In this document: positions 1 to 64,000 of the stretch, in pieces
Position numbering within the stretch: position 1 is the first letter of the stretch
Layout of the letters: every line of letters starts with the position of its first letter
Source of the DNA: an uncultured Candidatus Actinomarina sp.
GTDB taxonomy: Bacteria; Actinomycetota; Acidimicrobiia; Actinomarinales; Actinomarinaceae
Length of the DNA: 64,000 bases
NCBI GenBank assembly: GCA_902604835.1
Contig: CACKZW010000002.1
Span: 17,515 to 81,514, forward strand
Direction of reading: 5' to 3'
The notes under the pieces: generated by a model
Databases searched by the model: none
Seen by the model: only the letters and a program-made list of their open reading frames with translations
Told to the model about the DNA's origin: nothing
Translations under genes and position numbers: made by a program

Positions 1-1
1 A

Positions 2-574
2 ATGAATGCTGGTAAAAGTACAAACTTACTTCAGTCTGCGCACAACTATGAAGAAAGAAACATGAAAACATTAATTTTTACTCCAAAACTTGATGATAGG
101 TTTGGAGAAGGAAAGGTTTCGTCTCGAATTGGACTTGAGAGGGATGTAGAAAAATTCGAAGGAGAAGATGATTTATATGTTTGGACAGCTCATGAACATC
201 AAAGAGAGAAAATCTCCTGTGTTTTAGTTGATGAAGCTCAATTTCTTACTCCAAAACAAGTACTCCAGCTCTCCTTAGTAGTAGATAAATTAAAAATACC
301 AGTCTTATGTTATGGCTTAAGAACTGATTTTAGAGGAGAACCATTTCCCGGAAGTATATATCTTTTAGGTTGGTCAGATGAAATAACTGAGTTAAAAACA
401 ATTTGTAAATCCGGAAAAAAAGCAACCTTTAATGCTCGATTAGATGAAAACGGAAACAGAGTTACAGAAGGCGACCAAATATCAATTGGTCTGAATTATG
501 AGGCTCAAGCTAGAGAGGTATTTGAATTAGATAAAGTTTCACCAATAGATTATCAAATCCCAGAAGCTAATTAG
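2..574 (+). CDS. tdk: Thymidine kinase, 5' end truncated by the window edge; structural Zn ligands mostly lost
   Basis: Walker A remnant MNAGKST, Walker B VLVDEAQF, CYGLRTDFRG motif; the protein normally begins about 10 aa earlier. Confidence 0.95.
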   Translation: MNAGKSTNLLQSAHNYEERNMKTLIFTPKLDDRFGEGKVSSRIGLERDVEKFEGEDDLYVWTAHEHQREKISCVLVDEAQFLTPKQVLQLSLVVDKLKIPVLCYGLRTDFRGEPFPGSIYLLGWSDEITELKTICKSGKKATFNARLDENGNRVTEGDQISIGLNYEAQAREVFELDKVSPIDYQIPEAN

Positions 575-576
575 TT

Positions 577-1056
577 TTAACTGGTTTCTAAAGGTGGCTC
601 AGGTCTTGTAGCTAACCAAACACAAAGGGCTATTCCAAATGAACCAAATATTAAATCTCCAACGAGTGAAAATACTAGAAATATGGTAACAACGAAGGTT
701 GGAATTATCATCAAAATAGCAAGCTTTTTAGCTCTTCTTGAAAGACCTCTGTATGTTTTCCAATTTAAAATCATTGGACCAAAAAGTCTATGATTTTCTA
801 ACCATAATGTAAATCTATCTGAGCATTTTGAGAAAGCCCATGCTGCAATCAAAATAAAAACAGTTGTGGGAAGGCCAGGAATTATTATTCCAATATAACC
901 AAGTGATAATGACAATACACCAAGCGTAAAGAAGAATGGCTTATGTATCTTGATAAAAACTTTTGGAAAAAACCTATAAAGAATAATCAAAACAAAAATA
1001 CCAACACCTATATATAAAAATAGATTTCTAGGAATTTGTTCTAAAAAGTTTGTCAT
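577..1056 (-). CDS. ybaN: YbaN/DUF454-family inner membrane protein
   Basis: LGYIGIIIPGLPTTVFILIAAWAFSKCS..F..WL.NHRLFGP.I.NW family motif; several TM segments. Confidence 0.85.
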   Translation of the reverse strand: MTNFLEQIPRNLFLYIGVGIFVLIILYRFFPKVFIKIHKPFFFTLGVLSLSLGYIGIIIPGLPTTVFILIAAWAFSKCSDRFTLWLENHRLFGPMILNWKTYRGLSRRAKKLAILMIIPTFVVTIFLVFSLVGDLIFGSFGIALCVWLATRPEPPLETS

Positions 1057-1097
1057 ATATTAATTATTAAGCAGATTGAAAATAATCATAAATTATA

Positions 1098-1811
1098 TCA
1101 GACGACAAATACTCTTTTTGCTATAAACTGATCAATACCAAAATAATCATTTTTATTTGTACTGATGGTTATTGAATAATCTCCTGCATCCGCAACATTA
1201 ATTGTTGATCCAGGAATCATTTCATGAGTTTGTAGAAAATCAATCATTGACGAGTCTTTTTTCAGCTCTTCTGTTATTTTTTCTATAGAGTAAGTTTTAT
1301 TTGATTCTACATTTAATAAACTCAACATACTTTTTTCTTGATAATTTGAATATGGAATAGGGTTTCCAAATGGACCTGTTTTTGGATAACCTAACATTTT
1401 TAACATTGCTTTTTCAGTAATCGGGCTTAAAACATTTTCCCATCTCGAGGTTTCTTCGTAAACCTGGTCCCAAGGTAAGTTCAATATCTCGGACAGAAAT
1501 CGTTCAGTTATTCTATGTCTTCTTGCAATATTCTTTGCAAGACATTCCCCAGTTTCAGTAAGTTTCAAGTCATCATTAAATTCAATTAAACCGCTGTTCT
1601 GCATTCTTCCAACTACTTGTGATACATTTGCTCTACTAACACCAAGCCACTCAGCAACACGAGTTTGTTTTATTTCAATACCGACTTCTTTCAGATGAAA
1701 TATGGCTTCAGCATGGGTATAAAATGATTTAGGAAATTTTTCTATCTCTTCATAGCTCAATATTTGATCTTCATTTGAGATATTTTGAGAGTTTAAATCA
1801 TCAATTTGCAT
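1098..1811 (-). CDS. DtxR/IdeR/MntR-family metal-dependent transcriptional regulator (HTH, dimerisation and FeoA-like domains)
   Basis: RVAEWLGVSRANVSQVV HTH; RRHRITERFL; PW..V.EE..RWE; PFGNPIP. Confidence 0.92.
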   Translation of the reverse strand: MQIDDLNSQNISNEDQILSYEEIEKFPKSFYTHAEAIFHLKEVGIEIKQTRVAEWLGVSRANVSQVVGRMQNSGLIEFNDDLKLTETGECLAKNIARRHRITERFLSEILNLPWDQVYEETSRWENVLSPITEKAMLKMLGYPKTGPFGNPIPYSNYQEKSMLSLLNVESNKTYSIEKITEELKKDSSMIDFLQTHEMIPGSTINVADAGDYSITISTNKNDYFGIDQFIAKRVFVV

Positions 1812-1819
1812 ATTGTAGA

Positions 1820-1841
1820 TATGTTAACAGGTATTAACATA
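1820..1841. promoter_or_regulatory. Palindromic operator TATGTTAA-CAGGTA-TTAACATA just upstream of the DtxR-family gene
   Basis: Perfect 8-bp inverted arms with a 6-bp spacer, 9-30 bp from the ATG; contains an extended -10-like TGnTAACAT on the minus strand; a second copy is at 3222-3243. Confidence 0.7.
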
Positions 1842-1860
1842 ATCGCCATTTTGAGAAATT

Positions 1861-1977
1861 CTAAAATACAGGACAACCTACAACTGCGGTAAGGGCAATA
1901 AAGGCTAACCATACTAATGGCTCAAACTTAGTTATTAACTTGGGGTTATCCTCTAATTCTTTAATATTGTTATCCAT
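1861..1977 (-). CDS. Putative 38-aa single-pass membrane micro-protein ending in GCPVF
   Basis: MDNNIKELEDNPKLITKFEPLVWLAFIALTAVVGCPVF; extended -10 TGnTAAAAT 7 nt before the ATG (leaderless pattern). Confidence 0.55.
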   Translation of the reverse strand: MDNNIKELEDNPKLITKFEPLVWLAFIALTAVVGCPVF

Positions 1978-1984
1978 TTCTTTT

Positions 1985-2005
1985 ATTTTAACATTGTTGT
2001 AAAAT
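1985..2005. promoter_or_regulatory. Back-to-back TAAAAT -10 hexamers (minus 1985-1990, plus 2000-2005)
   Basis: Each lies 6-7 nt before an ATG, matching the leaderless layout of other genes in this window. Confidence 0.55.
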
Positions 2006-2011
2006 AATAAT

Positions 2012-2116
2012 ATGGCATGTCCTTTTGCATATTTACTAGTAGCTTTTATGTGGGTAGTCCGTAATGGCGGAAAAATATTTCCACGCGCTTTATTCAAGCA
2101 ATTTTCAAAGATTTAA
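2012..2116 (+). CDS. Putative 34-aa membrane micro-protein starting MACPF (absent from the ORF track)
   Basis: Manual translation MACPFAYLLVAFMWVVRNGGKIFPRALFKQFSKI; TAAAAT-6nt-ATG; hydrophobic core then basic tail; overlaps the hemH 3' end by 23 nt. Confidence 0.5.
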   Translation: MACPFAYLLVAFMWVVRNGGKIFPRALFKQFSKI

Positions 2117-3134
2117 CTTTTAAACTTTCAGCATCATTAACTATGGAAATTATAAGATTTATAGTTTCTTCAGAATCATTTAAACAAGGTATGTAAGTCA
2201 TTTTTTCTCCACCTGCATCAAAAAAAGTTTTTCTTCCCCTGATGTCAATTTCTTCTAATGTTTCTAAACAATCTGAAATAAAAGAAGGACATAGAATTCC
2301 TATTGATGATTTACCTTCATTTGGTAAAGCTTCCAATCTCTTATCAGTAAAAGGAGTCAACCATCCTGGACCAATTCTTGATTGATATGCAATTTCCCAT
2401 TCTGTATCATTTAGACCTAACTCTTTTGCGATCTTAATTGAGGCTTGTACTGTGTGAGCCTTGTAACAATCAGCTGAACCAAGTTCTTCTACTTCGCAAC
2501 ATTCACTGCTAGCAAAACAGTGAGATCCAGTTTCGTCTGTCTTTTTTGCTTGCCTCTTTGGAATACCGTGGTAGCTGAATATTAACTTATCAAATTTTTC
2601 TTTATTGAGATATTTTTGAACAGAATTTGCAACAGCACTGATATATTTTTGATTTTTGTAAAAGGGTTTTATATATACCAATTCAGCATCAGGAATAATT
2701 TCTTTTGCGATACGATCCACTTCTACTTGAGTAGTAATAGTAGTTGACATAGCATTATGAGGATAAAGCGGTAAAACAAAGATTTTGTTATAACCTTTAG
2801 ATTGTAAATTTTTAAGCGCTGACTCAATACATGGCTCTTCGTATCTCATCGCAACTTCTACATGCCAATCTGTTTTTCTTGATAACTTTTCCTTAATTTT
2901 TAATGTCGAAATTATAAGTGGGGAGCCTTTATCTGTCCAAATTTGTGAATATGCATGTAATGTTTGTTTAGGCCTAAAAGGTAAAATGAATAACTTTAAA
3001 ATAAGTTGTTGAAGAAATTTTGGTATGTCAACTACATAGTCATCAGATAAGAAAATATTTAAATATTTTCTAACACTTTTTTTGTTTAAGTCTCTAGGTG
3101 AACCTAAATTAACAAGAAGAACAGCTTTTTTCAT
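2094..3134 (-). CDS. hemH: Ferrochelatase of protoporphyrin/Gram-negative type, with an internal C-x5-CC-x9-C segment
   Basis: LLVNLGSP, FLSD..VVD, AMRY, FSYHGIP, YQSR.GP, PSF.SDCLETLEEI motifs. Confidence 0.95.
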   Translation of the reverse strand: MKKAVLLVNLGSPRDLNKKSVRKYLNIFLSDDYVVDIPKFLQQLILKLFILPFRPKQTLHAYSQIWTDKGSPLIISTLKIKEKLSRKTDWHVEVAMRYEEPCIESALKNLQSKGYNKIFVLPLYPHNAMSTTITTQVEVDRIAKEIIPDAELVYIKPFYKNQKYISAVANSVQKYLNKEKFDKLIFSYHGIPKRQAKKTDETGSHCFASSECCEVEELGSADCYKAHTVQASIKIAKELGLNDTEWEIAYQSRIGPGWLTPFTDKRLEALPNEGKSSIGILCPSFISDCLETLEEIDIRGRKTFFDAGGEKMTYIPCLNDSEETINLIISIVNDAESLKVKSLKIA

Positions 3135-3200
3135 AAGATAATTAATTGTAACTTTTTATTTCAAAAATAAGTAATCAGGAGGCTAATAAAAAAAATTATA

Positions 3201-3243
3201 AAATAATTACTATTAACTTTATTTGTTAACTACTATTAACAAA
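3201..3243. promoter_or_regulatory. Operator TTTGTTAA-CTACTA-TTAACAAA (3222-3243) plus a degenerate tandem copy (3201-3218) between hemH and futA
   Basis: 15/18 identity to the site at 1822-1839; TACTATTAAC is repeated 23 bp apart; ends 23 bp upstream of the futA ATG. Confidence 0.7.
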
Positions 3244-3266
3244 ATATAAGCTAATAAAGGTAAAAA

Positions 3267-4382
3267 ATGAACAAAAAATTTATTGCTTTGATTTCTGTAA
3301 TGATCATGGTTTTTGCAGCATGTGCCGCCGAAGGCGAGCAAGGTGAAGCAGGACCAGCAGGCGAAGCAGGGCCAGCAGGGCCAGCAGGCGAGGTTTCTCA
3401 AGAAGCTATTGACGCTGCTGTTGAAGCTGCTCTGGCTGAACCTGAGGCAGAAGTTGGAGGGACACTTGTTATTTATAGTGGTAGAAAAGAAAGCTTAGTT
3501 GCTGATGTAATTGCTGCTTTTGAAGCTACTTCAGGAGTAAAAGTTGAAGTTAGATATGCAAAAAGTGCTGCACTAGCTGGGACTTTAGAACTTGAAGGTG
3601 CAATTAGCCCAGCAGATGTTTTTCTTTCACAAGATCCAGTAAGTCTAGGCGTTGTAGCCAAAGCAGGTCTATTTGATAGATTACCAGCTGATTTACTTGA
3701 TAACGTCCCATCATGGGCTGTTGACAAAAATGGTTTTTGGGTAGGTACATCAGGAAGATCTCGATCTTTAGTTGTTGACACAAGAGATGTAACAGATGCC
3801 GAATTACCTTCTGATATTTATGGTTTAAATGATGAAAAATTTAGAAATAGATTGGGACTTGCACCAACAAACTCATCTTTTATTGCAATGATTGCATGCA
3901 TGATTGAGTCTGATGGTGAAGAAAAAGTTCTTGAGTGGTTAACTGCTATCAATGGACTGGGATATACAGAATATCCAAAGAACTCACCTCAAGTTGCTGC
4001 CGCAGCTGCAGGTGAACTAGACATTGGAATGATTAATCACTATTACACATTGAGAACATTGGCTGAAGCTGGTGATACTCCTATTAAGAATGTGTTTTTA
4101 GATGGTGGTTGTGGTGCAATGGTGATGCCAGCAGGTGCAGGTGTTTTGTCAACTAGTCAAAACAAACCAGCAGCTTTAGCATTTATTGAATATTTACATT
4201 CAACAAGTGCTCAAGAGCATTTTACTAATACCGTATATGAGTTCCCTCTCGTACCAGGTGTAACACCAAATGCATTATTACCAGATATAAACAGTTTGAA
4301 TTCTCCATCGAATTTAAATTGGTCAGCGTTAGCACTTTGGCAGGAAAAAGCTGTTGAATTGATTGCGCAGGCAGGTTTCTAG
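3267..4382 (+). CDS. futA: Fe3+ ABC transporter substrate-binding lipoprotein (FutA/FbpA-like) with a collagen-like linker
   Basis: Lipobox FAAC (C19); LVIYSGR, SPADVF, GRSR, GMINHYY iron-binding tyrosine pair. Confidence 0.88.
   Translation: MNKKFIALISVMIMVFAACAAEGEQGEAGPAGEAGPAGPAGEVSQEAIDAAVEAALAEPEAEVGGTLVIYSGRKESLVADVIAAFEATSGVKVEVRYAKSAALAGTLELEGAISPADVFLSQDPVSLGVVAKAGLFDRLPADLLDNVPSWAVDKNGFWVGTSGRSRSLVVDTRDVTDAELPSDIYGLNDEKFRNRLGLAPTNSSFIAMIACMIESDGEEKVLEWLTAINGLGYTEYPKNSPQVAAAAAGELDIGMINHYYTLRTLAEAGDTPIKNVFLDGGCGAMVMPAGAGVLSTSQNKPAALAFIEYLHSTSAQEHFTNTVYEFPLVPGVTPNALLPDINSLNSPSNLNWSALALWQEKAVELIAQAGF
3333..3395 (+). repeat. Seven Gly-X-Y triplets (GEQ GEA GPA GEA GPA GPA GEV)
   Basis: Locally GC-rich repeats such as gcagggccagcagggccagca, directly after the lipidated Cys. 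Confidence 0.9.
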
Positions 4383-4422
4383 TCAGTCATTAAATTAACT
4401 AGTAAGCTCGAAACCGAATAAG

Positions 4423-4459
4423 ATTCTGGCCAAGGAAACTTGGCCAGAATTTTTCTTTT
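4423..4459 (+). terminator. Intrinsic terminator between futA and futB
   Basis: 12-bp perfect stem ATTCTGGCCAAG-GAAA-CTTGGCCAGAAT followed by TTTTCTTTT. Confidence 0.9.
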
Positions 4460-4478
4460 AATAACTTAAAATCATAGA

Positions 4479-4484
4479 TATCCT
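4479..4484 (+). promoter_or_regulatory. -10 hexamer TATCCT for a leaderless futB transcript
   Basis: TAnnnT 7 nt before the GTG, downstream of the terminator; no SD. Confidence 0.5.
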
Positions 4485-4491
4485 TATAAAT

Positions 4492-6048
4492 GTGAGGATC
4501 CCAAAAACTCTGTTAACAATAAATTCGCTAATTTTAGTAATATTTATTTCTCCTGTAATTTATATGCTTTGGAGATTTCTTAATTTTTCAAGATCTATTT
4601 CCAGTTTTTTCGAATCATGGGATGTTTTTGGTTTAGTGTTTAATACATTAATAGTATTTTTTGCTGTTGTATTTTCAAGCTTGATAATTGGTTTAATAAT
4701 ATCAATTATCACCGTAAGGTTTGATTTTCCTGGATCAAAAATCTTATTCACTTTGTGTGCACTTCCATTAGTTATACCCTCATATATAGGGGCCTTGACA
4801 TATATTTCAGCATTTTCTCCCAAAGGATTATTCGTTCAAATTTTTAACAGGTACGGCATTAATGAAATCGCTGGAATAGAGGGTTTTTTAGGAAGTTGGT
4901 TAGTTTTAACTTTGTTTACTTACCCTTACGTACAGCTCATTTGCACAAGTGCATTGAGGAATCTTGATTCAACAGTTGAAGATGCTGCCCGTTCTCTCGG
5001 CGTAAATCAATTCAAGGTCTATACGAATGTTGTTATTCCCCGGCTTAAAAAGCCCATAATATATTCTGGATTATTGGTGGGACTTTATGTTATTTCTGAT
5101 TTCGGAGCAGTTTCATTAATGCGATATTCTACAGTTACGAAAGCTATTTATGCATATTATGAATTGAGCATACTTGGAGACCCTGTAATATTTTACTCAA
5201 GCCTTCTAATTGTTCTAGCCTTAATAATTAGTTTTGCTCAAAGAGGATCTGATACCTCAAGGTCTGCAAAAGTATCAGGAACGCCAAGAATACCAAAAAA
5301 AATATTACTTAATGGTAAAGGGAAATTAATTGCTTACTCGTTTCTAGGCCTTGTAGTTTTTCTTGGCTTGATTATTCCAATTTCTGTATTGAGCTTTTGG
5401 TTATTAAGAGGAATTTATTATGGGAACGATGTTAGTTCTTCAATTCCTGGAATCCTTGGATCTTTTTCAGCTGCGATAACAACCTCATTTTTTGCAATAA
5501 TTATAGCTATGCCTATCGTAATTTTGATATCTCAATACAAATCTAGATTTGGTGACCTCCTTGAAAAGATAATGTTGTCTCTTTATGGATTACCTCATCT
5601 CGCAGTAGGTGTTTCAATATTATTCATCTCCATAAAATTATTTCCTACTATTTATCAAAGTTTTTTTGCACTAGTAATTTCCTATTTGATTGTCTTTTTA
5701 CCTCAGGCAATAGGTGGAGGTCAAGCTTCAATGGAACAAGTGAAGTCATCCTATATTGAGGCAAGTCTTGGCCTTGGACAGTCAAAAATAGATACATTTA
5801 GAAAAATTACTTTCCCATTAATATATAGAGGTTTATTTGCTGGTGGTGCACTTGTTTTTCTTTCAACAATGAAAGAGTTACCTCAGACCTTGCTACTAAG
5901 ACCAACAGAATTCAGCACTATGGCAGTTGACGTATGGTCATTTGCATCTGAAGCGTTATTTACTCAAGCTGCATTTTCCGCCTTTATATTGTTGGCAATA
6001 AGTGCAATTCCGACTTATATATTAAGTACTAGGAATTTAGAGGTTTAA
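4492..6048 (+). CDS. futB: Iron ABC transporter permease (FutB/FbpB-like)
   Basis: Two EAA-type loops (EDAARSLG, EASLGLG); PLVIPSYIGA; MKELP.TLLLRP. Confidence 0.9.
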   Translation: MRIPKTLLTINSLILVIFISPVIYMLWRFLNFSRSISSFFESWDVFGLVFNTLIVFFAVVFSSLIIGLIISIITVRFDFPGSKILFTLCALPLVIPSYIGALTYISAFSPKGLFVQIFNRYGINEIAGIEGFLGSWLVLTLFTYPYVQLICTSALRNLDSTVEDAARSLGVNQFKVYTNVVIPRLKKPIIYSGLLVGLYVISDFGAVSLMRYSTVTKAIYAYYELSILGDPVIFYSSLLIVLALIISFAQRGSDTSRSAKVSGTPRIPKKILLNGKGKLIAYSFLGLVVFLGLIIPISVLSFWLLRGIYYGNDVSSSIPGILGSFSAAITTSFFAIIIAMPIVILISQYKSRFGDLLEKIMLSLYGLPHLAVGVSILFISIKLFPTIYQSFFALVISYLIVFLPQAIGGGQASMEQVKSSYIEASLGLGQSKIDTFRKITFPLIYRGLFAGGALVFLSTMKELPQTLLLRPTEFSTMAVDVWSFASEALFTQAAFSAFILLAISAIPTYILSTRNLEV

Positions 6049-6050
6049 AA

Positions 6051-7076
6051 ATGGTATTTGATAATTTAATTATTCGAGCTAGATCATTATCAAAATCTTA
6101 TGGCGACGAAACCGTATTAGAAGACTTCAATATTGATATTTGGTATGGTTCAATTTTTGGAATCCTAGGTGTTTCCGGATCTGGTAAAACAACAGCTTTA
6201 AGACTATTGGCTGGATTTGAGAATCCTGACGAGGGAACAATTGAAATGCATAATAAAGTAATTTATGACAAAAAAATTAATATTCCACCAGAGGAGAGAA
6301 AAATTGGTATGGTTTTTCAGGATTACGCTCTTTTTCCTCATTTAACTGTTGAAAAAAATATTGCCTTCGGTCTTTCAAAGGACGAAATTAAAAATGGAAG
6401 ATTAGAAGAAATAATCAACATGACTAACTTACAACTATATAGAAATAAATATCCACAAGATATTTCTGGAGGCCAACAACAAAGAGTATCTATTGCAAGA
6501 GCCTTAGCCCCAAAACCAGAAGTCATATTATTGGATGAACCTTTTACAAGTTTAGATGCACAAATGGCTAGGGACTTAAGAGAAGAGGTTGTTTCTTTAT
6601 TGAGAGCAACAAAAACTACCGGAATTATCGTTACACATGATCAAGAAGAAGCACTATCAGTTTGTGATATTGTAAGTGTCCTTGAAAACGGAAAAGTCAT
6701 ACAAAGTGCAACCCCGCAAGAGATTTACTTAAACCCTATTAGTCAAACAGTAGCAAACTCAGTCGGTGATCCAAATATTATAAAAGGAACCTCTACAAAT
6801 GGAAGAGTAAAAACTTCGCTTGGTACATTCAATTCAGCATATGACGGAGACTTAGATGTATCAATTAGGCCAGAATGTATAGAAGTTAATTTAGACTCTA
6901 ATGGGGATTACATTGTAAAGGAATGTATATTCTATGGACATGATCAAGTGATCTCATTTGAAAATAAAAATGGTGAAGTTTTTAGAGCAAGATCCTTACC
7001 TTCAATGATTTTTGAGCCAGGGGATCAAGTATGTATCGATGTAACCGAAGTTACTACTTTTCCCTCAAAGCGCTGA
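6051..7076 (+). CDS. futC: Iron ABC transporter ATPase (FutC/FbpC-like)
   Basis: GVSGSGKT, VFQDYALFPHL, ISGGQQQR, LLDEPF; operon context. Confidence 0.88.
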   Translation: MVFDNLIIRARSLSKSYGDETVLEDFNIDIWYGSIFGILGVSGSGKTTALRLLAGFENPDEGTIEMHNKVIYDKKINIPPEERKIGMVFQDYALFPHLTVEKNIAFGLSKDEIKNGRLEEIINMTNLQLYRNKYPQDISGGQQQRVSIARALAPKPEVILLDEPFTSLDAQMARDLREEVVSLLRATKTTGIIVTHDQEEALSVCDIVSVLENGKVIQSATPQEIYLNPISQTVANSVGDPNIIKGTSTNGRVKTSLGTFNSAYDGDLDVSIRPECIEVNLDSNGDYIVKECIFYGHDQVISFENKNGEVFRARSLPSMIFEPGDQVCIDVTEVTTFPSKR

Positions 7077-7259
7077 ATTAATTTTTGAAATTTTACCTGC
7101 AATATTTTGTAAATCGCTTTCTATTTCAGCTAATCTCTCTTTTGCTCTTTTATTAGAATTTTCTGATATAAATTCCCTTGATGAGGATAGAGATTTTGAG
7201 ATAACCTCAATTTCATTAAGCATTTTTTGGATTTCTTGATACATTTCTTGTTTATTCAT
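7065..7259 (-). CDS. Small (~64 aa) soluble coiled-coil hypothetical protein
   Basis: MNKQEMYQEIQKMLNEIEVISKSL...LAEIESDLQNIAGKISKINSAL heptad pattern; the ORF track starts at 7286 but the second Met is preferred. Confidence 0.6.
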   Translation of the reverse strand: MNKQEMYQEIQKMLNEIEVISKSLSSSREFISENSNKRAKERLAEIESDLQNIAGKISKINSAL

Positions 7260-7294
7260 AATTAAGTAGATGTTTGTAAATTCCATATTAATAT

Positions 7295-8122
7295 GTGAGT
7301 GTCAAAGGGGGGAATTTGATATCTGAAAAAATAGGGAAACTAAGACGTTTCAATATCATCATGGGCTTCATGCACTTGATTCAAGGGTCTGGATTATTTT
7401 GGCTAGGAACTGTTGTAAATTCAGATTTTGTTGTGCCTATTACGCTTACTCAACTGGTTGGTGTAGGCAGCCCTGAAGATCCCTCATCTTTTGCACTTGT
7501 TCCTGAGTTAGAAATCTGGAGAGAAATAACGAACTTTGGTCCAGCCGTGGCTACATTTTTGTTAGCTTCTGCTGTTGCACATTTTTTGATTTCTGGACCA
7601 TTTTATAAAAAATATCAAGAAGATCTTGCAAAAGGAATCAACAAAGTTAGATGGATTGAATATTCAATAAGCGCTTCTGTAATGATTGTCCTTATTGCAT
7701 TACTTGTTGGAATTTATGATGTTTGGGCCCTTCTTGGAATTTTCTTTATGAATGCTGCCATGTGTTGGTTTGGTTGGATGATGGAAGTTAATAACCAATA
7801 TACTGATAAAGTTGATTGGACAAGTTACATTATGGGGTGTTTAGTTGGTGTTACACCATGGATATTTATATTTATCAATCTGATAGGTGACGGAGTAGCA
7901 ACTGATTCCAATCCACAAGGAGTTCCTCAATTTGTTGTTTGGATATTTGTAAGTATATTTTTATTCTTCAATACTTTTTCCATAAATATGGTTCTCCAAT
8001 ATAAAGGTGTTGGAAAATGGAAAGACTATTTGTATGGAGAAAGAGCATATATATGGTTGAGTCTTCTAGCAAAAACAGCTTTAGCTTGGCAAGTATTCTT
8101 TGGAACCTACCAACCTAATTAA
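7295..8122 (+). CDS. Heliorhodopsin
   Basis: MHLIQ and AHFL histidines, RWIEYSISAS (counterion Glu), LSLLAKTALAWQVF with the retinal-binding Lys; 7 TM segments; start may be TTG at 7316. Confidence 0.95.
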   Translation: MSVKGGNLISEKIGKLRRFNIIMGFMHLIQGSGLFWLGTVVNSDFVVPITLTQLVGVGSPEDPSSFALVPELEIWREITNFGPAVATFLLASAVAHFLISGPFYKKYQEDLAKGINKVRWIEYSISASVMIVLIALLVGIYDVWALLGIFFMNAAMCWFGWMMEVNNQYTDKVDWTSYIMGCLVGVTPWIFIFINLIGDGVATDSNPQGVPQFVVWIFVSIFLFFNTFSINMVLQYKGVGKWKDYLYGERAYIWLSLLAKTALAWQVFFGTYQPN

Positions 8123-8197
8123 ATTATTTAATTTTTTTAATTAAAAAAAACATTAAAACAAAAATAAAAACCATACCTATATATGACAAAACCATTT

Positions 8198-9283
8198 TTA
8201 ACTAACAATCTCAATTAATGGGATGGCGACTTCTTTAGGTGTAAGTCCGCCGTGGTATCCTCTTAAATTTGCACTCAGATGATTTGGAAAAATAATATGA
8301 CCATCATCAAGTAAGAACACATGTTCAGGAAAAAAGTTATTTCTTTCATCGTCATTTGGCAATCCAATGAGTGATTCTATTTCTTGTTTTTCTAGGAAAT
8401 GTCCAGGGATATTTTTAAAGATATTTTTTATTTTTTTCATATCTCCATTTATATATACCGATCTTTGGTCTCCGTAAATCTTTACTGAATCATCATATAC
8501 AATCTTGTGTCTATTTTTATCATCTACGTTTATGACACCATGATCAGCTGTTAAACAAGTGTATCGACCCACATCACTTTTTGTTATTTCCGATAGAAAC
8601 TCAGAAAACTTTTTAACTTCTATTAACCATTCTTCGCTATTTGTACCATAAACATGTGCAGCAACATCGATCACGGGATAATATAAAAAGTTAAATTGAT
8701 TATCTAAAATATTTGGTAAGGTGAATATTTCTCCAAGTTCATCTAAAGTTTCATATCCAATTTGATTTGCCCCTCTATATAAATGTTTTGACAAAGATGT
8801 GTTGATTAAATCCTTAGGTTGAATGACATTAAAAACTATATTTTTTTCATTAAGAATGTTCCAAATTGTTTTTTGATTAGAAAAAAAATTTTTATCCTGT
8901 AAATAATTTTCCGAACCTCTCCAATTCAATGTATTAATTAATTTATTTTCAGATTTATCAAAATGGTAATATCCAATCAACCCATTTTCTATTGGGTCGC
9001 TTCCTAAATTGACTGATCCCAGAGCTACACTTGTTGAGCTTGGAAATGTTGAGACAATTTCATCAGTCTGGTTCTGTGTAAGTATATTATCTAAATTCTC
9101 AATATTTTTACTACCAAGGCCATCTACTAATATGAAGTTAATTTTTTTCATTGAGCTTTCATATTTCTTTAAACGTAATTTACTATCTAATTTAAAAACC
9201 TCTTCAGAACATAATTTGTTCACAATTGTTTGTATCAAGTCTGTTATGTTTGGAGAATTGAGAAATTTTTTTTTATCCATCAA
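8198..9283 (-). CDS. Alkaline phosphatase superfamily protein (nucleotide pyrophosphatase/phosphodiesterase type)
   Basis: LVDGLG, STFPSST nucleophile region, D...H (IDVAAH), TADHG, YHGGL. Confidence 0.85.
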   Translation of the reverse strand: MMDKKKFLNSPNITDLIQTIVNKLCSEEVFKLDSKLRLKKYESSMKKINFILVDGLGSKNIENLDNILTQNQTDEIVSTFPSSTSVALGSVNLGSDPIENGLIGYYHFDKSENKLINTLNWRGSENYLQDKNFFSNQKTIWNILNEKNIVFNVIQPKDLINTSLSKHLYRGANQIGYETLDELGEIFTLPNILDNQFNFLYYPVIDVAAHVYGTNSEEWLIEVKKFSEFLSEITKSDVGRYTCLTADHGVINVDDKNRHKIVYDDSVKIYGDQRSVYINGDMKKIKNIFKNIPGHFLEKQEIESLIGLPNDDERNNFFPEHVFLLDDGHIIFPNHLSANLRGYHGGLTPKEVAIPLIEIVS

Positions 9284-9343
9284 AAAATTTTACAAAAGAA
9301 TTCCACCGATGTTTTAAAAAAAACTAAAATTTTAGAAGCATAC

Positions 9344-9349
9344 TAAAGT
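9344..9349 (+). promoter_or_regulatory. -10 hexamer TAAAGT for a leaderless nuoA transcript
   Basis: TAnnnT-6nt-ATG; no SD. Confidence 0.5.
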
Positions 9350-9355
9350 TAATAT

Positions 9356-9721
9356 ATGATTTCTTATTTTCAAGATTACGTAACGGTTGGAGCAATGATA
9401 GGTTTGGGACTCTTATTGTTTTTAGTTTTTATTTCTTTATCTGCATTGCTTAGTCCAAAGAAACCTACTCCAGAAAAAATTAAGACATATGAGTGTGGTG
9501 TAGATCCTGTTGGAGGGGGATGGAGCCAAACATATGTTAGATACTATATCTTTGGGTTACTTTTTGTAATATTTGACGTTGAGGCTGTATTTATCTTTCC
9601 ATGGGCATTAAATCTCGAGAATCTTGGATATTTTGGTTTAATTGAGATGTTTATTTTTATTTTTATTCTTCTGCTTGGTTTAATTTATGCAATTAGAAAG
9701 GATGTCTTGAAATGGGAGTAA
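9356..9721 (+). CDS. nuoA: NADH-quinone oxidoreductase subunit A
   Basis: [29 protein letters not shown]. Confidence 0.95.
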
Positions 9722-10209
9722 TAGACAAATTTGGAGTTCCTAAGCCTATTTCTAAAATACTTAATTGGGCGAGAGCATATGATATGTGGTATTTTCAATT
9801 TGGACTAGCCTGTTGTGCCATTGAAGTTATGGCCGCTAGCGGACCAAGACATGATTTTATGAGATTAGGAATCATTCCTCTTCCTGCATCTCCAAGACAA
9901 GCTGATTTGATGGTAGTTGCGGGTACTGTAACAGACAAAATGGCACCTTCTGTAAAAAGATTGTATGATCAAATGCCTGAACCAAAATATGTGATTTCTA
10001 TGGGTTCTTGTTCTAATAGTGGGGGTCCTTATTGGGACTCATATTCAGTTACAAAGGGTGTTGATCAGCTCATACCTGTGGATGTATATGTCCCAGGTTG
10101 CCCACCTCGACCAGAAGCACTGCAAGAGGGAATTGTTTTACTTCAGAAAAAAATAAAAGGTGAAAATATGAATGAAAAGTGGAGAGAAAAAGACATTGAA
10201 CCAGTCTGA
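9712..10209 (+). CDS. nuoB: NADH-quinone oxidoreductase subunit B
   Basis: [23 protein letters not shown]. Confidence 0.95.
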
Positions 10210-10756
10210 CCAAAACGAATTTATAAATTCAATACAAAGTTCTTTTAAAAACACGTCTTATAACTTTGATACTTTAAAAATAAATGTTGATATCTCATCT
10301 TGGATTGATACTCATAAAATTTTAAAAAAAGACTTTAATCTAAGTTTTTTTAATTGGTTGTCAGCGGTTGATTGGGACAATGAAGTAAAAACTGGGGATG
10401 CACCCAAAGAACCTGTAACACCAAGTTTTGAAATACTTAGCTGTCTTTCTCAAACAAATTCAAATAATTTAGTTATTTCTTCAACAGTAATTTCTAAAGA
10501 AAATGCTGAGATTGAATCTTTAGTTGATGTATTTGCTGGTGCTAATTGGCATGAGCGAGAAGCATATGAAATGTTTGGAATTAATTTTTTAAACCATCCA
10601 AATCTCACAAAACTTTACTTACCTGATGATTATGAGGGAAATCCTCTTTTGAAATCTTTTGAACTAATTAGTAGAGAAGTAAAACCTTGGCCAGGCGATG
10701 TTGATGTTGAAGGCATGCCTGAAGACAGTATCGTTGTAGAAGAAAAAGGTAGCTAA
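10172..10756 (+). CDS. nuoC: NADH-quinone oxidoreductase subunit C
   Basis: [28 protein letters not shown]; start may be TTG near 10196. Confidence 0.92.
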
Positions 10757-11952
10757 TGTCTCAAACTATGGATCCAAATAATATGCCATTTTTATCTGAA
10801 GCATCAGTTTCTGTAGAAATTGAAACAGAGGATATGACTTTAAATATTGGCCCTCAGCATCCATCAACTCATGGAGTTTTAAGGTTAGTAGCTAAAGTCA
10901 ATGGAGAAAAAATATCTAGTGTTGAACCTGTTCTTGGATACATGCACAGAGGTTATGAAAAGCTTGCAGAGGTCAGAACTTATCCACAAGTAACAACATT
11001 AGTTAATAGAATTGATTGGGTTTCAGGTTTTGCAAATGAGATTCCATTTATCGCTGGTGCAGAAAAACTTATGGAAATTGAAGTACCAGAAAGGGCACAA
11101 TACATTAGATTAATTTTGACTGAAATGGCAAGAATAAGTTCACATTTTGTTTTTAATGGTGCCTTCCCTCTTGAAATTGGTGCACTAACACCTATATTCC
11201 TAGCTATGGAAGATCGAGAAAGAGTTCTTGATTTGCTTGAATCGGTCACTGGTGGAAGATTCCATCCAAACTTTAACCGTATTGGTGGTGTAAAACCTGT
11301 GGCAGGTGCTGGACCAACAACAAAAAAAGATATACAGGATTTGCCAGCAGGATTTTATCATGACACCAAAGTTGCAATGGAAAAAGTTTTGAAAGCTGTT
11401 GATACATTTGAAGATTTAATAGGCGGAAATGAAGTATTTCAAGCTAGAACAAAAAAGGTAGGTGTTCTAACCAAAGAAGTTGCTGAAGAGTATGGAGTGT
11501 CTGGACCAATATTAAGGGCATCAGGTGTTGAGTTCGACCTGAGAAAACAATCAGATTACTTGCCATATGACAAATTTGATTTTGAAATACCAATAGGTGA
11601 AAATGGTGACTGTTTTGACAGATGGTCTGTAAGAACATCTGAGATGAGAGAATCTGCAAAAATTATTTTACAAGCAATTGAAGACATGCCTTCTGGACCA
11701 ATTCAAGCAAAGGTACCAAAAGTTATAAAAGTTCCTAAAGGACAAACATATGTAAGAGCAGAAAATCCAAAGGGTGAAATGGGATATTATATTATTTCTG
11801 AAGGTGGTTTAGGACCGTATAGATTAAAAATAAGAACAGCTTCATTTAGTAACATTTCAATTTTGCCAATCATGCTTGAAGGCGCATTGCTTCCTGACTT
11901 GATAGCAATAATGGGCAGTTTAGATTTTGTTCTTGGAGATGTTGATAGATGA
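10756..11952 (+). CDS. nuoD: NADH-quinone oxidoreductase subunit D
   Basis: NIGPQHPSTHGVLRL, GYMHRGYEK, GSLDFVLGDVDR. Confidence 0.97.
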   Translation: MSQTMDPNNMPFLSEASVSVEIETEDMTLNIGPQHPSTHGVLRLVAKVNGEKISSVEPVLGYMHRGYEKLAEVRTYPQVTTLVNRIDWVSGFANEIPFIAGAEKLMEIEVPERAQYIRLILTEMARISSHFVFNGAFPLEIGALTPIFLAMEDRERVLDLLESVTGGRFHPNFNRIGGVKPVAGAGPTTKKDIQDLPAGFYHDTKVAMEKVLKAVDTFEDLIGGNEVFQARTKKVGVLTKEVAEEYGVSGPILRASGVEFDLRKQSDYLPYDKFDFEIPIGENGDCFDRWSVRTSEMRESAKIILQAIEDMPSGPIQAKVPKVIKVPKGQTYVRAENPKGEMGYYIISEGGLGPYRLKIRTASFSNISILPIMLEGALLPDLIAIMGSLDFVLGDVDR

Positions 11953-12929
11953 GTTTTAGTAGTGAACTACTTATCAAAGTTTTGGTTGTTTTAGCGACAG
12001 CTCCAGTTATGGCCTTAGGACTTACTTTGCTAGAGGTTAAAGGTTCTGCCTGGATGCAAAGGAGACCTGGACCTCTTCATGTTGGTTTAAGAGGATTCAT
12101 ATTTCCACTTGCAACAGCTGCAAAATATTTTCAAAAGGAAACAATCATTCCAAAAGATGTTGATGAGCCCGTATTTAAGTGGGCGCCAGCTTGGGTTATA
12201 GCTGCTGTAGTAGGCCTTTTCACAATTATTCCATTAAGTCCAACATTAATTGTTCGCGACCTGGAATTAGGAGTTTTCTTTTTACTTGCAATCAGCTCCA
12301 TCTCCACTATCGGAGTGCTTACCGCTGGATGGTCCTCTGCAAACAAATTTTCTCTAATGGGTGGTTTAAGAGCAGCGGGCCAACTTATTGCCTATGAATT
12401 GCCACTAATTTTATCTGTAGTTGGTGTCGTTATACAAGCTGAAACTATGTCAACAGTCGGAATAGTTGAAAAACAGATTGAATTTGGATTTCCTTTTGTA
12501 ATAGCAGGACAGGGCATTGCTTTTATTATTTTTATGATTGCTGCAACTGCTGAAATGATGAGAACACCATTTGATATGCCAATTGGTGAGTCTGAATTAA
12601 CTATGGGCTTTATGACAGAATATTCTGGGATTAGATTTCTAATTTTTTATATTTCTGAATATATAAATTTATTTGTAATGTGTGCAATTGCCTCAACTCT
12701 TTTCTTAGGTGGGTATCATATTCCACTTTTACCGACAGAATGGGTTAATTTTTATGGTCCACTGGTTCTAATCGGAAAGACATTTACATTAGCGTTTCTT
12801 CTTATTGCTATACGATGGTCATTTCCGCGATTCAGGGAAGATCAACTTCAGACTCTAGCTTGGAAAGTGCTTATACCTCTCTCCCTTTTGAATATAATGG
12901 TTACGGCAATCATGAAGGTAGTTTTTTAA
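11949..12929 (+). CDS. nuoH: NADH-quinone oxidoreductase subunit H
   Basis: MQRRPGP, LRAAGQLIAYE, RTPFDMPIGESEL..GF.TEYSG. Confidence 0.95.
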   Translation: MSFSSELLIKVLVVLATAPVMALGLTLLEVKGSAWMQRRPGPLHVGLRGFIFPLATAAKYFQKETIIPKDVDEPVFKWAPAWVIAAVVGLFTIIPLSPTLIVRDLELGVFFLLAISSISTIGVLTAGWSSANKFSLMGGLRAAGQLIAYELPLILSVVGVVIQAETMSTVGIVEKQIEFGFPFVIAGQGIAFIIFMIAATAEMMRTPFDMPIGESELTMGFMTEYSGIRFLIFYISEYINLFVMCAIASTLFLGGYHIPLLPTEWVNFYGPLVLIGKTFTLAFLLIAIRWSFPRFREDQLQTLAWKVLIPLSLLNIMVTAIMKVVF

Positions 12930-13414
12930 TGCAAAAATTTAAACCAAGGATTCCTGGATTTTTGATTGGATTAAAAATCGTTATTGGCAACATGTTCAAG
13001 ACCCTTCTTCCTTTTTTTGAAAATCCAAACGTCAATTATCCTTTTGAAAAGGAAGTTCTTGCACCAAGAACAAGAGGAGTAATTGCTTTAGACTCAGAAG
13101 CTTGTACAAGTTGCATGTTGTGTGCAAGATCTTGCCCAGACTGGTGTATTTATATAGAGGGTCACAAAGAATTACAACCACCTTCAAAACCAGGGGGGCG
13201 CCAAAGAAGCAGAGCAGTACTTGATCGCTTCGATATTGATTATGCACTTTGTATGTATTGTGGAATCTGTGTTGAGGTGTGTCCTTTTGATGCCTTGTTC
13301 TGGTCACCTGAATATGAATATTCCGAGTTTTCTATGGGAGATATGCTTCACGACAAAGACAGACTTGATGAATGGTTAAAGACTGTTCCTGAAAGTCCAG
13401 GCTTAGAGAGCTAA
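12929..13414 (+). CDS. nuoI: NADH-quinone oxidoreductase subunit I
   Basis: Two CxxCxxCxxxCP 4Fe-4S motifs; start moved to the ATG overlapping the nuoH stop. Confidence 0.95.
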   Translation: MQKFKPRIPGFLIGLKIVIGNMFKTLLPFFENPNVNYPFEKEVLAPRTRGVIALDSEACTSCMLCARSCPDWCIYIEGHKELQPPSKPGGRQRSRAVLDRFDIDYALCMYCGICVEVCPFDALFWSPEYEYSEFSMGDMLHDKDRLDEWLKTVPESPGLES

Positions 13415-13932
13415 TGGAAGCAATAGACATATTTTCGTATTTTCTTTTATTGTTGCTTCTACTTAGTGGAATAAAAGTAGTGACTACTTCAAATGTTATT
13501 CATGCTGCTATATTTTTAGTTTTTACGCTAGCTACTACCGCTATTTTATTCATTTTATTATCTGCAGAGTTTGTTGCCTTGGTACTAGTTCTTGTATATA
13601 TAGGAGCAGTGATTGTTTTATTTTTATTCGGGGTGATGATTACAAGAGCTCCTTTAGGTCCAAATGCTGAATTAGATAATGATCAAAACAAACTATTTGC
13701 TACTTTGATATCGCTCTCAATTTTTGGAATATTTACTTATATACTTTTACAAACATTCGATTCAACAGTTGTAATTAGTGAGGGAACATCAACTAAGCTA
13801 TTAGGTGAAATTTTGTTAAGTAGATTTGTTTTTCCTTTTGAGTTAGTCTCTTTTGTTTTATTGGGAGCTTTAATTGGCGGAATAACACTAGCAAGAAAAG
13901 ATAATGCATTAATGGACGAAGACCAAATATGA
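13414..13932 (+). CDS. nuoJ: NADH-quinone oxidoreductase subunit J
   Basis: LVYIGAVIVLFLF, PFELVSFVLL.ALIG. Confidence 0.93.
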   Translation: MEAIDIFSYFLLLLLLLSGIKVVTTSNVIHAAIFLVFTLATTAILFILLSAEFVALVLVLVYIGAVIVLFLFGVMITRAPLGPNAELDNDQNKLFATLISLSIFGIFTYILLQTFDSTVVISEGTSTKLLGEILLSRFVFPFELVSFVLLGALIGGITLARKDNALMDEDQI

Positions 13933-14234
13933 GCATTCAACCCATACTTATTGCAGCAGCAGCATTATTTTCCATAGGAATCTATGGAATTCTTGTTCGA
14001 AGAAATGCAGTAATGGTGTTGCTTTCAATTGAGCTAATTCTTAATTCCGTAAATATAAATTTTGTTGCATTTAATGCCATGCTTTCAGATGTTTTTTTAA
14101 ATGGTCAAATATTTTCGATATTTATTATCACAATCGCCGCAGCTGAAGTTGGTATTGGATTAGCAATTGTATTAATGCTTTTTCGTAATCGAGAAACTGC
14201 AAATATTAATGAATTCGATTTGATGAAATGGTAA
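13929..14234 (+). CDS. nuoK: NADH-quinone oxidoreductase subunit K
   Basis: LLSIELILN, IAAAEVGIGLA. Confidence 0.95.
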   Translation: MSIQPILIAAAALFSIGIYGILVRRNAVMVLLSIELILNSVNINFVAFNAMLSDVFLNGQIFSIFIITIAAAEVGIGLAIVLMLFRNRETANINEFDLMKW

Positions 14235-16246
14235 ATCAAAATTTTGTAAATTTTCTTGCAGAAGGAAAACCAGAATATACAGATGGTGGCGTAATTGCAG
14301 AATTTACCTGGTTAATTGTTGTACTACCTTTTCTTGCAGCATTGTTTATAACTTTTCTAGGTAAATATCTTCCTTTAAAGGGAGCTGAATTAGCTTTAGG
14401 AACAGTCTTGTTTATATTTTTATATAGTTCAGCTTTACTTTATGAACATGCGACTAAAGGCATTGCTAACGAATTTTTTATCAATGTTGGAAGTATAGGG
14501 TCTTACGATCTTGAATTTGGTTGGGTTGTAGATGGATTATCAATAATGATGTATTTTGTAGTTGGAACTGTTTCATCTTTAGTATTCGTATATGCAACAA
14601 ACTATATGCAAGGTGAAATACGTTACACATTCTTTTTTACTTCGTTAACTTTATTCGCTGGAAGCATGTTGGTTTTAGTATCTTCTCCAACTCTCCTTCA
14701 ACTTTTAATTGGCTGGGAACTTGTTGGAGTTTGTTCATATTTACTTATAGGCCATTACTGGGAGAAAAAAGAAAATTCATCTGCAGCTATGAAAGCTTTT
14801 ATCACTAATAAAATTGCTGACATAGGTTTAATGATCGGAATTATTGTTCTTGCTCTATCTACTAAAACACTTAGGATTTCTGAAATTTTATATCAATCAA
14901 CTCATGACTATGAAGATATAAAGACGGTGGCTTATTTAGGAGGAGTTCTCCTTTTTATTGGGGCAATGGGTAAAAGCGCTCAATTTCCACTTCACGTCTG
15001 GCTACCTGACGCAATGGCTGGTCCAACTCCAGTTTCAGCACTGATGCACGCAGCAACAATGGTTACTGCAGGAGTTTATCTTCTCGGAAGGATGTTTCCT
15101 TTTTATCAAGGCATGGCTTCAGAGGCACTAGATGTAGTTCTTTTATTTGGAGTAATTACACTTTTAGGAGCAGGCTTGGTAGCGGTTGTACAAGATGACT
15201 TGAAAAAAGTTTTGGCATATTCAACCGTTAGTCAACTTGGATACATGGTGACAGCCATGGGCTCTGGAGCATACACTGCTGGACTTTTCCATCTTTGGAC
15301 TCATGCTTTTTTTAAAGCTTTATTATTTTTAGGTGCTGGTTCGGTAATTCATGCAGTTCATACAAATAATATGTCGGAAATGGGGGGACTAAGAAAAGAA
15401 ATGCCAAGAACATTTTCAACTTTCATCATCGGGACAGTTGCACTTGCGGGACTTCCACCATTAGCTGGTTTTTTCTCAAAAGATGAAATACTCGCATCAC
15501 TCAATCACGAAGGGCATAATATTTATTTTATTATTTCTGTTTTGGGTGCTTTTATAACTGCTTTTTATATGACAAGAGCAGTTCTTTTAACTTTTTTTGG
15601 AGAATATCGAGGAGATGGACATCCACATGAATCAGATAAAATGATGACGATACCGCTTATTGTATTGTCAGGATTTGCGATTGTTGCAGGATGGGTAAAT
15701 ATTCCAGGTGTTTATACAGGTTTTACAACATGGGTTACAACAAGGAAGAATGCTATTGTAGAGTATCATCCGGAATCCTTCGATCTAGTTGCAATGTTTA
15801 GTGGTTTCTCAGCAGGAATTTTTGGGATAGGACTTGCGTATTACGTATATCAATTATCTGGCAAGGCCGTAGATGGAGATCAAAAAATCAAAATAAAACC
15901 TATTTGGAAAATATTAGAGAATAAATATTATTTAGATTTTATCTACTTCAAATTCATAATCGATCCAGTAAAAATTACCTTTGCAAAATTTATTGATTCA
16001 TTCAATACAAATATTCTCGACAGATTTGTCAACGGTGTTGGAGTAACTGCATCTAAAGCTGGTGATATAGTCTATAAGAATCTGGATCAAGAAGGAATCG
16101 ACAAGGTATTGAATTTATCCTCCTCAGGGACAGATACAATTGGAAGCAAGGTTAAATTAATTCAAACTGGAAAAACTCAGCAATATTTGATGTATTTTTT
16201 AGTTGGAGTAATAGTTATTAGCTTAATAATTTTGTTAGTGTTATGA
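14228..16246 (+). CDS. nuoL: NADH-quinone oxidoreductase subunit L
   Basis: GKSAQFPLHVWLPDAMAGPTPVSALMHAATMV, KKVLAYSTVSQLG. Confidence 0.97.
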   Translation: MVNQNFVNFLAEGKPEYTDGGVIAEFTWLIVVLPFLAALFITFLGKYLPLKGAELALGTVLFIFLYSSALLYEHATKGIANEFFINVGSIGSYDLEFGWVVDGLSIMMYFVVGTVSSLVFVYATNYMQGEIRYTFFFTSLTLFAGSMLVLVSSPTLLQLLIGWELVGVCSYLLIGHYWEKKENSSAAMKAFITNKIADIGLMIGIIVLALSTKTLRISEILYQSTHDYEDIKTVAYLGGVLLFIGAMGKSAQFPLHVWLPDAMAGPTPVSALMHAATMVTAGVYLLGRMFPFYQGMASEALDVVLLFGVITLLGAGLVAVVQDDLKKVLAYSTVSQLGYMVTAMGSGAYTAGLFHLWTHAFFKALLFLGAGSVIHAVHTNNMSEMGGLRKEMPRTFSTFIIGTVALAGLPPLAGFFSKDEILASLNHEGHNIYFIISVLGAFITAFYMTRAVLLTFFGEYRGDGHPHESDKMMTIPLIVLSGFAIVAGWVNIPGVYTGFTTWVTTRKNAIVEYHPESFDLVAMFSGFSAGIFGIGLAYYVYQLSGKAVDGDQKIKIKPIWKILENKYYLDFIYFKFIIDPVKITFAKFIDSFNTNILDRFVNGVGVTASKAGDIVYKNLDQEGIDKVLNLSSSGTDTIGSKVKLIQTGKTQQYLMYFLVGVIVISLIILLVL

Positions 16247-16262
16247 ATGAGAGTGGGACGTA

Positions 16263-17840
16263 TTGAGTAGTTTTTCTTTTTTAGATAGTGGATTAGGTCT
16301 TACGGTTGTTGTATTCCTTCCTTTAATTTCTGCCATATTTATTTTTCTGATACCTAAAAAACAAGAGATGTTAATAAAGTTAATAACTTTAGGCTCAGCG
16401 ATTGTGACCTTTTTAGTGAGTTTAGTTGTAGCCCTACAATTTGATTTTAATGATGCTGCTGAACTTCAGCTAGGAACAAAAGTCTCATGGATTAGCAGTA
16501 TAAATTCAAATTATGAAATAGGAATTGATGGAATTTCGTTGCCTTTATTGCTTTTATCAACATTCATTTCTGTATTAGCAATTATTTATTCTTTCGAACA
16601 TTTACCTGAACCAAAAAATGCAAAAGGAATGATGTCTTTAATTTTAATTCTAGAAACTGGAATGAACGGAACTTTTGTCGCACTAGATTTAATACTGTTT
16701 TTTGTATTTTTTGAACTTGTTTTACTTCCAATGTATTTCATGATTGGTATTTGGGGGGATAAAACAGTAAGAAGTGTCTCCGGACTAAAGAACGATATTG
16801 AAACAAGACTTTATGCAAGTATCAAATTTTTTGTATTTACATTGTTTGGATCCGCTTTTATGCTTTTAGGATTTTTAGGTTTATATTTCAGAGGAAATAA
16901 AACATTTAGCATTCCAGAACTTATTGAACTAGGTACCAATGGTGCTTTCACTGGAACATTTGCAACTCTAGTTTTTGCAGTTTTATTTTTGGGCTTTGCT
17001 GTAAAAGTTCCAATGTGGCCTTTACACACTTGGTTACCTGATGCTCATACAGCCGCACCAACCGTTGGATCAGTATTATTAGCAGCAATTTTATTAAAAC
17101 TAGGTTCTTATGGTTTTGTAAGGATTGCTTTACCAATTCTTCCTGAACAGGCTGTTGCTTGGGCTCCAGCAATTGCAATATTATCTGCAATTGGAATTAT
17201 ATACGGGTCTCTCGCTTGTCTTGCTCAAACAGATCTAAAGAGATTGATAGCTTTTTCTTCAGTTGGTCATATGGGATTTGTAATGTTAGGGATTTCGTCT
17301 CTTACTTCAATTGGGATTAATGCAGCAATGATTGGAATGGTTGCGCACGGAATAATTACCGGACTGTTATTTTTTGTTTCAGGTTCCATGGCTCATACGT
17401 ACCACACAAGAGATATGGGAAGACTAGGTGGGAATATGAAACTTCTGCCAAAGACAGGTGCAATCTTAGCTTTTACAGCAATGGCATCACTTGGATTACC
17501 AGGCTTGGCTGGATTTTGGGGTGAATTTATGGCTTTGCTTGGTGCTTATAATCCTTTACCAGGTCTTAATGTCACTATTTTTAGATCATCCATGGTTGCT
17601 GGTGCCATCGGTACAGTTCTAACTGCAGGATATTTATTGTGGATGCTTCAAAGAGTAAATCTAGGAGAACCTAAGGAAGAATGGATTGACCAAGAACTTC
17701 ATGATGCTGATAATTATGAACTTGTTGCTTGGATACCATTAGTTATTCTTACTGTTTTAATCGGAGTGTTTCCAAAACTTATATTTGGGGCAACAAATGA
17801 TGCAGTAATTGCTCTTGTCGCAAAAGCGTTCGGAGGCTAA
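16263..17840 (+). CDS. nuoM: NADH-quinone oxidoreductase subunit M (TTG start)
   Basis: VKVPMWPLHTWLPDAHTAAPT, LKRLIAFSSVGHMG. Confidence 0.96.
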   Translation: MSSFSFLDSGLGLTVVVFLPLISAIFIFLIPKKQEMLIKLITLGSAIVTFLVSLVVALQFDFNDAAELQLGTKVSWISSINSNYEIGIDGISLPLLLLSTFISVLAIIYSFEHLPEPKNAKGMMSLILILETGMNGTFVALDLILFFVFFELVLLPMYFMIGIWGDKTVRSVSGLKNDIETRLYASIKFFVFTLFGSAFMLLGFLGLYFRGNKTFSIPELIELGTNGAFTGTFATLVFAVLFLGFAVKVPMWPLHTWLPDAHTAAPTVGSVLLAAILLKLGSYGFVRIALPILPEQAVAWAPAIAILSAIGIIYGSLACLAQTDLKRLIAFSSVGHMGFVMLGISSLTSIGINAAMIGMVAHGIITGLLFFVSGSMAHTYHTRDMGRLGGNMKLLPKTGAILAFTAMASLGLPGLAGFWGEFMALLGAYNPLPGLNVTIFRSSMVAGAIGTVLTAGYLLWMLQRVNLGEPKEEWIDQELHDADNYELVAWIPLVILTVLIGVFPKLIFGATNDAVIALVAKAFGG

Positions 17841-17842
17841 AA

Positions 17843-19324
17843 ATTAGTATCAATTATTTCGCTATCTCAAGTGAACTGATTGTTATTTTGACAATTGTAA
17901 CTGCTATATCTTTAGATTTGTTACTTCCAAGAAAACTAAAGTACATTGTTGCACTTGTCTCGATACTTGGTTCCTTAATAGCTTTTGTGCCAATCATTTT
18001 TCAGTATGCAAACTACAGTTCACCAGAAATACTTTTTGAAGGAAGTTATGTAATTGATAAATTTTCCCTGATTTTGAAAGGGCTTTTCATATTAGTTACT
18101 TATTTAACCTTTTTACTATCTGTTAATTTTGTTGAGAGTGACGAATATTATCAAGGAGAGTATTACTTTCTGTTACTAAGCTCACTCCTTGGTGCTTTGG
18201 TTGTTACCTCCTCTAGAGATTTGTTAACTATGTTTATCGGTATTGAATTAGCGTCCACTCCAATGTTTCTTCTATCTGGATGGAAAAAAGGGGATCAAAA
18301 ATCAAATGAAGGATCCATAAAGTTTTTTCTATTAGGGGTTCTTTCGGCTTCGTTAATTCTTTACGGATTTTCTTTACTTTATGGTGTTACTGGAAAATTA
18401 GTTTTTTCAGACATTGCAAATACATTAATCCAATCTGATTTAAACCAATCACCTGTTACATTACTTAGTGCAATCTTAATTTTGGCTGGTATTGGATTCA
18501 AAATATCAATTGTTCCTTTTCATTCATGGGCACCAGATACTTATGAAGGTGCTCCACTTCCAGTGACTGCTTATTTGTCTGTAAGCTCTAAAGCGACTGG
18601 TTTTGTTGCATTAATAATTTTAATTTCTAAAGTATTTTACGACTCTGGTCAGGGCTTAGGAATTATCCTCGTCTTTATATCAGGTATAACGATGTTTGTT
18701 GGTAATTTGTCAGCATTGCAGCAAACTAATCCTGTAAGACTTCTTGCTTACTCATCGATTGCTCAAGCAGGATTTATTCTTGCACCTATGGCAGTTGCAG
18801 GGATAACAAGTAATTATGAAGATGGGGTGTATGCAAGTGTTACATATTTAATAATTTACGCATTCATGAACATTGGGGCATTCTTAGTTATTAACCTACT
18901 CCAAAGAAATATTCAATCAGATGACATGTATGACTGGGGAGGCCTTGCTAGAGAGATGCCGCTAGCTGGCATTTTTGCTGTAATCTTTTTCTTTTCTTTG
19001 GCAGGGATACCACCATTAGGAGGTTGGTTTGCTAAGTTTGTTGTATTTAGAAGCTTATTGAGCACAGGTGAAATCTTTGGTCTTTCTCTTGGAATTATTG
19101 GAGCTATAAATGCAGTAATTGCACTTGTTTATTATTCACGAATTTCAAAAATCATATGGATGGACAGTCCAAATGAAAATGTAAAAAGTAATAACGATAC
19201 TTTGATTCCAAGTCCATTAAGAGTTGTTGGTTTTGTAAGTTTAATTTTGACAATAGTTTCAGGAATCTTTCCAGGTATATTCAGCAATTTAGGGGAAGCG
19301 TCTTCAATATTTTTTAATAGTTAA
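17843..19324 (+). CDS. nuoN: NADH-quinone oxidoreductase subunit N; probable ATT start at 17843 (ORF track uses TTG at 17888)
   Basis: FKISIVPFHSWAPDTYEGAP, RLLAYSSIAQAG; open frame upstream of 17888 encodes a NuoN-like INYFAISSELIVIL; GGAGG 6 nt before the ATT. Confidence 0.93.
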   Translation: MSINYFAISSELIVILTIVTAISLDLLLPRKLKYIVALVSILGSLIAFVPIIFQYANYSSPEILFEGSYVIDKFSLILKGLFILVTYLTFLLSVNFVESDEYYQGEYYFLLLSSLLGALVVTSSRDLLTMFIGIELASTPMFLLSGWKKGDQKSNEGSIKFFLLGVLSASLILYGFSLLYGVTGKLVFSDIANTLIQSDLNQSPVTLLSAILILAGIGFKISIVPFHSWAPDTYEGAPLPVTAYLSVSSKATGFVALIILISKVFYDSGQGLGIILVFISGITMFVGNLSALQQTNPVRLLAYSSIAQAGFILAPMAVAGITSNYEDGVYASVTYLIIYAFMNIGAFLVINLLQRNIQSDDMYDWGGLAREMPLAGIFAVIFFFSLAGIPPLGGWFAKFVVFRSLLSTGEIFGLSLGIIGAINAVIALVYYSRISKIIWMDSPNENVKSNNDTLIPSPLRVVGFVSLILTIVSGIFPGIFSNLGEASSIFFNS

Positions 19325-19332
19325 AAAATTTC

Positions 19333-20367
19333 GTGAAAAATCAAAAATTTATAAATCATCTCAAAAAAAAATATGATAGAAATTTTTTCTACTTTGATGA
19401 ATTTATGGAGGAATCTTTGTACTCCGAATTTGGTTATTTTTTAAATGGTAAAGTTCGCTCAAGCAAAGAAGGTGATTTCCTTACATCACCGGAAGTTTCA
19501 AATTTTTTTGGGGTCTTTGTCTCAAAATGGTTAATTTCAAATAATTTAGATAATGATTCAAATATTTTAGAAATAGGAGCAGGAACAGGTTCCCTTGCTA
19601 AACAAATCTCAAAATATTTATCAAAAGATATTTATGTAACTGAATTATCCAAAAATGCTCAAAAAGCTCTGAATCAAGAAAATATAATTCTTGAAAATAA
19701 TCTAGATAGTTACATGAATAAGAACGTTGATGCAATTTACATGAACGAAATTCTTGATAACATTCCTTGCTCTGTTGGAAAGCAGATTGACAACCAATGG
19801 TTTGAGAAAACGGTAGAGATTGATAAAAATGAAAATCTAGTTTATGGACAAGTTGAAATGAGAGAAAAAAATATTGATTGGATTGAGAGATATAATTTTC
19901 TTAATAATCAGGATAATGATCTAGAAATACAATTAAATTCTGAATACTTCTTAGACGAGTTAATTAAACTAATTGATCCAAAATATTTGTTGATTTTTGA
20001 TTATGGTTTTAGATATGATGATCGAAATTCAAAACCATATAAATCAACTGTAAGAACTTACAAGGATCATCATTTTTCATCTGAACCAATAAGCATGCCA
20101 ACGGAAACGGATATTACTTATGATGTAAATTTTACTTTTTTAAAAAAGTATTTTTCGAATAATAATTTTGAAGTCCAATTGATCTATCAGTATGAATTTC
20201 TTGATAATTTTGGTTACGACCATCTGTATCAAGAACTAAAAGATAAATTACATCAAACCTCAAATATTGAACAGTTAAAAATTAAGTCAGAACTAGTTGG
20301 CCTTGAGGCAATTCATAATGAAAGAGGGCTTGGAGGATTTTATACCCTTGAAGCAAAAAAAGTATAA
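19333..20367 (+). CDS. SAM-dependent methyltransferase, MidA/NDUFAF7 family
   Basis: F.EFME.SLY..FGY, GDFLTSPEVS..FG, LEIGAG.G, NEILDNIP, FDYG, DIT..VNF. Confidence 0.85.
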   Translation: MKNQKFINHLKKKYDRNFFYFDEFMEESLYSEFGYFLNGKVRSSKEGDFLTSPEVSNFFGVFVSKWLISNNLDNDSNILEIGAGTGSLAKQISKYLSKDIYVTELSKNAQKALNQENIILENNLDSYMNKNVDAIYMNEILDNIPCSVGKQIDNQWFEKTVEIDKNENLVYGQVEMREKNIDWIERYNFLNNQDNDLEIQLNSEYFLDELIKLIDPKYLLIFDYGFRYDDRNSKPYKSTVRTYKDHHFSSEPISMPTETDITYDVNFTFLKKYFSNNNFEVQLIYQYEFLDNFGYDHLYQELKDKLHQTSNIEQLKIKSELVGLEAIHNERGLGGFYTLEAKKV

Positions 20368-20379
20368 GTTCTTGCAATT

Positions 20380-20385
20380 TATAAT
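20380..20385 (+). promoter_or_regulatory. -10 hexamer TATAAT for a leaderless htpX transcript
   Basis: Consensus TATAAT-6nt-ATG. Confidence 0.6.
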
Positions 20386-20391
20386 AAAATT

Positions 20392-21231
20392 ATGAACTTT
20401 TTAAAAACTACTACGTTGTTAACAGTAATGACACTGATAGTAGTATTTACTGCTCAAGCTTTAGGTTTCAGTTTGATTTCTTCATTATTTTTTGCATTTT
20501 TATTCAATTTTATTATGTACTTTAATTCAGCAAAAATCGCACTGGCTTCAACTAAAGCAAAAAAAATTGAGGATGGTACTTATCAAGAAGTCAAAGATAT
20601 AGTTAAGTTTTTATCTCAAAAAGAAAAAATGCCAGTCCCTGAACTATATATTATTGAGAGTGATCAACCTAACGCTTTTGCAACAGGGAGGAATCCAAAA
20701 AATTCTGCAGTTGCTGTAACAACTGGAATTTTAAAAGTATTAAACCGAGATGAATTAGAAGGGGTCTTGGCTCATGAACTTTCTCATATCAAGAATAATG
20801 ATATTTTAGTATCAAGTATTGCTGCGATGTTAGCCGCAGCTATTTCATTTATGTCAAGAATGTACTTTTGGGGAGGTGGGCGAAGAGATAGAAATGGACA
20901 TCCAGCAATAATTTTGATAGCTTTTATTGCTGCACCAATTGCATCATTAATAATCAGGATGGCTATTTCAAGAACAAGAGAATATGGGGCTGACAAAACA
21001 GGTTCATTAATTTCTGGAAATCCTTTAGCACTTGCATCTGCTTTAGAAAAAATAGAGATGTATTCTAAAAATCCATTAGATGTTAATCCAGCTGTAAGTC
21101 AACTTTTTATCTCAAACCCTCTGAAGTCATTTTCAGGTTCTGGATTAGGAAAATTATTCTCTACTCATCCACCAACAAAAGAAAGAGTAAGAAGGCTTAG
21201 AGAGGGTGCTAGTGGAATCAGATATAGATAA
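20392..21231 (+). CDS. htpX: Membrane zinc metalloprotease HtpX (M48)
   Basis: PNAFATGRNP, GVLAHELSH, SRTREYGAD, LFSTHPP. Confidence 0.95.
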   Translation: MNFLKTTTLLTVMTLIVVFTAQALGFSLISSLFFAFLFNFIMYFNSAKIALASTKAKKIEDGTYQEVKDIVKFLSQKEKMPVPELYIIESDQPNAFATGRNPKNSAVAVTTGILKVLNRDELEGVLAHELSHIKNNDILVSSIAAMLAAAISFMSRMYFWGGGRRDRNGHPAIILIAFIAAPIASLIIRMAISRTREYGADKTGSLISGNPLALASALEKIEMYSKNPLDVNPAVSQLFISNPLKSFSGSGLGKLFSTHPPTKERVRRLREGASGIRYR

Positions 21232-21571
21232 AGAAGAAACCAATTCAGAGATTGAGCCTGAAGATCTTCAGCAAAAACTTGATGATGGTTGGAAGTTAGT
21301 TGATGTTAGAGAGGATGACGAGTGGATGTACGGGCATCATTCGGAAGCTGAACATATAAAAATGGGGGACATTACAGATAAATTAAATTTGTTTGAAAAA
21401 AATGAAAAATATGTCATTGTTTGTAGATCAGGACAAAGATCTGGTAAAGTTTCAGAATTTTTACGATCAAAAGATATAATTTCTTACAATTTACTGGGTG
21501 GAATGAAAAAACTATCCAATTTTTCAACAGAAATAATTTCTAGCAATGGAAATCCTGGAACAATCATTTAA
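21206..21571 (+). CDS. Rhodanese-like domain protein
   Basis: LVDVRE..EW..GH, VCRSGQRS, NLLGGM. Confidence 0.88.
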   Translation: MLVESDIDKEETNSEIEPEDLQQKLDDGWKLVDVREDDEWMYGHHSEAEHIKMGDITDKLNLFEKNEKYVIVCRSGQRSGKVSEFLRSKDIISYNLLGGMKKLSNFSTEIISSNGNPGTII

Positions 21572-21580
21572 AATCAATTT

Positions 21581-22537
21581 GTGATAGTTTGCATTGGAAA
21601 CGCACTAGTTGACACGCTTCAGCAAATTGATGAGAATATCATTGAGAAGCTCGATTTAAACAAAGCTCGAATGACTCTAGTTGATAAAGAGAGATCTAAT
21701 TTTTTATTAGAAAATATGCCAAACCCTACATATGCAGCTGGTGGATCAGCTGCAAATACAGCTTATTGGATTTCTGTACTAGGAGGACAGGCAGGCTTTA
21801 TCGGAAAAGTTTCAAATGATGATTTAGGAAAACAATTTAAATCGAGTTTATCAGAACACGGACTAGAAGACCTTACTGTTTACGAAGAAGGCGATGATCA
21901 AACTGGACTGTGTGCAATTTTTATAACTCCAGACGGAGAGAGAACAATGAACACTTATCTAGGTGCAGGAGCACAGCTTTCGATGAGTGACCTCAATGAG
22001 CAAGCAATAAAGAAATGCAATATATTGTATATGGAAGGTTACCTTTGGGATAGATTACCAAGCAAAGAAGCATTTATATATGCCTCCAATGTTAATAAAT
22101 TATCTGGAGGTAAAAATGCTTTATCATTATCTGATGTTTTTTGTGTTGAAGCGCATAGAGACAGCTTTTTAGATTTGATAAAAGAAAATATTGATTACGT
22201 TTTTTGTAATGAAGATGAATTGAAAGCTTTAACTTTACAAGATACAGCAGAAAAATCTTTTAAATTCTTTGAAGAGAATTTTCCTAAATTAGAACAATTG
22301 ATTTGTACGTTAGGATCAAAAGGCGCAATTGTTATAAAAGACAATAAAGAATATTTCTTTGAAGCTACAGAGGCTAACGTGATAGATAAAACTGGAGCAG
22401 GAGATTTCTTTGCTGCTGGATACCTATATGGATTGCAAAAAAACTTAACTATTGATGAGTCTGCAAACTTTGCTAATAAAAGTGCAGCACATGTTATTAG
22501 TGAGATTGGCGTTAGACCAGAAAGAGATTTTTCTTAA
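21581..22537 (+). CDS. PfkB-family carbohydrate/adenosine kinase
   Basis: GNALVD, GGSAAN, GERTMNTYLGAG, DKTGAGDFFAAG; TAAAAT-6nt-GTG. Confidence 0.9.
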   Translation: MIVCIGNALVDTLQQIDENIIEKLDLNKARMTLVDKERSNFLLENMPNPTYAAGGSAANTAYWISVLGGQAGFIGKVSNDDLGKQFKSSLSEHGLEDLTVYEEGDDQTGLCAIFITPDGERTMNTYLGAGAQLSMSDLNEQAIKKCNILYMEGYLWDRLPSKEAFIYASNVNKLSGGKNALSLSDVFCVEAHRDSFLDLIKENIDYVFCNEDELKALTLQDTAEKSFKFFEENFPKLEQLICTLGSKGAIVIKDNKEYFFEATEANVIDKTGAGDFFAAGYLYGLQKNLTIDESANFANKSAAHVISEIGVRPERDFS

Positions 22538-23304
22538 TTAGTCCAACCTAAAAGATTTAATATTCTTTTTTCCTCAAAATTTTCGAGTTCAAGATTTAAT
22601 TCTTCAAATTGAACAATAACAGGATCGAATTCTTTATCTTTTGAAAACAATAGAAGATTATTCTCTGAATCTATTCCAACTATGCTATTTCCATCATGAG
22701 ACCATTTCAATGATTCGAATCTATAATTTGTTGGTGCTTTTGAACGATATACTTCTATAGATTCATATCTGGTTTGATAATAAATAGTTATAACTCTTGA
22801 GTCATAATCTGATGTCTCCCAAGGGTCTATAAGCTTTTCACCATATATATTCATTTTTTCTGATTCTTGAGCAAAATTAGGGTTTTTAATTTTATCTAAT
22901 ATTTCTCCACTATTTAATTCGATAACTAAGCCCATTTCGGTGTTGGTTGATTCATCCCAATATCTAATTAAGATATCTCGCTCTTCATATAATTGAGCAT
23001 CAAAAAAATTGATATTGTAACCTAAGTCATATTCGAGATCACTGGTACAAATAATTTTCTCCTCTTTAAGTAAATTATTATTTAGGTCTACAGAAAAAAT
23101 ACATTCATCCATAATATCTGGCGCCGGAGGAATAAGATTTTGGCTTTCAATCTCAACCCTATAAATAATTTTTCCATCAAATTCCATATTGCTAGTGAGG
23201 TTTCCGTATTCTGGTAAAGGAATAACACCAAAAACGGCAACAATTATTGTTGTTGTAAGGAAAATCATTAAAGAAAGAAATAATGGTAAATTAACTTTAT
23301 TCAT
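22534..23304 (-). CDS. Hypothetical N-terminally membrane-anchored protein with an acidic, beta-rich extracytoplasmic domain
   Basis: N-terminal hydrophobic helix; WSHDG-type beta-propeller-like motif near the C-terminus; co-oriented 6 bp after the DUF2157 gene. Confidence 0.6.
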   Translation of the reverse strand: MNKVNLPLFLSLMIFLTTTIIVAVFGVIPLPEYGNLTSNMEFDGKIIYRVEIESQNLIPPAPDIMDECIFSVDLNNNLLKEEKIICTSDLEYDLGYNINFFDAQLYEERDILIRYWDESTNTEMGLVIELNSGEILDKIKNPNFAQESEKMNIYGEKLIDPWETSDYDSRVITIYYQTRYESIEVYRSKAPTNYRFESLKWSHDGNSIVGIDSENNLLLFSKDKEFDPVIVQFEELNLELENFEEKRILNLLGWTN

Positions 23305-23310
23305 AAATCT

Positions 23311-24294
23311 TTAAGGTTTAGTTGTCTTTATATTTGCTCTAATAGAGTTTAGGTACAAGCCAACGACCACAAGGACACCTCCTACTAAAAAGAGAATTAA
23401 TGGTGGCCAAATGTTATCTGGTAATATTTCAGTAATTAGTCTTGGTAAGTTGATGACAAGACCTAATCCTCCAATAAAAAAGATAACTTGTTCTGAAAGC
23501 TGGATGCTAGCCCAAACGTAAAATATAGAACCAAAGATAAGAATCAAAATAGTAATTATTTCACTATCGATCAAGTCTTCTATAAAAATGATTGAACCTA
23601 TTGAAACAGTTGTAGTAGATAAAAAATAACCTAGCCAACTTGGCTTGAGCAATGTTGAATAAGTATTGATACCCCAGACACTTCCAATAGCAATTAAAAA
23701 AAGTCCTCCGGCCCAAGGTTCGATGTTTGGAAAAATTAAATTTCCAGTAGCTCCCAAGAAAAAACATAAACAATAAAATAATCCAGCATGTTGGAAAATT
23801 AGTTTTGTTCTTTGAAATAAATATATTGCATATAAGAGAACAAAGAAAGAAACAATAACATATAACAACTCTTCACTAACATATATAATCTCAGTTTCTT
23901 GAAGAATATTTAAAGTAAAAGTTATAGTTGCACCAAACGATATATTTGAGATTAAGAATAAAAATGAGCTCACTCTGTCAGTAGATTTAAAAATAAATAA
24001 TTTTCCATCTTCCATCTTTTCGCTATATCCAGCTGTATAAAAAAGAAAATAAGTAGTTGCAATTAAAAGTCCTAGTTGAGCCCAGTAAGCAAGATTCTCC
24101 CACAATAATGGAATTGTGCCTAGTAGACCTGATAAAAGAAACAATCCTCCGATTAGTGTTATTGCTCTAGCAACTTTAGATTTTTGGTTTGGATCAGAAT
24201 TTTCTTCGAAGTTAACTATCTCTTTATAAGTTTCTTGATTGATTAAGCCATTATCAAGCCATCTTTTTAGTAATTCTGCTACTTTTCTATTCAC
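23311..24294 (-). CDS. DUF2157-like multi-pass membrane protein
   Basis: N-terminal L.RW.D.GLI..E.Y..I motif followed by ~10 TM segments; TAGGAT-6nt-GTG. Confidence 0.75.
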   Translation of the reverse strand: MNRKVAELLKRWLDNGLINQETYKEIVNFEENSDPNQKSKVARAITLIGGLFLLSGLLGTIPLLWENLAYWAQLGLLIATTYFLFYTAGYSEKMEDGKLFIFKSTDRVSSFLFLISNISFGATITFTLNILQETEIIYVSEELLYVIVSFFVLLYAIYLFQRTKLIFQHAGLFYCLCFFLGATGNLIFPNIEPWAGGLFLIAIGSVWGINTYSTLLKPSWLGYFLSTTTVSIGSIIFIEDLIDSEIITILILIFGSIFYVWASIQLSEQVIFFIGGLGLVINLPRLITEILPDNIWPPLILFLVGGVLVVVGLYLNSIRANIKTTKP

Positions 24295-24339
24295 AATTTA
24301 ATCCTAATCAAATTAAATTACCTCTTACGAAAATTCCTA

Positions 24340-24345
24340 TATAAT
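24340..24345 (+). promoter_or_regulatory. -10 TATAAT upstream of the tRNA cluster
   Basis: Consensus hexamer 25 nt before tRNA-Tyr; another TATAAT at 24537-24542 precedes tRNA-Met. Confidence 0.55.
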
Positions 24346-24370
24346 CTAAACTTTAAAAAGACTAATTATT

Positions 24371-24452
24371 GCCGGGATGCCCGAGCGGCCAAAGGGAGCA
24401 GACTGTAAATCTGCCGGCTATGCCTACGTAGGTTCGAATCCTTCTCCCGGCA
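24371..24452 (+). tRNA. tRNA-Tyr(GTA), CCA not encoded
   Basis: GCCGGGA/TCCCGGC acceptor stem, GCAGA-CTGTAAA-TCTGC anticodon arm, long variable arm, GGTTCGAATCC. Confidence 0.97.
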
Positions 24453-24455
24453 CTG

Positions 24456-24528
24456 GCCCTCTTAGCTCAGCTGGTAGAGCACTTCCATGGTAAGGAAGAG
24501 GTCTCCGGTTCAAACCCGGAAGAGGGCT
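24456..24528 (+). tRNA. tRNA-Thr(GGT), CCA not encoded
   Basis: GCCCTCT/AGAGGGC acceptor stem, CTTCC-ATGGTAA-GGAAG anticodon arm. Confidence 0.97.
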
Positions 24529-24553
24529 CCCAAGTCTATAATTAATTAGGTTT

Positions 24554-24627
24554 GGCGGCGTAGCTCAGTTGGTAAGAGCGCACGACTCATAATCGTGAGG
24601 TCGGCAGTTCAAGTCTGCCCGCCGCTA
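24554..24627 (+). tRNA. tRNA-Met(CAT), elongator type, CCA not encoded
   Basis: GGCGGCG/CGCCGCT acceptor stem, CACGA-CTCATAA-TCGTG; lacks initiator features. Confidence 0.93.
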
Positions 24628-24649
24628 CAAAAAAATAGGAGGAATAGAA

Positions 24650-24811
24650 ATGGCTTCAGACAAGAGACCACCAATCACATTGGTATGTACTGAAACTGGT
24701 GATCATAATTATGTGACTACAAAAAATAAAACTAATACCCCAGATAGACTGGAGTTAATGAAATATAGTCCAAGGTTAAAAAAACACACACTTCATCGAG
24801 AAAAAAGATAG
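24650..24811 (+). CDS. rpmG: 50S ribosomal protein L33, Zn-ribbon-less form (absent from the ORF track)
   Basis: Manual translation [53 protein letters not shown]; SD AGGAGG. Confidence 0.96.
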
Positions 24812-24844
24812 AAAAAGTAATTTTTTACTTTATCCTTAAATAAG

Positions 24845-25429
24845 ATGAAAAATATTGCAAAACTTAATCACTTTGGTGAAGAAGTATCTAATTCTGAGCT
24901 TGTAAAAAAGTCTCAATTAGGTGACAAAAGCGCTTTTGAAGAGCTTGTCAAAAGACATCAAGATTTAGTTTTTTCTCTTTCATTTAAATTAACTGGAAAC
25001 AGAGAACTTGCAAATGATGTTGCTCAAGAGGCATTCATTAGAGCCTGGAAAGCAATTGAAAAATTTAGAGGTGATTCTACATTTGGGACCTGGATATACC
25101 GAATAACAGTCAACACGGCATGGACATTAAGAAAAAAAGCAAAAAAACACTACTCATTAAATATTGAAGATACACAAGAGCCAGTTGTGATAGATGAAAA
25201 AAAAGATCCAGAGTTAGTAGCAATTAACTCAGATCTTTCAGTTGTACTTCGAAAAGCATTAAATCAAATACCTCTTGAGCAAAGAATAATTGTTGAACTT
25301 AAAAATATCGAAGGAAGGTCACACAAAGAAATAGCAGATTATCTAGACATCAGTGTTACTGCTGCAAAAGTAAGACTTCATAGAGCTCACCAAAAGCTAA
25401 GAAATATACTTGAGGAGATTGAAGCGTGA
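24845..25429 (+). CDS. ECF-family RNA polymerase sigma factor
   Basis: GDKSAFEELV.RH, DVAQEAFIRAW, F.TWIYRITVN (region 2); SHKEIA..L.IS..AAKVRLHRA (region 4). Confidence 0.95.
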   Translation: MKNIAKLNHFGEEVSNSELVKKSQLGDKSAFEELVKRHQDLVFSLSFKLTGNRELANDVAQEAFIRAWKAIEKFRGDSTFGTWIYRITVNTAWTLRKKAKKHYSLNIEDTQEPVVIDEKKDPELVAINSDLSVVLRKALNQIPLEQRIIVELKNIEGRSHKEIADYLDISVTAAKVRLHRAHQKLRNILEEIEA

Positions 25430-25806
25430 GAGAATTATTAGATAGTTTAAAAGACAATTTCATATGCAGAAGAAAAAGAAGTCAAATGATGAGAACATAT
25501 TTAAGTGGAAAGTATTTTCTTTTTGATTCTGACAATCATATTTCCTATTGTCCAAAGTGCCAAGTAGCTGGAAAACGATATAAAGCTTTCAGAGAAGAGC
25601 TTGAATCTGAGGTAAATAAAGAAGTTGAAGTACCTAGTGATTTTGCCTCCAAAGTAATTGATTCGCTTGATAAAAAAGTAAAAACAACTACAAATAAGGG
25701 TACAAAAATAATACTATTATCTTTAATTGGTTTAATATCATTGTTGATTTTAGTTTTTGGAATAAAGCGCTCTTCTAACGAGATTGATGATATTGATAAA
25801 GATTAG
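25426..25806 (+). CDS. ZAS (zf-HC2) anti-sigma factor with a C-terminal TM helix
   Basis: Cys14 plus H-x3-C-x2-C (HISYCPKC); GTGA overlap with the sigma stop; hydrophobic segment IILLSLIGLISLLILVFGI. Confidence 0.85.
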   Translation: MRELLDSLKDNFICRRKRSQMMRTYLSGKYFLFDSDNHISYCPKCQVAGKRYKAFREELESEVNKEVEVPSDFASKVIDSLDKKVKTTTNKGTKIILLSLIGLISLLILVFGIKRSSNEIDDIDKD

Positions 25807-25878
25807 GGGTGTAGCTCTAACTGGCAGAGCGCCGGTCTCCAAAACCGGAGGTTGTGAGTTCGAATCTCACCGCCCCTG
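25805..25878 (+). tRNA. tRNA-Trp(CCA), CCA end not encoded
   Basis: AGGGGTG/CGCCCCT acceptor stem, CCGGT-CTCCAAA-ACCGG, GTGAG-TTCGAAT-CTCAC. Confidence 0.97.
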
Positions 25879-25892
25879 CTAAAGAGGTAATT

Positions 25893-26192
25893 ATGAATGA
25901 AATGAATAGAGAAATGAGAAGAATGTCTGAGCGTGAAGAACGCTTGGCAAAAAAAGCCGATAGAAATATTGGTAAATACAACACTGAAAAAGTTTCAAGA
26001 TTTAAAAGAATTTCTAATTATATAGGTGAAGTGAGGACAGAATTAAAGAGAGTAAATTGGCCCTCAACTCAAATTTTATCGACTTTTACAATCGTAACAA
26101 TTGTGACAATAATAACGATGACTCTATTAATATTTGGAATGGACTTTGGTTTTAAAAATACATTAATTAGCATGTTATCTTCTGGAGAATAA
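25893..26192 (+). CDS. secE: Preprotein translocase subunit SecE
   Basis: EVRTELKRVNWPS plus one TM; the ORF-track start inside tRNA-Trp is rejected; SD GAGG. Confidence 0.93.
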   Translation: MNEMNREMRRMSEREERLAKKADRNIGKYNTEKVSRFKRISNYIGEVRTELKRVNWPSTQILSTFTIVTIVTIITMTLLIFGMDFGFKNTLISMLSSGE

Positions 26193-26195
26193 ATT

Positions 26196-26813
26196 ATGAG
26201 TGAAGACACAGTTGTAGAATTAGAAAATGAAGAAGTAGAGCAAGAACAAGAAGCACCTCTTCACCCCTATGACCTTCCTGGTGAATGGTTCGTTTTAAAT
26301 GCACAATCTGGCCATGAAAAAAAAGTTCAGACAAACATATTAACTAGAATCAAGAATCTTCATCTTGAAGATAATGTTTACGAAGTTGTAATTCCTACGG
26401 ATGAAGTAGTCGAAATAAGAAATGGAAAGAAAGTAAATATTGAAAAGAAAACATTCCCAGGATATGTTCTTGTAAGAATGGATCTAGACGATACAACTTG
26501 GTATGAAATCAGAAATACACCATCAGTAATTGGTTTTGTTGGATCTGGTAAGGTACCAATTTCCCTTTCAAAAAGGGAAGTAGAGAGAATTTTAGGAACC
26601 AACGAAGAAGTAGAAGTTAAAAAAGAGAGTCCAAAATTCAAACCTGACTTTGAAGTAGGAGAAACAGTAAGAGTTACAACTGGACCATTTGCCGATTTCA
26701 ACGGAATAATTGAAGAAATTAATCTTGATCAATCAAAAGTTACAGTTTTAGTTAATATATTCGGAAGAGAAACACCTGTTGAACTTGGATTTACAGATAT
26801 AGTTAAGAATTAA
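26196..26813 (+). CDS. nusG: Transcription factor NusG
   Basis: FPGYVLVRM, NTPSVIGFVG, KOW GPFADFNG, IFGRETPVEL. Confidence 0.97.
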   Translation: MSEDTVVELENEEVEQEQEAPLHPYDLPGEWFVLNAQSGHEKKVQTNILTRIKNLHLEDNVYEVVIPTDEVVEIRNGKKVNIEKKTFPGYVLVRMDLDDTTWYEIRNTPSVIGFVGSGKVPISLSKREVERILGTNEEVEVKKESPKFKPDFEVGETVRVTTGPFADFNGIIEEINLDQSKVTVLVNIFGRETPVELGFTDIVKN

Positions 26814-26819
26814 ATCATT

Positions 26820-27245
26820 ATGGCAAAAGAAGTAAAAGCAAAATTAAAATTACAGATACCTGGTGGTGGAGCAACTCCTGCACCCCCAGTTGGTTCAGCA
26901 TTGGGGCAATACGGTGTAAATATTATGGATTTTGTTCAAGCATTCAACAACGATACTTCAAGCAGGCAAGGTGAAACTGTTCCGGTTGAGATAACTATAT
27001 TTGAAGATAATTCATTTACCTTTGTAACCAAAACAGCCCCAGCCTCATATTTAATTAAAAAAGCAATAGGTTTGGAATCAGGATCTCCGGAACCGCATAA
27101 AGAAAAAGTTGCTTCAATTACAAGATCTCAACTTGAAACAATTGCTGAAGCAAAGATGGAAGATCTTAATGCAAATGATTTAGATGCCGCCGTGAAAATT
27201 ATCGCAGGAACTGCTCGATCAATGGGAGTAACTGTAGAGAATTAA
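26820..27245 (+). CDS. rplK: 50S ribosomal protein L11
   Basis: [26 protein letters not shown]. Confidence 0.98.
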
Positions 27246-27247
27246 GA

Positions 27248-27278
27248 TTTTGGGAGACTAAAGTCGCATGTACCAAAA
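27248..27278 (+). ncRNA. L1-binding translational operator between rplK and rplA
   Basis: TTTTGG-GAG-AC-TAAA-GT-CGCATGTA-CCAAAA abutting the SD GGAG; same layout as the Gram-positive L1 autoregulatory site. Confidence 0.7.
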
Positions 27279-27286
27279 GGAGAAAT

Positions 27287-27973
27287 ATGACCAATCAAGG
27301 TAAAAGATATCAAAATATAAAGAAACAAATCCCTGAAGAAAGACAAGATATTTCAGAAGGTTTAAGAATTTGCAAAGAAACAGCAAGTGCAAAATTTGAT
27401 GAATCTATAGATGTAGTTTTTTCATTGAATATTGATACAAAAGATCCAGAACAAAACATTCGAACAACAGTCTCTCTCCCTAACGGCTCAGGTAAAACAG
27501 TAAGGATTGCAGTTTTTGCTGGTGGAGAAGAGCTCACTGAAGCTGAAAAAGCTGGAGCAGACATAGTAGGAGGCAAGGATCTTGCAACTAAAGTTAGTTC
27601 TGAGGAAAAGCTTGACGTTGATATTGTTATTTCAACTCCTGAAATGATGGCAGAAGTAGGACAGTTAGGTAAAATCTTAGGACCACAAGGATTGATGCCC
27701 AATCCCAAAACTGGAACAGTAACTCCAAATGTAGCAAAAGCCGTAGAAGATTTTAAAAAAGGTAAAGTTGAAATAAAAAATGACAAACTTGGAAATATTC
27801 ACTTAAGTATTGGAAAAGTTTCTTTTGATGAATCAGAGTTGTTAGAAAATTTAAATGAAGTAATTGCTGAAGTTAATAAAGCTAAGCCTGCTTCTTCAAA
27901 AGGAGAGTTTATTAAATCCATGCACATATCATCTACAATGGGCCCTTCTGTCCAAATAGATATTAATCAGTAA
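27287..27973 (+). CDS. rplA: 50S ribosomal protein L1
   Basis: LPNGSGK, LGPQGLMPNPKTGTV, SSTMGP. Confidence 0.98.
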   Translation: MTNQGKRYQNIKKQIPEERQDISEGLRICKETASAKFDESIDVVFSLNIDTKDPEQNIRTTVSLPNGSGKTVRIAVFAGGEELTEAEKAGADIVGGKDLATKVSSEEKLDVDIVISTPEMMAEVGQLGKILGPQGLMPNPKTGTVTPNVAKAVEDFKKGKVEIKNDKLGNIHLSIGKVSFDESELLENLNEVIAEVNKAKPASSKGEFIKSMHISSTMGPSVQIDINQ

Positions 27974-28023
27974 TTTATCTCCATTAATATTCAGTTATAT
28001 ATATAATTTAATAACAATTTAAA

Positions 28024-28098
28024 CCAAAGACCGATAGTGGCTTGCCTTAATTTCTATCGCAGGTAAAAAGATGGTCCTTGGTTTGCAAGGATTTTTTT
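28024..28098 (+). ncRNA. L10 leader with an attenuator-like hairpin
   Basis: CCAAAGACCGATAG...CTATCGCAGG core; TCCTTG-GTTTG-CAAGGA plus T7 directly before the ATG; TATAAT at 28002-28007. Confidence 0.7.
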
Positions 28099-28644
28099 AT
28101 GGTAAGAAAAGATAAACAAGATAAAGTTAAAGAATTAGAAGATTTATTTAAAAAAGCCAACACTTTGGTTTTAGCAGAGTATAGAGGGCTTACTGTTAGT
28201 CAACAGACACTTCTAAGAAAAAATTTAAAAAATGTAGGGGCTACTTTTAATGTAGTAAAAATGAGCCTTGCTAAAAGAGCAGCCACTAAAGCTGGATTTG
28301 AAGATATTTTAGATTATTTTTCTGGGCCAACAGGAGTAACAGTTATAGAGTCTGATCCTGTAGAAGCTGCAAAAGTATTAAAAGAATTTTCAGACGAAAA
28401 TGATTCATTTATTGTTAAAGGTGGTTTGATGGACAACAAGCCTTTAACAATTGAACAATTAAATGTTCTAGCTTCTATAGAGTCAAAAGACGTTCTTTTA
28501 GCAAAAATTGCTGGAGGATTTAATGCCCCGTTAAGCAAACTTGCTTACGCACTTAAAGGTCTTACAAACAAAACAAGTTTTGCATTACAGGCACTAATTG
28601 AAAAAAAAGAGTCTGGTGAAGAAATTAGTAAAGAGGAGGAATAA
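28099..28644 (+). CDS. rplJ: 50S ribosomal protein L10
   Basis: EYRGLTV, F.GPTG, VKGG; start moved to the ATG after the leader. Confidence 0.96.
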
Positions 28645-29027
28645 TGGCAAAAATGACAACAGAAGAAATATTAGGCATTTTTGAAGAAATGTCTGTCTTA
28701 GAACTTAAAGAGTTCTTGGATGCTTTTGAAGAAAAATTTGATGTTACAGCGGCAGCACCAGTTGCAGTTGCTGCAGCACCAGCTGGCGGAGACGCTTCCG
28801 GCGGAGAAGAAGCAAAAGATTCATTTGATGTTGTTTTGGCAGATGCCGGTGGACAAAAAATACAAGTTATTAAAGAAGTTAGGGGACTAACTAGTCTTGG
28901 CCTAAAGGAAGCAAAAGAACTTGTAGATGGAGCTCCATCTGACATTCTCAAAGGTGCTTCTAAAGAAGATGCTGATAAAGCAAAAGAAGCCTTAGAGGGT
29001 GCCGGGGCAACTGTAGAACTTAAATAA
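28644..29027 (+). CDS. rplL: 50S ribosomal protein L7/L12
   Basis: [29 protein letters not shown]. Confidence 0.98.
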
Positions 29028-29041
29028 ATTTAACTTATTTG

Positions 29042-29070
29042 TTTACTTAAATATCGAGTAACTATATAAT
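29042..29070 (+). promoter_or_regulatory. Housekeeping sigma promoter for rpoBC
   Basis: TTTACT-17bp-TATAAT, followed by a small ATATC-TTTCG-GATAT hairpin and SD GGAGG. Confidence 0.75.
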
Positions 29071-29111
29071 ATATCTTTCGGATATCATTTTTACATTTTT
29101 GAGGAGGCTTA

Positions 29112-32100
29112 TTGTCCGCTGTTCAGAATTCTAGGCTTTCGTTTGCAAAAATTCCAAAAGTTCTAGATATTCCAGATTTATTAATTGTCCAAAAAGATTC
29201 GTTTAAATGGTTTATTGAAGAAGGATTAAAAGAAATACTTGATGAGATTTCTCCTATTGAAGATTTCTCAGGAAGATTTTCACTAGAATTTCTAAATCAT
29301 TTTTTTGAAGAACCACTTAAATCTTTGGAAGAATGTAAAATTACTGATTCAACCTATTCTCAACCACTATATGTGACTGCACAGTTTTTAGACAGAGAAA
29401 CCGGCCAAATTAAGCAACAAACTGTATTCCTTGGAGATTTCCCAATCATGTCAGATACTGGAACATTTATTATTAATGGAACTGAAAGAGTTATCGTAAG
29501 TCAACTTGTAAGATCACCAGGTGTATATTTTTCACAAGAAATAGACAAAACCTCCGATAAAGAAATTTTTATTGGAAAAATGATACCTGGAAGAGGGGCC
29601 TGGCTCGAATTTGACACAGACAAACGAGATACTGTTGGAGTTAGAGTTGATAGAAAAAGACGACAACACATCACTGCATTTTTAAGAGCACTTGGTGTAA
29701 TTGAAACTAAGGAAGAAGCTATCGAACTCTTCGGAGACTACCCATCAATCCAAAATACAATTGAAAGAGATCCTGATACTACTCCAGAAGCAGCCCTAAT
29801 TGATCTTTACAGAAAACTAAGACCTGGTGAACCAGCAACTGTTGAATCTGCAAGAAATTTAGTAAAACAAATGTTTTATACCCCAAAAAGATATGACCTA
29901 ACAAAAGTAGGAAGATATAAAGTTGAGCAAAAACTTGGTAGAGACTATGGAGAAAAAGATGCGGAAACATATTCAACTGAAATTGATGGCATGTTACAAA
30001 TTGAAGACATAATTGATACCATAAAATATGTTGTAGCACTTCATGCAGGGGATGAAAATTTTGAAAATAAATTAGGAAGAACTATTCCAGTAAGACTTGA
30101 TGATATCGATCACTTTGGAAACCGAAGGATAAGAACTGTTGGTGAACTTGTTCAGAATCAGGTAAGAGTGGGACTTAGTCGTTTAGAAAGAGTTGTCAGA
30201 GAACGTATGACAACACAAGAACCCGAAGCAATTACGCCTCAGTCATTAATTAATATAAGGCCAATACAAGCATCATTAAAGGAATTTTTTGGAACAAGCC
30301 AATTAAGTCAATTTATGGATCAACCTAACCCAATTGCTGCCTTAACTCATAGAAGAAGATTGTCAGCACTTGGCCCAGGTGGACTTTCAAGAGAAAGAGC
30401 AGGTTTCGAAGTTAGAGATGTACATCCATCCCACTATGGAAGAATGTGTCCGATTGAAACGCCAGAAGGACCAAATATTGGATTGATTGGTACTTTAGCT
30501 ACATATGGAAGAGTAAATCGTTTTGGTTTTATTGAAACCCCATATTGGAAAGTAGAAAATGGTGTAGTAAAAACCAACAAAGCTGTTTATCTTACTGCAT
30601 CTCAAGAAGATGAATATACGATTGCACAAGCAAATGCTCCTCTTAATGATGACGGAACATTTCAAAACAAAAGAGTTTTATGTAGACAAAATGGTGGTCA
30701 AGTTTCTTTCGTAATGGACAAAGATATTGACTATATGGATGTGAGTCCAAAACAGATTTGTTCAGTTACAACTGCATTAATCCCATTTTTAGAACACGAT
30801 GATGCCAACAGAGCGTTGATGGGATCAAACATGCAGAGACAAGCCGTACCACTAGTAACAACAGAAGCACCTTACGTAGGTACAGGGATGGAAGAGAATG
30901 TTGCTCGAGATTCAGGAGAAGCCTTGATATCCCCAATTGCTGGTGAAGTAGTTTCAGTAACTGGTGATGAAATAACTCTAAAAGAGAATGAAACAAACAA
31001 AAAGTTTACATTTGAAGTCAAAAAATTCAAAAGATCAAATCAAGCAACTTCTGTTAATCAAAAACCACTCGTAAGAGTCGGATTAAAAGTTAAACCAGGG
31101 GACGTTTTAGCAGATGGACCAAGTACTCAAGGTGGTGAACTAGCTTTAGGTAAAAATCTATTGGTCGCATACATGCCATGGGATGGATACAATTTTGAAG
31201 ATTCAATAGTAATTTCTGAAAGATTAGTTAAAGAAGATGTTTTAACTTCTGTCCATATTGCTGAGCATGAGATAGAGGCTCGTGATACCAAGTTAGGTGA
31301 GGAAGAGATCACAAGAGATATTCCAAATGTAGCTGAAGAAGTTTTAATGGACTTAGATGAAATGGGAATCGTTAGAATCGGTGCAGAGGTCACTCCTGGT
31401 GATTACTTGGTTGGTAAAGTCACTCCAAAAGGTGAAACTGAATTAACTCCCGAAGAAAGATTATTAAGAGCGATTTTTGGTGAAAAAGCTAGAGAAGTTA
31501 GAGATACCTCTTTAAGAGTTCCTCATGGAGAAAGAGGCAAAGTAATTGACGTACAAATCCTTAAAAGAGATGACGGAGCTGACTTACCTCCTGGTGTGAA
31601 TCAAAAAGTCCGAGTGTATGTTGCCATACAAAGAAAAATTCAAGTAGGAGATAAATTATCTGGAAGACACGGAAACAAGGGTGTTATTTCAAAGATAAAT
31701 CCTATTGAGGATATGCCCTTTTTGGAAGATGGCACCCCAGTGGATATTTTACTTTCTCCACTTGGTGTTCCAAGCAGAATGAACTTAGGTCAAATTTTAG
31801 AGACTCATTTAGGATGGGCAGCAAATGAAGGATGGAATGACTTTAAGGGTAAATCAAAAGCCTCAAATGGTGCAAAACCTGGAACTTTAGTGTCAACTCC
31901 TGTATTTGATGGTGCAGATGAAGATGAAATACATCAAATTTTAAAAAATGTTAATCCAAATAGGGATGGAAATCTTCTTGTTAATGAAGATGGAAAAGCA
32001 ACATTATATGACGGTAGGACTGGAGAAAAGTTTGATTCAAAAATCACCGTAGGGTACACATATATATTGAAGTTAATCCATTTAGTTGATGAAAAAATAC

Positions 32101-32501
32101 ATGCAAGATCAACTGGCCCGTATTCAATGATTACTCAACAACCACTTGGTGGTAAAGCACAGTTTGGAGGTCAAAGATTTGGAGAAATGGAAGTATGGGC
32201 ATTAGAAGCTTATGGTGCTAGTTATGCTCTTCAGGAACTTTTAACAATAAAATCCGACGATACCGTAGGAAGAGTTAAAGTTTATGAATCAATCGTTAAG
32301 GGCGACAATATTCCAGAACCAGGAATACCAGAGTCCTTTAAAGTTCTTCTTAAAGAAATGCAAAGTTTATGCCTCAATGTGGAAATACTATCTGCTGGAG
32401 AAGAAATCTCAATGAAGGAAATCAGCGACGAATATGTCAAAACTGCAGAAACACTTGGTATTGATATGACAAGACCAGAAGAAGATGAGGCAGAATTATA
32501 A
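29112..32501 (+). CDS. rpoB: RNA polymerase beta subunit (TTG start)
   Basis: [49 protein letters not shown]. Confidence 0.99.
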
Positions 32502-35500
32502 TGGAAAAAATTTTTGATGAATTAAGCATTAGTCTTGCCACTTCTGATCAAATGAGGAGTTGGTCTTTTGGTGAAGTTAAAAAACCAGAAACAATTAATT
32601 ACAGAACTCTCAAACCTGAAAAAGAGGGTTTATTTGACGAAAGAATTTTTGGTCCAACAAAAGATTGGGAATGCTCTTGTGGACGGTATAAAAGAATCAG
32701 ATATAGAGGGATAGTCTGTGAAAGATGTGGAGTAGAAGTAACAAGACGTGAAGTTCGAAGGGAAAGAATGGGGCATATCGAACTTGCTGCTCCCGTTACA
32801 CATATTTGGTATTTCAAAGGAGTACCAAGCAGGCTTGGGTATTTCCTTGACATGTCTCCAAAAGAATTAGAAAAAGTCATATACTTTGCTGCGTATTTGG
32901 TTGTTTCAATTGATGACAAGAAAAGGACTAAAGATTTATCTGAAATTGAAGAAGCTGTTGAAGCAGAAGTAGAAATTGTTGAAGAAGAGTTTTCTGAGTG
33001 GGAAGTCAAAAGACTTAAACAAATGAAAGTTGAATTAAAAGCAATGGAAAATGCAAAAGTTCCTGAAGCTGAAATTCAATTAAGGACAAAAGAAATTGAA
33101 AAAGAGATCAAGCAAAAGAAATCTAAATCTGATGCAGAGATAAAAGTAATTCAAGAAGCTTTTTCTACGCTAAAAACTCTAAAACCTAAAACTCTTATAG
33201 AGAATGACACACTATGGCGTGAAATGATTGACAAGTATGATGAATATTTTACTGGTGGAATGGGAGCGGAGGCAGTCAGAGAATTAGTACAACTAGTTGA
33301 CCTAAAATCTGAAATGCAAAAGCTTAAAGGAGATTTAGATTCAAAATCTGCTCAAAGACGACAAAGAGCAATACAAAGAATGAAAGTGATAAAACCATTT
33401 GCTGATGGAAAAAATCCACCTGAAGCTATGATTCTCGAAGTTATTCCAGTTATCCCTCCTGAATTAAGACCGATGGTTCAGCTTGACGGTGGAAGATTTG
33501 CTACTTCAGATTTAAATGATTTATATAGAAGACTTATAAATCGTAATAATAGATTGAAAAAGCTTATTGAACTCGGTGCACCAGACATAATTATTAGTAA
33601 TGAGAAAAGAATGCTCCAAGAGTCTGTTGATGCATTATTTGATAATGGTCGAAGAGGACGAGCAGTAGCTGGAGCAGGCGGTAGAGGACTTAAATCACTA
33701 TCTGATATGTTGAAAGGTAAACAGGGAAGATTTCGTCAGAACTTACTTGGAAAACGTGTTGACTACTCCGCCAGATCAGTAATCGTTGTAGGTCCACACT
33801 TAGATCTTCAGCAATGTGGATTACCAAAGATGATGGCTCTAGAATTATTCAAACCATTTGTTATGAAAAGGCTTGTTGAGCTAGGTTTAGCTCAAAATAT
33901 TAAATCTGCAAAACGAATGGTTGAAAGATCAAGAGCTCAGGTCTGGGATGTTTTAGCTGAAGTAATAGAAGAACACCCTGTCTTATTAAATAGAGCTCCG
34001 ACTTTACACAGATTAGGCATTCAAGCTTTCGAGCCAATATTAGTTGAGGGTAAAGCCATTCAAGTTCATCCTCTTGTTTGTGAAGCTTTTAATGCAGACT
34101 TTGATGGTGACCAAATGGCAGTTCACGTGCCTTTGTCAGCTGAAGCTCAGGCTGAAGCAAGGGTACTAATGCTCGCAACAAATAATGTTTTATCTCCGGC
34201 AAGTGGAAACCCAATAGTCTCTCCTAGTCAGGACATGGTAATAGGTCTTTACTACATAACAGAATGTCATGATGATTTAGAAACAGCGGAGCATGCTTTC
34301 GTTGATGCTAACGAAGCACAACTAGCTTATGAAGCTGGACACATAACTTTACAAACACCTATAAAGGTCAGAGTAGGCGATCTTGCAGGATCAGAACAAA
34401 TTTATAATAAAATTAAAAATAGATTTTCAGAGTTATTAACTCCTGAATATACATCTGGAGACGTACTTACAAATACAACCCTTGGAAGATTACATTTCAA
34501 TGCAATATTACCTTCAGACTTCCCATATATAGAAGCTTCTGTAAGAAAGCCACAAATGAAAAAAATAATTTCAGAAGTAATTGAAACATATAATAAAGCT
34601 GAACTTCGTGAATTCTTAGATTCTATGAAAAGAGTAGGATTTAATTTTGGTGCCAAAGCCGGCTTATCTGTTGCAATGACAGACGTAAAAACTCCTCCAA
34701 GTAAAAATCAAATTCTTGAAAAATATGAAAACGAAGCTGAAAAAGTCGAGAAATTATATAAAGACGACATAATTACTGAAACAGAGAGAAAACAAAAAAT
34801 TATTGAAATCTGGAATGAAGCTACAGACCAAGTGCAATATGCCATGAGCGCAGAATTAGAATCTGAAAGATTTAACCCAGTTGATATGATGGTCAAATCT
34901 GGAGCACGAGGCAACATGATGCAAGTAAGACAGCTTGCCGGTATGCGTGGACTTGTTGCTAATCCTAAAGGTGACATCATTGAAAGACCCATTAAAAGTA
35001 ACTTTAGAGAAGGTATGTCAGTGCTTGAATATTTTATTTCAACTCACGGCGCGAGAAAAGGTCTTGCTGACACAGCATTAAGAACTGCAGACTCAGGATA
35101 TTTAACAAGAAGATTAGTAGATGTTGCAGCTGGAATTGTTGTTAAAGACAGTGGCGATGAAAATATTGACTGGAAGGGAACTAATAAAAAAACAGTAGAT
35201 AAAAATGGCAAGCCTTCTAAATATCTACATTCAACTTTATTTGGAAGAGTGCTTAGTGAGGACATAAAGAAAGACAAAAAAACTATCGAATTTGCTGATG
35301 GAAGGAAATTATCAAAGGGAACTTACATTGATGCTGAGGCTTTAGATGTCATATCTAAGTCGGGAGTTGAATCGGTAAACGTCTTAACACCTTTTAACTC
35401 TTTAGATCCTGAGTCAATGGATGCGCTGTGTTATGGTTTTAGTCTTGCAACAGGAAAGCCAGTAGAAGATGGTGAAGCTGTTGGTATCATATCTGCACAG

Positions 35501-36424
35501 TCAATTGGTGAACCAGGAACGCAACTTACAATGAGAACATTTCATACTGGTGGGGTTGTAGGTCTAGATATCACATCAGGACTTCCTAGAATTGTTGAGC
35601 TGTTTGAAGCAAGAACTCCAAAAGGTAAATCAGTACTTTCTTTGATAGATGGAAAAGTTAAATCAGTTGATATGACCGAAGAAGGCAATCGTATCCTAAC
35701 AATACAAAATGAAAAAGAAGAAATCGAACTTTTAGTTTTAAGGAGACAAACACTCCTTGTAAATCAAGGTGACAGCGTTGAGGCTGGACAAGCGTTAACG
35801 ACTGGGCCAAAAGATCCAAAAGAAGTCTTACAAGTAAACGGTATCCGAAAATGCCAAGAATATTTGGTTGATGAGGTCCAAAAAACTTATCGTGATCAAG
35901 GAGTTGAAGTTCATGATAAGCATGTTGAAATGATTGTAAGACAAATGTTGAGAAGAGTAAGGATTGTTAGACCAAACGATTCTGACCTTCTACCAAATGA
36001 ATTGATAGATGCAACTCTATTCAGAAGCATCAATCAAGGATTAGTTAAAGATGGAAAAACACCAGCTGAAGGCAGGCCTGAACTGATGGGTATCACAAAA
36101 GCTAGCTTAGCGACAGATTCGTGGTTGTCAGCAGCGTCTTTCCAGGAAACAACAAGGGTATTAACTGAGGCAGCTATGAAGAAAAGTACGGACTCACTTT
36201 CAGGGCTAAAAGAGAATGTAATAATTGGTACACTTATACCAGCTGGAACAGGTTCAAATGCATATCAAAAACTTGTGCCAACTCTTCCAGGCGCTCAAGA
36301 AGTATCAGAAATTGGGTTTGCAACTCCATCGTCTGCTTCAGAAGATTCAGAGGATGAAGGTTTACCAAATCCAGCTCAATGGCTAGCTATGTTAGGCGAA
36401 GAAGGAGACGAAGATACAGAGTAA
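32501..36424 (+). CDS. rpoC: RNA polymerase beta-prime subunit with an actinobacterial coiled-coil insertion; second Zn site degenerate
   Basis: [12 protein letters not shown]; N-terminal CSC..CERC Zn finger intact; [16 protein letters not shown]. Confidence 0.99.
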
Positions 36425-36442
36425 AAACTTATGAAGAATTCA

Positions 36443-36471
36443 TTGTTGTAAGTTCAAATCTGTCATATACT
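36443..36471 (+). promoter_or_regulatory. Promoter for the str operon
   Basis: TTGTTG-17bp-TATACT upstream of rpsL. Confidence 0.6.
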
Positions 36472-36516
36472 TCTTTTTCGGTAATAAAAAATTAACTTTT
36501 TTAGATTGGAATTTTT

Positions 36517-36885
36517 ATGCCTACAACTCAACAATTAGTGAGAAAAGGACGTAAGTCAAAGGTGTCTAAAGAAAAAACACCTGGACTGAAAGGGTCTCCT
36601 CAGAGGAGAGGTGTTTGCACGCGTGTTTATACAGTTACACCAAAGAAACCAAACTCTGCCCTTAGGAAAGTTTGCAGAGTTAGATTATCCACCGGCACTG
36701 AGGTGACTGCCTATATTCCTGGTGAAGGTCATAATTTACAAGAACACTCTATTGTTTTGGTAAGAGGTGGCAGGGTTAAAGATTTACCTGGTGTCAGATA
36801 TAAAGTTATTAGAGGAGCATTAGACACTTCAGGTGTTACCGATAGAAAACAGGCTCGATCAAGATATGGAAGTAAAAAAGGTTAA
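36517..36885 (+). CDS. rpsL: 30S ribosomal protein S12
   Basis: [23 protein letters not shown]. Confidence 0.99.
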
Positions 36886-36890
36886 AAATT

Positions 36891-37358
36891 ATGAGAAGGG
36901 GACCATCACTCAAAAGAAAAACTGAAGCCGATCCAATTTTTAACAGTGTCCTTGTATCTCAATTAACAAATCAAGTTTTATTAGATGGCAAAAAAGATGT
37001 TGCTAGAAGTATAGTTTATAAATCCTTAGAACTTGTTGAAAAACAAGCAGGAGGAGATCCTTTAAATGTTTTAAAATCTGCATTTGAAAATGTCAAGCCA
37101 CAAATTGAAACAAAATCAAGAAGAGTTGGTGGGACAAATTATCAAGTACCTATGGAAGTTCCTCATAGAAGAAGCACAACTCTTGCAATAAGGTGGATTG
37201 TTGATGCTGCAAGAAAAAGAGGAGAAAAAACTATGTCTGATAGGTTAGGAAGAGAATTATTAGATGCAAGCAACAATACAGGAGCTGCTGTAAAGAAAAA
37301 AGAAGATGTACACAAGATGGCAGAATCAAATAGAGCATTTGCTCATTACAGGTGGTAG
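36891..37358 (+). CDS. rpsG: 30S ribosomal protein S7
   Basis: [23 protein letters not shown]. Confidence 0.98.
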
Positions 37359-37363
37359 TAAAT

Positions 37364-39454
37364 ATGTCAGAGAGAACAGTTGAACTTAAAAATTTAAGAA
37401 ACATTGGAATCATGGCTCATATTGATGCTGGCAAAACTACTCTTACTGAAAGAATTTTATACTACACAGGAAAAACCTACAAAATTGGAGAAGTTCATGA
37501 TGGTGCTGCTGTTATGGATTGGATGGAACAAGAACAAGAAAGAGGGATTACGATCACATCTGCAGCAACTACCTGTAGCTGGGCCGATCACACAATCAAC
37601 ATCATTGATACTCCTGGTCACGTTGATTTCACAGTTGAAGTTGAAAGATCATTACGTGTTTTAGATGGAGCAGTGGCAGTTTTTGATGGTGTAGCTGGTG
37701 TAGAACCTCAGTCTGAAACAGTATGGAGACAAGCAGACAAATATAATGTTCCAAGAATATGTTTTATAAATAAGCTCGATAGAACAGGAGCTAATTTTGA
37801 TGATGACGTTCAATCAATAGTTGAAAGACTTGAAGCTAAACCAGCAGTTTTACAAATACCTATTGGATCTGAGGCTGACTTTATTGGTGTTATTGACTTA
37901 ATTGAAATGAAAGCTCATACTTGGACAAAAGATGATGGCTCTGAGTGGGATATAAGTGAAATATCAGAAGATAAATTAGAAGAAGCAAAAACAAAAAGAG
38001 CAGAATTATTGGATATTGTTGCAGAAGCTGACGATGAGGTTTTAGAAAAATATTTAAGTGATGAGGAATTATCTGTGGCTGAGATTAAAAAAGCAATTAG
38101 ACAAGGAACATTAGCTGGCTTATTTGTACCTGTATTAGCGGGAAGTGCATTTAAAAATAAAGGAGTACAACTTCTTTTAGATGCCGTTGTTGATTATTTA
38201 CCATCACCATTAGACATTGAACCCGTCTCAGGATTTAAACCGGGCAAAGAAGATGATGAAATCAATAGAGAACATTCTGATGATGAGCCATTTTCTGCTC
38301 TTGCATTTAAAGTAGTCAGTGACCCTCACGTTGGTAAATTAACTTACTTTAGAGTTTATTCAGGGACATTAAGTAAAGGTGACAAAGTTGTTAATACAAC
38401 TACTGGAAAAGACGAAAGGCTTGGAAGAATTCTTAGAATGCATTCAAACTCAAGAGAAGATATTGATTTTATATCTACTGGAGATATCGTTGCAGGCGTA
38501 GGATTGAAAAATGCAAAAACAGGTGATACATTATCCGATTCCAGCAATCCTATTCAATTAGAATCTATGACATTTCCAGAGCCTGTTATTTCTGTAGCTA
38601 TTGAGCCAAAATCAAAAGCTGATGAAGAAAAGCTTTCAGAGGGATTACAAAAGTTGGCAGAAGAAGATCCAACTTTTAGAGTCAATTCAGATGAAGAAAC
38701 TGGTCAAACTATTATTTCTGGAATGGGTGAACTTCACTTGGATATATTAGTTGACCGATTAAAACGAGAATTTAAAGTTGAAGCAAATATTGGTAAACCT
38801 CAAGTTGCATACAGAGAAGCTTTGAAGAAGAAGACTGATATTGAAGCAAAATATATTAGACAAAGCGGAGGAAGAGGCCAATACGGTCATGTGATAATGG
38901 AGTTAGAACCAATTGAGGATGGATACGAATTTGTAGATTTAATTAAAAGCGGGCGAATTCCTAAAGAGTATATTCCTTCTGTTAATGCTGGAGTAGAAGC
39001 TGCAATGGAATCTGGAGTTTTAGCTGGTTATCCTCTCGTAAATATGAGAGCAACTTTGAAAGATGGTACTTATCATGATGTTGATTCCTCAGAAATGGCC
39101 TTCAAAATTGCTGGATCAATGGCACTAAAAGACGGAGCAAAAAAAGCTGGAGTAAAACTACTGGAGCCTATTATGACTGTAGAGGTAGTAACACCTGAAG
39201 ATTTTATGGGAGATGTTGTCGGAGATCTTTCTTCAAGAAGAGGAAAGATAGCTGAAATGGGACAAAGAGGATCGGCAAAAGTTGTCAGTGCTAAAGTCCC
39301 ATTATCAGAAATGTTCGGATACGCAACAGATTTGCGTTCAAGAACTCAAGGCCGTGCAACATTCACGATGCAGTTTGATAGTTATGAAGACGTCCCAGAC
39401 GCTATAACTAAAGAAATAACTGCAAGTGTTCGTGGAGTAGAGGTTGAAGTTTAG
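37364..39454 (+). CDS. fusA: Elongation factor G
   Basis: [33 protein letters not shown]. Confidence 0.99.
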
Positions 39455-39492
39455 GCTTTTTAAAAGCTTGAACTTTTAGAAAAGGAGAAAAT

Positions 39493-40677
39493 ATGTCAAA
39501 AGAAAAATTTGACCGAAGCAAGCCTCATGTGAATATTGGGACAATGGGCCACATTGACCATGGGAAAACAACACTGACGGCCGCAATAACTAAAGTTTTG
39601 GCTGATGCTGGTGCAGGTGAGGCAACTGCTTTCGATGAAATAGATAAAGCGCCAGAAGAAAAAGAAAGAGGAATAACAATTCAGATAGCACACGTTGAGT
39701 ACGAGACAGAAAACCGTCACTATGCTCACGTTGATATGCCTGGACATGCTGATTATGTAAAAAATATGATTACAGGTGCAGCTCAGGTAGATGGTGCAAT
39801 TCTTGTTGTTTCTGCAGCTGATGGTCCAATGCCACAAACAAGAGAGCACGTTCTTCTTGCAAGACAAGTTGGTGTACCAGCGATAGCAGTCTTTCTCAAT
39901 AAAGTTGACCAAGTTGACGATGATGAACTACTTGATCTTGTAGAAATGGAAGTTAGAGAACTTTTAAATGAGTATGATTTCCCTGGAGATGACGTACCTG
40001 TAGTTAAAGGATCTGCACTTGCAGCACTAGAAGGAAAAGAAGATGGTGTCAGTGCGGTTCTTGAATTGATGGAACAAGTTGACACTTATATTGAAGAACC
40101 AGTAAGAGTAGTTGACAAGCCTTTCCTTATGCCAGTAGAAGATGTATTTTCTATAACTGGTCGAGGAACTGTTGTTACAGGAAGAATCGAGCAAGGCATA
40201 GTAAATGTAAATGATGAAGTAGAAATTGTTGGTATTAGAGAAACAACCAAATCAGTTTGTACAGGTGTTGAAATGTTTAGAAAACTCTTAGACGAGGGTA
40301 GAGCAGGAGACAACGTTGGCTTGCTATTAAGGGGTATAGATAAAGAAGATGTAGAGAGAGGTCAGGTTATTGCTGTACCAGGATCTATTACACCTCATAC
40401 AAAATTTGAGGCCGAAGTATATGTTCTTACAAAAGAAGAAGGTGGAAGACACAATCCTTTCTTTAAAGGATATAGGCCGCAGTTTTATTTCAGAACCACT
40501 GATGTTACCGGTGAGGTAACTTTAGGTGATGGAACTGAGATGGTTATGCCTGGAGATAATGTTGCGATATCAGTTGAACTTATATCTCCAATTGCAATGG
40601 AAGAGGGCGTTAAATTTGCAATTAGAGAAGGTGGAAGGACTGTTGGAGCAGGACAGGTGACAAAAGTTATAGAGTAA
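39493..40677 (+). CDS. tuf: Elongation factor Tu
   Basis: [34 protein letters not shown]. Confidence 0.99.
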
Positions 40678-40686
40678 ATAAAACTT

Positions 40687-40720
40687 AACCGGGAGTAGAA
40701 TTCTACTCCCGGTTTTTTTT
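40687..40720 (+). terminator. Perfect 28-bp palindrome plus T-run between tuf and rpsJ
   Basis: AACCGGGAGTAGAA/TTCTACTCCCGGTT, with a run of eight T from 40713 to 40720. Confidence 0.85.
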
Positions 40721-40729
40721 GAGGAAAAA

Positions 40730-41047
40730 ATGGCAAAACAAAAAGATCAACAAATAAGAATAAAGCTAAAAGCTTATGACAACTATGTTGTTGATGAATC
40801 TGCACGAAAAATTGCAGAAACTGTTTTGAAAACTCAAGCAAAAGTCAAAGGACCCATTCCATTACCAACTCAGATACATAGATACTGTGTAATTAGATCA
40901 CCTCATGTTGATAAAAAATCTAGAGAACATTTTGAAATGCGAATACACAAAAGGCTCATAGATATAGTTGAGCCTACTCCAAAAACAGTTGATTCTTTGA
41001 TGAGATTAGATTTACCCGCAGGTGTTGAAGTAGAGATTAAGTTATGA
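40730..41047 (+). CDS. rpsJ: 30S ribosomal protein S10
   Basis: [23 protein letters not shown]. Confidence 0.99.
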
Positions 41048-41676
41048 AATCAATTATTGCTAAAAAAATAGGAATGACTCAGTTATTTGATGAAAATTCA
41101 GTTGCTTTAGGAGTAACTTTATTGGATGTTTCCGGGTGTCGTGTTGTTCAGATAAAGTCTGATGAAAATGATGGTTACAACGCAGCACAATTAACAATTG
41201 GTTCAGCTAAGAGAGTTGTAAAGCCTTTACAAGAGCATTATAAAAAATACAATGTTGAGCCTGGAGAAGGTTTATTTGAAGTTCCTATTCACGAAGAAGG
41301 CACACTTGAGTCAGGAAAAGAAATCAATGTAAGTGATTTCTTTGAGGTTGGAGACAAAGTTGATATAACTGGATTTTCCAAAGGAAAAGGATTTTCAGGA
41401 GTAATGAAAAGGCATAATTTCTCTGGACAGAAAGCAAGCCATGGGGTCCATAAAGTTCATCGAGCCGGTGGTTCTATTGGAAATGCATCATATCCTGGCC
41501 ATGTATTTAAAGGCACAAAAATGGCTGGAAGAATGGGAAATCAAAAAACAACTATTCAGTCAGTGACAGTTGTTGAAGTAAATAAAGAAAAAAATTATTT
41601 ACTTGTAAATGGATCTGTACCAGGAAGTAAGGGAAATGTAGTTCAAATATCTTCAGCAATAAAGGTAAATTCATGA
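41044..41676 (+). CDS. rplC: 50S ribosomal protein L3
   Basis: KIGMTQ, SKGKGF.GVMKRH, KMAGRMG. Confidence 0.98.
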
Positions 41677-42293
41677 GTGTAAAATTAAAAACCTTTTCCT
41701 TAAAAGATAAAAAAGCATCCGACAAACAATATGATTTTAATCTAGAGGAAGATGTGAATATCGGACTTTTACATCAAGTAACAAAAGGGAATAGAACGAA
41801 TGCAAGAAATAACACTGCATCTGTTAAAACAAGGTCCCAAGTTTCTGGAACAGGCGCAAAGCCTTGGGTTCAAAAAGGAACAGGAAGGGCTAGACATGGC
41901 TCTTTACGTTCTCCAATATTTGTTGGAGGAGGTATAGCTCATGGTCCAGGTGGAAGAGTTTACAAAGATAGAACACCAAAAAAAATGAAGCAAAAATCTC
42001 TAAACATGTCACTTTCAAACCGAATATTAGAAAATTCAGTTTTTGTTATTGATGGCTCAGGTATTGAGAAGCCTTCTACGAAAGTAGCATCAGAAGCCCT
42101 TAAAGAATTATCAATATCCAAATCATTTGTTTTTGTATATGCAGAAAATGATGATTTTTTAATAAAATCATTTAGAAACTTAAAAAAAGCTAAAGTCACA
42201 TCAGTTAAAAAACTTTCTACTTTTGATGTGATTTCTAATGAAGTAGTAGTTTTTAGTGAAAATGCAATGAACAGTATATTGGATAAAAAATGA
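41673..42293 (+). CDS. rplD: 50S ribosomal protein L4
   Basis: KPWVQKGTGRARHGS.RSP..VGGG..HGP. Confidence 0.98.
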   Translation: MSVKLKTFSLKDKKASDKQYDFNLEEDVNIGLLHQVTKGNRTNARNNTASVKTRSQVSGTGAKPWVQKGTGRARHGSLRSPIFVGGGIAHGPGGRVYKDRTPKKMKQKSLNMSLSNRILENSVFVIDGSGIEKPSTKVASEALKELSISKSFVFVYAENDDFLIKSFRNLKKAKVTSVKKLSTFDVISNEVVVFSENAMNSILDKK

Positions 42294-42577
42294 AGTATTT
42301 AGAAGATGTATTAATTCAACCATTAATATCTGAAAAGTCTTATGATCGGATCGCAGATTCAAATTCCTATACTTTTTTTGTTCACACAAGTTCTACAAAG
42401 CCTGAAATAAAAAGAGCTGTTGAAGAAATATTTGAAGTTGACGTACTGTCAGTTAATACAATGTATAAAAAAGGAAAAAAGAAAAGGTTTGGATATGTTT
42501 TAGGTCAACAAAGCACTAGAAAAGTTGCAATTGTTACCCTCGGAGAGGGTCAAACTATAGAGGCTTTTGGGGTATAA
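42290..42577 (+). CDS. rplW: 50S ribosomal protein L23
   Basis: P.ISEKS, KPEIK.AVE.IF.V.V..VNT. Confidence 0.97.
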
Positions 42578-42579
42578 AT

Positions 42580-43413
42580 ATGGGATCAAAAAAAATCAGA
42601 CCAATTACTCCAGGAATGAGAGGACACGTAACAGGGGATTTTAGTGAAATTACTAAATCTAAGCCTGAAAAAAATCTTTTAGAATCAAAAAAATCAACTG
42701 GTGGTAGAAATAATAAGGGCAGGATTACCTCTAGACATAGGGGCGGTGGCCATAAGCAAAAATATAGAGTAGTAGATTTCAAAAGGACAAAAGACGGTAT
42801 ACCAGCTAAAGTTGCTGGAATTGAATATGATCCAAATAGAAATTCGAGAATTGCTTTATTGCATTACGTTGATGGTGAGAAGAGCTACATAATTGCTCCT
42901 GATGGTGTATTTGAGGGAAGCATGGTTGAATCTGGATCTAAAGCTGAAATTAAAGATGGTAATTGTTTACCGTTAAGAAACATTCCGGCAGGAACTTTTG
43001 TTCATGCAGTTGAGTTAAGACCAGGTGGTGGTGCAAAAATGGCAAGATCCGCTGGATCATCTGTTCAGTTAATGAGTAAAGAATCTGGATTAGCGTTACT
43101 TAGATTACCTTCTGGTGAGATGAGAACGGTCTCAATGGACTGTAGAGCAACTATTGGAAGTGTTGGAAATGCTGAAGCAGAATTAACCAAACTCGGCAAA
43201 GCTGGTAGAAAAAGATGGAAAGGCGTAAGGCCACAAACAAGAGGTGTTGCAATGAACCCTGTTGACCACCCACTTGGAGGTGGCGAAGGAAAATCATCTG
43301 GAGGAAGAACTCCTGTGAGTCCTTGGGGTAAACCAGAGGCAAAGACAAGAAAAAAGAAAAAATACAGCAATAAATCAATTGTTCGAGGTCGATCACAAAA
43401 AGGCAGAAACTAA
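42580..43413 (+). CDS. rplB: 50S ribosomal protein L2
   Basis: [35 protein letters not shown]. Confidence 0.99.
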
Positions 43414-43415
43414 TA

Positions 43416-43679
43416 ATGACAAGAAGTTTACGAAAAGGACCATTTGTAGATAACCATCTATTGGTAAAAGTAGAAGATGCGCAAAACTCTGGTAATAAAA
43501 GTGTTATCAAAACATGGAGCAGAAGATCTACTGTAGTTCCAGAAATGGTAGGTCTGACAATAGCTGTACATAATGGAAAACAACATATCCCAATCTTTAT
43601 AACTGAGGCAATGGTTGGACATAAATTAGGAGAGTTCGCGCCTACAAGAACTTTTAGAGGACACCCAGGACAAAGCTAA
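43416..43679 (+). CDS. rpsS: 30S ribosomal protein S19
   Basis: [28 protein letters not shown]. Confidence 0.99.
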
Positions 43680-44026
43680 TGGAAAACGAAACAATTACAG
43701 CAAAAAGCAAATATATTAGACAATCTCCTTACAAATTGAGGCTTGTCTTAAATTTAATTAGAGGTTTACCTGTTTCCGAAGCTCTAGATATTTTAAAATT
43801 CACAAAAAGAAAAGCATCTGATGAAATAACAAAAGTAATTCAAAGCGCAATGGCAAATGCAGAAAACAACTTTGGATTAAATTCTAATGATCTATACATT
43901 TCAAAAGCTATCGCAGATGAAGGACCTACGCTAAAAAGATTTAGACCTAGAGCAAGAGGAAGGGCCGGAAGAATAAATAAAAGAACCTCTCACCTATTAA
44001 TTGAACTAGCAAGTACAGGGGAATAG
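43679..44026 (+). CDS. rplV: 50S ribosomal protein L22
   Basis: [27 protein letters not shown]. Confidence 0.98.
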
Positions 44027-44028
44027 TT

Positions 44029-44919
44029 ATGGGTCAAAAAACACATCCTTACGCATTTCGAATTGGAATAGTAAATGATTGGAAATCACGATGGTTCAGC
44101 GATAAAGACTATACAAAACTAGTCAATCAGGATTACAGGATAAGAGAGTTTTTATCTTCTCAACTAATTAAAGGAGCAGTATCAAGAATTGATATTGAAA
44201 GAACAAGAGACAAAGTACAAGTTGATATACATACAGCTAGACCAGGTGTTGTCATTGGTAGAAAAGGTGCGGAAGCAGATAGATTAAGAAAAGGGCTCGA
44301 AGATCTATCTAGTCAACCTGTAAAACTCAATATTATTGAAGTTAGAGAGCCTGAACTAGATGCTCAGCTTTTAGCTAGAGCAGTTGCTGATCAACTTGAA
44401 AGCAGAGTCGCATTTAGAAGAGCCATGAAGAGAGCAGTTACAGGTGCATTAAAAGCTGGTGCAGAAGGTGTGAGAGTTGAGTGTTCTGGAAGATTAGGTG
44501 GAGCTGAAATGGGAAGAAGAGAATGGTATAGAGAAGGAAGAGTCCCATTACATACTTTACGCGCTGATATTGATTTTGGTCGAGCTGCTGCACAAACTAC
44601 TGTTGGATCAATTGGGGTAAAAGTTTGGGTGTATAAAGGTGATGTTGTAGCTTCTAACAAACTTAGACAAGACAAAATAGCAGCAGAAGCTAATTTAGCA
44701 AGTGGAGGCCCTACAGCAGGAAGAGTGAAGTCAGTAAAATCAAGAGTAGAAGCTGCTGTTGGGGAGAAAAAGAAATCAAAAATTTTAGAAGCTGGCGGAG
44801 GAAAAAAGACTAACGAATCATCTTCAAAAATAGTTGAAGCTGGCGGAGGAAACAAAATAAGACCAAATGAAGCAACCCAACAGTTTGAGCAAGAAAAATC
44901 AATATTGGAAGAAGAATAA
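44029..44919 (+). CDS. rpsC: 30S ribosomal protein S3 with a C-terminal extension
   Basis: [32 protein letters not shown]. Confidence 0.98.
44776..44852 (+). repeat. Imperfect duplication with a 48-nt period, encoding SKI(L/V)EAGGG twice in the S3 tail
   Basis: tcaaaaattttagaagctggcggaggaaa at 44776 and tcaaaaatagttgaagctggcggaggaaa at 44824. Confidence 0.85.
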
Positions 44920-44921
44920 TT

Positions 44922-45332
44922 ATGTTAATGCCAAAGAAAACAAAACATAGAAAATCACATAGAGGTAGAAGAAGAGGTTTATCAAAAGGGGGCAACGAAG
45001 TAACTTTTGGAGATTTCGGTTTACAGGCAGTAGAAACATCCTATATTACAGCACGCCAAATAGAGGCAGCAAGAATTACAATAACAAGAACCATGAAGAG
45101 AGGTGGAAAAGTATGGATTAACATATTTCCACACAAGCCAGTTACTCAAAAACCAGCTGAAGTAAGGATGGGTTCAGGAAAAGGTAATGTAGAGTATTAT
45201 GTTGCAGTAGTAAAACCTGGAAAAATAATATTTGAAGTCTCTGGAGTCTCTGAAGAAATTGCTAAAGAAGCTATGAGAAAAGCAGGACACAAATTACCAA
45301 TTAAGACAAAATTTGTAAAGAGGAACATATGA
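44922..45332 (+). CDS. rplP: 50S ribosomal protein L16
   Basis: RQIEAAR, RMGSGKG, KLPIKT. Confidence 0.99.
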
Positions 45333-45547
45333 GCGTGAACGATTTAAAAGAATTATCAATAACTGAGTTAGAAAATAAGATTTTTGATCTAAAGCGTGAA
45401 TTGTTGGATTCAAGGTTTGCGTTGGCAACAAGTCAAATTGAAGACACATCTGTATTCAAGAAAATAAAAAAAGAAATTGCACAAGCCAATACAATTCTTA
45501 ATCAAAAAGTAAAACAAGAAAGCATAAATGAGGATTCTAATGAATAG
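45329..45547 (+). CDS. rpmC: 50S ribosomal protein L29
   Basis: L..LS..EL......LK.EL...RF, KKEIA...T; operon position. Confidence 0.93.
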
Positions 45548-45803
45548 TATTGAGAGAACTTCTAGAAAAGTTAGAACAGGAGTAGTTGTTTCCGATAGTA
45601 GAGATAAGACTGTCACCGTATCTATAGAATTACAGTTTCAACATCCTAAATATGGAAAAATTGTTAAGAAAACTAGAAAACTTCATGCTCATGATGAAAA
45701 CTCTGAAGCAAAGGTAGGAGATACAGTAAAAATAACTGAAACAAAACCAGTATCAAAAACAAAAATGTGGAGAGTTGTTGAAATAATTGAGAGAGCCAGA
45801 TGA
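45540..45803 (+). CDS. rpsQ: 30S ribosomal protein S17
   Basis: GVVVSD..DKT, HPKYGK, HAHDE, PVSKTK.WR. Confidence 0.98.
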
Positions 45804-46168
45804 TACAAAAAGAATCAAGATTAAAAGTTGCAGATAATTCAGGAGCTAAAGAAGTGCTTTGTATCAAGGTAAAAGGAAGTTCTAGGATTAGATATGCTGG
45901 ATTGGGTGATGTATTTACTGCAACAGTAAAAGATGCTGTTCCAGGAGGTCAAATAAAAAAAGGTGATATTGTTCAAGCCGTTGTTGTAAGAACAAGTAAA
46001 GAAACCCGAAGAAAAGATGGAACATATATAAGATTTGATGAAAATGCTTGTGTTATATTAAATGACCAAGATCAACCACGTGGTACACGAATTTTTGGTC
46101 CAGTCGGAAGAGAATTAAGAGAAAAAAAATATATGAGAATAGTTTCGCTTGCACCAGAGGTTTTGTGA
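45800..46168 (+). CDS. rplN: 50S ribosomal protein L14
   Basis: [24 protein letters not shown]. Confidence 0.99.
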
Positions 46169-46470
46169 TGAAAATTCAAAAAGGTGACACAGTAAAAATA
46201 ATTTCCGGTAAAGATAATGGTAAAGAAGGTAAAGTCTTACAAGTTTTTCCTAAGAAGAACCAAGTCTTGGTTGAAGGTGTAAATGTGAATAAAAAACATC
46301 AAAAACCACAGGGGCAAACCATGCAGGGTGGTGTAATTGATAAAAGCATGCCAATTCATGTTTCAAATGTAGCACTAGTTGTTAAAAAAAAGAGTGGAAG
46401 AGTAAGATATAAGTTTGATAAAAATGGAAACAAATTTCGAGTATTAGCGCAAACCGGGGATGAAGCATGA
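46165..46470 (+). CDS. rplX: 50S ribosomal protein L24
   Basis: KGDTV.IISGKD.GK.GKV, VEGVN, PIHVSNV. Confidence 0.98.
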
Positions 46471-47012
46471 TTCCAAGACTAAAAAAACAATATAGAAATG
46501 TATTAATTGATGACTTAAAAAAACAATTAAATATAAATAATACAAATGCAGTACCAAATTTAGAGAAAATAGTAATAAATATTGGAGATGGAAAAGCAGC
46601 AACTGATGGTCGAGCACTTGAATCAATGGTTGATGAATTAACTGCAATATCTGGTCAAAAACCAGTCATCAAAAGAGCAAAAAAATCAATTGCCGGTTTT
46701 AAGATCCGAGAAGGAATGCCAATAGGTGTCTCTGTGACTCTCAGAGGAAATAGAATGTGGGAGTTTTATGATCGTTTTGTTCAAGTTGTTGTTCCAAGAA
46801 TTCGTGACTTTAGAGGATTTAGCAAAAAATCTTTTGATGGCAATGGTAATTTCTCTCTTGGACTTAACGAGCAGCTTGTATTTCCAGAAGTTGAATATGA
46901 TAAAGTTAGGGACATAAGAGGTATGAACATAACTATTTGTACAACTGCGAGTGATAATCAAGATGGATATGGCTTACTTAATGCACTTGGGTTTCCATTT
47001 AGAGAGGAATAA
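46467..47012 (+). CDS. rplE: 50S ribosomal protein L5
   Basis: [27 protein letters not shown]. Confidence 0.99.
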
Positions 47013-47014
47013 TT

Positions 47015-47320
47015 ATGGCTAAAACAAGCAAAATAGTTAAAAATAATAAAAGAGAACAAACTGCTAATTTTTATTCCTCAAAAAGAAAAGAATTATTAGA
47101 CATTATTAGAGATCCAGAATCTTCATACGATGAAAAAAGAGAAGCTCAAAAAAAGATTGCAAAAATGCCACGTGATGCCTCAGCAACAAGACATCGAAAT
47201 AGATGTCAAGTAACTGGAAGACCAAGAGGAAATCTAAGAAAGTTTGGCATGTCAAGGAACACTTTCCGTGATTTAGCATTAAAAGGTGAGCTTCCAGGAA
47301 TAAAGAAAGCATCTTGGTAA
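47015..47320 (+). CDS. rpsN: 30S ribosomal protein S14, long (101-aa) Zn-independent form
   Basis: PRDAS.TR.RNRC..TGRPRG..RKFG.SR; only one Cys. Confidence 0.97.
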
Positions 47321-47322
47321 AA

Positions 47323-47721
47323 ATGGTTAATGATCCAATTTCAGATTTTTTAACACGATTAAGAAATGCAACATTAGTATCAAAATCTAATGTAGAAATA
47401 CCTCATTCAAAATTTAAATATGAACTTGCGAAGCTATTTAAAGATGAGGGTTACGTAAGTGATATTGAAATAAAAGGTGAAGGAGCAAAAAGAGTCATTG
47501 ACTTAACAATTAAATTTTCTGAAGAAGGTAAGTCAGTAATAGCTGGTTTGAATAGACTTTCAAAACCTGGAAGAAGAGTTTATTCATCTTTTAATGAGCT
47601 ACCAAGGACTAATGGTGGACTAGGAACTGTGGTTGTTTCAACGTCAAGAGGCTTATTATCAGATTCCGAAGCAAGGAAAAGAAAACTTGGTGGAGAATTG
47701 ATATGTGAGGTCTGGTCATGA
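47323..47721 (+). CDS. rpsH: 30S ribosomal protein S8
   Basis: DPISDFLTRLRNA, SKPGRRVY, STSRG, GGELICEV. Confidence 0.99.
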   Translation: MVNDPISDFLTRLRNATLVSKSNVEIPHSKFKYELAKLFKDEGYVSDIEIKGEGAKRVIDLTIKFSEEGKSVIAGLNRLSKPGRRVYSSFNELPRTNGGLGTVVVSTSRGLLSDSEARKRKLGGELICEVWS

Positions 47722-48272
47722 GCAGGATAGGAAATAAACCAATCGTTATTCCAGAAAATGTTGAAGTTAAATTAGATGATAAAAAAATATTTGTCAAAGG
47801 CTCAAAAGGAGAATTAACAACTGAAATTTTAGATGATAGAATTAAGTTTGAGATCAATGAAGGTATTCTAAAATTTACTCGAGAATCTGAGGATAAATCT
47901 GTTAAAAGTTTACATGGATTGTACAGATCATTAGTTGCAAACAACATTATTGGTGTAAGTGAAGGTTATTCAAAAACTTTAACTCTCCAGGGAGTTGGGC
48001 ATAGAGTTACACTGAAGGGAAACGATTTAGAGATATTGTGCGGGTTTTCACATCCAGTTTTATTTAAGAAAGTAGAAACTATTTCATTCGAGGTACCAGA
48101 TCAAAATACAATTATTGTTTCTGGAATAGATAAAGGTCTTGTAGGACAAGTTGCTGCTGATATAAGGTCTATAAAACCTCCAGAACCTTATAAAGGCAAG
48201 GGAATTAGATATCAAGACGAGTATGTTAGAAGAAAAGCTGGAAAAGCAGCTGTAGCAACTACAGGAGCTTAA
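47718..48272 (+). CDS. rplF: 50S ribosomal protein L6
   Basis: MSRIGNKP, PEPYKGKGIRY. Confidence 0.99.
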   Translation: MSRIGNKPIVIPENVEVKLDDKKIFVKGSKGELTTEILDDRIKFEINEGILKFTRESEDKSVKSLHGLYRSLVANNIIGVSEGYSKTLTLQGVGHRVTLKGNDLEILCGFSHPVLFKKVETISFEVPDQNTIIVSGIDKGLVGQVAADIRSIKPPEPYKGKGIRYQDEYVRRKAGKAAVATTGA

Positions 48273-48273
48273 T

Positions 48274-48621
48274 ATGAGAAAATCAGATCAAAGATTAAAA
48301 AGAAAAGTTAGAATTCGAAAAAAAGTTTATGGTGATTCCAACAAACCACGTCTAGCCGTTTATAAAAGTAATAAAAATATCTATGTGCAAGCCATAGACG
48401 ACTTGAATCATACAACTATTGGCTCAGCAAGCACTTTATCAAAAGAATTAAAGGTCGAAAGACTTACAATTGATGCCGCAAAAAAAGTGGGAGAACTTAT
48501 GGGCGACATTCTAAATAAAAATAAAATAGAAGAAGCTGTTTTTGATCGCGGTGGATACATCTACCATGGAAGAGTCAAAGCTTTAGCTGATGGTATAAGA
48601 GAAAAAGGAATTAAATTTTAA
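48274..48621 (+). CDS. rplR: 50S ribosomal protein L18
   Basis: [27 protein letters not shown]. Confidence 0.98.
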
Positions 48622-49172
48622 TGGCAGAAGTAGAGTTACAAGAAAACGTAATACACATAAACAGAGTTGCAAAAGTTGTTAAGGGTGGAAGAAATTTTGC
48701 TTTTACAGCTCTTGTAGCTGTTGGAGATGGAAATGGTAATGCTGGCATTGGCTACGGAAAAGGTTCAGAGGTTCCTTTAGCAATACAAAAAGCTATAGAA
48801 AATGCAAAGAAGGATATTCATCCGATACCAATGGCAGGCTCAACGATAGTTCATACAATAACTGGTGAACACGGATCTTCTAAAGTTTTACTTAAACCTG
48901 CAGCTCCTGGAACAGGGGTTATTGCAGGAGGCGCTGCTCGTCAAGTTTTAGAGGTCGCCGGAATCAAGGATATTCTTGCAAAATCTCTAGGATCTCCAAC
49001 TCATTTAAATGTCGCTAAGGCAACATTAAACGGACTACTAGGTCAGCGAACACCTGATGAGGTTGCAAAACTTAGAGGTAAGAAGGCTATGGAAATTGCA
49101 CCCAAAGGATTGGTCGATGCTTATGAAAAAACAAAAGCAGAAAGAAAGCTTAGAGAAGATGCAAAAGGTTAA
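48621..49172 (+). CDS. rpsE: 30S ribosomal protein S5
   Basis: [22 protein letters not shown]. Confidence 0.99.
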
Positions 49173-49341
49173 AATTACTTTGAGGAGATCTCTTATTGGT
49201 CAAGGATTTAAAGCTAAAGAAACTATAAAATCTTTGGGTCTAAAAAAAATTAATTCATCTGTAGTGAGAGAAATGGATGATAGTCTTGCCGGAATGTTAG
49301 ATAAAGTAAAACATCTAGTTGAAACAGAGGATGTAAAATAA
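49159..49341 (+). CDS. rpmD: 50S ribosomal protein L30
   Basis: [24 protein letters not shown]; start moved to the ATG at 49159. Confidence 0.95.
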
Positions 49342-49791
49342 ATGAGTAAAATAAAATTTCATCATCTTAAACCAACTCCAGGATCATCTAAATCTAAGCT
49401 TCGTAAAGGACGAGGAGAGTCTGGTAAAAGAGGCAAAACTGCAGGAAGAGGAACTAAGGGTACAGGAGCGCGTAAAACAGTACCTGCTTACTTTGAAGGT
49501 GGTCAAATACCGCTTTATAGAAGAATACCAAAGTTAAAGGGTCTTAAAAATACTCCAAAAATGTCATATGTTGTAGTGAATGTTTCAGATCTTCAGGAAA
49601 AAAATTTAAAAGGAGATATTGATCCAGATGTCTTGCAACAAAATGGTCTAACAAGAAAAAAAGGACTAGTAAAAGTTTTGGGCAATGGAGATATCACAAA
49701 TACTGTAAACATAAAAGTACATGCCGTCAGTGAGTCTGCAAAGAAAAAAATTGAAGATGCCGGCGGGACTGTAGAAGTTATAGAGGTTTAA
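49342..49791 (+). CDS. rplO: 50S ribosomal protein L15
   Basis: GKTAGRG.KG, FEGGQ.PL.RR.PK. Confidence 0.98.
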   Translation: MSKIKFHHLKPTPGSSKSKLRKGRGESGKRGKTAGRGTKGTGARKTVPAYFEGGQIPLYRRIPKLKGLKNTPKMSYVVVNVSDLQEKNLKGDIDPDVLQQNGLTRKKGLVKVLGNGDITNTVNIKVHAVSESAKKKIEDAGGTVEVIEV

Positions 49792-49792
49792 A

Positions 49793-51106
49793 GTGAAACT
49801 TTCAATTTTTAGATATATGTTTAAAATTCCTGATCTAAGAAAACGTATAATTTTTACATTGATTATGTTTGGTGTGTATAGGCTGGGAGCTGCAGTACCA
49901 GTCCCAGGAGTTGACTTAGAAGCTGTACAAAGATTGACAGACTCAGGTTCACAAGCCGGAATCTATGGCCTATTAAATTTATTTTCTGGAGGAGCCTTAG
50001 AAACATTTTCTGTTTTTGCACTTGGAATTATGCCATATATTACTTCAAGTATTATTCTTCAACTTTTAACAGTTGTTATTCCACGATTACAAAAACTTCA
50101 AGAAGAAGGCGAATCTGGTAAAAAAGTTATCACACAATGGACTAGGTATATAACTGTTGTTTTAGCATTACTTCAATCTACTGGGTTAACCTACATTTTT
50201 TCAAGAGGAAGTTTAACCGGAGGAATATCCTTGATTCCAAACTATACCCCATCAAGAGTTGGATTAATTGTACTAACTATGACTGCTGGGACAGCATTTA
50301 TCATGTGGCTAGGAGAATTAATTTCACAAAGAGGGATTGGTAATGGAATGTCTTTAATTATCTTTGCAAGTATTATCAGCCAATTACCTGCAAGCTTTGG
50401 TGGAGCATACCAGGTTACTGCTGGTCAGGGAAGAATTGGTCAATTTAGCTTTCTCGTTTTAATGTTTTTTCTTATGATTGTAGGAATTATTTACGTAGAA
50501 CAAGGTCAAAGAAGAATACCAATCCAATTTGCAAAAAGAGTTAGAGGAAGAAAAGTTATGGGAGGTCAAAGTACATATATACCATTGAAAGTGAACAGTG
50601 CTGGCGTGATTCCTGTTATTTTTGCTACGAGCGTTCTCTTTTTTCCAGCTTTAATAGCTACTTCACTTCCACAAGATAATAATATTACCGCAGGAATAAG
50701 AAATTGGATTGATGTAAACTTAGCCAACTCCCAAGGAACTAGTTGGTTTTATATATTCTTTTTAGGTATGTTAATAATTTTTTTCACCTATTTTTACACC
50801 ACAATACAATTTGATCCAGTAAGACAATCTGACATGATAAGAAGACAAGGTGGTTTTGTCCCTGGTGTGCGTCCAGGTATTTCAACAACAAATTACTTGT
50901 CTCATATAATTAGCAGAATTACATTACCAGGTTCAGTATTTTTAGCATCCGTAGCAGTTTTACCCTCTATAGCTTCAGCAATTTGGGATATTCCTTTAGG
51001 TTTTAGCGGTATATCTATATTAATAACCGTTGGTGTGGCTCTTGAAACTATGAAACAAATCGAAAGTCAATTAAGTATGAGAAACTACGAAGGATTTGTT
51101 GATTGA
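49793..51106 (+). CDS. secY: Preprotein translocase subunit SecY
   Basis: SVFALGIMPYITSSII, GIGNGMSLIIF, IPLKVNSAGVIPVIFA. Confidence 0.99.
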   Translation: MKLSIFRYMFKIPDLRKRIIFTLIMFGVYRLGAAVPVPGVDLEAVQRLTDSGSQAGIYGLLNLFSGGALETFSVFALGIMPYITSSIILQLLTVVIPRLQKLQEEGESGKKVITQWTRYITVVLALLQSTGLTYIFSRGSLTGGISLIPNYTPSRVGLIVLTMTAGTAFIMWLGELISQRGIGNGMSLIIFASIISQLPASFGGAYQVTAGQGRIGQFSFLVLMFFLMIVGIIYVEQGQRRIPIQFAKRVRGRKVMGGQSTYIPLKVNSAGVIPVIFATSVLFFPALIATSLPQDNNITAGIRNWIDVNLANSQGTSWFYIFFLGMLIIFFTYFYTTIQFDPVRQSDMIRRQGGFVPGVRPGISTTNYLSHIISRITLPGSVFLASVAVLPSIASAIWDIPLGFSGISILITVGVALETMKQIESQLSMRNYEGFVD

Positions 51107-51648
51107 CGGATATCACTATTTTTCTTGGACCACCTGGTGCAGGAAAAGGGACTCAAGCTGAAAAAATATCTGAAAAATTTAACATACCTCACATCTCTAC
51201 TGGTGTGATGCTTAGAGAACATGTTGAGAACGAGACAGAATTGGGCCTTGTTGCTAAAGAAATATTGAATAAAGGAAATCTTGTTTCTGATGAGCTAGTT
51301 ACTTCTATGCTTATTGAAAGATTAGAAAATGATGATTGTGAAATAGGTGCAATTTTAGATGGTTTCCCTAGAACAATTGCCCAAGCTGAAAGTCTTAATA
51401 TCGAAGGCTTGAATATAAAAACTGTCATTTTATTTGAAGTAAATGAAACTGAGTTAATAAAACGAATGGTTGAAAGAGGCAGAGAAGACGACACAGAAGA
51501 GTCAATAAAGGTTAGGTTAGATGTGTATCGAGATGAAACATTACCTTTAATAAAATTTTATGATGATAAAGATGTACTTAAAACTGTTGATGCATTTGGA
51601 GATATAGATGAAATTTTCAACCATATCTCAGGTCATATGAAAACATGA
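51103..51648 (+). CDS. adk: Adenylate kinase, short LID-less form
   Basis: GPPGAGKGTQA, HISTG, LDGFPR, RGREDD. Confidence 0.98.
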   Translation: MTDITIFLGPPGAGKGTQAEKISEKFNIPHISTGVMLREHVENETELGLVAKEILNKGNLVSDELVTSMLIERLENDDCEIGAILDGFPRTIAQAESLNIEGLNIKTVILFEVNETELIKRMVERGREDDTEESIKVRLDVYRDETLPLIKFYDDKDVLKTVDAFGDIDEIFNHISGHMKT

Positions 51649-52391
51649 TTACATACAAATCAAATGATGATTTTATGAATATGAAAAAAGCAGGAAAAAT
51701 AGTGTCCACTATTCATTCTGAACTTGAGAATATGTCTTCACCTGGAACAAGGATAGAAGAGCTAGACAAAAAGGCAGAAGAGATAATTACTAAATCTAAC
51801 TCTATTTCTAACTTTTTCAATTACAGAGGATTTCCATCATATATATGTGCTTCTGTTAATGATGTTGTTGTACATGGGATACCAAAAAATTTTGTTATAG
51901 AAGAAGGTGATATTTTATCTATTGATGTTGGCTGTATAGTAAACGGTTATCATGCGGATGCTGCATTAACTTATGGAGTTGGAGAAATTTCTGACGAGGA
52001 TCAAAAATTAATTGATGTTACCAAGAAAGCACTTTATGAAGGAATAAAGCTTGTTAAGGATGGACAAAAACTTGGAACAATCGGAAATAAAATTGAAAAA
52101 ATAGGAAATAAAAATTCTTATGGTGTTGTTAGAGAATATGTTGGTCACGGCATTGGGCTCTCGATGCATGAAGATCCACAAGTACCAAATTATGGTATCA
52201 AAAATAAAGGATTTACTTTAAAAACAGGTATGGCAATTTGCATAGAGCCTATGTTTAATCTTGGTTCGGCAGAAACAAAAGTTGACCCCGATGGCTGGAC
52301 TGTGAGGACAGTTGATGGAAAAAAATCTGCACACTGGGAGCATACAATAGGAATAATGGAGGATGAAGTATGTATTTTTACAGAAAGGTAA
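51645..52391 (+). CDS. map: Methionine aminopeptidase type I
   Basis: VVHGIP, SIDVG, HADAA, GHGIG, IEPM, HWEHT. Confidence 0.97.
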   Translation: MITYKSNDDFMNMKKAGKIVSTIHSELENMSSPGTRIEELDKKAEEIITKSNSISNFFNYRGFPSYICASVNDVVVHGIPKNFVIEEGDILSIDVGCIVNGYHADAALTYGVGEISDEDQKLIDVTKKALYEGIKLVKDGQKLGTIGNKIEKIGNKNSYGVVREYVGHGIGLSMHEDPQVPNYGIKNKGFTLKTGMAICIEPMFNLGSAETKVDPDGWTVRTVDGKKSAHWEHTIGIMEDEVCIFTER

Positions 52392-52462
52392 ATTTACGAA
52401 AAATGTTGGTAATACTTTATAATCTGACTAATCTAGTAAATCGGTCTTAAAATCGGGTCATT

Positions 52463-52687
52463 TTGGTAGAAAAAGAAAAAAATATAATTAAAGTCCAAGG
52501 GACTGTTAAAGAAACTCTTCCAAATGCCTCATTTAAGGTTGAACTTGAAAGTGGAGCTGAAATTTTAGCTCATGTGTCTGGGAAAATGAGAATGAGGTAC
52601 ATTCGTATTTTGCCCGGAGATGTAGTTGAAATGGAAGTTTCACCATATGATCCCACAAGAGGTAGGATTACTTGGAGACATAAATGA
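52463..52687 (+). CDS. infA: Translation initiation factor IF-1
   Basis: LPNA.F.V.L, SGKMR...IRILPGD.V; TATAAT at 52418-52423 upstream. Confidence 0.98.
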
Positions 52688-52800
52688 AAGTAAAAGCAAG
52701 TGTTAAAAAAAGAGGTCCTAACGACCAAATAGTACGTCGAAAAGGAAAGCTTTATGTTATCAATAAAAGAAACCCAAGACACAAACAGAGGCAAGGTTAA
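52684..52800 (+). CDS. rpmJ: 50S ribosomal protein L36, Cys-free form (absent from the ORF track)
   Basis: Manual translation [38 protein letters not shown]. Confidence 0.97.
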
Positions 52801-52802
52801 GT

Positions 52803-53180
52803 TTGGCTAGAATTTCAGGTATTGATATACCAAGAGAAAAAAGGGTGATTGCATCACTTAGATACATACATGGTGTTGGCGCAAAGAGAGCAGAAGATAT
52901 CTGTAATGACTTAGAAATAAATCCAGATACAAGAGTAAATAACCTCACTAATGATGAAGTTGCCAAGATTAGAAAATATATCGAATCAAATTTTAGAGTA
53001 GAAGGTGATCTTCGTAGAGATGTATCTCAAAATATACGAAGAAAGACTGAGATTGGAACTTACCAGGGTATGAGACATAGAACTGGACTTCCAGTCAGAG
53101 GACAACGAACTCATACAAATGCGAGAACAAGAAAAGGTCCAAGATTTGCAATTGCTGGTAAGAAGAAAGTAATGAAATAA
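52803..53180 (+). CDS. rpsM: 30S ribosomal protein S13
   Basis: [26 protein letters not shown]. Confidence 0.99.
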
Positions 53181-53563
53181 TGGCCGAGCAAAAATCAAAG
53201 AAAAAAAATAAAAAAAATATTCCTTCTGGAATTGCACATATTAAAGCAAGCTTCAACAATACAATTATCAATATATCTGACACTAACGGAGAAACAGTAG
53301 TTTGGACATCAGGGGGTTCAGTTGGATTTAAAGGCTCTAGAAAGTCCACCCCTTATGCTGCACAGGTTGCAGCCGAAGAAGCTGTTAGAAGAGCAACAGA
53401 ATTTGGAATCCATAAACTAGATATCATAATAAGTGGTACGGGTGCTGGAAGAGAAACAGCTGTAAGAACATTGCAAAATATGGGAATGGATGTTGGATCA
53501 ATTAAAGATATTACGCCAACCCCACACAATGGATGTCGCCCTAAGAAAAGGAGACGAAATTAA
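53180..53563 (+). CDS. rpsK: 30S ribosomal protein S11
   Basis: [27 protein letters not shown]. Confidence 0.99.
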
Positions 53564-54177
53564 TGGCTAGATATACTGGGCCAAGAGTTAGAGTCTCAAG
53601 AAGATTAGGCTTTAACGTATTTGAAAATAGAAAAGGCGATAAAGCTCTTCAAGACAGACCATACCCACCAGGGGAAAATGGTAAGAAAAGAATGAGAGAG
53701 ACTGATTACGGAACTCAATTAAAAGAGAAACAAAAAGTCCGATATATGTATGGAGTTCTTGAAAAGCAATTTAGAAATTATTACAAAGAAGCAACAAGGA
53801 TGCCAGGCATAACCGGAGAAAATCTTCTTGTTTTGCTTGAATCAAGAATTGATAATGTTATTTATAGAGCAGGATTTGCTGCTACTAGGCCTCAGGCAAG
53901 ACAATTAGTTTCTCATAGACACTTCAAACTTAATGGAAAATTAATTGATATCCCTTCCATACAAATAAAGCCTGGAGATAAAATTGAACTTAAAGATCAA
54001 AGTAGTGACCTCATTGTAATCCAACATACTTTAGATACGGGACAAGATAGAGAAGATGCATCATGGTTAAAAGTAGATGAAAAGAAAAAAAATATTGAAG
54101 TTTTGAATCAGCCAACAAGAAATGACGCTAGTCAACAAATTGAAGAACAATTAATAGTAGAACTTTATTCTAAATAG
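53563..54177 (+). CDS. rpsD: 30S ribosomal protein S4
   Basis: ARYTGP, PYPPG, LESRIDNVIYRAG, ARQLVSH. Confidence 0.99.
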   Translation: MARYTGPRVRVSRRLGFNVFENRKGDKALQDRPYPPGENGKKRMRETDYGTQLKEKQKVRYMYGVLEKQFRNYYKEATRMPGITGENLLVLLESRIDNVIYRAGFAATRPQARQLVSHRHFKLNGKLIDIPSIQIKPGDKIELKDQSSDLIVIQHTLDTGQDREDASWLKVDEKKKNIEVLNQPTRNDASQQIEEQLIVELYSK

Positions 54178-54197
54178 AATATAAGAAAGGAAAACAC

Positions 54198-55157
54198 GTG
54201 TTAATTTTACAAAGGCCAGAAATATCTCAGGAAAATCTTGATAAGTCAAGAGCAAGTTTTACAATCGAACCACTTGAAACTGGATTTGGTTTGACCTTAG
54301 GTAATACAATGAGAAGGGCTTTACTTTCTCGAGTACCTGGGGTTGCAGTTACAGGAGTAAAAATTGATGGAGTAAATCATGAGTTCACATCAGTACCTGG
54401 TGTAGTTGAAGATGTATTAGATGTACTGCTGAACCTTAAACGCTTAGTTCTTAAAGTTGATGATCAAGAAAGTCATACATTAACAGTTAAGGCTAAAGGA
54501 CCGGGTGAAGTTAATGCAGCACAAATTCAATGTCCTGCAGGTGTAGAAGTTGTAAATACAGATCTGAAAATTTGTACTTTATCAAATGATTCAACACTAG
54601 ACATGGAAGTTTCGATAGCTCATGGAGTAGGGTATCGCTTGGCAGATAAGAACAAAACTAGTGATTCAAGTTTTATACCTATTGATTCTATGTTCTCTCC
54701 AGTAGTCAAAGTCAGTTATGCAGTTTCTCCAACACAAGTTGGTCAGGTCACAAACTATGATAAATTGATTCTTGATGTTGAAACTGATGGATCCATTGAG
54801 CCAAGTGAAGCAATATCTTCAGTAGGAAAAACTCTTGGAGAACTGTGGAAGCTATTTGCAGATATTGATGAGGGAATTGGTCTTGAATTAGGAGAATTAA
54901 CTATTTCAGAAGGAAGTTCCCCAGACCTTTCATTGTCTGTAGACGCTCTTGATTTATCGGAAAGACCAAGAAATTGTCTCGGAAGAGAAAATATAACAAC
55001 TGTTGGACAAATTCTTGAATACACAGAAGACGATTTGCTCAATCTAACAAACTTTGGTCAAAAAAGCTTAGACGAGCTAGTTGCAAAATTAGATGAGCTT
55101 GGCCTCAGCTTACCAACTAGTTCAGACTTGAATTCGGAAGAAAATTCAGATGCCTAG
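54198..55157 (+). CDS. rpoA: RNA polymerase alpha subunit
   Basis: EPLE.GFG.TLGN.MRR, HEFTSVPGV.ED, DSMFSPV, NFGQKSL.E. Confidence 0.99.
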   Translation: MLILQRPEISQENLDKSRASFTIEPLETGFGLTLGNTMRRALLSRVPGVAVTGVKIDGVNHEFTSVPGVVEDVLDVLLNLKRLVLKVDDQESHTLTVKAKGPGEVNAAQIQCPAGVEVVNTDLKICTLSNDSTLDMEVSIAHGVGYRLADKNKTSDSSFIPIDSMFSPVVKVSYAVSPTQVGQVTNYDKLILDVETDGSIEPSEAISSVGKTLGELWKLFADIDEGIGLELGELTISEGSSPDLSLSVDALDLSERPRNCLGRENITTVGQILEYTEDDLLNLTNFGQKSLDELVAKLDELGLSLPTSSDLNSEENSDA

Positions 55158-55500
55158 ACCAAGAAAAGGAAAACTTCTTGGAGGATCTTCATCTCATGAG
55201 GATCAGATTATAGGTAATTTAATTGCTTCTCTAATTCAATTCGAAAAGATTGAAACTACATTAACCAAAGCTAAAGTTACTAAACCCTATGTTGATAAAG
55301 TAATTACTAAAGCAAAAAAAGGCTCACTTCATGATAGAAGACAAGTTTTAAAATTTATACAAAATAAAGCAGTCGTAGCAAAGCTCTTTGATGAGTTGGG
55401 TCCAAAATATCAAGATAGAGATGGTGGATATACCCGAATAACTAGAACAAGTTATAGAAAAGGTGATGGAGCTGAGCTAGCTGTACTAGAGTTAGTTTAA
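55150..55500 (+). CDS. rplQ: 50S ribosomal protein L17
   Basis: IETTLTKAK, RDGGYTRI, RKGDGAE. Confidence 0.98.
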   Translation: MPRPRKGKLLGGSSSHEDQIIGNLIASLIQFEKIETTLTKAKVTKPYVDKVITKAKKGSLHDRRQVLKFIQNKAVVAKLFDELGPKYQDRDGGYTRITRTSYRKGDGAELAVLELV

Positions 55501-55501
55501 T

Positions 55502-56050
55502 TTGAATACATTAAAAGATGTTTGGAGACAATTCAAACTTTTCATAAGATTTGACTCTGAAACAATACTAAAAATTACCCAAGACAGATATGAGACAGGC
55601 AATGCCTTTTTAATTGTTACATTTAGTTTATTTGCTATTTATATTCCACTTTTATTTAGTTCAAATATAAATAATATTTTTGATTTAATTTTTTTTGGAG
55701 TTTTAGATGGTACATTTTCATGGGTATTTTCAAGCCTTGTTATGTGGTTTGCACTCGGCAGAGTATTTAAAGAAAATGTAGATTTAAATTCAATAATTAC
55801 AATTACGGGTTACTCCCATGGATTAGTTGGATTTGTCTCGATTTGGTTTTTCTTACAAAACTCTTTCATGAATTTTGGAGATAGAGTTAACCAAGTCTTT
55901 ATATTGCTTCTTATCTTTTGGATTTATAATGCTGTTGCAAAATCACTTGAACTTGGTTTTTTTATGGAAAAGAGAAATACAAAACTTTCTTCTGCCATTT
56001 TTATATTTATTTTATTTTGGACGTCAGACCCATTAAAAATAATAATATAA
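55502..56050 (+). CDS. Yip1-like multi-pass membrane protein
   Basis: RFD.....I..DR..TGNA..IV N-terminus and ~5 TM segments; family call from memory only. Confidence 0.6.
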   Translation: MNTLKDVWRQFKLFIRFDSETILKITQDRYETGNAFLIVTFSLFAIYIPLLFSSNINNIFDLIFFGVLDGTFSWVFSSLVMWFALGRVFKENVDLNSIITITGYSHGLVGFVSIWFFLQNSFMNFGDRVNQVFILLLIFWIYNAVAKSLELGFFMEKRNTKLSSAIFIFILFWTSDPLKIII

Positions 56051-56051
56051 A

Positions 56052-56777
56052 TTGCTTTCTTATAAATTAGATATCTCTTACGATGGAACCAATTTTCATG
56101 GTTTCCAAAAACAAATCAACAACAGAACAATTCAAGGAGAAATAGAAAAAATTTTATATAAATTATTAAAAGATTATGATCTAACATATTCTGGTAGGAC
56201 TGACGCAGGTGTTCATGCCAAGTCCCAAATACTTTGTTTAAAAGTCAATAAACTACTAAATGATAATTTTATGAATTCTTTTAATTCTTTAATTTCTAGT
56301 GAGATAAAAGTTAATAAAATTCTTAAAGTAAGTAAAGAATTTAATCCTAGACATGATGCAAAGTCAAGAGTGTACAAATACTTTATCTTAAATAAAACAA
56401 AAGATTTACCATTCTCAGAAAATCAAGTTTACTTTATTAATAAAAAATTAGATTTAGGTTATTTAAATCGTATTTCAAAAATATTTTTAGGAAATAATAA
56501 TTTCAAAAATTTTTCAAAACTAAGACCTGGCCAATCTCCCGAACGGTACATCAAAGTTAGTAAATGGACTTATCAAAATTCAAAGTATATATACACAGTT
56601 GAAGGTAATTCTTTTCTTCACAATATGGTGAAGTCAATAGTAGGTTCTCAGTTGGCAGTAATTGATAAAAAGATAAGTATCGAAGATTTAAAATTATCTT
56701 TAAAGAATCCATCTGAAACTCGACATCGATTTATGGTTCCAAGTAGTGGTTTATATTTATGGAAAATCAAATACTAG
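56052..56777 (+). CDS. truA: tRNA pseudouridine(38-40) synthase
   Basis: YDGTNFHGFQ, SGRTDAGVHA, GNSFLHNMV, GLYL. Confidence 0.96.
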   Translation: MLSYKLDISYDGTNFHGFQKQINNRTIQGEIEKILYKLLKDYDLTYSGRTDAGVHAKSQILCLKVNKLLNDNFMNSFNSLISSEIKVNKILKVSKEFNPRHDAKSRVYKYFILNKTKDLPFSENQVYFINKKLDLGYLNRISKIFLGNNNFKNFSKLRPGQSPERYIKVSKWTYQNSKYIYTVEGNSFLHNMVKSIVGSQLAVIDKKISIEDLKLSLKNPSETRHRFMVPSSGLYLWKIKY

Positions 56778-56835
56778 TCTCCATAAATATAAATACAATT
56801 TATACTTAAGTTTCGTTACGATTCTTTAAGGTTTT

Positions 56836-57291
56836 ATGAGTACAAAAACGACATTTGATGGAGTAGATTCTTCTGAGCGAAACTGGCATTTAGTCGACGC
56901 TAGTGGCTTACCTGTAGGCAGATTGGCTAGCGAAATAGCACAAATTTTAAGAGGAAAACATAAACCGAAGTTTGCACCTCATCTAGATGTTGGTGATTAT
57001 GTTATCGTAATAAATGCCTCAAAAATACAAGCAACATCAAAAAAACCAGAACAAAAAATGTATTATGACCACTCAGGTTATCCAGGCGGATTAAGAGAAG
57101 AGTCGTTTAATTCATTAAAAAAGAGAAAACCTGAAAAAATAATTGAAAGAGCCGTATGGGGGATGCTTCCAAAAAACAGATTAGGAAGGTCAATATTAAA
57201 AAAATTGTATGTTTATAGAGATGATAATCATCCACACGGTGCACAAAATCCATCAGAATTAAGTTTTGACATCAAGAAAGTAGTTGAATAG
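56836..57291 (+). CDS. rplM: 50S ribosomal protein L13
   Basis: GRLASEIA..LRGKHKP, HSGYPGGL, GMLPKN.LGR; TATACT at 56811-56816 upstream. Confidence 0.99.
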   Translation: MSTKTTFDGVDSSERNWHLVDASGLPVGRLASEIAQILRGKHKPKFAPHLDVGDYVIVINASKIQATSKKPEQKMYYDHSGYPGGLREESFNSLKKRKPEKIIERAVWGMLPKNRLGRSILKKLYVYRDDNHPHGAQNPSELSFDIKKVVE

Positions 57292-57293
57292 TA

Positions 57294-57683
57294 ATGAGTG
57301 AAACAATAGTAGCAACTGGACGAAGGAAAACATCAGTAGCAAGAGTTATGTTGAGTGAAGGGGATGGTTCCTTTGAGTTTAATGGTAAAACCCTCGAAGA
57401 TTACTTTCCTAGTCCTTCAATGCGAATGACCATAAACAAACCATTTAACATCGTTGGAATGGAAAAGCAATTTAATCTGAAGGTGAATTTAAATGGAAGT
57501 GGACTTTCTGCTCAAGCAGATGCTGTTGCCTTAGGCATTTCTAGAGCATTGATACAATTCGATCCTGAACTCAGGCCAAAACTTAAAAAGGCAGGACTCT
57601 TAACTAGGGATGCTCGAAAAGTTGAAAGAAAAAAATACGGCCTAAAGAAAGCCCGAAGAGCAGAGCAATTTACTAAAAGATAA
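57294..57683 (+). CDS. rpsI: 30S ribosomal protein S9
   Basis: TGRRKTSVARV, LTRDARKVERKKYG. Confidence 0.99.
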   Translation: MSETIVATGRRKTSVARVMLSEGDGSFEFNGKTLEDYFPSPSMRMTINKPFNIVGMEKQFNLKVNLNGSGLSAQADAVALGISRALIQFDPELRPKLKKAGLLTRDARKVERKKYGLKKARRAEQFTKR

Positions 57684-57690
57684 TAGTTCA

Positions 57691-58995
57691 TTGAAAAAAT
57701 ATTTTGGTACCGATGGTATTAGGGGTATCCCGAAAGAAACTTTATCTCAAGAGTTAATTTCTTCAATTTGTGCATCTGTTGAAATCTTAATTGATCCTAA
57801 AAGTGTCGCCATCATATCCGATACGAGAGAATCATCTGATGAAATTTTGAATTGGATTTCTTTAGGCTTTTCTGAAAATGTAAAGATATATAATCATGGC
57901 ATTCTTCCTTCGGGCTCAATGCCCATAATCTTGAAAAAGTTTGATTACGATCTGGGAATTATAATTTCTGCTTCACATAATCCAGCTAATTACAATGGAA
58001 TAAAATTAATTCAAAAAAATGGTTCAAAGCTTGATGATGATATCGAAATTCAAATTGAGAACAGACTAAATAGTCTTAAGTTGCCAACGAAAGGTTCGGA
58101 AATAATTAATCTTTCCGATGGGCATGATGAGTATTTACGATATTTACAGGAAATTACTGACATTAATTTTGATAATTTTGAAATAATAATTGATGCTGCA
58201 AATGGAGCTGCTTTTAGTGTTATAAAAGAATTATTAGATTCCAAAAATGCAAAATATCGAATTATAAATGACACTCCCAATGGTCTAAACATAAATGATA
58301 ATTGCGGAGCAACTTCTCCGGAAAATTTACAAAATGAGATAAAAAACAGGGAAATCGGTGCTTCTTTTGACGGTGACGCTGATAGATTGATAATGGTTGA
58401 TGAAGAGGGAAGAATTGTTAATGGGGATTTAATATTAACTCTTCTTGCTAAATATTTTTCTGAATTGAATAACCTAAAAAACAATATTGTTGTTAGTACC
58501 GTTATGTCTAATTACGGTTTTAAACAGGCTATGCAAAAATTTGATTTCGATCTTATCGAAACTCCTGTTGGAGATAAATATGTTGCAGAATCAATGAATA
58601 AATACGATGCCTCATTAGGAGGTGAGCAATCGGGCCATATAATAATTGCTAATTTACTACCTGTTGGAGATGGTCTTATTACTTTAATTATGGTTTTAAA
58701 AGCCCTCGAACACTTTGGAATGACACTTTGTGATTTTAAGAATGAAAATTTATATGAGTATCCACAGAAACTTACAAACATAGAGTTAACAAATAAATTA
58801 AACGATGAAGAAATAGAATACATAAATCAAATAGCACTTGATATGTCAATAAATAAAGATTTAGATGGCCGATATCTTATTCGAAATTCAGGTACCGAGC
58901 CATTATTAAGAGTATTAGTTGAGGCTAAAAGCGCCGAAGCAATGGAAGATTTTTCTGACGAACTGTTAACAAAGATTAATAAATACTTAAATTAG
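57691..58995 (+). CDS. glmM: Phosphoglucosamine mutase
   Basis: YFGTDGIRG, IISASHNP..YNGIK, FDGDADR, VGDKYV, GGEQSGH, RNSGTEP. Confidence 0.94.
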   Translation: MKKYFGTDGIRGIPKETLSQELISSICASVEILIDPKSVAIISDTRESSDEILNWISLGFSENVKIYNHGILPSGSMPIILKKFDYDLGIIISASHNPANYNGIKLIQKNGSKLDDDIEIQIENRLNSLKLPTKGSEIINLSDGHDEYLRYLQEITDINFDNFEIIIDAANGAAFSVIKELLDSKNAKYRIINDTPNGLNINDNCGATSPENLQNEIKNREIGASFDGDADRLIMVDEEGRIVNGDLILTLLAKYFSELNNLKNNIVVSTVMSNYGFKQAMQKFDFDLIETPVGDKYVAESMNKYDASLGGEQSGHIIIANLLPVGDGLITLIMVLKALEHFGMTLCDFKNENLYEYPQKLTNIELTNKLNDEEIEYINQIALDMSINKDLDGRYLIRNSGTEPLLRVLVEAKSAEAMEDFSDELLTKINKYLN

Positions 58996-59032
58996 TAAAA
59001 CTTAACGATATACTTTTCTTAACGAGCAATTT

Positions 59033-59166
59033 AGCGCCAGGCCTTTTACGAGGTGACGAGGAAGTATGTTATCGAAAAATTCGGCGGATGCATACTCGGC
59101 ACTGCAGTCGATATAAATTGTTAAAAACAGGAAGAAATTTCTGAACAGAGACAATTTAACGCAGTC
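59033..59166 (+). ncRNA. glmS ribozyme (GlcN6P-activated self-cleaving RNA)
   Basis: A/GCGCCAG-[GCCT..AGGT]-GACGAGG core; AGTATG/CATACT pairing around TTATCGAA..TTCGGCGGATG; P4 ACTGC/GCAGT and AAATTGT/ACAATTT; P4.1 CAGGAA-GAAA-TTTCTG; directly upstream of glmS; TATACT at 59009-59014. Confidence 0.92.
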
Positions 59167-59199
59167 TTTATTTTAACCCGCTCGTTGGAATGGAGAAAA

Positions 59200-60996
59200 A
59201 TGTGTGGAATAGTTGGGTATTCAGGCCCAAAAGAACCCTTACCAATCTTAATAAATGGATTGTCTAGATTAGAGTATCGAGGATACGACTCAGCAGGAAT
59301 TGCAATTTCAGATGGGAACAAAATAACCATTGAAAAAAAAGAAGGTAAACTCGACGTCTTAAAAGATCATCTTAAAAATAATCAAATGTCCGGAAACGTA
59401 GGCATTGGTCATACAAGATGGGCTACCCATGGAATACCAAATGATGTAAATGCTCATCCTCACTCGGATAACAATGAAGAATTTGCAATTATTCATAATG
59501 GGATAATTGAAAACTATGCAGAAATTAAAAAAGACCTTTTAAAGGAAGGATTTGAATTTAAGTCTGATACTGACACTGAGGTAGTCGCTATAGAGCTAAG
59601 CAGAAAATGGAGTGGGGAATTGCTTAAAACTGTAGTGGATGTTGCAAACTCTCTTGAAGGAACTTACGCTCTCCTAGTAACTACTACGAAAGAAGAAGGA
59701 ACTATCGTCGCTGGAAGATTAATGAGCCCATTAGTTTTAGGAGTTGGCGATGATGAAGTGTTTCTTGCGTCTGATTCGGCAGCAATACTAGAGCATACAA
59801 AAAAGATGATATTTCTTGAAAATGGTGATTTTGTAGAAATTAAAAATGGTAAATATAAGTTGTTTGACTCAGACTTAAATGAAATTGAAAGAGAGATCCA
59901 AGAAATAGACTGGGAGGTCTCTGAAGCAGAGAAATCAGGATATGACCATTTTATGTATAAAGAGATACTTGAACAGTCTGAAGTAATTGAAAGAACTATT
60001 TCGGGAAGGCTGGACACAAATTCTGATGATATTCCGATTTTGTCAGATCATGCATCTAAATTTGAAAAAATTTGGATAGTTGCATGCGGAACTGCTTATC
60101 ATGCAGGTTTATTTGGCAAAGATCTGTTTGAGAAAGTTCTTGGTGTACCAGTAAGTGTTGAGTTAGCTTCAGAGTTTAGATACAGGGAGCCGATTGTTGG
60201 GAAAAATGATTTAGGTATTGTAATTTCACAGTCTGGAGAAACAATGGATACAATTGCTGCGACAGAACTTCTTAAAGAAAATGGCTCACACGTACTAGCC
60301 CTAGTTAATGTTGTGGGAAGTTCATTGGCAAGAATGGCAGATAGTGTATTTTACTTACATGTTGGTCCAGAGATCGGTGTAGCCTCTACAAAAGCTTATT
60401 TAGGCATGCTTGTATCTCAATTAGTACTTGCTAAACATTGGGACTCTAAAAATAGATTGGAAGTATCTTTTGATGAGATTGCAGAACTTCCAAACCTTAT
60501 AGAAAAAACAATGGCTTGCGAAGATCAAATTAAAGAGATATCTGAAAAAATTTACAAAAAGAATGATATTTATTTTATTGGAAGAGGTTTGGATTATGCA
60601 TTGGCAGCTGAAGGTGCCTTAAAATTAAAAGAGATTTCATATCTGCATGCTGAAGCATTGGCAGCAGGAGAGCTTAAGCATGGTACGCTAGCTTTGATAG
60701 AAGAAGGAACCCCTGTAGTAGTTACTGCTAGTCAAAATCATCTGCTCGATAAGACAACTAGTAATGTGCAAGAGGTCATTGCAAGGGGTGCATATGTTAT
60801 TGCTATTGGAGACAGTGAGTCAGAAAAACTAGAAAATATATCAAATGATTATGTGACACTCCCAGATAGTAATGAAATACTCACTACTGTGATATCGATT
60901 ATACCTTTACAATTTATTGCTTATCATGTAGCAAATAAAAATGGCCAGTCGATTGATCAACCAAGAAACCTTGCGAAGTCAGTTACTGTAGAATAA
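59200..60996 (+). CDS. glmS: Glutamine-fructose-6-phosphate aminotransferase
   Basis: MCGIVG catalytic N-terminus, LEYRGYDSAG, HTRWATHG, SQSGET, PRNLAKSVTVE; start moved to the ATG at 59200. Confidence 0.99.
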   Translation: MCGIVGYSGPKEPLPILINGLSRLEYRGYDSAGIAISDGNKITIEKKEGKLDVLKDHLKNNQMSGNVGIGHTRWATHGIPNDVNAHPHSDNNEEFAIIHNGIIENYAEIKKDLLKEGFEFKSDTDTEVVAIELSRKWSGELLKTVVDVANSLEGTYALLVTTTKEEGTIVAGRLMSPLVLGVGDDEVFLASDSAAILEHTKKMIFLENGDFVEIKNGKYKLFDSDLNEIEREIQEIDWEVSEAEKSGYDHFMYKEILEQSEVIERTISGRLDTNSDDIPILSDHASKFEKIWIVACGTAYHAGLFGKDLFEKVLGVPVSVELASEFRYREPIVGKNDLGIVISQSGETMDTIAATELLKENGSHVLALVNVVGSSLARMADSVFYLHVGPEIGVASTKAYLGMLVSQLVLAKHWDSKNRLEVSFDEIAELPNLIEKTMACEDQIKEISEKIYKKNDIYFIGRGLDYALAAEGALKLKEISYLHAEALAAGELKHGTLALIEEGTPVVVTASQNHLLDKTTSNVQEVIARGAYVIAIGDSESEKLENISNDYVTLPDSNEILTTVISIIPLQFIAYHVANKNGQSIDQPRNLAKSVTVE

Positions 60997-61001
60997 ATAA
61001 C

Positions 61002-62084
61002 ATGGATAGAGGTTACGTGTACGTAAATAAGGCAAATTATTTACACAACATAGAAGTATTAAAAAAACTATCAAATAAAGAACTTTGTTTAGTTGTCAAA
61101 GCCAATGGTTATGGTCATGGCATTGAATGGACTGTCAAAACAGCTATGGAAGCTGGAATTAAATGGTTTGCGGTAGCAGCTATTAGTGAAGCAATAAAAG
61201 TACGTGCTCAATCTGATGAACTTAGAGTATTGTTACTTACCGAGCCATCGCTTGATGAGTTAGATAATATAGAACGACATAATATTGACTTAACAGTCTA
61301 CAATGATTTTTTTATCGATGGTTTAGAAAAATCTGGTAAAGAATTTAGCACCCATATAAAAATAGATACTGGTATGCACAGGGTTGGTTGCGAGCCAGAA
61401 GATTTTAAAAATCTTTACAACAAAATAAAAAAGTCTAAAACCATAAATCTAGCTGGTATATGCACCCATTTTCCATTAGCTGATGAAGAAATAGAACCAA
61501 CACAAGAATCAATCGAATTATTTAAAGAAACAATTAAAGATATAGATTTAGATGATTTACTAATACACGTAGATAATTCTGGATCATCATTTTATAATTT
61601 TGATCCAACATTTAATTTATCAAGAGTTGGTCTGACAGTTTACGGGTGTAACATAACACCGGCTGAAGTAAATCAAGATTTTAAACCAACGATGGCTATA
61701 AAAACAAGAATATCAAATATTAACTACAGAAAAAAGGGAGAAGCAGTTTCTTATGGAAAAGCTTTGACTTTAGAAAGAGATACAACTGTAGGAGTATCTC
61801 CTGTTGGATACGGCGACGGGTATCCGTGGAGTACATTTCCTGATGGGAAAGTTATAGTTAACAACACATACTGTAATTTGATAGGAAGAGTTACTATGGA
61901 CCAAATTCTCTATGACATTACAGATGTTGAAGCAAATATAAATGATGAAGTTGTTCTTTTGGGAAGTTCAGAGAACAATGAACTTGAAATTACAGTCTTC
62001 GATATTGCAAAATGGAATAATACTATTGAATGGGAAATCCTTACAAATATTAATGAACGACTTGAAAGGGTTGAAATTGAATGA
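61002..62084 (+). CDS. alr: Alanine racemase
   Basis: VVKANGYGHG, HIKIDTGMHRVG, GYGDGY, GRVTMDQ; TAGAAT-7nt-ATG. Confidence 0.97.
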   Translation: MDRGYVYVNKANYLHNIEVLKKLSNKELCLVVKANGYGHGIEWTVKTAMEAGIKWFAVAAISEAIKVRAQSDELRVLLLTEPSLDELDNIERHNIDLTVYNDFFIDGLEKSGKEFSTHIKIDTGMHRVGCEPEDFKNLYNKIKKSKTINLAGICTHFPLADEEIEPTQESIELFKETIKDIDLDDLLIHVDNSGSSFYNFDPTFNLSRVGLTVYGCNITPAEVNQDFKPTMAIKTRISNINYRKKGEAVSYGKALTLERDTTVGVSPVGYGDGYPWSTFPDGKVIVNNTYCNLIGRVTMDQILYDITDVEANINDEVVLLGSSENNELEITVFDIAKWNNTIEWEILTNINERLERVEIE

Positions 62085-62481
62085 GATCGAGCTTAAAGAA
62101 TCAGCTTTAGATGAATTTGCAAAAGACTTCGTAACAAAATTATCAATTCCTTCAGTAGTTGGATTTAACGGAAGCTTGGGGGCTGGTAAAACTACAATAA
62201 TAAAAAAGATAATTTATCACCTTGGAATCGAAGATAATGTAACTTCACCAACATTTAATATTGTAAAAAATTATCTTAAAGAAGATTTAAGTATTTACCA
62301 TGTTGATCTCTACAGACTTTCATCCTTCCAAGAATTTATTGACCTTGATCTTCCTTTGTTTGAAGAAAAAACCCTTTTTTTTGTTGAATGGTCAAATCAA
62401 CTTCCTAATACAAACCTCAATAATTGGACAATTGTTGATATTGATATCATTGATGATTCAAGAAGAAAGATAAGGTTTTAA
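62077..62481 (+). CDS. tsaE: tRNA t6A biosynthesis ATPase TsaE
   Basis: G.LGAGKTT, VTSPTFNI, YHVDLYRL, VEW; TTG start at 62077 preferred. Confidence 0.93.
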   Translation: MNEIELKESALDEFAKDFVTKLSIPSVVGFNGSLGAGKTTIIKKIIYHLGIEDNVTSPTFNIVKNYLKEDLSIYHVDLYRLSSFQEFIDLDLPLFEEKTLFFVEWSNQLPNTNLNNWTIVDIDIIDDSRRKIRF

Positions 62482-62482
62482 A

Positions 62483-63178
62483 TTGTATAAATTAGCAATT
62501 TCTACATCAGGTGAATATGTTTCTGCAGCAATTTTTGAAGATAAATTACTTTCTAGTTTTGTTTCAAAAACTAACAGGGGCTCAACTGGAATACTACTCA
62601 ATCAAATAAATGAATTATTTGATAAAACAAAGGCAAACAGAAAAGATCTTAGCGCACTTTATCTTGATGTAGGACCAGGATATTACACTGGACTAAGAAT
62701 CGGCTTATCAGTTTCTCAAGGACTTGGTGCAGTTTTAGGCATCCCTATAATTCCAGTAAATGGTCTCGATGCTCTTGCATTTGCAGCACATACAAGTCAT
62801 AGAAAGATATGCTCGTTGATTGATATTAAACGAAGTGAGTTTGCTTATTGCGAATATATGCCTGTTCCAGGTGGAGTAACACGAGAGTCAGATCCTCAAG
62901 TTATTTCAGTTGAAAGATTAGAAATTAAACTTTCTGATGATGTTGATAAAAAATTATTAGTAGGTAATTGGGATCTCATAGAAAATAAAAAAATTCTTAC
63001 AGATAGTAACACTAAATTAGCTGAGCCAAGATTTGTGACTGCTGAAAATATTTACAACGTTGGTGAAAAAATAAAAGACTATCCCAACTTTAATAAAATA
63101 AACCTTGAATATATGAGAGAACCCGATGTGACATTATCAAAAGATAGTTTGAGTGGAGATGTGAAGCTTTATGATTAA
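62483..63178 (+). CDS. tsaB: tRNA t6A biosynthesis protein TsaB
   Basis: DVGPGYYTGLRIGLS..QGL, ..LDALA, ID.KR.E. Confidence 0.92.
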   Translation: MYKLAISTSGEYVSAAIFEDKLLSSFVSKTNRGSTGILLNQINELFDKTKANRKDLSALYLDVGPGYYTGLRIGLSVSQGLGAVLGIPIIPVNGLDALAFAAHTSHRKICSLIDIKRSEFAYCEYMPVPGGVTRESDPQVISVERLEIKLSDDVDKKLLVGNWDLIENKKILTDSNTKLAEPRFVTAENIYNVGEKIKDYPNFNKINLEYMREPDVTLSKDSLSGDVKLYD

Positions 63179-63617
63179 AAGTTTAGAATTTTGTTCATCT
63201 GAGACAGCCCTTAAGTTATCAAATTTAGAGCAAAAATTATTTTCTATGTCATGGGATGCCAGCATTATTGAGCAAAAAATTAATGACAAAAGTTTTAAGT
63301 ATTGGATTTATGAAGATGAAAACGAAATCATTGGATATTTAGGTATCCAATTTATTCACCACGATATTGAGATTCTAGGAATTGGTGTATTGGAAGAATA
63401 TAGAAAAAAAGGAGTAGCAACTGAACTAATGGATTTATTAATAGACTATTTTGAAACTTCGAAATATGAAAAAATTATCTTAGAAGTAAGAGAATCAAAC
63501 ACATCCGCTCAAAGTTTATATAAAAAATACAATTTTAAATATTTTGGTAAAAGAAAAAAATATTATGTCACAGAAGATGCTGATATTTTTATAAGGGAAA
63601 AAGTATATGCAGAATGA
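63171..63617 (+). CDS. rimI: Ribosomal-protein-alanine N-acetyltransferase (GNAT)
   Basis: IGV..EYR.KG.A, LEVRESN..A..LY.K..F...G.RK.YY; located between tsaB and tsaD. Confidence 0.9.
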   Translation: MIKSLEFCSSETALKLSNLEQKLFSMSWDASIIEQKINDKSFKYWIYEDENEIIGYLGIQFIHHDIEILGIGVLEEYRKKGVATELMDLLIDYFETSKYEKIILEVRESNTSAQSLYKKYNFKYFGKRKKYYVTEDADIFIREKVYAE

Positions 63618-64000
63618 ACAACTCATATTAGGGTTTGAAACAAGCTGTGATGAGACGGCCATAGCTTTAATGAAGGGTGATGACTTGTTGATAAACAAAA
63701 TTTCATCACAGGTCGAAATTCATGAAAAATTTGGTGGTGTAGTTCCTGAAGTAGCATCTAGAGCACATGCTGAAATGATAAGAAATCTTTTTCATTCATC
63801 AATAAATGAATGTGGGATTGATATAGGTGAAATTGATATTGTAGCAAGCACTGATGGTCCAGGTTTATCAGGCAGTCTTGTGGTGGGCTATAATTTTGCA
63901 AAATCAGTAGCATGGGCCCTTCAGAAGCCCTTTTATGCAGTAGATCATATGGTTGGTCATCTTAGTGCACCTCTAATTGAGCATCCGAACATGGACCCGC
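63607..64000 (+). CDS. tsaD: tRNA t6A transferase TsaD, 3' end truncated (absent from the ORF track)
   Basis: Manual translation ILGFETSCDET, H..FGGVVPEVASRAH, GPGL.GSL.VG, DHMVGHL. Confidence 0.96.
   Translation, partial: MQNEQLILGFETSCDETAIALMKGDDLLINKISSQVEIHEKFGGVVPEVASRAHAEMIRNLFHSSINECGIDIGEIDIVASTDGPGLSGSLVVGYNFAKSVAWALQKPFYAVDHMVGHLSAPLIEHPNMDP

What the first reader, a model, noticed from the sequence alone, without database searches (positions are those of the whole stretch)
577..7076. Compact iron/heme module: YbaN, altered DtxR, two CP micro-ORFs, Cys-cluster ferrochelatase and FutABC
Seen: these genes are contiguous, and one palindrome lies upstream of both the regulator and futA. 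Established: YbaN/DUF454 genes often accompany iron or heme utilisation loci, FutABC imports Fe3+, and ferrochelatase commits iron to heme. Inference: a circuit that divides scarce iron between uptake and heme synthesis, possibly sensing heme rather than free Fe2+. I do not recognise this combination as a described system.
Basis: inference. Interest (0 to 1): 0.65.

Follow-up and report, generated by a model that had tools for sequence, protein, structure and literature searches.

The report
Rewired iron repressor locus with micro-proteins
In the tiny marine bacterium Candidatus Actinomarina, which cannot make heme, one small locus joins an iron importer, a repressor that kept its DNA sites but lost its usual metal-sensing residues, two previously unannotated 30-40-residue membrane proteins and, in about half the species, a stand-alone ferrochelatase.

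Summary
ybaN/DUF454, a DtxR-family regulator, ferrochelatase and an FbpABC/FutABC-type Fe3+ importer are contiguous. The palindrome TGTTAA-N6-TTAACA occurs exactly twice in the 935-kb genome, once before the regulator and once before futA.

Both sites are kept in all 24 genus loci aligned. In genome-wide counts, 33 dtxR-positive genomes hold 63 exact copies. The five species that lost dtxR hold none.

The regulator has lost most primary metal ligands: M10 to T/S, H98 to Y, C102 to S or K, H106 to N. It stays under purifying selection.

The two "CP micro-ORFs" are real genes: a 38-aa one on the minus strand ending GCPVF and a 34-aa one on the plus strand starting MACPF. They are divergent and probably leaderless, show a coding signature, and are confined to Actinomarinaceae.

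The family lacks heme biosynthesis: hemB is in 1 of 65 genomes and chdC is also absent. The ferrochelatase is therefore an orphan, accessory, known [2Fe-2S]-insertion type, probably used for porphyrin salvage.

Best reading: a two-operator DtxR regulon covering dtxR-ybaN and futABC, with or without hemH, descended from an ancestral Acidimicrobiia dtxR-fut pair. The effector is unknown, and heme sensing is untested. I rate it a new variant of a known kind.

The parts
577..1056 (-). ybaN (DUF454 inner-membrane protein), directly downstream of the regulator and probably co-transcribed with it
   Evidence: Pfam PF04304 E 2e-32. The gap to dtxR is 41 nt here and 0 nt in some relatives. Present in all 32 genomes examined, including those without dtxR.
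1098..1811 (-). DtxR-family regulator with a degenerate metal site. The true start may be the in-frame TTG at 1760.
   Evidence: Pfam and NCBIfam hits. IdeR/DtxR structures match at E 1e-28. Ligand table. The N-terminal 10-20 residues are not conserved, and public gene calls are 225-232 aa.
1822..1839 (.). Operator 1: TGTTAACAGGTATTAACA, between the sORF-A stop and the dtxR start
   Evidence: Exact in the window. Conserved in the genus. Absent where dtxR is absent.
1861..1977 (-). sORF-A: a 38-aa micro-protein with a polar N-terminus (invariant P-K-x3-K-[FY]-E-P), one TM helix and a C-terminal G-C-P-x-F
   Evidence: Intact in 27 or more distinct nucleotide versions. 26 of 27 third positions vary, against 14 and 10 at positions 1 and 2. 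Synonymous to nonsynonymous is 3259:2814, better than any other frame. No Pfam family.
1985..1990 (-). -10-like TAAAAT, 7 nt before the sORF-A ATG (leaderless arrangement)
   Evidence: Sequence. A TAnnAT hexamer sits at the same 7-nt distance in almost all loci.
2000..2005 (+). -10-like TAAAAT, 6 nt before the sORF-B ATG (leaderless arrangement)
   Evidence: Sequence. TAAAAT or TATAAT lies 6-9 nt before the ATG in all loci.
2012..2116 (+). sORF-B: a 34-aa micro-protein, M-x-C-P-[FY]-A-Y-L-L-x-x-F-M-W-x-V-R-N-G-G-K plus a basic tail. Its 3' end overlaps the hemH stop, convergently.
   Evidence: Invariant C3 P4 A6 Y7 F12 M13 W14 G19 G20. 16 of 18 third positions vary, against 8 and 5. Synonymous to nonsynonymous is 1773:1032. 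Present in every locus examined, including the dtxR-less ones. Confined to the family. No Pfam family.
2094..3134 (-). Orphan ferrochelatase with an internal C-x6-CC-x10-C insertion ([2Fe-2S] motif type)
   Evidence: PF00762 E 3e-89 and TIGR00109 at 229 bits. The catalytic His (SYHGIP) and the ETLEEI helix are present. The insertion matches the motif described in PMC8529089 and the hemH of other Acidimicrobiia.
3201..3245 (.). Operator 2 region: a conserved block with an extra TTAAC half-site (3212-3216), then TGTTAACTACTATTAACA (3224-3241), 25 nt before the futA ATG and 90 nt before the divergent hemH ATG
3267..4382 (+). futA/fbpA: an Fe3+-binding lipoprotein with lipobox VFAAC and a Gly-x-y linker
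   Evidence: 7w3w at 219 bits and TtFbpA at 174 bits. The NHYY Tyr pair is conserved.
4492..6048 (+). futB/fbpB: fused double permease
   Evidence: Two BPD_transp_1 domains.
6051..7076 (+). futC/fbpC: ATPase with a TOBE domain
   Evidence: ABC_tran plus TOBE_2. The ferric ABC ATPase model scores 238 bits.

Best explanation
This is the local iron regulon of Candidatus Actinomarina.

A DtxR-family dimeric repressor binds two 18-bp '6-6-6' palindromes (TGTTAA-N6-TTAACA) that overlap promoters. One lies in front of its own operon (dtxR-ybaN). The other lies in front of the Fe3+ ABC importer futABC. Where the ferrochelatase is divergent from futA, or carries its own copy of the site, it is covered too. 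The regulon is just these two sites.

The pairing of this regulator with a fut operon is inherited from other Acidimicrobiia. Their orthologue has a full Mn/Fe-type ligand set and a GC-rich version of the same palindrome. In Actinomarinaceae the primary metal site was rebuilt: T/S10, Y98, S or K102, N106. Sensing must therefore go through the remaining His/Glu ligands, through a different ligand, or not happen at all. This step is inferred and open.

Between the two operators sit two lineage-specific, divergently transcribed, probably leaderless genes. Each encodes a single-pass membrane micro-protein. By the positive-inside rule, the Cys-Pro motif of each would lie at the outer face of the membrane. 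They have no operator of their own. sORF-B is the most constant companion of ybaN and futABC.

The ferrochelatase is an orphan enzyme in a heme auxotroph. With no ChdC and no earlier pathway steps, it can only metalate imported protoporphyrin IX with the iron the transporter brings in. About half the species have lost it.
For: Shown:
- Gene identities.
- Only two exact palindromes in the genome, both at promoters of this locus.
- Both sites conserved in 24 of 24 genus loci, with variable spacers.
- 63 exact sites in 33 dtxR-positive genomes and 0 in 5 dtxR-negative genomes. The reversed control pattern gives 13 in 38.
- The dtxR-negative species have also lost both sites at the orthologous position.
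- An outgroup with dtxR divergent from futABC carries TGTCAG-GCGCAC-CTGACA and intact ligands.
- The DtxR-family regulator SloR uses the same 6-6-6 architecture. Its mntH site is TTTTAAGCATACTTAACA (PMC12096823).
- Ligand substitutions are fixed across a genus whose regulators are only 64-70% identical.
- The micro-ORFs show a coding signature and conserved -10 boxes.
- They are restricted to the family.
- hemB and chdC are absent. hemH is present only at this locus and only in some species.
- One species (G061) has a third operator-like site, with one mismatch, 24 nt before a co-directional hemH.
Against: - No binding, expression or metal data exist. Regulation is inferred from sequence only.
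- The promoter scan is no better than shuffles. Promoter overlap rests on hand-read -10 boxes.
- The micro-proteins have no operator and no detectable homologue, so their link to iron or heme is purely positional.
- All flanking genes are collinear in this genus too.
- Two Fur-family genes lie elsewhere in the genome. One of them could be the real iron sensor.
- The substrate of the ferrochelatase is inferred from the absence of ChdC, not tested.
Confidence: 0.68

Rival explanations
1. An ordinary iron (or manganese) repressor. The rebuilt site still binds Fe2+ or Mn2+ through H79, E83, E105 and E172, the conserved His next to position 10, and perhaps Y98. The locus would then behave like any IdeR/DtxR-controlled iron uptake operon, and the micro-proteins and ybaN would be unrelated neighbours.
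For: Four classical ligands are retained and an invariant His follows position 10. The orthologue in other Acidimicrobiia has a full ligand set and the same target operon. The operator type matches a metal-dependent relative, SloR.
Against: Half the genus carries Lys at position 102, which would occupy the primary metal position rather than bind a metal. H98Y and H106N are fixed, so only 1 of 4 primary ligands is left. ybaN is in the regulator's own operon.
Confidence: 0.4
2. A heme-responsive (or otherwise non-metal) circuit. The regulator, alone or through the Cys-Pro micro-proteins, reports heme status. Low heme would then switch on iron import and, where present, the ferrochelatase that makes heme from salvaged porphyrin.
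For: - The organism is a heme auxotroph (bioRxiv 10.1101/2021.01.11.426183).
- The metal site is degenerate.
- Both micro-proteins carry C-P followed by a hydrophobic residue, as in heme regulatory motifs.
- In the one heme-prototrophic species, the whole hem operon runs straight into sORF-B, sORF-A, operator, dtxR, ybaN.
- Co-repressing uptake and ferrochelatase makes more sense for a heme signal than for an iron signal.
Against: A Cys-Pro dipeptide is weak evidence. By topology, both CP motifs would face outside the cell, away from the regulator. The regulator has no CP motif. No DtxR-family heme sensor is known to me. The micro-proteins persist in species without the regulator.
Confidence: 0.15
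3. A metal-independent, constitutive autorepressor. Lys or Ser at position 102 mimics the metal-bound state. The protein would simply hold futABC and itself at a low fixed level in a streamlined cell, on the way to being lost altogether.
For: K102 is present in half the genus. The regulator and both operators were lost together, once, in a clade that keeps futABC. The regulon has only two sites.
Against: The regulator is retained with strong conservation in most species, and the ancillary-site ligands are kept. A constitutive repressor of an essential nutrient importer is hard to rationalise in iron-poor surface water.
Confidence: 0.2
4. The ferrochelatase works in reverse, or as a porphyrin or heme handler. 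It would release iron from imported heme rather than make heme.
For: It sits next to the iron importer under the same operator, in a cell that must import heme.
Against: The catalytic residues and the [2Fe-2S] insertion are those of ordinary synthetic enzymes. Heme is needed intact by an auxotroph. Half the species do without the gene.
Confidence: 0.1

Closest known systems
IdeR/DtxR-controlled iron uptake operons of Actinobacteria
   Same: Same protein family and domain order: wHTH, dimerisation domain and SH3-like domain. It is autoregulated, with palindromic operators over the promoters of an iron importer.
   Different: Three of the four primary-site ligands are replaced, as are two of the five ancillary ones. 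The operator is TGTTAA-N6-TTAACA, not the 19-bp TTAGGTTAGGCTAACCTAA box (that box is quoted from my own knowledge). The regulon is only two sites.
SloR/ScaR/MtsR/PsaR branch of the DtxR family (Mn-responsive, streptococci)
   Same: The operator has the same 6-6-6 inverted-repeat architecture with a TTAA core. The SloR mntH site TTTTAAGCATACTTAACA differs from the Actinomarina consensus in one half-site base (PMC12096823). Both have a C-terminal FeoA/SH3-like domain and control an ABC metal importer.
   Different: Those proteins keep Asp/Glu/His/Cys metal ligands and need metal for binding. Identity is low (SloR structure 5cvi, E 3e-14).
E. coli MntR with the small protein MntS (from my own knowledge)
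   Same: A DtxR-family regulator whose locus logic includes a roughly 40-aa protein that modulates metal handling.
   Different: MntS is soluble, unrelated in sequence and directly repressed by MntR. The micro-proteins here are membrane-spanning, have no operator and have no known function.
Internal-insertion [2Fe-2S] ferrochelatases (Myxococcus xanthus type; PMC8529089)
   Same: A 20-30-residue internal insertion with C-x(n)-CC-x(n)-C, on a protoporphyrin-type core (DCLETLEEI helix).
   Different: Here it is the only heme-pathway gene in the genome. It is dispensable, and it sits under an iron-regulator operator.
Orphan ferrochelatases of heme auxotrophs (Haemophilus influenzae, from my own knowledge; Brugia malayi, cited in PMC8529089)
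   Same: The last enzyme is kept without the rest of the pathway, allowing use of external protoporphyrin.
   Different: This is a free-living oligotrophic marine actinobacterium. The gene is polymorphic among species and genetically coupled to Fe3+ import.

Membership tests
DtxR/IdeR/MntR family of metalloregulators | N-terminal wHTH plus the metal-binding/dimerisation domain (PF01325 + PF02742) | tested here: met
   PF02742 at 79.5 bits and PF01325 at 28.7 bits, both over their cut-offs. IdeR structure matches at E 1e-28 over residues 34-209.
DtxR/IdeR/MntR family of metalloregulators | Primary (regulatory) metal site: M10/C102/E105/H106, or D/E/E/H in Mn sensors | tested here: not met
   T or S at position 10, S or K at 102, E at 105, N (D in one) at 106. 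Fixed in 24 genus loci.
DtxR/IdeR/MntR family of metalloregulators | Ancillary site H79/E83/H98/E172/Q175 | tested here: inconclusive
   H79, E83 and E172 are kept. H98 is Y and Q175 is K.
DtxR/IdeR/MntR family of metalloregulators | Palindromic operator over the promoters of its own gene and of a metal importer | tested here: met
   Two conserved palindromes. They covary with the gene across species.
DtxR/IdeR/MntR family of metalloregulators | Metal-dependent DNA binding | not testable with these tools
   Needs EMSA or ITC.
FbpABC/FutABC/HitABC Fe3+ ABC importers | SBP of the ferric-binding-protein fold with the paired Tyr ligands | tested here: met
   219 bits to 7w3w and 174 bits to T. thermophilus FbpA. 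The NHYY motif aligns to NNYY and NHYY.
FbpABC/FutABC/HitABC Fe3+ ABC importers | Fused two-domain permease and an ATPase with a TOBE domain in one operon | tested here: met
   Two BPD_transp_1 stretches in a 518-aa protein. ABC_tran plus TOBE_2.
Ferrochelatase, internal-insertion [2Fe-2S] class | Ferrochelatase core with the catalytic His and the acidic helix | tested here: met
   PF00762 at 299 bits. SYHGIP and SDCLETLEEID align to human H263 and E343.
Ferrochelatase, internal-insertion [2Fe-2S] class | Internal 22-34-aa insertion with C-x-CC-x-C | tested here: met
   HCFASSECCEVEELGSADCY. The same insertion is in G061, G234, G037 and G047. The motif is defined in PMC8529089.
Ferrochelatase, internal-insertion [2Fe-2S] class | A bound [2Fe-2S] cluster | not testable with these tools
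   Needs spectroscopy.
DUF454 (YbaN) | Match to PF04304 over its full length | tested here: met
   112 bits, profile positions 2-115 of 115.
Heme regulatory motif (CP) proteins | Cys-Pro followed by a hydrophobic residue | tested here: met
   ACPF or MCPY in sORF-B and GCP[VAI]F in sORF-A, invariant. This is a two-residue motif, so the test is weak.
Heme regulatory motif (CP) proteins | Heme binding through the Cys thiolate | not testable with these tools
   Needs spectroscopy with synthetic peptides.
Type I toxin-antitoxin small hydrophobic peptides | Overlapping antisense RNA, variable or multicopy distribution | tested here: not met
   Single copy at one fixed locus in 54 of 64 genus genomes. 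The two genes diverge from start codons 34-39 nt apart and do not overlap.

The most novel reading that the evidence does not exclude
A DtxR-family protein in a very abundant heme-auxotrophic marine bacterium has given up metal sensing and now reports heme or porphyrin status, possibly together with the two Cys-Pro membrane micro-proteins and YbaN. Those three could form a small heme- or iron-handling device at the outer face of the membrane. The regulator would couple Fe3+ import and porphyrin metalation to heme need. If so, it would be the first heme-responsive member of the family, and it would give DUF454 a function.
Probability: 0.12. Interest if true: 0.85.

Novelty: new variant of a known kind. 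Interest (0 to 1): 0.56.

Why it matters
Candidatus Actinomarina is among the most abundant actinobacteria of the sunlit ocean, where iron limits growth, and it cannot make heme. This locus appears to be its whole DtxR-type iron regulon.

It offers a natural experiment. The same genus holds the rewired regulator with either Ser or Lys at the old metal position. It also holds a clade that deleted the regulator and both operators together, species with and without an orphan ferrochelatase, and one species with a complete hem operon inserted at the same spot.

The locus also yields two new, conserved, unannotated membrane micro-proteins. It gives a testable context for DUF454, a widespread family of unknown function that the literature links to iron starvation and hemophore loci. 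The parts are small and can be tested in standard laboratory hosts.

Tried and rejected
- orf39 (1793-1912, minus strand) is not a gene. It is frame-broken in relatives that are 95% identical.
- orf78 (1861-2097) is not one gene. It splits into sORF-A plus the antisense of sORF-B, and the frames drift apart in relatives.
- Rfam finds no RNA family in 1-10000, only two chance miRNA hits. The conserved block at 2010-2090 is therefore coding rather than a riboswitch.
- Pfam and NCBIfam give nothing for either micro-protein. The one hit, Fur_reg_FbpB for one sORF-A variant at E 0.24, is noise.
- The 1.8-billion-protein search with sORF-B found only five real clusters, all of the same family. The search with orf78 found only close relatives.
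- The search for homologous proteins refuses queries under 40 aa.
- Type I toxin-antitoxin and leader-peptide readings are rejected on copy number, fixed position and gene order.
- Horizontal origin of hemH from Bacteroidota is not needed. Other Acidimicrobiia carry the same insertion type at 35-36% identity. The genome-contig scan returned only Actinomarina.
- The G021 hem contig is not contamination. It overlaps the dtxR contig by 54 identical bases, up to an adapter.
- The promoter and terminator scan was uninformative.
- Structure prediction was not run. The tool returns no coordinates, so it could not show the geometry of the altered site.

Full report
**What is there**

The window is contig 2, positions 17515-81514, of a 935-kb, 33% GC assembly. 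Public records of near-identical loci name it uncultured Candidatus Actinomarina. Positions 1 to 8200 read:
- tdk (2-574, plus strand)
- ybaN/DUF454 (577-1056, minus)
- a DtxR-family regulator (1098-1811, minus)
- a 283-nt 'gap'
- ferrochelatase (2094-3134, minus)
- an Fe3+ ABC importer on the plus strand (SBP 3267-4382, permease 4492-6048, ATPase 6051-7076)
- a small coiled-coil ORF and a heliorhodopsin

The SBP matches solved ferric-binding proteins (7w3w at 219 bits, Thermus FbpA at 174 bits) and keeps the Tyr-Tyr iron ligands.

**The palindrome**

TGTTAA-N6-TTAACA is exact at 1822-1839, 11 nt before the annotated dtxR start. It is exact again at 3224-3241, 25 nt before the futA ATG and 90 nt before the divergent hemH ATG. 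These are the only exact copies in the whole assembly.

I fetched the orthologous locus from 23 other species of the genus. Their regulators are 64-98% identical to the window's. Both sites are present in all of them. The half-sites are invariant apart from one or two mismatches at Op1 in three species. The spacers vary freely: CAGGTA, CACGTA, CAGTTA, CAGTAA, CTACTA, CTAGTA, GTACTA and others. This is the footprint of a protein-binding site.

A genome-wide count gives 63 exact sites in 33 dtxR-positive genomes, almost all of them the two at this locus. It gives none in the five species that lack dtxR. The reversed control pattern gives 13 in 38 genomes. In those five species the orthologous intergenic regions have lost both sites.

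Upstream of futA the conserved block also holds a third TTAAC half-site.

The architecture is the 6-6-6 motif described for the DtxR-family regulator SloR. Its mntH site, TTTTAAGCATACTTAACA, is one base away from this consensus (PMC12096823).

In a 67% GC member of the same class, the orthologue is divergent from futABC, and the intergenic region holds TGTCAG-GCGCAC-CTGACA. The regulator-fut pairing and the operator geometry are therefore older than the family.

**The regulator**

Aligned to IdeR, the primary site M10/C102/E105/H106 reads T/S/E/N in the window. Across the genus it reads T or S, S or K, E, and N (D in one species). H98 is Y throughout and Q175 is K. H79, E83, E105 and E172 are kept, and an invariant His follows position 10.

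Outgroup Acidimicrobiia have E10, H98, E/G/A102 and H106 (T in one locus). The change is therefore derived, fixed and under selection, not decay. A Lys at position 102 in half the genus would fill the metal position rather than bind a metal.

What the protein senses cannot be read from sequence. Two Fur-family genes lie elsewhere in the genome.

**The micro-ORFs**

The mechanical 78-aa ORF is not a gene. Instead there are two:
- sORF-A (1977 down to 1861, minus strand) encodes MDNNIKELEDNPKLITKFEPLVWLAFIALTAVVGCPVF.
- sORF-B (2012-2116, plus strand) encodes MACPFAYLLVAFMWVVRNGGKIFPRALFKQFSKI.

Both are intact in every locus that carries them. Third codon positions carry most of the variation: 26 of 27 against 14 and 10 for sORF-A, and 16 of 18 against 8 and 5 for sORF-B. 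Synonymous changes are commoner in these frames than in any other frame or strand.

Their start codons diverge 34-39 nt apart. Each is preceded at 6-9 nt by TAAAAT or TATAAT (1985-1990 and 2000-2005 in the window). This is the arrangement of leaderless actinobacterial mRNAs, and that reading is an inference.

sORF-B has a hydrophobic N-terminal helix and a tail with five basic residues. sORF-A has a polar N-terminus with invariant P-K-x3-K-[FY]-E-P and a C-terminal helix. By the positive-inside rule, both Cys-Pro motifs would lie at the outer face of the membrane (inference).

Neither matches any Pfam or NCBIfam model. sORF-B has only five real clusters among 1.8 billion proteins. It is found in 54 of 64 genus genomes and in the sister genus. 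Two further genus genomes give only weak partial hits, and among 336 other Acidimicrobiia there is a single marginal hit (E 0.005, inside an 899-aa ORF), which I take as chance.

**Heme**

hemB is absent from 64 of 65 family genomes, including closed or nearly closed ones. chdC is absent from the genus. This agrees with the published report that Actinomarinales are heme auxotrophs (bioRxiv 10.1101/2021.01.11.426183).

The ferrochelatase is therefore an orphan. It is a protoporphyrin-type enzyme with an internal C-x6-CC-x10-C insertion, the known [2Fe-2S] insertion class (PMC8529089). That insertion is also present in the hem clusters of other Acidimicrobiia. Without ChdC its only useful substrate is imported protoporphyrin IX (inference).

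It occurs only at this locus, in 15 of the 32 species placed on a tree of the locus genes. The pattern points to ancestral presence and at least four losses.

Its orientation changes. It is divergent from futA here and co-directional in G061 and G234. In G061 a third operator-like site stands 24 nt before it.

**A natural deletion and insertion series**

One clade lost dtxR together with both operators. Within that clade, three species also lost sORF-A. All keep ybaN, sORF-B and futABC, and their futA has diverged faster, to 46-61% identity.

One species (G021) carries a complete coproporphyrin-type hem operon. Its contig overlaps the dtxR contig by 54 identical bases. The order there is hem operon, sORF-B, sORF-A, operator, dtxR, ybaN, all on one strand. 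This is the only positional evidence that ties the micro-proteins to heme.

**Reading**

The regulatory core, a repressor with two operators over dtxR-ybaN and futABC with or without hemH, is well supported by comparative evidence but has not been tested at the bench. The effector is open. I give an ordinary metal signal about 0.4, a constitutive repressor about 0.2 and a heme signal about 0.15.

The micro-proteins and YbaN are real parts of the locus, but their function is unknown. DUF454 has been reported as induced by iron starvation and as a neighbour of hemophore and heme oxygenase genes.

**Limits**

The consensus promoter scan was no better than chance. The assembly is 83% complete, so a third operator in missing sequence cannot be excluded for this genome. 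The more complete relatives also have only two.

Noticed in passing
window 7065-8122: A heliorhodopsin (7295-8122, PF18761 E 2e-88) lies head to head with a 73-aa helical ORF (7065-7286). The ORF overlaps the futC stop by 12 nt. The pair is conserved next to futABC in every species examined, although the small ORF drops to 38-55% identity.
   Followed up: partly
window 3267-3400: FutA starts with a lipoprotein signal (lipobox VFAAC). A collagen-like Gly-x-y stretch follows (GEQGEAGPAGEAGPAGPAGE), presumably a flexible tether for a membrane-anchored binding protein.
   Followed up: no
L080 (G021:C23) and L079 (G021:C62): One species of the genus carries a full nine-gene coproporphyrin-type hem operon (hemH', hemA, C, D, B, E, Y, L, chdC) inserted next to sORF-B. 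In that species sORF-B is inverted relative to all others. On the locus tree, one gain is more parsimonious than three losses.
   Followed up: partly
L079, L080, L081 contig ends: Contigs of this public single-cell assembly end in Nextera transposase adapter sequence (CTGTCTCTTATACACATCT...), so untrimmed adapters are in the deposited record.
   Followed up: no
L062-L066 (G009, G010, G033, G001, G028): In the clade that lost the regulator and operators, futA has diverged to 46-61% identity, against 77% or more elsewhere. futB and futC are also faster there. This suggests relaxed or shifted selection on the importer after loss of control.
   Followed up: partly
window 1758-1817: A TACAAT hexamer (1812-1817, minus strand) abuts the annotated dtxR ATG, and the first 10-20 residues are not conserved. 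The real start is probably downstream, for example the in-frame TTG at 1760. Public gene calls for homologues are 225-232 aa.
   Followed up: partly
window 3200-3229: On the minus strand, the left half-site of operator 2 reads TTAACA. Eighteen nt downstream lies TATTTT. This is a possible hemH promoter whose -35 lies inside the operator. It is a consensus match only.
   Followed up: no
L080 9063-9944 (G021 hemH'): The coproporphyrin-type ferrochelatase of G021 ends with C-x3-CC, the incomplete C-terminal Cys grouping discussed in PMC8529089.
   Followed up: no

Follow-up and report, generated by a model that had tools for sequence, protein, structure and literature searches.

Two conserved Cys-Pro micro-proteins between dtxR and an iron importer in Candidatus Actinomarina, candidates for a small membrane module of an iron/heme homeostasis locus

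The window, a 64,000-nucleotide stretch of DNA from an uncultured Candidatus Actinomarina sp., holds two short, divergent open reading frames, here called A and B, between a ferrochelatase gene and the gene of a DtxR-family regulator. The locus reads as follows.

577-1056, minus strand: gene of a DUF454 (YbaN-like) membrane protein (Pfam DUF454), downstream of dtxR
1098-1811, minus strand: dtxR, gene of a DtxR/IdeR-family regulator (Pfam Fe_dep_repr_C, Fe_dep_repress and FeoA), directly downstream of A
1822-1839, no strand assigned: palindromic operator, an exact match to TGTTAA-N6-TTAACA, between the stop codon of A and the start of dtxR
1861-1977, minus strand: micro-protein gene A, an ATG-started frame of 38 residues, MDNNIKELEDNPKLITKFEPLVWLAFIALTAVVGCPVF
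1985-1990, minus strand: TAAAAT, the -10-like hexamer of A, 7 nt before its ATG, a putative leaderless-type promoter
2000-2005, plus strand: TAAAAT, the -10-like hexamer of B, 6 nt before its ATG, a putative leaderless-type promoter
2012-2116, plus strand: micro-protein gene B, a frame of 34 residues, MACPFAYLLVAFMWVVRNGGKIFPRALFKQFSKI
2094-3134, minus strand: hemH, ferrochelatase gene (Pfam Ferrochelatase, E = 3e-89), convergent with B and a variable neighbour that is no fixed part of the module
3224-3241, no strand assigned: second copy of the operator, also an exact match, upstream of the iron ABC importer
3267-6048, plus strand: Fe(III)-type ABC importer, made up of a lipoprotein SBP (3267-4382) and a double-length permease (4492-6048) (Pfam SBP_bac_11/6/1/8)

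A preliminary description of the window had placed both peptides, their two TAAAAT hexamers, which lie 9 bp apart, and a 23-nt overlap of B with the 3' end of hemH, and all of these are found in the sequence. The gap that it gave as 233 bp measures 282 bp between the stop of hemH and the start of dtxR, the smaller figure being counted from the stop codon of A. A 78-residue, TTG-started form of the minus-strand frame (1861-2097) was discarded, as its upstream part is the antisense frame of B that shares its wobble positions, and stops interrupt it in other clades. Shuffles of the gap yield two ATG-started frames of at least 34 residues in 5% of cases; as a single sequence the pair is hardly more than chance, and it is conservation that settles the question.

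Judged by how they vary across Ca. Actinomarina genomes, A and B are genuine protein-coding genes under strong purifying selection at the protein level. We find a dN/dS of 0.12 for B and 0.10 for A in the proposed frames, compared to 1.1-2.7 in other frames and 0.31 in the antisense frames with shared wobble positions, which contain stop codons in one clade. Entropy by codon position (0.55/0.34/1.17 for B and 0.58/0.28/1.22 for A) places the variability at the third position, and both frames are open in relatives, that of B without any stops, so that an open frame, third-position variability and a low dN/dS confined to the proposed frame coincide in each gene. Conservation, dN/dS and synteny in relatives, the check that had been proposed for the pair, thus bear it out, with open frames, invariant Cys-Pro, a dN/dS of ~0.10-0.12 and recurrent neighbours. 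A search of positions 1500-3400 against Rfam matched no family.

The hexamers noted before each ATG are likewise conserved in relatives, at a fixed distance from both start codons. Among distinct upstream regions, the motif TAnnnT lies 5-9 nt before the B start in all 38, frequently as TGnTATAAT, and 6-7 nt before the A start (7 nt in all but two) in 28 of 34, with the misses explained, compared to a background of 12% when every ATG of these loci is taken. Neither gene is preceded by a Shine-Dalgarno sequence, and both show the sequence pattern of leaderless genes, a -10 hexamer ~6-9 nt upstream and no Shine-Dalgarno. A generic sigma-70 scan lists neither promoter because it requires a -35 box; a terminator scan returned no terminators, and no terminator-like hairpin is seen between the micro-ORFs and the next genes.

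The operator between A and dtxR occupies the same place in nearly all dtxR-bearing loci and is missing from genomes without dtxR, and the position of the second copy is conserved as well, just upstream of the SBP gene or, in G041-type loci, of hemH. A further operator-like site at 58964, inside the 3' end of glmM and with one mismatch, is probably a chance occurrence. No DtxR operator lies upstream of A or B or in the spacer between them; the operators sit downstream of both genes, so that iron-responsive control of A and B is not indicated, and both genes are still found after dtxR and the operators have been lost.

Of the 64 genomes of the genus, 55 have B, as a single copy, and 51 have A, and both occur in the sister genus, compared to none of ~236 other genomes of the class. 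Among 185,579 species genomes, B turns up in 53, every one of them Actinomarina-like, and a profile of B run against 1.84 billion representative proteins retrieves six small peptides of the same family and one marginal match, to a 1404-aa protein (E = 2.3e-4), that is probably spurious. For homologous-protein searches, A was queried as an in-frame extension and B as a 47-aa variant. Even with E up to 10, six variants of A and B match nothing in Pfam or NCBIfam, PDB profile searches with either peptide return only noise, and a 386-aa 'ABC permease' in the 90% cluster of A, weighed as a clue to a fusion, proved to be an unrelated sequence and a clustering artefact. Peptides of the family range from 31 to 47 residues. 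This distribution indicates that A and B are lineage-specific, restricted to Ca. Actinomarina and its sister genus, and that they are co-inherited. The word 'unannotated', used in the preliminary description, is right only in part, as identical or near-identical peptides are present in public protein sets, where they appear only as unnamed or 'hypothetical protein' calls outside any family.

A adjoins B in every locus that holds both, and in most loci the two are divergent and 18-55 bp apart. One lineage (G021, L122 and L123) has them in tandem, B upstream of A, with stop/start overlaps of the form TAATG or TGATG, which point to translational coupling of the two genes. An invertible B segment in G021 was considered and rejected, as the tandem arrangement is a true one, confirmed on the single contig L122, and the break in the G021 contig is an adapter artefact. 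The order on the A side is A, operator, dtxR and DUF454, and in dtxR-less genomes (L113 and L115) DUF454 directly follows A; the literature on DUF454/YbaN yielded nothing useful. On the B side, the operator is followed by hemH, when present, and by the SBP and permease genes. B precedes the SBP gene on the same strand, whether or not hemH intervenes, in 50 of the 52 genome loci that extend past B (53 loci in all, one of which ends inside hemH and was not counted), and the importer is the most constant neighbour of B apart from A. Through at least three different rearrangements, that of the tandem lineage among them, A and B have stayed next to dtxR-DUF454 and the importer. Three genomes (G009, G001 and L095) have B without A or dtxR, so that B can evidently do without A. 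That the pair adjoins the iron genes could be inherited gene order in a streamlined genome, and not a functional link.

The preliminary description tied both peptides to heme synthesis, as heme sensors or modulators of HemH or the transporter, and the association with heme genes does recur. A ferrochelatase gene is present in 32 of the 64 genomes of the genus and lies beside B in all 32, in three different arrangements; in one exceptional lineage, the only one able to make heme, a complete nine-gene operon, hemH-hemA-C-D-B-E-Y-L-hemQ, ends 37 nt before B, a junction seen both in G021 and on the independent contig L122, with the order hemQ, B, A. The other 32 genomes, among them the closed or nearly closed G009, G078, G008, G018 and G043, have no hemH and yet keep B, and usually A, with the core sequence unchanged, an observation from gene content by which a role as modulators of HemH is refuted. 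ALAD and the chlorite-dismutase-family HemQ are missing from 63 of the 64 genomes, and without ALAD heme synthesis is probably impossible there; no FecCD-type heme permease scores above the Pfam cut-off. Read across the genus, these absences indicate that the A/B pair is independent of ferrochelatase and of endogenous heme synthesis. Nor does a heme-synthesis gene define its context, as had been supposed, the invariant neighbours of A being dtxR-DUF454 and those of B the genes of the iron ABC importer.

The two peptides differ in layout. In A, a polar N-terminal part bearing the conserved DPK...KFEP motif leads into one hydrophobic helix and the ending G-C-P-x-[FI], its Cys always fourth from the C-terminal end, and in the ortholog alignment P12, K13, K17, E19, P20, W23, L29, G34, C35 and P36 are invariant. 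In B, M-x-C-P-[FY]-A-Y opens a 14-residue hydrophobic helix that is followed by FMW-x-V-R-N-G-G-K and a variable basic tail, in which the net charge of +5 is located; its invariant residues are M1, C3, P4, A6, Y7, F12, M13, W14, V16, R17, G19 and G20. Cys-Pro, pointed out earlier in these two sequences, is invariant in every ortholog of both, in a proteome where CP is rare (0.37 per 1000 residues, with Cys at 0.59%), and hydrophobic residues follow it in each (C3-P4-[FY] in B and C35-P36-[VAIL]-[FI] in A), which is the sequence pattern of a heme-regulatory motif (HRM). No His is conserved in either alignment. Hydropathy (Kyte-Doolittle, 2.1-2.5 over 15 residues) and AF2 predictions, with a helix at 12-34 in A and helices at 4-17 and 25-32 in B, agree with the earlier view of both as membrane peptides and give each of them one hydrophobic helix; at ~14 residues, that predicted in B is short for a full membrane span. 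The model of A is of the tail-anchored type.

We propose, at about an even chance, that A and B are two genuine micro-proteins that act jointly as a small membrane module, single-pass and of two subunits, of a DtxR-centred iron/heme homeostasis locus. In such a module, B would insert with the N-terminus facing out and the basic tail facing the cytoplasm, and A, tail-anchored, would have its N-terminus inside and its C-terminus outside. The two helices are predicted to contact one another and would pack along their conserved faces, with Cys3-Pro4 of B and Cys35-Pro36 of A meeting at the outer-leaflet boundary as a putative shared thiol site, which might form a reversible disulfide or ligate iron or heme. 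KFEP in A, and VRNGGK with the basic helix in B, may then be conserved cytoplasmic juxtamembrane motifs that touch the products of neighbouring genes, the candidates being DtxR/DUF454, encoded on the flank of A, and the Fe(III)-type ABC importer, encoded on that of B. A more specific proposal, which we regard as highly unlikely, is that the pair forms a two-peptide, Cys-Pro-ligated heme site at the membrane surface that relays or captures exogenous heme, or porphyrin for the lone ferrochelatase.

That A and B outlast the loss of dtxR, of both operators and of hemH, that the operator is upstream of neither gene and that the family has no detectable relatives to tie it to a function would all suit real micro-proteins unrelated to iron or heme, such as subunits or stabilisers of some other membrane complex, placed here by the inherited gene order of a streamlined genome. 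This is unlikely, given an adjacency to dtxR-DUF454 and the importer that is kept through at least three rearrangements, tandem lineage included, and given that B heads the importer in 50 of 52 loci. The reading of Cys-Pro as heme-regulatory motifs, in which the peptides bind heme via the Cys thiolate and act as heme sensors or HemH modulators, draws on the invariant CP with a hydrophobic residue next to it in both peptides, on the hemH that adjoins B in every genome carrying it, on the complete heme operon that abuts B (G021 and L122), and on heme oxygenase-2, in which CP motifs near a membrane anchor act as a thiol/disulfide switch (PMC2742820). It is quite unlikely, however: half of the genomes keep B, and usually A, without a ferrochelatase and with an unchanged core, 63 of 64 have neither ALAD nor HemQ, so that the functional coupling to heme synthesis or to a heme enzyme expected of an HRM is not seen, the predicted Cys position is embedded in the membrane at its outer face with no flexible cytosolic segment, and a conserved His is absent.

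Leaderless short ORFs that serve as attenuators are reported from mycobacteria, and the layout is symmetric on both sides (micro-ORF, operator, regulated gene) with no terminator-like hairpin between them, as might be expected of cis-acting leader peptides whose translation tunes read-through into dtxR, in the case of A, or into hemH or the importer, in the case of B. Leader peptides always precede the gene that they regulate, in the same direction, and have a few constrained codons at most, whereas here amino-acid constraint extends over the entire peptide in a helix-face pattern, B in the window's clade converges on hemH with nothing co-directional downstream and is still fully conserved, B of the tandem lineage is upstream of A instead of the importer, and A is retained after loss of dtxR; we consider a leader function extremely improbable. 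Scarcely credible is a toxin-like or secreted peptide, be it a type I toxin, a double-glycine bacteriocin or a RiPP precursor, even though B, at ~34 residues and with a basic tail behind its hydrophobic helix, is sized and shaped like a type I toxin, and its 21 conserved first residues end in GG ahead of a variable tail. Type I toxins, which come with an overlapping antisense RNA gene, are multi-copy or patchy in distribution, whereas A and B are single-copy and syntenic across a whole genus with genomes of ~1 Mb; their divergent layout has two genes transcribed away from each other, processing or export genes are absent from all flanks examined, and the supposed 'leader' is hydrophobic, which double-glycine leaders are not.

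Few free-living marine bacteria are as small or as abundant as Ca. Actinomarina (OM1/OCS155), in whose ~1 Mb genome very little is dispensable. In so small a genome, the strong purifying selection that has kept A and B while hemH, the whole heme operon and even dtxR were repeatedly lost makes an important role likely. The pair sits where iron uptake, iron regulation and the surviving heme genes meet, and the lineage appears to be a heme auxotroph without a recognisable heme importer (bioRxiv 10.1101/2021.01.11.426183), as the gene absences found here also suggest. Both peptides are small enough for chemical synthesis, so that the heme, metal and disulfide chemistry of the paired Cys-Pro is directly testable without culture. 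More generally, raw sequence can yield conserved partner micro-proteins.

The closest gene class is that of the leaderless small-protein genes of Actinobacteria, which is not a family (Shell et al. 2015, PMC4633059). A and B share with it short ORFs (31-47 codons), the absence of a Shine-Dalgarno sequence, a -10 hexamer 5-9 nt upstream and an actinobacterial host, but there is no sequence relationship, and the leaderless status of A and B is predicted from sequence. Metal homeostasis has small membrane proteins with accessory or regulatory roles, among them KdpF, MgtS and CydX, and also MntS, which is controlled by the DtxR-family MntR. Like them, A and B have 30-40 residues, are encoded beside a transporter or metal regulator and, as in the membrane-bound examples, have one hydrophobic helix; unlike them, A and B come as partners of which each carries an invariant Cys-Pro, and their sequences resemble none of these (Pfam and NCBIfam give no match even at E = 10). 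The likeness to MntS ends at control, as the repressor operator lies in the promoter of mntS but downstream of the A and B ORFs. By eye, B also resembles the small cbb3 oxidase maturation factor CcoS/FixS (PF03597) in its hydrophobic helix followed by F-x-W-x-x-[RK]-[SN]-G, but three B variants do not match that profile at E up to 10, and no cbb3 or ccoGHI context is found in the flanks examined.

In heme oxygenase-2, Cys-Pro HRMs form a thiol/disulfide switch close to a C-terminal membrane anchor (PMC2742820). A and B likewise combine CP with a hydrophobic residue close to a membrane anchor, and their two CP motifs could pair, but HRMs are found in flexible cytosolic segments of larger proteins, whereas in A and B the CP is 2-4 residues from the chain end, at the predicted outer membrane boundary. 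The two small single-helix subunits of cytochrome b559, PsbE and PsbF, share one heme, which is ligated by His. A and B, too, are two co-encoded peptides of similar size, each with one predicted helix and one conserved residue that could act as a ligand close to the same face of the membrane, although this residue is Cys, with no conserved His in either peptide, no homology is apparent and cofactor binding by A and B is hypothetical. If they did form a two-peptide heme site, the pair would be a functional analogue of the cytochrome b559 alpha/beta heterodimer, with cysteines in place of histidines.

The two short reading frames, here called A and B, lie between the genes for a DtxR/IdeR-family regulator (dtxR) and ferrochelatase (hemH), in a window of ~33% G+C drawn from a 0.94-Mb genome.

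2-574, plus strand, tdk
577-1056, minus strand, DUF454/YbaN-like membrane protein
1098-1811, minus strand, DtxR/IdeR-family regulator, dtxR
1822-1839, operator TGTTAA-N6-TTAACA, first copy, between A and dtxR
1861-1977, minus strand, micro-protein A, MDNNIKELEDNPKLITKFEPLVWLAFIALTAVVGCPVF
2012-2116, plus strand, micro-protein B, MACPFAYLLVAFMWVVRNGGKIFPRALFKQFSKI
2094-3134, minus strand, ferrochelatase, hemH
3224-3241, operator, second copy, just before the first gene downstream on the B side
3267-4382, plus strand, substrate-binding protein (SBP) of a Fe(III)-type ABC importer
4492-6048, plus strand, permease of the same importer

Re-reading the sequence places both frames where the preliminary description had them, with a TAAAAT hexamer 7 nt ahead of the A ATG and 6 nt ahead of that of B, the two hexamers 9 bp apart, and confirms that B overlaps the 3' end of hemH by 23 nt; the reported 233-bp gap holds when counted from the A stop, but the true hemH-to-dtxR gap is 282 bp. 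In this proteome Cys-Pro is uncommon, at 0.37 per 1000 residues (Cys, 0.59%). When the gap is shuffled, 5% of cases contain two ORFs that start with ATG and reach 34 aa or more, and the pair is therefore unremarkable from a single sequence alone. B and hemH converge over 2094-2116, the last codons of each, and the same overlap is present in a second large clade (e.g., loci L103-L120); if both are transcribed, each 3' end would be antisense to the other.

Comparison with relatives establishes that A and B are genuine protein-coding genes. Both frames are open and both peptides recognizable in every relative with the locus assembled, and in the proposed frames pooled pairwise Nei-Gojobori dN/dS is 0.10 (A) and 0.12 (B), against 0.31 in the wobble-sharing antisense frames, which contain stop codons in one clade, and 1.1-2.7 in other frames. 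The third codon position holds most of the variability in both genes, and no Rfam family matches. The A consensus is ...DPK-x3-K[FY]EP-x2-W-...-VGCP-x-[FI]-stop, with the Cys always fourth from the C-terminal end, and B has the consensus M-x-CP[FY]AY-x4-FMW-x-VR[NT]GGK with a basic tail that varies; the Cys-Pro to which the preliminary description drew attention is invariant in A and B. A 78-aa, TTG-initiated version of the minus-strand ORF was rejected as the gene, its extra part being the antisense of B and stop-interrupted in other clades.

A profile search finds B, in one copy and free of stops, in 55 of 64 genus genomes and in the one sister-genus genome, with no match in ~236 other genomes of the class; A is present in 51 of the 64 and in the sister genus, and nowhere else in the class. 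Across 185,579 species genomes, B occurs in 53, all Actinomarina-like, and the different phylum label on two of these is probably mis-binning. Among 1.84 billion representative proteins, the profile of B recovers six small peptides of the B family and no fusions; one marginal hit, to a protein of 1404 aa (E = 2.3e-4), is probably spurious. Searches of Pfam, NCBIfam and the PDB with A and B return nothing. The peptides had been called unannotated; both are in fact already in public protein sets, unnamed or as "hypothetical protein", but they are uncharacterised. We find that A and B are two new micro-protein families confined to one lineage.

The two genes are adjacent in every locus bearing both, usually divergently, with start codons 18-55 bp apart. 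One lineage (genome G021 plus the independent metagenome contigs L122 and L123) carries them in tandem, B then A, with the B stop overlapping the A start (TAATG or TGATG), an overlap typical of subunits whose translation is coupled. For G021, an inversion at the contig end was considered and rejected, as the single contig L122 confirms a real tandem. The G021 contig begins with Nextera adapter and overlaps a neighbouring contig by 54 nt; the adapter occupies positions 1-52 of L061/L121, the terminal stretch of a public MAG contig, and its translation, VSYTHLRAHET, is fused to B inside a public protein call (P0064), a product of assembly contamination with no biology. All 38 distinct upstream regions of B have TAnnnT 5-9 nt ahead of the ATG, often extended to TGnTATAAT, and in 28 of the 34 distinct regions of A it precedes the start by 6-7 nt (7 nt in all but two), against a background of 12% for all ATGs of the same loci; the A misses stem from start codons mis-set by the search pattern, one N in the sequence and the lack of a separate A promoter in the tandem lineage. 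No Shine-Dalgarno sequence is found upstream of A or B. Judged from sequence, both genes are organised like the leaderless genes of actinobacteria, among which many code for small proteins (PMC4633059).

Downstream of A we always find the operator, dtxR and then DUF454, or DUF454 directly where dtxR is lost. In 50 of the 52 genome loci that continue beyond B, the SBP-permease genes are downstream of it on the same strand; the remaining locus of 53 ends inside hemH. The loci examined have no operator in the A-B spacer. Across the genus (loci L068-L120), the operator is conserved ahead of both dtxR and the iron importer, and it vanishes together with dtxR in one clade (L064, L065, L095, L113 and L115). 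A third operator-like site (58964-58981), with one mismatch and inside the 3' end of glmM, is probably due to chance. Genomes without dtxR have lost both operators and keep B, and some keep A. Because three genomes retain B without A or dtxR (loci L064/L065, in G009 and G001, and L095), B may have a separate function together with the importer. The B of G009 and G001 differs in its tail, carries R17K and may be extended by 5 residues at the N-terminus; the importer next to it is divergent (SBP 46% identical).

The presence and orientation of hemH between B and the SBP gene vary: it is co-directional with B in the G041 type and the sister genus, convergent in the window's type and absent in others. 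Any ferrochelatase is found in only 32 of 64 genomes; where present, hemH is beside B, except in G021, where it lies ~9 kb off at the far end of a heme operon that ends at B. The tree of tdk, DUF454 and dtxR implies several independent hemH losses, and closed or nearly closed genomes without ferrochelatase retain B and, in most cases, A, their core sequence unchanged, which rules out the suggestion that the peptides modulate HemH. Of the 64 genomes, 63 lack both ALAD and the chlorite-dismutase-family HemQ, in agreement with the heme auxotrophy reported in Actinomarinales (bioRxiv 10.1101/2021.01.11.426183). In 31 of these 63, hemH is the only heme-synthesis gene detected of three families checked, and so may function in salvage or, through the reverse reaction, provide iron. 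The one genome with ALAD and HemQ is G021, with a tight operon ending 37 nt before B.

L121 (G021:C23) 135-9794, minus strand, nine-gene coproporphyrin-type heme operon (hemH, hemA, hemC, hemD, hemB, hemE, hemY, hemL, hemQ::Rieske); also L122 2-2010
L121 135-1241, minus strand, and L122 904-2010, plus strand, hemQ::Rieske

L122 has the same order (hemL, hemQ::Rieske, B, A, dtxR). This HemQ, of the coproheme decarboxylase type, carries a fused C-terminal Rieske [2Fe-2S] domain, an unusual combination. The near-identical L123 has lost the operon bar a hemQ 3' remnant and keeps B, A and dtxR, which looks like a recent deletion capturing the step to heme auxotrophy; at 250-430, ~30 nt of the hemQ 3' end are left beside an AMP-binding enzyme gene on the other strand. 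The link to heme genes therefore recurs, yet A and B outlive the loss of heme synthesis.

AlphaFold2 models from family alignments predict, for B, a helix (4-17), a loop at NGGK and a short basic helix (25-32; mean pLDDT 71) and, for A, a helix (12-34) with an unstructured CPVF end (mean pLDDT 73). Hydrophobic stretches span residues 2-16 of B and 21-35 of A, and the +5 net charge of B resides in its tail only. By the positive-inside rule, the B N-terminus would be outside and its tail inside, and A would be tail-anchored with its C-terminus outside, topologies that would put both Cys-Pro motifs at the same outer membrane boundary. Invariant residues are spaced i, i+3/4, i+7 (B: C3, A6/Y7, M13/W14, R17; A: W23, F26, L29, V33/G34), which we read as the pattern expected of a helix-packing face.

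With coding status, conservation, co-inheritance, coupling, promoter architecture and genomic context as observed, A and B are most likely two subunits of one small membrane module in an iron/heme homeostasis locus. Inserted and paired as predicted, their Cys-Pro motifs would form a shared thiol site on the outer face, which would be a redox-active disulfide or would bind iron or heme, and the conserved cytoplasmic motif of B would contact the importer and that of A, DtxR/DUF454. The earlier proposal of heme sensing through Cys-Pro keeps some probability, as the motifs have the form of a heme-regulatory motif (HRM) and heme genes cluster at B, although neither HemH nor endogenous heme synthesis can be involved. 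A role as leader peptides fails, since the whole peptide is constrained and B is conserved even where nothing co-directional lies downstream; nor does a toxin or bacteriocin fit two genes that are single-copy and syntenic in a streamlined genome. Among nine Actinomarina genomes (G000-G008), none has a FecCD-type ABC permease (heme, siderophore or B12 type) above the Pfam cut-off. We regard it as improbable that the two peptides build a Cys-ligated heme site through which a heme auxotroph without such a permease acquires heme. In kind, A and B are like the small membrane accessory proteins of metal homeostasis; what sets them apart is that they co-evolve as a pair and that the terminal Cys-Pro of each is invariant.
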